A DNA stretch of 22,821 bases. Origin: Octopus sinensis. Its lineage: Eukaryota. Below are positions 1 to 22,821 of this stretch, piece by piece. A program made the position numbers and the translations under genes. The first letter of the stretch is position 1, and each line of letters starts with the position of its first letter. Below the pieces are notes generated by a model. The model saw only the letters and a program-made list of their open reading frames with translations, did no database searches and was not told the origin of the DNA. The stretch is from NCBI RefSeq assembly GCF_006345805.1, contig NW_021836679.1, positions 1 to 22,821 of the forward strand, written 5' to 3'.

Positions 1-301
1 TATTTCGTTCGTTCAAAAAGTGGAATAAGAATTTTGCTCCCAGGAAGAAAAAACTGAATTTATTTATCGTACAAAACCAGCTGGAAATCGTTCTATTTGA
101 TGAAAGATTTTACACGAAACGTCTGATAGATTTTCTTTATCGCAACATAATTTCTTTCACTGTTTTTATTACGCATTATTCTTTTAAAATGCAGAATATC
201 ATTAGTTATTTGAGGTTTAACTCTATAACGATATTTTATTTGGTTCCGTTATTTTTTATTGGTTAAATATCGCGTAATCAGAGGAAGAAAGACAGTCAAA
301 C

Positions 302-305
<4 letters not shown>

Positions 306-360
<55 letters not shown>

Positions 361-372
361 GTAGTAGTAATA
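306..372. repeat. (TAA)n/(TAG)n microsatellite
   Basis: Direct reading of the tandem trinucleotide run. Confidence 0.95.
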
Positions 373-885
373 ACTGATAGGAAGTGTTATTATGTACATT
401 GTTTTGTCTTGGTATAATAGATGGGCTACAGGAAATATTCTGCTCAATACCACAGATTTGGTCGTCAGTTGTTTGACCGTAACCAGTTGAGTATGTCCCT
501 TTGTGGCTGACGATATGTGCATCTCTGATCACGAACAGATGTAGTGGGGAGCATCATAGCCATGTGTTGAGAAGGAATTCTTAGAGGTTTGAATACTTCA
601 CCTCTGGAAACAAGGGTGTTTCGTTCAACATCCTTAAACAAATCTTATTCAGTGACCTTTTGAGCGGAATGAGCTACTCGACCAGAAGAAAATTCTAACT
701 GGACCCCACCTGCAAGGTCACGCGCTGTTTATATTGATATGAGATCGCCATGTCGTACACACATGGTTGTGATGCATGTGCCTGGTATACCCTTATCAGA
801 CGGGTAAGTCATGATGGGTATACTGGGCTTCGTATATTTCTATCCATGTATTACTTTGATGATATGCACTGCTCTCGCACTCAAT
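373..885. mobile_element. Unclassified ~510-bp interspersed repeat embedded between two (TAA)n tracts
   Basis: Complex, more GC-balanced block bounded on both sides by (TAA)n; long stem-loop at 780-828; no recognisable ORF. Resembles a repeat I recall from octopus DNA; family unassigned. Confidence 0.45.
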
Positions 886-946
<61 letters not shown>

Positions 947-951
947 TAATA
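886..951. repeat. (AAT)n microsatellite, probably also the (ATT)n tail of the adjacent minus-strand SINE
   Basis: Direct reading; abuts the 3' end of the SINE at 952. Confidence 0.9.
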
Positions 952-1148
952 ATGGTTTCAAATTTTGGTACATGTCCAGCAATATCAGGGAAGGGTTTAA
1001 GTCAATTACATTGAGCTACTTCTCAACTGGTGCTTTTTTATCGACTCTGAAAGGATGAAAGGCAAAGTCGAGCTCGGTGGAATTCGAACTCAGAACCTAA
1101 AGGCGGACGAAACACCTCTAAGTGTTTCGCCCGCCATGCTAAGGATTC
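952..1148 (-). mobile_element. Family-1 tRNA-derived SINE, older diverged copy with a non-A tail, lacking its first ~15 nt
   Basis: B box (GAGTTCGAATTCC on minus) and central block (tcgactctgaaaggatgaaaggcaaagtcga on plus) shared with other copies; more substitutions than its neighbours. Confidence 0.85.
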
Positions 1149-1564
1149 TTATTTCTATATTCCCCAGAAGAGGTTACACATAGAGGGGACAAACAAGGAC
1201 AGACAAAAGTATTAAGTCGATTACATCGACCCCAGTGTGTAACTGGTACTTATTTAATCGACCCTGAAAGGATGAAAGACAAAGTCGACCTCGGCGGAAT
1301 TTGAACTCATAACGTTACGGCAGACGAAATGCCTATTTCTTTATTACCCACAAGGGGCTAAACACAGAGGGGACAAACAAGGACAGACAGACGGATTAAG
1401 TCGATTATATCGACTCCAGTGTGTAACTGGTACTTATTTAAGCGACCCCGAAAGGATGAAAGGCAAAGTCGACCTCGGCGGAATTTGAACTCAGAACGTA
1501 ACAGCAGACGAAATACCGCTAAGCATTTCGCCCGGCGTGCTAACGTTTCTGCCAGCTCGCCGCC
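1149..1564 (-). mobile_element. Family-1 SINE, tail-A head-to-tail dimer (full unit 1333-1564, head-less 184-bp unit 1149-1332)
   Basis: Minus strand starts GGCGGCGAGCTGGCAGAAACGTTAGC (A-box-like), then B box GAGTTCAAATTCC, then a central GCCTTTCATCCTTTCGGGGTCG block resembling the Meta/MESC SINE domain, and ends ...GTAATAAAGAAATAG. Confidence 0.92.
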
Positions 1565-1565
1565 T

Positions 1566-1730
1566 TAACAACAACAACAACAACAACAACCGCAGCAGCA
1601 ACAACAACAACAACAACAAATAATGATAATGACGATGATGATGATGATAATAATAATAATAATAATATAATGATATTAATAATAATAATAGTAGTAGTAG
1701 TAGTAGTATATGTAGTAGTAATAATAATAA

Positions 1731-1768
<38 letters not shown>

Positions 1769-1810
1769 ATAATAATAATGATATAATAATAATAATAATA
1801 ATAGTAATAA
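1566..1810. repeat. Compound trinucleotide microsatellite (AAC/GAT/AAT/TAG)
   Basis: Direct reading. Confidence 0.95.
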
Positions 1811-2091
1811 TCTACTAAAGACTCAACAAGTCTGATTACATTAAACAGACAGTGCATTCAGATCTATTTTACAATTCAAATTATTTTTCTCGCTTTCGAT
1901 TCATTTATACTAAATAAAAGAATTAGAGAAAATTACAAAGTATAATCTCAGAAGGCAGAGAATAAAGGGTTTATGCTCGAGGGTCCATGACCGAGGGCGA
2001 AAAACTGATTGGCGCTGGTCTTGTGTAATGTCGTTGATGCATGGTTTACTGTAATTAAACGGACATCTTGTTTGGTAGATAGGAAATCTAA

Positions 2092-2772
2092 GTGAAAGGA
2101 GGGAGGGAGAGAGGTAGGAAAAAGAGATGGTGAGAGAGAATGGGAGAGTTGGAGATAGAAACAGAGAGAGAGGGATAGAGAGAAAGGGAGAGAGAGAGAC
2201 AGAGAGAGAGAGAAGAATGAAAATATCTTGGATATTGATAGTTGGATATTTGGATAAAGCAAACATTTGATCGTTGGAAAACTTCAGAATACACACTCAC
2301 ACATACATGTGTGTGTATGTGTGCGAGCATGTGTGTGTATGTGCGTATGTATGCGTGCGTGCATGTGTCTGTGTGCGCGCATGAATGTGTGCACGTGTAG
2401 CGTGCATGTATATGTATTTATGTATGTGTATATATATATATTATATATATATATACTAATATATATAATATATACATAACTATATATATAATTACACACA
2501 CACAATCACACATATATATACACATATATATTACAACCATGCATACACACCTATATTATATATATAATATATTACATATTATACATTACCTATATACATA
2601 CACACACATATATATATATATACACACACAATATATATATTTACATATATATATATATATAGGTATATAAAATGTCTATATATATATGTACATATATATA
2701 TATGTATAGATATATATTATATATCATATATATATATATATACATACATACATTCATACATTACATACATAT

Positions 2773-2803
<31 letters not shown>

Positions 2804-2845
2804 CATACATACATACATATACATACATATTTATATATTTATATG
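2092..2845. repeat. GA-rich tract followed by degenerate (TG)n, (TA)n and (CA)n microsatellites
   Basis: Direct reading; short unique spacer near 2220-2290. Confidence 0.9.
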
Positions 2846-3255
2846 TTTGTTAATTAAACACTGGATTTTCGCAATATTATTTTGTTTTTGTATTTGTACA
2901 AATATTTCGTTGTTTTTTGAACCTAACATCAGATTAGATTATTTTTTATCCGTAAAATCTGACGGATACAAATATCTAAGTAAATATTTATGTAACAGCC
3001 ATATCTAGGAGGATAATTATAAAAAGGTTGTTTGTATTTATCTAAATCTAGCAATTTGTGTTTATTTATATATCTGAAACAACAGAACAAAACCCCAACC
3101 GTTTCTATTACGAGTTGAGTCATGCGTTTCACAGAATGGTTTACACAAAACACAAACAATGGGGTAAACAAAACACATGACTCACAAATGAGAAGATAGC
3201 TACCTCTTAAAAATGAGTGGATACGATTTCTTATACTTGGCTTCATGGATTCATA

Positions 3256-3482
3256 CGAAAGGGTGCTGAAAAGTTCCTGACTTTAAGGGTACTGCAAAAG
3301 GCCTTTGGTGGACGCACAACATTTCCAGTTCTTTTACAGGGCTTGCAAAAAAACTGAAAGACCGTGCGAATCTGTGCGAATAATAAGTGTGCGAATCCTA
3401 GAGGGGAATATGTTGAGTGAAATTATAATTAACTGATTCTCCTGGCTTTACCCAAACCCAGGAAGGTTTCAGCACAGTCTCT
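3256..3482 (+). mobile_element. Mariner-derived MITE (internally deleted, old)
   Basis: TA at 3254-3255 and 3483-3484; 29-bp imperfect TIRs (3256-3284 and 3454-3482, 21/29 matching by eye); 3385-3420 encodes KCANPRGEYVE*, the typical mariner transposase C-terminus. Confidence 0.85.
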
Positions 3483-3503
3483 TATATATATATAAATATT
3501 AAT

Positions 3504-3869
3504 GCGGCGAGCTGGCAGAAACTTTAGCACGCCCGACGAGATGCTTAGCGGTATTTCGTCTGTCTTTACGTTCTGAGTTCAAATACCGCCGAGGTCAACT
3601 TTGCCTTTCATCCTTTCGGGGTCGATTAAATAAGTAATAGTTATGCACTGGGGTCGATATAATCGACTTAATCCGTTTGTCTGTCCTTGTGGGTAGTAAA
3701 GAAATAGGTATTTCGTCTGTCTTTATGTTCTGAGTTCAAATTCCGCCGAGGTTGAGTCTGTCTTTCATCCTTTCGGGGTTGATAAAGTCAGCACCAGTTG
3801 CATACTGGGGTCGAGCTAATTAACTGCCCTCCCCCACAAATTTCAGGCTTTGTGCCTAGAGTACAAAAG
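3504..3869 (+). mobile_element. Family-1 SINE chimeric dimer (unit 1 tail A 3504-3707, unit 2 tail B 3708-3869)
   Basis: A and B boxes present; two central blocks; junction GAAATAG|GTATTTC at 3701-3714; unit 1 tail has a deletion between CCTTGT repeats. Confidence 0.92.
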
Positions 3870-3894
3870 TACACACACACACACACACACACAC

Positions 3895-3933
<39 letters not shown>

Positions 3934-3972
3934 ATACACACATATACACACACACATATATATATATATATA
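3870..3972. repeat. (CA)n(TA)n microsatellite
   Basis: Direct reading. Confidence 0.95.
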
Positions 3973-4019
3973 TGAAGGTTTTTAAATGACGATCAAGCTG
4001 GTCACTAACAAAGTCAAAA

Positions 4020-4170
4020 GATATTCTGAGTTACTTATGTTCTGTATCGACATGTCCCTTTCGGGGTCGATAATATTGTGTACCAGTTGAAACCTGGGAT
4101 CGCTGTAATCGAATTACTGCAATCCGAATTGTTGTTTTCCTATCTGTCTAAATATTAGAAAATTACTATT
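4020..4170 (+). mobile_element. Degenerate family-1 SINE fragment
   Basis: cctttcggggtcgataa...taccagttg...ctgggatcg...gtaatcga aligns with the central block of the intact copies. Confidence 0.65.
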
Positions 4171-4570
4171 TTTAAATCTCACAACGAGAGATATTCAGCA
4201 ACAGTACTTTGTAGTAAAGACTGCTTGCCAACATAACATGGCAGTCCTGGTTTAGGACTAATGTTGCTGTAATTTATCCCTTGGAGACATCGTCTCCAGT
4301 GGGCTATACTACAAGATCTGTGTAAATATAGTTTTAAACGCATTTAAGTCGCTATTTCCCTAAAATAAAAGACCCTCCATGTCTAGAAATAGCAGCAGAA
4401 TCTCCCCCGAAACGTTGCAATGTATGGTCATTGAATCACTTTGTCTGAAAATATAATATAATTCATATTCCTCATATTCTATGATAAAACAACAAGATAT
4501 ATTTCTCATACATCGTGTTTTCCCCCAAGGAATATAATAACACGAACATATTTCAGAACATACGCATGAA

Positions 4571-4721
4571 TGTGTGGTAAGAATCTTGCTTACTAACCAA
4601 ATGGTTCCGGTTTCAGTCCCACTGCATGGCACTTTTAGCGTAAGTATCTTCTATAATACCCTCGGGCCGACCAAAGTCCTGTGAGAGGATTTTGGAGACA
4701 AAACCTGAAGAAAACCCGTCG
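4571..4721 (+). mobile_element. Family-2 tRNA-derived SINE, 5' module
   Basis: tgtgtggtaag...ggtttcagtcccactgc (B-box-like)...ctcgggccgaccaaag; homologous to 11545-11710 (minus) and 20625-20725; followed by (TG)n. Confidence 0.8.
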
Positions 4722-4722
4722 A

Positions 4723-4754
<32 letters not shown>

Positions 4755-5027
4755 ATCATTACTTTTCATGTATGTGTGTTTGTCGATGCACACAACCAGT
4801 TGTGTGAATCTGATAATTTAGATTTTTTCCGATGAAAATTCGTTTTAAGATTGAAATTTCTCTTTCATCTCGTTTTAAAGTTCCTACCAGATGTTCTACC
4901 TTTTTCTCACTCATCGTAAAAAAACCTGAAACGGGAATCAAAGAATATCGAAGTGTGAAACTTTTAGCTTCCTGTGAAATATATGAAACTCAAGAATAGA
5001 ATTGAATATTTCCTTTTCTTCACTCTT

Positions 5028-5088
5028 CACACATACATACATACATACACACATACATACATGCATACATACATACATACATACATAC

Positions 5089-5119
<31 letters not shown>

Positions 5120-5451
5120 CATACATACATACATACATACATACACAATAATACATACATACATACATACATGCATACTAATACATACATGCATACATAC
5201 ATACATACATACATACATACAAAATACCAACATGCATGCATACAACATACATCATAATACATACATACAGACATACATACATCATACATACTTACATACA
5301 ACATACATACATACATAACTACATGCATGCATACATACATAAAACCTACATACTACATACATACATACATACATACATACCTTACATACATACATACATA
5401 CATACATAATACTTACATACATACATACATACATACAACATACATACATAC

Positions 5452-5482
<31 letters not shown>

Positions 5483-5746
5483 CATACATACTTACATACA
5501 TACATACATACATAACCATACATACATACATACATACATACATACATACATACATACATACTTACATACATACATACATACATACATACGTACATATACA
5601 TACATACAAAACTATATACACACATACATACATACATCAACATACATACATACATACACACATACATACAACACATACATACATACATACATACATACAT
5701 ACATACATACATACATACATACATACATACATACATACATACATAC

Positions 5747-5777
<31 letters not shown>

Positions 5778-5778
5778 C

Positions 5779-5809
<31 letters not shown>

Positions 5810-5862
5810 CTTACATACATACATACATAATACATACATACATACATACATACATACATACA

Positions 5863-5893
<31 letters not shown>
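5028..5893. repeat. Long (CATA)n tetranucleotide array
   Basis: Direct reading, ~865 bp with CTTA variant units. Confidence 0.97.
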
Positions 5894-5895
<2 letters not shown>

Positions 5896-5939
5896 CTCTT
5901 TTTTAAAATTAAAGAAAAAAGAAGAATCTGGATAAACTG

Positions 5940-6149
5940 CGATTTTCAGAAGGAGAAATTGACAGGCTGATTCGTACAATATAAAGGCAATGTGTGAATG
6001 GAACAGTGAAAATATGCAAGACTTTTCTCAAGTTCCAAATGTGAATTTGTCTATGTTAACTACATCCCAAAGATGGAGCCGAGTCTCTTATTTAATTACT
6101 ATAAATTTTCCACTGAAAATTTATAGTAATTAATTAATAGAAGAGATAG

Positions 6150-6182
<33 letters not shown>

Positions 6183-6452
6183 CATACATACATACATACA
6201 TACATACACACATACATACATACATACGTACATATGAAAGCTTGAATTTTCATAAAAATAAATCAACTGATTCGCACTTTACAATATAAATATGCGGAAC
6301 AGTATATATATGCAAGACTTTTCTTAGGTTTAAAATACGACATCGTTTTCGTTATCTACATTCCAAAGATGGAGCTCTGTATCTTTGTTAGAAACCATCT
6401 CTTTCTTCAGAGGAAGATTTTAAATGGTTAAATACAGAAAAGACATACATAC
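5940..6452. repeat. Two diverged ~200-bp direct copies (~5940-6150 and ~6240-6445), each followed by (CATA)n
   Basis: Collinear shared blocks CTGATTCG, TACAATATAAA, GGAACAGT, ATATGCAAGACTTTTCT and CTACATYCCAAAGATGGAGC at ~300-bp offset. Confidence 0.85.
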
Positions 6453-7009
6453 ACTTGCAAAACGACACACACTTATATATGTAAATATATGCATATATTA
6501 ACTTGTGTGTGTATGTGTGTGTGTTTCTGTGTTCCTGTGTTCCTGTGTAAGATTGCTGTTAATAGTGACAGCAAATACATATATTTAAGATATAGAAAAG
6601 TATGTTTCTTTATAAATTCAAATATTTACATATTGTAATTAACTTGGCATCGAACAATCTCGGAAAAGGAAAGAATATAAACGAAACACTTTTTTTTTTT
6701 CACTTTAAAGTTTGTTTTAATGTTTTAGAGAGTGAAAATTTAGTCAAATGCTTAATAAATATCAAATAAGCTTAAATACATACGATGAAATGTATTTAAG
6801 AAATGTGTAGCAGCACGATATAGCAGAGATTCTCAAGAAAGGACAGCTATAGCAACTGGATGGGAATCAAGAATGGGGGAATCTCGGAGAGGCCTTATTT
6901 AAATTGCCGAAACAGATTTAAATTTAGCCGATTTCTGGGAGCTGGAAATGCCTTAGAGATAAACCTAAAGGCTGTCTTCTCTGTCATTTCCACGCATATA
7001 CATGTATAT

Positions 7010-7610
7010 CTATTTCTTTACTACCCACAAGGGGCTAAACACAGAGAGAACAAACAAGGACAGACAAACGGATTAAGTCGATCACATCGACCCCCAGTGC
7101 GTAACTGGTACTTAATTTATCCACTTCGAAATGATGAAAGGCAAAGTCGACCTCGGCGGAATTTGAACTCATAACGTAACGGCAGACGAAATATCTATTT
7201 CTTTACTACCCACAAGGGGCTAAACACAGAGAGGACAAACAAGGACAGACAAACAGATTAAGTCGATTACATCGACCCCCAGTGCGTAACTGGTACTTAA
7301 TTATCCACTTCGAAATGATGAAAGGCAAAGTCGACCTCGGCGGAATTTGAACTCATAACGTAACGGCAGACGAAATATCTATTTCTTTACTACCCACAAG
7401 GGGCTAAACACAGAGAGGACAAACAAGGACAGACAAACAGATTAAGTCGATTACATCGACCCCAGTGCGTAACTGGTACTTAATTTATCCACTTCGAAAT
7501 GATGAAAGGCAAAGTCGACCTCGGCGGAATTTGAACTCATAACGTAACGGCAGACGAAATACGGCTACGCATTTCGCCCGGCGTGCTAACGTTTCTGCCA
7601 GCTCGCCGCC
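7010..7610 (-). mobile_element. Family-1 SINE tail-A trimer (units 7010-7194, 7195-7378, 7379-7610)
   Basis: Three near-identical units; only the one ending at 7610 has the A-box head; possible decayed TSD tatacatgtat (6997-7007) / tatccatgtat (7613-7623). Confidence 0.95.
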
Positions 7611-7611
7611 T

Positions 7612-8006
7612 CTATCCATGTATCCACATGCATGCATGCATGCATCCATCCATCAATTGATCCATCCATTGATCCATCCATCTCCGCCTATTATTCCTGG
7701 GAGGGTGTTGGGGGTAGCGTCCTCAGGCACCTCCTCCACAAGGCCCTCTGAGAAGCAACCGTTATTGCACATTGCTCCTGGTTTCCCAAGCCCGAGCAAC
7801 GGAGTACTGCGGATATTATCCAATCATCAGGTCCTTGGTTCATCCCGAGGTCTTCTGCCATTTAGCTGGGCTTGAAGAATCCGTCTCGCGATTCTTTCCT
7901 ACGATAGTCTAATCACACACCTGCAGTACCTAAGCAGTTATCTCTGAATGCAAATATGTAGCAATTCGACTTGGAGATACTGTTTGATCTCAGAACTATG
8001 CACTCT
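7612..8006 (-). mobile_element. 5'-truncated, decayed RTE-clade LINE (Rex3/Expander-like) 3' end with (GATG)n-type tail
   Basis: Manual minus-strand translation from 8006 gives RVHSSEIKQYLQVELLHICIQR*LLRYCRCVIRLS*ERIARRILQAQLNGRRPRDEPRT**LDNI, and after a frameshift ALWRRCLRTLPPTPSQE* (stop 7693-7691). This matches the RTE C-terminal pattern LRWxGHxxRM...GRRPRGRPRTRW. Degenerate (TGGA)n tail at 7612-7680. Confidence 0.85.
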
Positions 8007-8013
8007 ATATAGA

Positions 8014-8077
8014 GGCGCGATGGCCCAGTGGTTAGGACAGCGGACTCGCGGTCGTAGGATCGCGGTTTCGATTCCCA
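8014..8077 (+). mobile_element. Isolated tRNA-derived head of a third SINE family (Arg-like TCG at the anticodon position)
   Basis: A box TGGCCCAGTGG (8021-8031); B box GGTTTCGATTCC (8064-8075); no acceptor-stem 3' strand; truncated by simple repeats. Confidence 0.7.
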
Positions 8078-8089
8078 TCCATGTTGACG

Positions 8090-8945
8090 ATGACCTTCAC
8101 CTCTGTCATCACTATCCTCCTCCTCGTTATTGCAATTATCACCATCACACTACCACCACCATCATTGTCCTCATCATCACCATCACGACGACGACGACCA
8201 ACTTCATCACCACTGCAACCATCACCACCACCACCACAACATCATCAATATCATCACCACCACCACCACCACCACCACCACCACCACCACCACAACTATC
8301 ACTGCCGCAACCACCACCACCAACGCAATCACCAATACCACCACCACGACCACCACAAACAACACCACTTCCGCAGCCACTATCACCTTCACCACCACCA
8401 CTATCACTGCTACAGCCACCACCACCACCACCATCACCACCACCAACACCAGCACTAATACCACCACCACTACCGCCACCATCACCATTACCATCACCAT
8501 CACGATCACCAACACCACCACCGCCGCCCCCTCAGCACCACCGCCCCCTCAGCACCACCGCCCCCTCAGCACCACCGCCCCCTCAGCACCACCGCCCCCA
8601 CCACGACCATCGCAACTACCATCGCCACCACAACCACAAACAACCATCACCACCACAAACAACTACCGCCACCACCATCACCTCCAACATTACCGTCTCC
8701 ACCCTCACTGCCACAACCACCACCACCATCAACACAACTAATACTGCCACCAACACCAGCACTAATACCACCACCACCACCACCACCACCACCACCAACC
8801 GCCCCCCACCACCACCACCACCGCCCCCCACCACGACCATTGCAACTACCATCGCCACCACAACCACAAACAACCATCACCACCACAAATAACTACCACC
8901 ACCACCACCACCATCACCATCACCACTATCCTCTTCCTCACCAAC
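8090..8945. repeat. Degenerate (CCA)n/(CAT)n low-complexity tract containing a 17-bp minisatellite at 8524-8599
   Basis: Direct reading; CCGCCCCCTCAGCACCA four times plus a partial unit. Confidence 0.9.
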
Positions 8946-9137
8946 ATATATGTCGGAGTGTCACCATATTTCAAGGATGGAAAGTTTGGCAAGATTTCAC
9001 TGAATTCTTCAACAGTTTTGGCTGTATTTGATGTTTATTGAGTTGACAGAAACCAGTAGGTTAATTGAAAGAGAGTTTCAATGGGGGGACACTGTGATGC
9101 TGGTGTGTAGCCATGGAAACTGGAAATTCTTCATAGA

Positions 9138-9315
9138 TGCACACACACACACACGCAAACACACACACACTCACACACACACACACACACAAATACACAC
9201 ACGCACACGCACACACAAATACATACACTGCTCTCTCTCTATATATATATATGCATATCCACATAACACACACATCCACACATATATATACATGCGCACA
9301 TATAACCTATATATA

Positions 9316-9348
<33 letters not shown>

Positions 9349-9365
9349 TATATATACATATATAT

Positions 9366-9397
<32 letters not shown>

Positions 9398-9464
9398 CTA
9401 TATATATATATATATATATATATATGTTATATATATATGTATGTATACATATATATATATATAC

Positions 9465-9503
<39 letters not shown>

Positions 9504-9589
9504 AATATGATGTATGTATATATATATATATATAGCATTCGTGAAAATGTTGATTATATATAGATATACATACAAACATACATATGTAA

Positions 9590-9629
<40 letters not shown>

Positions 9630-9684
9630 TATATATAATATTTTATTTATATATTTATATAATACATATACATACATACACACA

Positions 9685-9737
<53 letters not shown>

Positions 9738-9810
9738 TGTGTATGTGTGTGTGTGTGTAACTGTGATGGGAAAGTAATTCACTATACAAACACACACACA
9801 CACACACACG
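9138..9810. repeat. (CA)n/(TA)n/(TG)n microsatellite cluster
   Basis: Direct reading. Confidence 0.95.
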
Positions 9811-10556
9811 TACTGACACACTACTGTAGCCGCACATACAGTAGTGGACCGATACGCACACACAGAGACTCTGTCTGTTAATAAATTACTTGTAGGTGTT
9901 ATGTCACAAAGATGTTGCTTTGAGCTATTTTGCTTCCTGTCTTTTTTTTCTCTCCTAAACCCGATCTCTCAGTTTTCCAATATTCTATCAACTTACCTGA
10001 CTTCTTTTCCATTTTTCTCACCACATAATTATATCTAGTTAACTCTTTTATATATTTATTTATTTTTTTCGCTACTGTACCTTGCCTTAAATGTGTTAAC
10101 AGTAACTAAATTATTATCTTTCGTATGGACGCAGTCTCTGAGTTTTATATATGCTTTTTCCAAACAATTCTAGTTTTCTAAATCAATCTGTTTAGAATTC
10201 GGTACTGCTTGTTAGTAATTCTCTCAGCATTACTTTAGCAAATACAGTCAAATGTATTCATTGCTGAAGAGGTTATAATAAAAGGGAAAGTGGTTGGAGT
10301 GATCTCCCCTACTATGTGAAAGAAATGGAAATGATATTGTTAATCGACCACTGATATTGTTTTTTGTATCTCACAAAATAGTTTTCCGATATCTAAGTGG
10401 CTAAAATGTATCAGCAGAAGGGCATCCAGTCGATATGACCTGTCTACGGCACGGGTCCCTCAGAGTGTAAGAAGTTAGAGTTAGAAGACCCGCCTGAGGC
10501 GAGTGTGGGGTGGTTTCTTCGCTGAAGACATTCTGCTGTTTAGTTCTCTTACCACT

Positions 10557-10753
10557 CCTTTCTACGGCACGTACAAGGCCTGAAGATATCGTGGAGTGGA
10601 CTTGTCGACTACATCGACGCTCCGTAGTCAACTGGTACGTATTTCATCGACCCCCCGAAAGGATGAAAGAAAAAGTCGACGTCGAAACGTAAAGACCTGG
10701 ACAAAGTTCTGTCAAACCTTTTGTTGTCTTAACTGTTGTGATAGCTCGTCGCT
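10557..10753 (-). mobile_element. Family-1 SINE, diverged tail-B copy with B box deleted
   Basis: cctttctac...acaaggcctgaa (tail B), tcgaccccccgaaaggatgaaagaaaaagtcgac (central block), agctcgtcgc (head). Confidence 0.75.
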
Positions 10754-10950
10754 TTTGTGTTCCGCTCCATAACTTTATTTACATTAACTTTTTAACATTT
10801 TCTATATTTCGTTGCTTGATACGAACACTAACTTAACCGCATAAATATATCCTATTCTTACTGTTCCCTTCCTCAGTGTGTTTACATTAACTAAATAACC
10901 ATCTTTCGGTTAGATGCCATTTCTATGGCAGATATATATATTTTTCCAAA

Positions 10951-11305
10951 GGCGGTGAACTGGCAAAAACGTTAGCTCGCAGGGCGAAATACTTTTCGGT
11001 ATTTCGTCTGTCGCTACGTTCTGAGTTCAAATTCCGCGGAAGTCGACTTTGCCTTTCATCCTTTCGGGGTCGATAAATTAAGTACCAGTTACGCACTGGG
11101 ATCGATGTAATCGACTTAATCCGTTTGTCTGTCCTTGTTTGTCCCCTCTGTGTTTAGCCCCTTGTGGGTAGTAAAGAAATAAGGAACGTTAGCACGCCGG
11201 GCGAAATGCTTAGCGGTATTTTGTCTGCCGCTACGTTCTGAGTTCAAATTCCGCCGAGGTAGACTTTGCCTTTCATCCTTTCGGGGTCGATTAAATAATA
11301 AACCA
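10951..11305 (+). mobile_element. Family-1 SINE dimer (full tail-A unit to ~11183, second unit from ~11185 lacking the first ~16 nt and 3'-truncated)
   Basis: Two B boxes and two central blocks; junction GTAAAGAAATAAGG|AACGTTAGC. Confidence 0.9.
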
Positions 11306-11310
11306 ACCCC

Positions 11311-11710
11311 ACTTAATCTGTCGGTGTCTTTTTGCCCAATTGCGATGTTACGGGGACGTAAACACACCAACACCAACTGTCAAGCAGTAAAGGGAGACAA
11401 ACACACACACATACATACTCACACAGCGACATACACACATACAAACAGACACAATGACACACACGCACAAAAAGACATACACACATACACATACAAAGCT
11501 ACACACACACACACACACACACATTCACCCCCCAACATATATATATGACGCGCTTGCTTCAGTTTCCCCAACCAAATTTTATTCTCAATACTTCTGACGG
11601 CCCGAAAGATATAATAGTAGACACTAGCCCCTAGGTGCCACGCGGAAGGACTGAACCTAGAACCATGCGGTTGGAAAGCAAACTCCTTACCACGTAGCCA
11701 CGCTCGCGCT
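11311..11710 (-). mobile_element. Family-2 SINE, bipartite with an internal microsatellite
   Basis: Head and 5' module at ~11545-11710 homologous to 4571-4721; internal CA-rich tract; 3' module ~11311-11400. Confidence 0.8.
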
Positions 11711-11835
11711 TGCTTACCTTCTTAACAAAACAACGGGAACACCTTGTATGCCGTATCAATCCTAGCTTAATATACAAGACGCATTGATAACGGCTGGCAT
11801 GCCTTTGATCATGCAGAGCTGACCTAGGGCTAAAC

Positions 11836-11865
11836 ACAACCACCACCACCACCACCACCACCACC

Positions 11866-11897
<32 letters not shown>

Positions 11898-11922
11898 CAC
11901 AACAACACAACAACAACAACAA
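11836..11922. repeat. (CCA)n(CAA)n microsatellite
   Basis: Direct reading. Confidence 0.95.
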
Positions 11923-12009
11923 CTGCAGCTGCACTATCAGCATTATTAACAACATCAACAACATTTGGCTCATCGTTTACTGGGATGACCTTCACCGATG
12001 AACACCCAT

Positions 12010-13575
12010 CCCTAACTACGCTCTTCCCATTACGCTCTCCTTTTCTCCTTGTCCAAATTCTACGTTTCTCTCCAGCTTCTTCTTCATATTTTACTCCTCA
12101 TTCCTCTAGTTCCATATCAAATTCTCTCTCTTTCTCTCTTTCATGCTCTCCATACACAGTCTTTTCTCTCTCTTTAGATTGTTCCTTGTCGCTCATTCTC
12201 TTTCTTTCTCTCTTTTATTCGTTAAGTCTCTTTCACTCTTCTTATTCAAAACCATTATTCTCTCTTACTTCTTTGTCTCTCCTTTACTCTACTCACTCAC
12301 TCAAACACTCACGCTCGGATTCAATTTTTCTCTCTCACTCATTCCCCATCGACTGACTCTCTCTCTCACTAATTCCCTCTCACACTCACTCTCTGACTCG
12401 CTAATCCCCCCTCTCTCTCACTCTCACTCACTCACTCACTCAACTCATTTATTCACTCATTCTCTCAAACACTCACTCACGCTCTCACACTTCACTCTCA
12501 GAGTCACTCCTTCACTCATTCCCTCACTCATTCACTCATTCACTCATTCACTCACTCAATCAGTCACTCACTCATTCACTCACTCACTCACTCACTCACT
12601 CACTCACTCACTCACTCACTATTCACTCACTCACTCACTCACTCACTCACTCACTCAATCACCATTCACTCTCTCCCTCGCCTTCCCTTCCTTCCCCTCC
12701 TCTACCCCTCTCCTCTTTCCAACCTTCACTCTCCCTCTCTCTCTCTGTTTTCTCTTCCACATTCTTTGTTCCTTTCTCCCTCCCTCTCTCTCTCTCTCTC
12801 TCTCTCTTATTCTTACTACTCTCCTCTTTATCTTACTCATTCTTCTCCTCTCTCCCCCTCTCCCTCTCTCTCTCTCTCTTATTCTTACTACTCTCCTCTT
12901 TATCTTACTCATTCTTCTCCTCTCTCTCACACTATCAGTGACCTTTTCTTCTCTTGTCCTCTTCACTCTTTTCCTTCTTTATCTATCCTCCTCCTCTCTC
13001 TCTCTCTGCTTGTCATTAGCCTTTCCTCTTTCTCTCTCCGTCCTGACTGCATTGCCTTCTCCTGTCTCCCCCTCCTACTTCTTCCACCTTTTTTAATCTT
13101 TCTCTCTTCCTCTCGCTTATACTCCTTCTTATTCATCTCTCTCTCTCCTTTCTCATCTTTCTCGCTACCTTCCTCTCACTTATTCTCTCCCTTTCTATTC
13201 ATCTCCTTTCTCTCCGTTTCTATTTCTATCTTCCTCTCACCCACCCTCACATTCTCATTTTCTCACCCTCTTTCACTCTCCCTCTCTCCCTTCCTCTCTC
13301 GCATTTCCTCCCACCTTTTCTATTCTCCTCTACACTCCGCTCTCTCCTCGCTTCTTCTCATTCCTACTCTCCCCAACTTCTCCCCTTCCTCTTCTCTACT
13401 CTCCCTTCCTCCCTTCCTCCCACTTTCTCTCTCTCGCATTTCCTCTCACCTTTTCTATTCCCCTCTGTCCTCCACTCATTCCTCATCTCTTCTCTTTCCT
13501 ACTCTCCCCAACTTCTCCCCTTCCTCTTCTTTACTCTCCATACTCCCCCCCACCACCACCGTTACCCTTACTCTC
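12010..13575. repeat. ~1.5-kb pyrimidine-rich tract with a (CACT)n core and two internal direct duplications
   Basis: Almost G-free plus strand; (CACT)n ~12540-12655; duplications ~12790-12855/~12865-12926 and ~13295-13400/~13430-13535. Confidence 0.92.
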
Positions 13576-13762
13576 CACTGACACAATCTTTACTGTAATC
13601 TCTCCTTCTTAGTTATTGATTTTTCCGTGAATTTCATCGATCGGCAAATGAGATTTATTATTCAACACTGAATTATTTACCAATATCGTCCTCTAAAGTC
13701 AAATTGTCGGAGCCTGCCTGCCAGCAGACCTGCCTGCTTGCCATTATTCAACTGTTACTAAA

Positions 13763-13810
13763 TATCATCATCATCATCATCATCATCATCATCGTCATCA
13801 TCATCACCAA

Positions 13811-13861
<51 letters not shown>

Positions 13862-14045
13862 TATCGTCATCGTCATCATCATCATCATCATCATCATTAT
13901 CATCATCGTCATCGTCATCATCTTCATCACCAACATCATCATCGTCCTGGTCGTGGTCGTCGTCGTTATCACCATCATCATTATCATCACTTCATCCTCC
14001 TCCTCCTCCTCCTCATCATCATCATCATCATCAACCATAATCATT
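13763..14045. repeat. (CAT)n microsatellite with CGT/CCT variants
   Basis: Direct reading. Confidence 0.95.
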
Positions 14046-14060
14046 GCCGTTGTCGTCTCT

Positions 14061-14350
14061 CAGTGGAACTGAACCGGAACCATGTGGTTGAGAAGCAAGC
14101 TTCTTATTTCATTATTGCCCACAAGGGGCTAAACACGGAGGGGGGAAAAAAAGCACAGACAAACGGATTAAGTCGATTGTATCGACCCAATGCGTAACTG
14201 GTACTTATTTAATCGACCCCGAAAGGATGAAAGGCAAAGTCAACCTCGACGGAATTTGAACTCAGATCGTGTGGTAACGTTTCTGCCAGCTCGCCTCCTT
14301 AGTCGACCTAGGCGGAATTTGAACTCTTACAACGCAGCCTCGCCTGCGCC
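14061..14350 (-). mobile_element. Family-2 SINE head (14061-14106 and 14325-14350) split by a nested tail-A family-1 SINE (14107-14324)
   Basis: Removing the insert restores a head collinear with 11641-11710; TCTTA is duplicated at 14102-14106 and 14325-14329. Confidence 0.85.
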
Positions 14351-14711
14351 CATGTATTTGAATCTGGGTGTTTAGGCGTGTATGTAATATTTATTTTCTG
14401 GTAGAATGGCGTTACGCTTCCATATATATGCCACCGATGTTTCACAAGAGAAGGACTCCAAATTCAGCGTCGATACAGCTCAGGATTAATGGTTTTGCAT
14501 TTGTTGACTTTAGGACAGAAAGTGCAGGATCAGATACTGCTTGGCATCTTGTCCGACTTTCTGACAAGTCCGTCAATTCACTGGCTTAGATTAGTTTCTC
14601 TCTTCTAGCTTTTTTTTTTTAATGAACACCGAAAGATTCCAAAGCAAAGTTGACGTCGGTAGGACTTGAACTCATGGATAGAGTCAGAAAAACTACTACC
14701 AACTGGACGTC

Positions 14712-14914
14712 ATCGCTAGCACGCCGGGCGAAATGCTTTGCGGTATTTCGTCCACCGCTGCGTTCTGAGTTCAAATTCCGCCGATTTCGACTTTGCCTTT
14801 CATCCTTTCGGGGTCGATAAATTAAGTACCAGTTACGCACTGGGGTCAATGTAATCGACTTAATCCGTTTGTTTGTCCCCTCTGTGTTTAGCTCCTTGTG
14901 GGTAGTAAAGAAAT
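14712..14914 (+). mobile_element. Family-1 SINE tail A, lacking its first ~16 nt
   Basis: gctagcacgccgggcgaaatgc, then B box, then central block, then gtagtaaagaaata; short microhomology deletion in the tail. An older minus-strand fragment lies at ~14615-14690. Confidence 0.9.
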
Positions 14915-15390
14915 ATATATCTCTAAAACCATTAAAATGCAGAGGGACGCAAAAATGCCAATTGCCGTTTGTAACGTTAAAAGATTCTGCGAAGATCGAA
15001 AAGGAAACCGTACAGGAAGTTATATTTCCACAATTAATTCAAAATAAATCTAAAATGTCCACCGAAATATAACTAAAGGGTTAATTTCATGAATCATTCT
15101 ATTAAAAACTTAAGTGACTTTTGCGCTACCCTTTAGACAGAAAATGCCGCGTTCACAGCATTAATTGAGACTTCTTCCAAGGATACAAATTGGGATTCAG
15201 GCGAAGAATAATAAAGGGATAGTTTATTACTTGAATGTCAGTCTTTGCCAGCGATTTCATTTTATTGATCACGGAATGCTAAAAGGGAAAAGACGCCATG
15301 AACGGGAGAATTGAACCGAAAACATAGATCGGTGCAGCTCTTTTGTCCAAAACAAGACGTTTGTGAAAATCTAACGTTATTTTCTTCGAT

Positions 15391-15560
15391 GAACACAAGG
15401 ACGGAAGTTTGGTTGGAAGGGGATAATCTATTACATCGACCCCAGTATTCAGCTGGTACTTATTTTATCGATCTCGAAGCGGTGAATGTCAAAGTCGACC
15501 TAGGTGGAATTTGAACTTACAATGTAAAGACGAGCTAAATGCCGCTAAGCAGTTTGTCCA
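15391..15560 (-). mobile_element. Family-1 SINE, diverged tail-B copy
   Basis: acatcgaccccagt...ctggtacttattttatcga...aaagtcgacctaggtggaatttgaact; ends at a local 12-bp duplication GCAGTTTGTCCA (15549-15572). Confidence 0.8.
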
Positions 15561-15699
15561 GCAGTTTGTCCACCACCCGTAAACAGTCAGGATGGTCATG
15601 GTTGGGATACATTTGATCGGATGTGTGGTGAGTAAACTCCTGGCCTGTGTCGTGTCTAAAACAGGCTGCAAAACTTTTATGCTATCAGCTATTACAATG

Positions 15700-15770
15700 A
15701 CACCACCACCACCACCACCACCACCACCACCACCACCGCCACCACCACCACCACCACCACCACCACCACC

Positions 15771-15815
<45 letters not shown>

Positions 15816-17225
15816 ACGAGCCCACACCACTATAACCGTGACCATCATCACCCCTATCACCATCATCCTCATCATCATAACGAGCCAACACCACTATAAC
15901 CATCACCGGCAGCAGCAGCAGCAGCAGCAGCAGCACCACCACCACCACCACCACCACCACCACCACCACCACCGCCGCCAACGTCACCCAGTATCATCAC
16001 TACCATCACTACCATCACCATCATTATCACCACCAATGCCATGTAGGCCATTACCGCCAGCATTTCCGCCACCATTCAAGGCCAACTCTACCAGCATCAC
16101 CAACCACCAGCGCCGCCATCGCCACCGCCAAACTGCCACACCCCGCCCATCACTTGCCACTTCTACAAACAACCACCGCCACCACCAGCGACACCAGCAT
16201 CCACCGCACATCAACCTCCATACCAACACCAGCCACTAAGTCACTCACTGACACCACCACCACCACCACCACCACCACCACCACCACCACCACCACCACC
16301 ACCACCACCATCACCACTACCATCACCATCAACACCGCTACTGCAGCTACGACAACCATGACTACCACCACCACAACCACCACGACTACCACCACGACCA
16401 CCACTACTACTACTACCACCACCACCACCACCATCACTACGACGACGACACCACCACCACTACCACCATCACCATCAACACCGCTACTACAGCTACCACA
16501 ACAATGATCACCACCACAACCACCACCATCACCACCACCGCCAACACCACAAATAGCATGACCGCCATCATCGTTTGTAGCATTACCATAGTTAGCACCA
16601 CCACCACCATACTACCACCAATACCATTATCAACACAATGAACATCATCATTGAAATCAGGGCTAACTTATGCCACTACTAAAGCTAACACCCCTCCAAC
16701 CACCACCACCACCATCACCATCACCACCACCACCTCCGCCGCCATCACGATCGCCACCATCACCATAGTCACAACAACCAGCGTTGTGGCTACCAATACC
16801 GCAACCATCACAAGACCACCGACCCACCGTCATCACCACCACCACCACCAGCGCCTCTACCAACAACAACAATATCACCACCACCACCACCGTCAGCAAT
16901 AAAACAGTAGCACCATGTCCACAACCGACCCACCACTAACACCACCACCAACACCACCACTACCACCACCACCACAACCACCACCAACACCACCACCTAC
17001 ACCACCACCACCACTACTACCACCACCACCAACACCACCATCACTACCACTGCTTTCGCCACCATTATCACGACCACCAACACCACTACTAACAACAACA
17101 TCACCACCACCACCACCACCACCACTGAAACCAGTACCGACTTATATAACAATACTAACACCCCCACCCCTCACAACCAATGCCACCATCCCCCCCCATC
17201 ACCCCCACCACCACCCATACCGAAC
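15700..17225. repeat. ~1.5-kb degenerate (CCA)n/(CAA)n/(CAG)n low-complexity tract
   Basis: Direct reading. Confidence 0.92.
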
Positions 17226-17566
17226 CATATCATCAATTATTGATCGCGTGATTCCCCAAATATTCCCGCCAAATGAAAAAAAAAGCAAATAAATAAATAA
17301 AAAAAAGATAGAAGAGGAAAAAAAGAAGAAAGAAAAGATACACAAGACGAAGGAGGAGGAGGAGGGAGTGCAAGAGGAGAAGTGGGAGTAGGTGGCGAGT
17401 GAAGGGCGGAGGGGGTGGGGAAGGAGTGCGTAGAACAAACAAATAAATAAGTAAATCAATGGAATATAACCAAATCAAGCGAACAGTGTTCAATGGAAGG
17501 TTGCTATGGTTACGTATCTGATTGGGTTACACAGCAAAGATCGATATTGTGAAGAGCGATAAACAC

Positions 17567-18700
17567 GGCGGTGGGTGTGATTGTATGTGTGTGTGTGTGT
17601 GTATGAATATATGTCTATGTGTGTGTATGTGTGTGTAAGTGTGTGTGTGCGTGCGTGTGGGTATGAATATATGTCTATGTGTGTGTATGTGATTGTGTGT
17701 GTGTAAGTGTGTGCGTGCGTGTGGGTATGAATATATGTCTATGTGTGTGTGTATGTGTGTCTGTGTTTATATGCATATGTGCGTGTGTTTGCGTGTGTCA
17801 ATGTGTTTGTGTGTATGTGTGCGTGTGTGTGTGTTGTGTGTGTGTAAGTGTGTGTGTGTGGATATGAATACGTGTCTATGTGTGTGTATGTGTGTCTGTG
17901 TTTATATGCATATGTGCGTGTGTTTGCGTGTGTCAATGTGTTGTGTGTATTGTGCGTGTGGTGTGTTTTTTGTGTGTAAGTGTGTGTGTAGATATGAATA
18001 TGTGTCTATGTGTGTGTATGTGTGTCTGTGTTTATATGCATATGTGCGTGTGTTTGCGTGTGTCAATGTGTTTGTGTGTATGTGTGCGTGTGTGTGTGTG
18101 TGTGTGTGTAAGTGTGTGTGTGTGGATATGAATATGTGTCTATGTGTGTGTATGTGTGTCTGTGTTTATATGCATATGTGCGTGTGTTTGCGTGTGTCAA
18201 TGTGTTTGTGTGTATGTGTGCGTGTGTGTGTGTTTGTGTGTGTAAGTGTGTGCGTGTGGGTATGAATATGTGTCTATGTGTGTGTGAATGTGTGTGACCA
18301 GTGTGTGTGTTTGTGTGTACGCGTGCGTTTGTGTATCCATGTGTCTGTGTATGTATATATATATATATGTGTGTTGTGTGTGTGTGTGTGTATGTGTGCT
18401 TGTAAGAGACTGTGTGCGTATGTGTGTAACAGTATGTTTATGTTTGTGCGTATATATGTGTGTTTGTGTGTATATGCATGTGGCGGTGGGTGTGATTGTA
18501 TGTGTGTGTGCGTAAGTGTATGTGAAGTGTGTGTTAATGTGTGTGTATGTGCGTGCTTGTATGCATCTATATGTCTGTTTGTGTGTATATAGGATTAATC
18601 TGTGTGTATATCTACGTGTGTGTATCTGTGTGCATAAGTACGCATCCCTGTGTCTCTTTATGTGCGTCTGTGTGACCGTGTGTGAATGTGTAGATATGCG
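17567..18700. repeat. (TG)n-derived tract with higher-order minisatellite units
   Basis: Landmark TATGAATA at 17602, 17662, 17726, 17863, 17993, 18127 and 18261. Confidence 0.92.
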
Positions 18701-18710
18701 AATATATCGT

Positions 18711-18914
18711 GGCATTCCGTCGGTTGCGACGACGAGGGTTCCAGTTGATCCGATCAACGGAACAGCCGATCAACATGAAGTTAACATGCAAGTGGCTGAG
18801 CACTCCACAGACCTTTAACGTAGTTCTCGGGTGAGATTCAGCGTTACACAGAGTGTGACAAGGCTGGCCCTTTGAAATACAAGTATAAGAGAAAGAGGAA
18901 GAATGAGTGAAAGT
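18711..18914 (-). mobile_element. 3' part of a SINE (probably family 3) with a terminal stem-loop
   Basis: Inverted repeat GTTCC-A-GTTGATC-C-GATCAAC-GGAAC at 18738-18763. Assignment to the same family as the 8014-8077 head is from recollection, not from overlap within this window. Confidence 0.65.
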
Positions 18915-18921
18915 ATATATA

Positions 18922-19770
18922 CAAGGTCTGATCAATAAGTATCCGGACTGTTGCCATAGTAACGAAACTAAAGCACGCAGCGTCAAACTGTTGGGCAAAG
19001 ATTGACCTTGAACTTTGTTGTGCATGCGCACTAAGTTTTAACATTCTAACTCACCTCCGCTGTTTACAGCAACTCTTGGAAGGAAGGTGTGTAGCTAGTA
19101 ATCGTCGAAAGTTGTCATGGGGATATCTGCTCAGGGGCCTATGCAAAGTTGCAGAAAGTGTATGGAGAGGAGTGTATGAGCTGCACACAAGTGTATGGGT
19201 GACACAGATGCTTCCAAGATGGCCGAAAACATGTCGATATTGATGAATTTTCTGGGAGACCCTGAACCAGCAGAAACTGAGAAAAACACCGCAGATGTGC
19301 GTGCAGCTGTGAGGAGAAATCGTCGAATCACCATCCGTGAGTTATCAAAGAATGTGCAGATTATTTACGGTTCAGTTCAGTCCATTATCACTGAAGATTT
19401 GTGTATGAGACGCGTGTCTGCCAAGTTTGTGTCAAAACTGCTTTCAGCTGAGCAAAAAGACACTCGGGTCTCAGTTGCACAAGATCTCCTTCATTGTGTC
19501 AAGAACAGTGAAAACTTTTTGAAATCATTGCATAGGCCTTTAAGTAGGTATCGCCAAGATTTTGACAAAATTTGATGCGGAATCTCTGCTCAACTTCCCC
19601 TGTCATGGTCAATGCGACGATCACACACTACACACTTTCCTTCCAAGCACTGCTGTAAATAGCGGAAGTGAGCTAGAACGCTAAAACTTAGTTGAAGGTC
19701 AAACTGTGTCAAGCGTGGTTTAACTTCGTTACTATGGCAACAGTTGATAAGCAAGCTACTGATCACACGC
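18922..19770 (+). mobile_element. Non-autonomous mariner derivative with ~230-bp inverted arms
   Basis: TA followed by CAAGGTCTGATCAATAAGTATCCGGAC (mariner-type end); left arm 18922-19146 is the reverse complement of right arm 19528-~19770; the right terminus is decayed. Confidence 0.9.
19122..19527 (+). pseudogene. Mariner transposase remnant, N-terminal HTH DNA-binding region only
   Basis: DICSGAYAKLQKVYGEECMSCTQVYG*HRCFQDGRKHVDIDEFSGRP*TS, then a frameshift near 19275, then TEKNTADVRAAVRRNRRITIRELS...IITEDLCMRRVSAKFVSKLL (WVP linker equivalent)...ENFLKS; no DD(D) catalytic domain. Confidence 0.9.
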
Positions 19771-20306
19771 ACGCACACGCACATACATATACAAACTCTC
19801 GGTCGCACCCACTTAGTCATACGCACACTATCATACAGAAACGCACTCATACAAAACACGTAACCGTATATACACATATAAACATACGTACAGCAAACAC
19901 ACACAATCACATATATACATACAAATACAAAACCTCATACGCATATATACAGAGCATATCTATGCACACGTACACATATACACACGTTGATGAACATGAA
20001 AATAAACGCATCCTGTCATGCATATACACACATATGCATGAACACGCACACAGATGTATACACATAAATCTATATAGAAATATATGTACACCATTACACA
20101 CTTACATATAACAGAATGCATATACGTATACACATGAATACGTACATACATGCATACATACAAACATATGTATATATATATATATATAATATTATATTAC
20201 ATATATATGTATATTATATATATATATACATATATGTATATATATATAATATATTATATATATATATATATGTATAAATATATCTCCCTATATACATACA
20301 TACACA

Positions 20307-20398
<92 letters not shown>

Positions 20399-20412
20399 AA
20401 AACCACACACAC
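19771..20412. repeat. Degenerate (CA)n/(TA)n microsatellite tract
   Basis: Direct reading. Confidence 0.9.
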
Positions 20413-20624
20413 TCAACTGCAGACGCGTACACGGATGTGTCTCACAATGGCTAACTCAGCATTTCTGGAACTTCTTGGGGCTAACCAATATTGGCCAACT
20501 ACCGCTTCCATTGGAGGAATCCTGGTTTTCAAATTTGTTGTTGTTGTTGTTCTTCTTATTTAACCTCCGGTTAACAAACTCTGCCGAATCAGGTTTATGA
20601 TTAGAAACTTGGCAACTGCGTCCT

Positions 20625-20725
20625 GCTGCGTGGAATCCTTAGGCAAGTATCTTGTGATATAGCCGCGAGACGATCAAAGCCTTGTGAGTGGATTTCGTAA
20701 ATGGAAAGTGAAAGAAAACTGTTGT
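20625..20725 (+). mobile_element. Family-2 SINE fragment followed by (TATG)n (20731-20850)
   Basis: ctgcgtgg...ccttaggcaagtatctt...caaagccttgtgagtggattt; homologous to 4621-4721. Confidence 0.75.
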
Positions 20726-20854
20726 GAATTTATGTATGTATGTATGTATGGTATGTATGTATGTATGTATGTATGTATGTACGCATGTATGTATGTGTAT
20801 GTATGTCTGTGTATGTATGTATGTATGTATGTATGTATGTATGTATGTATGCCA

Positions 20855-20960
20855 CAATTCAGTTTATTTCAAGATTTCTTGCCAACAGAGAAAGAACTGG
20901 TTTCTAACCTAGATCCAATGTTCCTTCATTGGAGTTTCAACATCAACAACAGCGTATTTT
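20855..20960 (-). mobile_element. Possible Penelope-like terminal-repeat remnant with a degenerate hammerhead-like motif
   Basis: Minus strand reads CCAATGAA, short stem, AGAAACCAGTTC, then AATAAA; sits between two microsatellites. Confidence 0.35.
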
Positions 20961-20970
20961 TGGTAGTATG

Positions 20971-20972
<2 letters not shown>

Positions 20973-21062
<90 letters not shown>

Positions 21063-21079
21063 GCACACACACACACACA
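20973..21079. repeat. (CA)n microsatellite
   Basis: Direct reading. Confidence 0.97.
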
Positions 21080-21250
21080 TGCATAAATATATATAAATTA
21101 GTCCTCCGTCAAACCGTCCAACCCGTGCCAGTATGTATAAACGATGATGATGATGATTTATATGCATATGTATATTATTCTTTGCTTTTGTATCTGGTTT
21201 GCTAGATTCTATATATGTATATGTTTCTGTTCGTGTTTGTGTGTCTATGC

Positions 21251-21451
21251 CAGTGCTTTTCAACCTTTTTGCTGGAGCGGAACCCCAAGGAAACATTCAA
21301 CTGGCTCGAGGAACCCCTGTGCAATAATTTAATAGTCCTATGCACACATATCTGCACAGGAGAATTAAAAATTACTGACGATTTTAGCAGTTTTGTAACT
21401 TCTTGCGGAACATTTGGACTGTATTGGCGGAACCCTGGTTGAAAACCACTG
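21251..21451. mobile_element. hAT-superfamily (Charlie/Buster-type) MITE, 201 bp
   Basis: TIRs CAGTGCTTTTCAACC / GGTTGAAAACCACTG (14/15); perfect 8-bp TSD GTCTATGC (21243-21250, 21452-21459) with central TA; repeated subterminal GGAAC motifs. Confidence 0.95.
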
Positions 21452-21732
21452 GTCTATGCGGACGAAACAAAATGTAACTTGTAGGACTCATTATTTTTAC
21501 TAAAACACACACACACACGCGCGCGCGCGTGCTAGTGTTTCCATAAACCAACAACTAATAAGAGCATATTTTTACAACCAACTCTTTACCAACCAGATTT
21601 ACAAATCAAATAGAAACAAAAACAACATGAACAGTTAAAATTCTTACATACTGAATTTATTTGAGCGGCCTCTAATCTTATCAATCGTTAGATTAAAGAT
21701 ACAGAAATAACTCCTACGGTTATCCACATTAC

Positions 21733-21777
21733 AATTATTATTATTACTATTATTATTACTACTACTACTACTACTAC

Positions 21778-21855
<78 letters not shown>

Positions 21856-21856
21856 T
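21733..21856. repeat. (ATT)n/(ACT)n microsatellite
   Basis: Direct reading. Confidence 0.95.
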
Positions 21857-22179
21857 ACAACTGTGGTTTCATTATATGGAAACAACATGTAGATATTACA
21901 ACTAAAAAAAATTATTACAGTCAGAACTGAGAATATATATATATTATAATTTACTTTTCCAAAAGACAGAATTGGATTCATATATTTTGTTTGTAATATG
22001 TTTTCGTGTTTCGATATGTTTTGGTAAATCGTTTACATTGGGAAAATTTATCAAGTATTTATGAGAAAAAATAAGAAAAAAAATTATTATTCTTTGGTGA
22101 ATATACGAGTATTATGTCTTGTTCAGAATTATCAAAAATATACATGTAAATGTTAGAAATTCTAAAATATCTGTCTGTC

Positions 22180-22619
22180 TACATACCTACTTACTTACAT
22201 ACCTACCTTCCTACCTACCTACCTACCTACCTACCTACCTACCTACCTGCTACCTACCTACCTACCTACACGCCTACCTACCTACCTACCTACCTACCTA
22301 CCTACCTACCTACCTACCTCCCTACCTACCTATTTCTTTACTACCCAAAAGGGGCTAAACACAGAGGGGACTAACAAGGACAGACACACGGGTTAAGTTG
22401 ATTAAATAGACCTCAGTGCGTAACTGGTACTTATTTAATCGACTCCGAAAGGATGAAAGGCAAAGTCGACCTCGGTGGAATTTGAACTCAGAACGTAGAG
22501 GCAGACGAAATATCCGCTAAGCATTTCGCCCGACGTGCTATCGTTTCTGCCAGCTCGCCGCCTTACCATACCTACCTACCTACCTACCTACCTACCTACC
22601 TACCTACCTACCTACCTAC

Positions 22620-22703
<84 letters not shown>
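22180..22703. repeat. (CCTA)n then (TCTA)n array, interrupted by a SINE
   Basis: Direct reading. Confidence 0.93.
22330..22562 (-). mobile_element. Full-length monomeric family-1 tail-A SINE inside (CCTA)n
   Basis: Complete head, B box, central block and tail; the minus strand ends GTAAAGAAATAG and runs straight into (GTAG)n. Confidence 0.95.
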
Positions 22704-22705
<2 letters not shown>

Positions 22706-22785
22706 CACTCAGATGAAGCTCCATGTACCAGATCGGATGTGCTACAGAATAGGGACATTGGAAACAGAAACAGCTGTTAGATGGG
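22704..22785 (+). ncRNA. Degenerate minimal type I hammerhead ribozyme-like motif (probable Penelope-like element remnant)
   Basis: Order of elements: stem I TTCACT; core CAGATGA (CUGANGA with one change); stem II TCCATGTACC/GGGACATTGGA; GAAA; palindromic CAGCTG; TT; stem I partner AGATGGG; ATTAAA at 22798-22803. Confidence 0.55.
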
Positions 22786-22821
22786 ATAAAGTTTCATATT
22801 AAAGAGTAATAATCGATGGTA

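Follow-up and report, generated by a model that had tools for sequence, protein, structure and literature searches.

Results

Tail-A SINE copies and their junctions in the window

The window, i.e. the whole 22,821-nt stretch that was analyzed, contains full-length and partial copies of a SINE with a tail-A 3' end, several of them joined to other SINE copies. Head positions are numbered from the first G of GGCGGCGAG, and position 48 in this numbering is position ~47 of the original prediction. The features are:

952..1149, minus strand: older tail-B copy, entered at head position 15 (AGAATCC)
1150..1333, minus strand: tail-A unit consisting of head positions 48-231, whose tail finishes in a GGGCAATAA-like variant
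1334..1564, minus strand: full-length tail-A SINE of 231 nt, taken as reference; unit 1 of a three-part array
3502..3706, plus strand: tail-A copy with a tail deletion and partner-type positions 61-63 (TCT), partly read from the sequence
3707..3869, plus strand: tail-D-like partner, entered at position 48 (GGTATTTCG)
7011..7379, minus strand: two 184-bp trimer units, duplicated in place
7380..7610, minus strand: full-length tail-A copy with the G43/C48 head variant, unit 1 of the trimer
10951..11181, plus strand: full-length tail-A copy
11182..11298, plus strand: partner of the same family, positions 15-131
14061..14104, minus strand: 3' part of a second-family head (AGAAGCTTGC...)
14105..14326, minus strand: tail-A copy with a GGGCAATAA-type tail, inside the A box of the second SINE family
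14327..14350, minus strand: 5' part of the second-family head, retained upstream of the insert (assigned in part by reading)
14714..14915, plus strand: solo tail-A copy, 5'-truncated, then TATAT
22331..22562, minus strand: solo full-length tail-A copy within (GGTA)n, with a target duplication

A search at up to 3 mismatches detected 10 tail-A 3' ends, while shuffled sequences averaged 0.34 and none out of 100 reached 10. As originally predicted, seven of these ends are fused to a partial SINE head on the same strand. Four of the junctions enter the head at position 48 (1334/1333, 3706/3707, 7196/7195 and 7380/7379), in agreement with the four announced at ~47. The three that had been placed in or beside an A box were also recovered: two are at position 15 of the SINE's own family, beside the A box (1150/1149 and 11181/11182), and one is an entry into the A box of another SINE family (14105/14104). 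The remaining ends, at 7011, 14915 and 22331, continue into non-SINE DNA as had been stated. Unit 1150..1333 has no rare variant in common with its neighbour, which indicates an independent event. In the copy at 14105..14326, positions 31-65 are deleted and an additional 73-98 fragment is present at the 5' end. The caution that the two junctions of the 7010 trimer may not be independent proved justified. Its adjoining units have 5 and 4 rare variants in common, compared with at least two in only 96 of 5,000 random unit pairs, and both junctions are therefore duplications. The junction letters of these units (GA-TAT) match the first letters of the outer 3' flank.

The SINE and a LINE sharing its tail

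The SINE is short (231 nt), dispersed and of high copy number, with 75,549 + 23,221 exact tail ends and target duplications. Insertions produce duplications of 13-21 bp that start directly after GAAATA; in 34 of 50 cases the distance between duplication start and element start is 13-21 nt, and the base preceding the duplication is biased (C 36%, G 2%). No tRNA was found in the SINE head (ARAGORN, 0 genes; Rfam, no tRNA match), and the Rfam matches were solely to miRNAs and microsatellite-driven. The head carries motifs that we take to be A-box-like and B-box-like (GAGTTCAAATTCC), judged by eye against the general consensus. A hairpin is predicted at about head positions 29-63, with position 48 at the edge of its loop.

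The last ~57 nt of the SINE tail can be aligned with the 3' end of a young LINE (7,385 exact LINE ends), which was found through tail-only matches, an RT family search (50 loci read) having missed it. This LINE encodes a 1,152-aa ORF2 (endonuclease, RT, zf-RVT) and an upstream ORF1 with a zinc knuckle recognized by eye. RVT_1 and zf-RVT were detected in ORF2, PF03372 is carried by homologs, and the nearest solved protein is L1 ORF2p (E 1e-42). The domains and the nearest solved protein place this element in the L1/Tx1 group. A homolog is present in Argonauta, in keeping with an octopod host. Most LINE ends lie in (TATC)n, a microsatellite target that fits the Tx1 clade, and 0 of 30 lie at a SINE head. 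We infer that this LINE is the mobilizing partner of the SINE.

Genome-wide insertion into heads of the same family

Genome-wide, head position 48 directly follows 24,284 of the 75,549 exact tail ends (32%). The expected share is 0.012% under uniformity, an enrichment of more than 1,000-fold, and 0.44% once the short target motif, as measured, is taken into account. This motif alone (2.7 bits) was rejected as a cause, its prediction being much below the observed share. The original prediction was to be given up if junctions were uniform or no more frequent than SINE density predicts; the genome-wide share is 32% vs ~0.01% by chance. On contig C1, 50 of the first 100 tail ends are in register 48. 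Among 99 classified ends, 38 are apparently independent, 12 duplicated and 49 other, and a junction of the position-48 type occurs at 35 of 83 loci. Duplicate rows (L131, L133, L145, L202, L203, L205, L220, L228 and L249) were removed before counting in some scripts. The excerpts of PMC4494074 define a target-specific retroposon as one with more than 20% of its flanks in one sequence type, a share exceeded here both genome-wide (32%) and by locus (35/83).

Nested copies, in which an old head, a duplication, a young full copy and the old body follow one another, were found at 8 of 19 loci examined out of 71 pattern matches, and their target duplications measure 11-17 bp. At L139, a 10-nt tail remnant accompanies an 11-bp duplication at position 48. 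The nested arrangement, together with the target duplications, shows that older heads are genuine insertion targets. The SINE subfamily repeatedly inserts into older heads of its own family at two fixed sites, forming head-to-tail chains.

The tail variant decides the landing site

Genome-wide, the GGGTAGTAA tail is found in 24,284 junctions at position 48 vs 143 at position 15, and the GGGCAATAA tail in 1,417 at position 15 vs 554 at position 48 (odds ratio 434 for the association of variant and site). The two variants differ by merely two tail bases. Target letters track the donor variant, being GGTA[TTT], AGAA[NCNTT] and TATA, and the link between variant and target is also detected at 97 ends without a head assignment, ~10 of which are short head remnants (chi-square p 8e-11). 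At non-SINE targets, GGTATTT and GGTA-only sites stand at 513:704 against a background of 55:1,284, a 17-fold enrichment. At these sites an eighth target letter brought no additional gain after setting aside deleted heads. A tag longer than 7 nt was rejected there: 93 matches were found vs ~56 expected, yet there is no clear gain beyond 7 nt because ~40 of the 93 are heads with small deletions. The preferred target words are identical to the SINE's own downstream sequence as far as a T run. C48 heads are frequent in solo copies (CGTATTT, 31/85), yet CGTA follows only 1 of 191 junctions.

In a second tRNA-SINE family, the main tail variant occurs at the GGTA site of the A box in 13 cases among 109,779 heads, i.e. 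1.2e-4 per site, on a par with ordinary GGTA sites (1.8e-4). The GGGCAATAA variant favours the A box of this family at AGAAGCTTGC (192 per 15,582 exact heads, ~180-fold over background), where 6 of 9 letters are identical to the own-family position-15 sequence. The landing site follows the donor tail variant and the sequence match. Where the target belongs to the non-homologous family, its head is retained on the 5' side of the inserted copy (L030; window 14327-14350).

TRE5-A and Ty3 integrate at a fixed position relative to Pol III-type promoters, to which they are tethered by Pol III factors. The octopus SINE resembles them in its constant landing position with respect to such a promoter sequence, and an insertion complex tethered through TFIIIC/TFIIIB, with SINE heads serving as such promoters, would account for both landing sites being within the putatively tRNA-like head and for the preference of the GGGCAATAA variant for the A-box region in two families. 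Tethering would, however, hit a promoter regardless of local sequence, whereas the main variant differs from TRE5-A and Ty3 in hitting the 109,779 second-family heads at background rate, CGTA follows few junctions despite the common C48 heads and the site depends on the donor tail variant. We consider this explanation extremely improbable. From the original proposal of a self- or Pol III-promoter-targeting retroposon, self-targeting into SINE heads is retained, on the strength of the nested copies and the >1,000-fold enrichment; general Pol III-promoter targeting is unsupported, since entry of the main variant into the second-family A box does not exceed background.

Array growth and mosaic heads

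In arrays of at least 4 units, 48 of 74 neighbour pairs have at least two rare variants in common, while this sharing concerns only 6 of 41 pairs in 2- and 3-unit arrays. The in-place multiplication with common variants expected of a SINE-derived satellite is thus seen in the longer arrays and not in the 2-3-unit ones. Local duplication is the main mode of growth for arrays of at least 4 units and for the 7010 trimer.

Many of the B/C/D-ended arrays analyzed had been retrieved by requiring target-type bases at 59-65. The base at position 19 is of target type in 7 of 12 B-ended arrays vs 10 of 70 solo A copies (p 0.002), that at position 36 in 3/12 and those at 50 and 59 in 0/12. B/C partners are older than the adjoining A unit (5.6% vs 2.9%, 24 arrays, p 0.005). 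Outer duplications are more diverged in C/D-ended arrays than in solo A copies (mean 1.58 vs 0.74 mismatches, p 0.008), in a comparison where offsets differed between A and C/D tails and one L181 copy was also removed. Near-private variants gave no clear sign of a greater age of D partners relative to the A unit beside them (3.4% vs 3.0%, 53 arrays, p 0.19), and the last units of A-A dimers are not clearly older either (p 0.33). Donor-type bases at 61-63 were found in 4 of 13 hit D partners vs 1 of 26 unhit ones (p 0.035). Overwriting of the first target bases by a tag was not significant (8 changes toward the tag and 3 away at 34 sites, p 0.23). Intact GGTATTT appeared depleted in unhit D copies (11/27 vs 22/27 for a control 7-mer, one locus being counted twice), an effect that was discarded as confounded by CpG decay.

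Discussion

A probable mechanism: read-through tag and homologous joining

These data probably reflect guidance of L1/Tx1-type LINE priming to head sites 48 and 15 by an RNA read-through tag derived from the parent's landing site. The SINE RNA would run a few bases past its tail into the landing site of the parent copy and terminate at the first U run, giving putative 3' tags such as GGUAUUU and AGAAACGUU. The RT of the tail-sharing LINE would then prime where nicked DNA pairs with this 7-9-nt tag; in L1, according to the excerpts of PMC3649969, the RNA end pairs with 4-10 target bases. Tags would be inherited from masters already resident at 48 or 15, which would make the loop self-reinforcing. 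At a same-family target, the cDNA, ending in a head copy, would anneal to the old head and cross over within positions 1-47, so that one head per array is left and the duplication is lost. Such a homology step, which the mosaic heads suggest, would account for the ~90-fold excess over plain GGTATTT sites. As classical nested copies number just 71 vs 24,284 junctions, the majority class would depend on this step. Simple annealing of the cDNA to the duplicated target 48-65 was rejected for most arrays because the first unit carries donor-type bases at 50-63; in some arrays the first unit is of target type as far as position 64, and exchange points therefore vary.

That the site is set by a separate sequence-specific Tx1-type LINE for each tail variant, the endonuclease alone recognizing GGTATTT, AGAANCNTT or TATA and homology shaping just the 5' junction, seems to us rather unlikely, although it is the most serious of the competing explanations. 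Target choice in Tx1 elements is credited mainly to the endonuclease in the excerpts of PMC4494074, the base before the duplication is biased, and the target motif is present in both duplication copies, which an endonuclease preference explains equally well. Yet the sole tail-sharing LINE found lands in (TATC)n and never at heads (0/30), none of 41 other entries at 48 or 15 at the examined loci has a LINE-type tail, the preferred words reproduce the SINE's own downstream sequence up to the T run, and two tail bases suffice to distinguish the variants. Less likely still, after a few seeding insertions, most one-head arrays could be products of DNA-level events, the 184-bp unit being copied into a solo SINE by unequal exchange or ectopic gene conversion. 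The scarcity of classical nested copies, the shared variants in arrays of at least 4 units and a few arrays whose first unit is of target type and whose last is of donor type (C1:16.06 Mb) are in line with such exchange. It does not fit the 6/41 pairs of the 2-3-unit arrays and leaves the variant-linked motif at non-SINE targets unexplained; moreover, all 12 B-ended arrays have their 5' exchange point before position 50 and 9 of 13 unselected D partners retain non-donor bases at 61-63, though homology spans 1-166.

Chimeras could also form at a new site in a single step: the RT would halt on one SINE RNA at position 48 or 15 and jump to a second SINE RNA at its 3' end, or dimers that already exist would move whole. 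The single head and single duplication around each array, the similar age of D partners and A units and the position of 48 at the edge of the predicted hairpin loop would agree with this. We nevertheless regard it as very unlikely in view of the old heads found upstream with duplications, the target-type position 19 of B-ended arrays, the older B/C partners, the more diverged outer duplications and the same motif at genomic non-SINE targets.

Extending the read-through tag model, it is conceivable, if a little short of probable, that the SINE possesses a heritable, RNA-encoded target memory: protein-less lineages would steer a borrowed LINE enzyme by a 7-9-nt parental-site tag and overwrite an old head through RNA-templated homologous joining at both ends. 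If so, the target of a non-autonomous retroposon would be set by its RNA end and be heritable, independently of the endonuclease, and 5'-end homology would boost integration ~90-fold. This would amount to a natural, guide-directed and seamless kind of retro-insertion, by which a young subfamily takes over old SINE loci, tens of thousands in number, and seeds minisatellites; it would also offer a concrete way for SINEs to turn into satellites. The two tail variants and the intact partner ORF2 are relevant to RNA-programmed insertion via LINE enzymes. Cephalopod SINE copy numbers and ages would be distorted, because old and young subfamilies are combined in mosaic fashion at many loci.

Comparison with known systems

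Octopus tRNA-derived SINEs named OK, OR1 and OR2 were reportedly described by Ohshima and Okada in 1994. By the descriptions excerpted from citing papers (PMC4758252, PMC4824008), they are tRNA-headed, as the octopus SINE of the window would be, and likewise abundant. An octopus repeat annotation (PMC13282606) lists, in its excerpts, SINE and L1-Tx1 families without own-head targeting, and the papers searched, a set apart from Ohshima and Okada 1994, Albertin 2015, Repbase/Dfam and supplements, contained no report of a cephalopod SINE that targets its own head.

Priming by L1, as excerpted from PMC3649969, involves four critical target bases with up to ten contributing, which recalls the octopus GGTA/GGTATTT profile. 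The L1 poly(A) pairs with T tracts, whereas the octopus tag would be mixed, subfamily-specific and inherited from the parent site. Squamate SINE satellites (PMC10702118) and blood clam tandem SINEs (PMC11481361) show, in the parts available, the same organization of a complete head, head-truncated units and a single target duplication. These arrays are attributed there to unequal recombination, whereas the octopus nested insertions show an origin by retroposition. In the clam excerpts, internal units are also tail-truncated and tandems make up ~3% of copies, vs a third to half of tail ends in octopus.

The closest published case is SINEU-3/Tx1-Mar of crocodilians (Kojima 2015, PMC4494074), in which, as excerpted, a Tx1-type LINE mobilizes a SINE that strongly prefers a single site within another repeat. 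The octopus SINE likewise has a site preference within a repeat and tandem insertions, and it too would be mobilized by an L1/Tx1-type LINE. For R2-type elements, the same excerpts mention stronger targeting as a possible effect of being co-transcribed with the target. The target of SINEU-3/Tx1-Mar is a Mariner DNA transposon, whereas that of the octopus SINE is its own family. SINEU-3 tandems sandwich a duplication, whereas the old octopus head would be replaced seamlessly. Finally, the specificity of SINEU-3 is ascribed in this source to the endonuclease, whereas the octopus site shifts with the SINE tail variant.

Results

Tail ends in the window and in the genome

Ten tail-A ends were found in the window and, as the original prediction had stated, seven of them lead straight into an incomplete SINE head of the same orientation. 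With head position 1 taken as the first G of GGCGGCGAG in the 231-nt reference copy at 1334-1564, four of the fused ends enter at position 48, two at position 15 and one in the A box of the second, unrelated tRNA-like SINE family. SINE positions 1-166 are common to the four tails, A to D; solo A copies diverge from the consensus of this common part by about 3.5%, D copies by 7%, and B and C copies by 11-13%. By eye, a tRNA-like head of a third kind lies at about 8012-8076, and the region at about 18920-19750 resembles, by eye only, a decayed Tc1/mariner transposase with terminal repeats. GAAATA-GG-TATTTC forms a perfect 6-bp inverted repeat at 3701-3714 and at every position-48 junction, and mimics the head's own hairpin.

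Exact matches to the tail end number 75,549 in the genome, and in 24,284 of them the next letters are GGTATTTCG, which is head 48-56. The expected share of position-48 ends is 0.012% under uniform insertion and 0.44% by a weight matrix of the target motif, which was built from 48 non-SINE targets and refers to a SINE-rich sample. The observed share far exceeds both; the uniform or density-predicted junctions that would have counted against the original prediction did not appear, and it thus withstood this test. Register 48 was seen in 50 of the first 100 tail ends of contig C1 and, among the 99 ends classified, 38 appear to be independent events and 12 to be duplications. Junctions are borne by 35 of 83 loci. 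Self-insertion by this SINE is very probably real, massive and site-specific.

Insertion into resident copies

Position-48 events are insertions into resident SINE copies. A genome search with a pattern in which a new full head comes after head 46-58 returned 71 places; of the 19 loci examined, 8 are classical nests, 5 hold the head in tandem repeat and the remainder have no clear class. The nests read old head (identity 76-94%), 11-17-nt duplication, young full copy (90-93%) and old body (76-82%) resuming at position 48. In solo A copies the target duplication starts directly behind GAAATA; in 34/50 cases its start lies 13-21 nt from that of the element. An insert in the second family leaves that family's head upstream (locus L030; window 14327-14350). 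Head-only tandem repeats preceding a full copy (loci L104, L106, L111, L122 and L126; G000:C3430) comprise positions 1-61 to 1-68 and a few further bases, in units of 65-67 bp with identity up to 100%.

Classical nests make up 0.3% of junctions. Where an array ends in a tail-B copy whose entry point is 48 or further in, its one head is a mosaic of target and donor types: the target-type base is present at position 19 in 7/12 arrays versus 10/70 solo A copies (p 0.002), at position 36 in 3/12, and at positions 50 and 59 in 0/12. B and C partners predate the A unit beside them, and outer duplications are more divergent in C/D-ended arrays than in solo A, with offsets unequal between groups. Two points count against a homology join: near-private variants do not clearly date D partners as older than the A unit next to them (p 0.19), and many of these arrays were picked with search patterns that required target-type bases at 59-65. 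Donor-type bases at 61-63 occur in 4/13 unselected D partners versus 1/26 unhit copies; donor sequence therefore sometimes extends beyond the junction.

Neighbouring units have at least two rare variants in common in 48/74 pairs from arrays of four or more units and in 6/41 pairs from shorter arrays. By such sharing, the window trimer (tail-A array, 7011..7610, minus strand) is of the duplicated kind, which bears out the earlier caution that its two junctions might not be independent.

Choice of site

The site is set by the donor's tail variant. Tails ending in GGGTAGTAA enter position 48 in 24,284 cases and position 15 in 143, and those ending in GGGCAATAA (23,221 in total) in 554 and 1,417 (odds ratio 434). 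The link recurs at 97 ends without an assigned head, where one variant goes with GG(TA), another with TA(TA) and a third with AG(AA) (p 8e-11). At non-SINE targets the 7-letter match GGTATTT is 17-fold enriched over the 4-letter match (513 vs 704 genome-wide; background 55 vs 1,284), where SINE heads carrying small indels may account for about one tenth of the 7-letter matches listed; an eighth letter brings no clear gain there. Per-site rates of the main variant, rough because they rest on exact-match counts, are 1.8e-4 at GGTA only, 3.1e-3 at GGTATTT, 1.2e-4 at the second family's A box (13 for 109,779) and roughly 0.3 at own-family heads. The GGGCAATAA variant prefers the second family's AGAAGCTTGC about 180-fold, with AGAANCNTT a frequent reading at its other targets. 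The words favoured at the target are those found in the SINE itself downstream of 48 and of 15, as far as a T run.

Tail-D ends likewise enter heads at position 15 (L149, L218, L227), their terminal AGAAT overlapping the head's AGAATCG. The G43/C48 head variant is carried by 31/85 solo A copies (e.g. window 7380-7610), and CGTA follows only 1/191 junctions; this variant is possibly a target-immune subfamily.

A putative partner LINE

A LINE with 7,385 exact ends has about 57 nt of tail in common with the SINE:

G000:C7:31415900-31421400 (locus L364), and loci L304-L333: young L1/Tx1-type LINE, intact ORF2

Its 1,152-aa ORF2 carries RT and zf-RVT, is nearest to L1 ORF2p and has a homolog in Argonauta, in keeping with an octopod host; the element likely belongs to Tx1. 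Of 30 LINE ends examined, none lies at a SINE head and the majority fall within (TATC)n. The LINE's tail variants go with different opening letters of the flank, GGCT with CATATC and GGCC with CTTATC. At L296, about 2926-4620, a LINE fragment seems to split a tail-A end immediately 5' of GTAGTAAAGAAATA. The 30 best RT matches (L254-L283) are all on unplaced contigs, none with the SINE, and these may originate in another compartment or organism.

Discussion

Tag pairing combined with homologous 5' joining is, on balance, the mechanism that we favour. SINE RNAs would carry tags from master copies already located at 48 or 15, and such pairing is consistent with L1 priming, which uses 4-10 nt of complementarity (PMC3649969). 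A cDNA ending in a head copy would then anneal to the resident head, and a crossover within positions 1-47 would leave a single head. The target motif is present in both copies of the duplication, so that an endonuclease preference remains compatible; we nevertheless regard variant-specific endonucleases setting the site as unlikely. That DNA-level conversion yields the arrays seems slightly less likely still.

In the literature searched, several key papers and repeat databases being beyond its reach, no SINE was found to target its own head at a site linked to a tail variant. For SINEU-3 with Tx1-Mar, the target is a Mariner element (PMC4494074). One-head SINE tandems are known in squamates (PMC10702118) and in a clam (PMC11481361), and both papers explain them by unequal recombination; as described there, these tandems have one head per array, like the octopus arrays.
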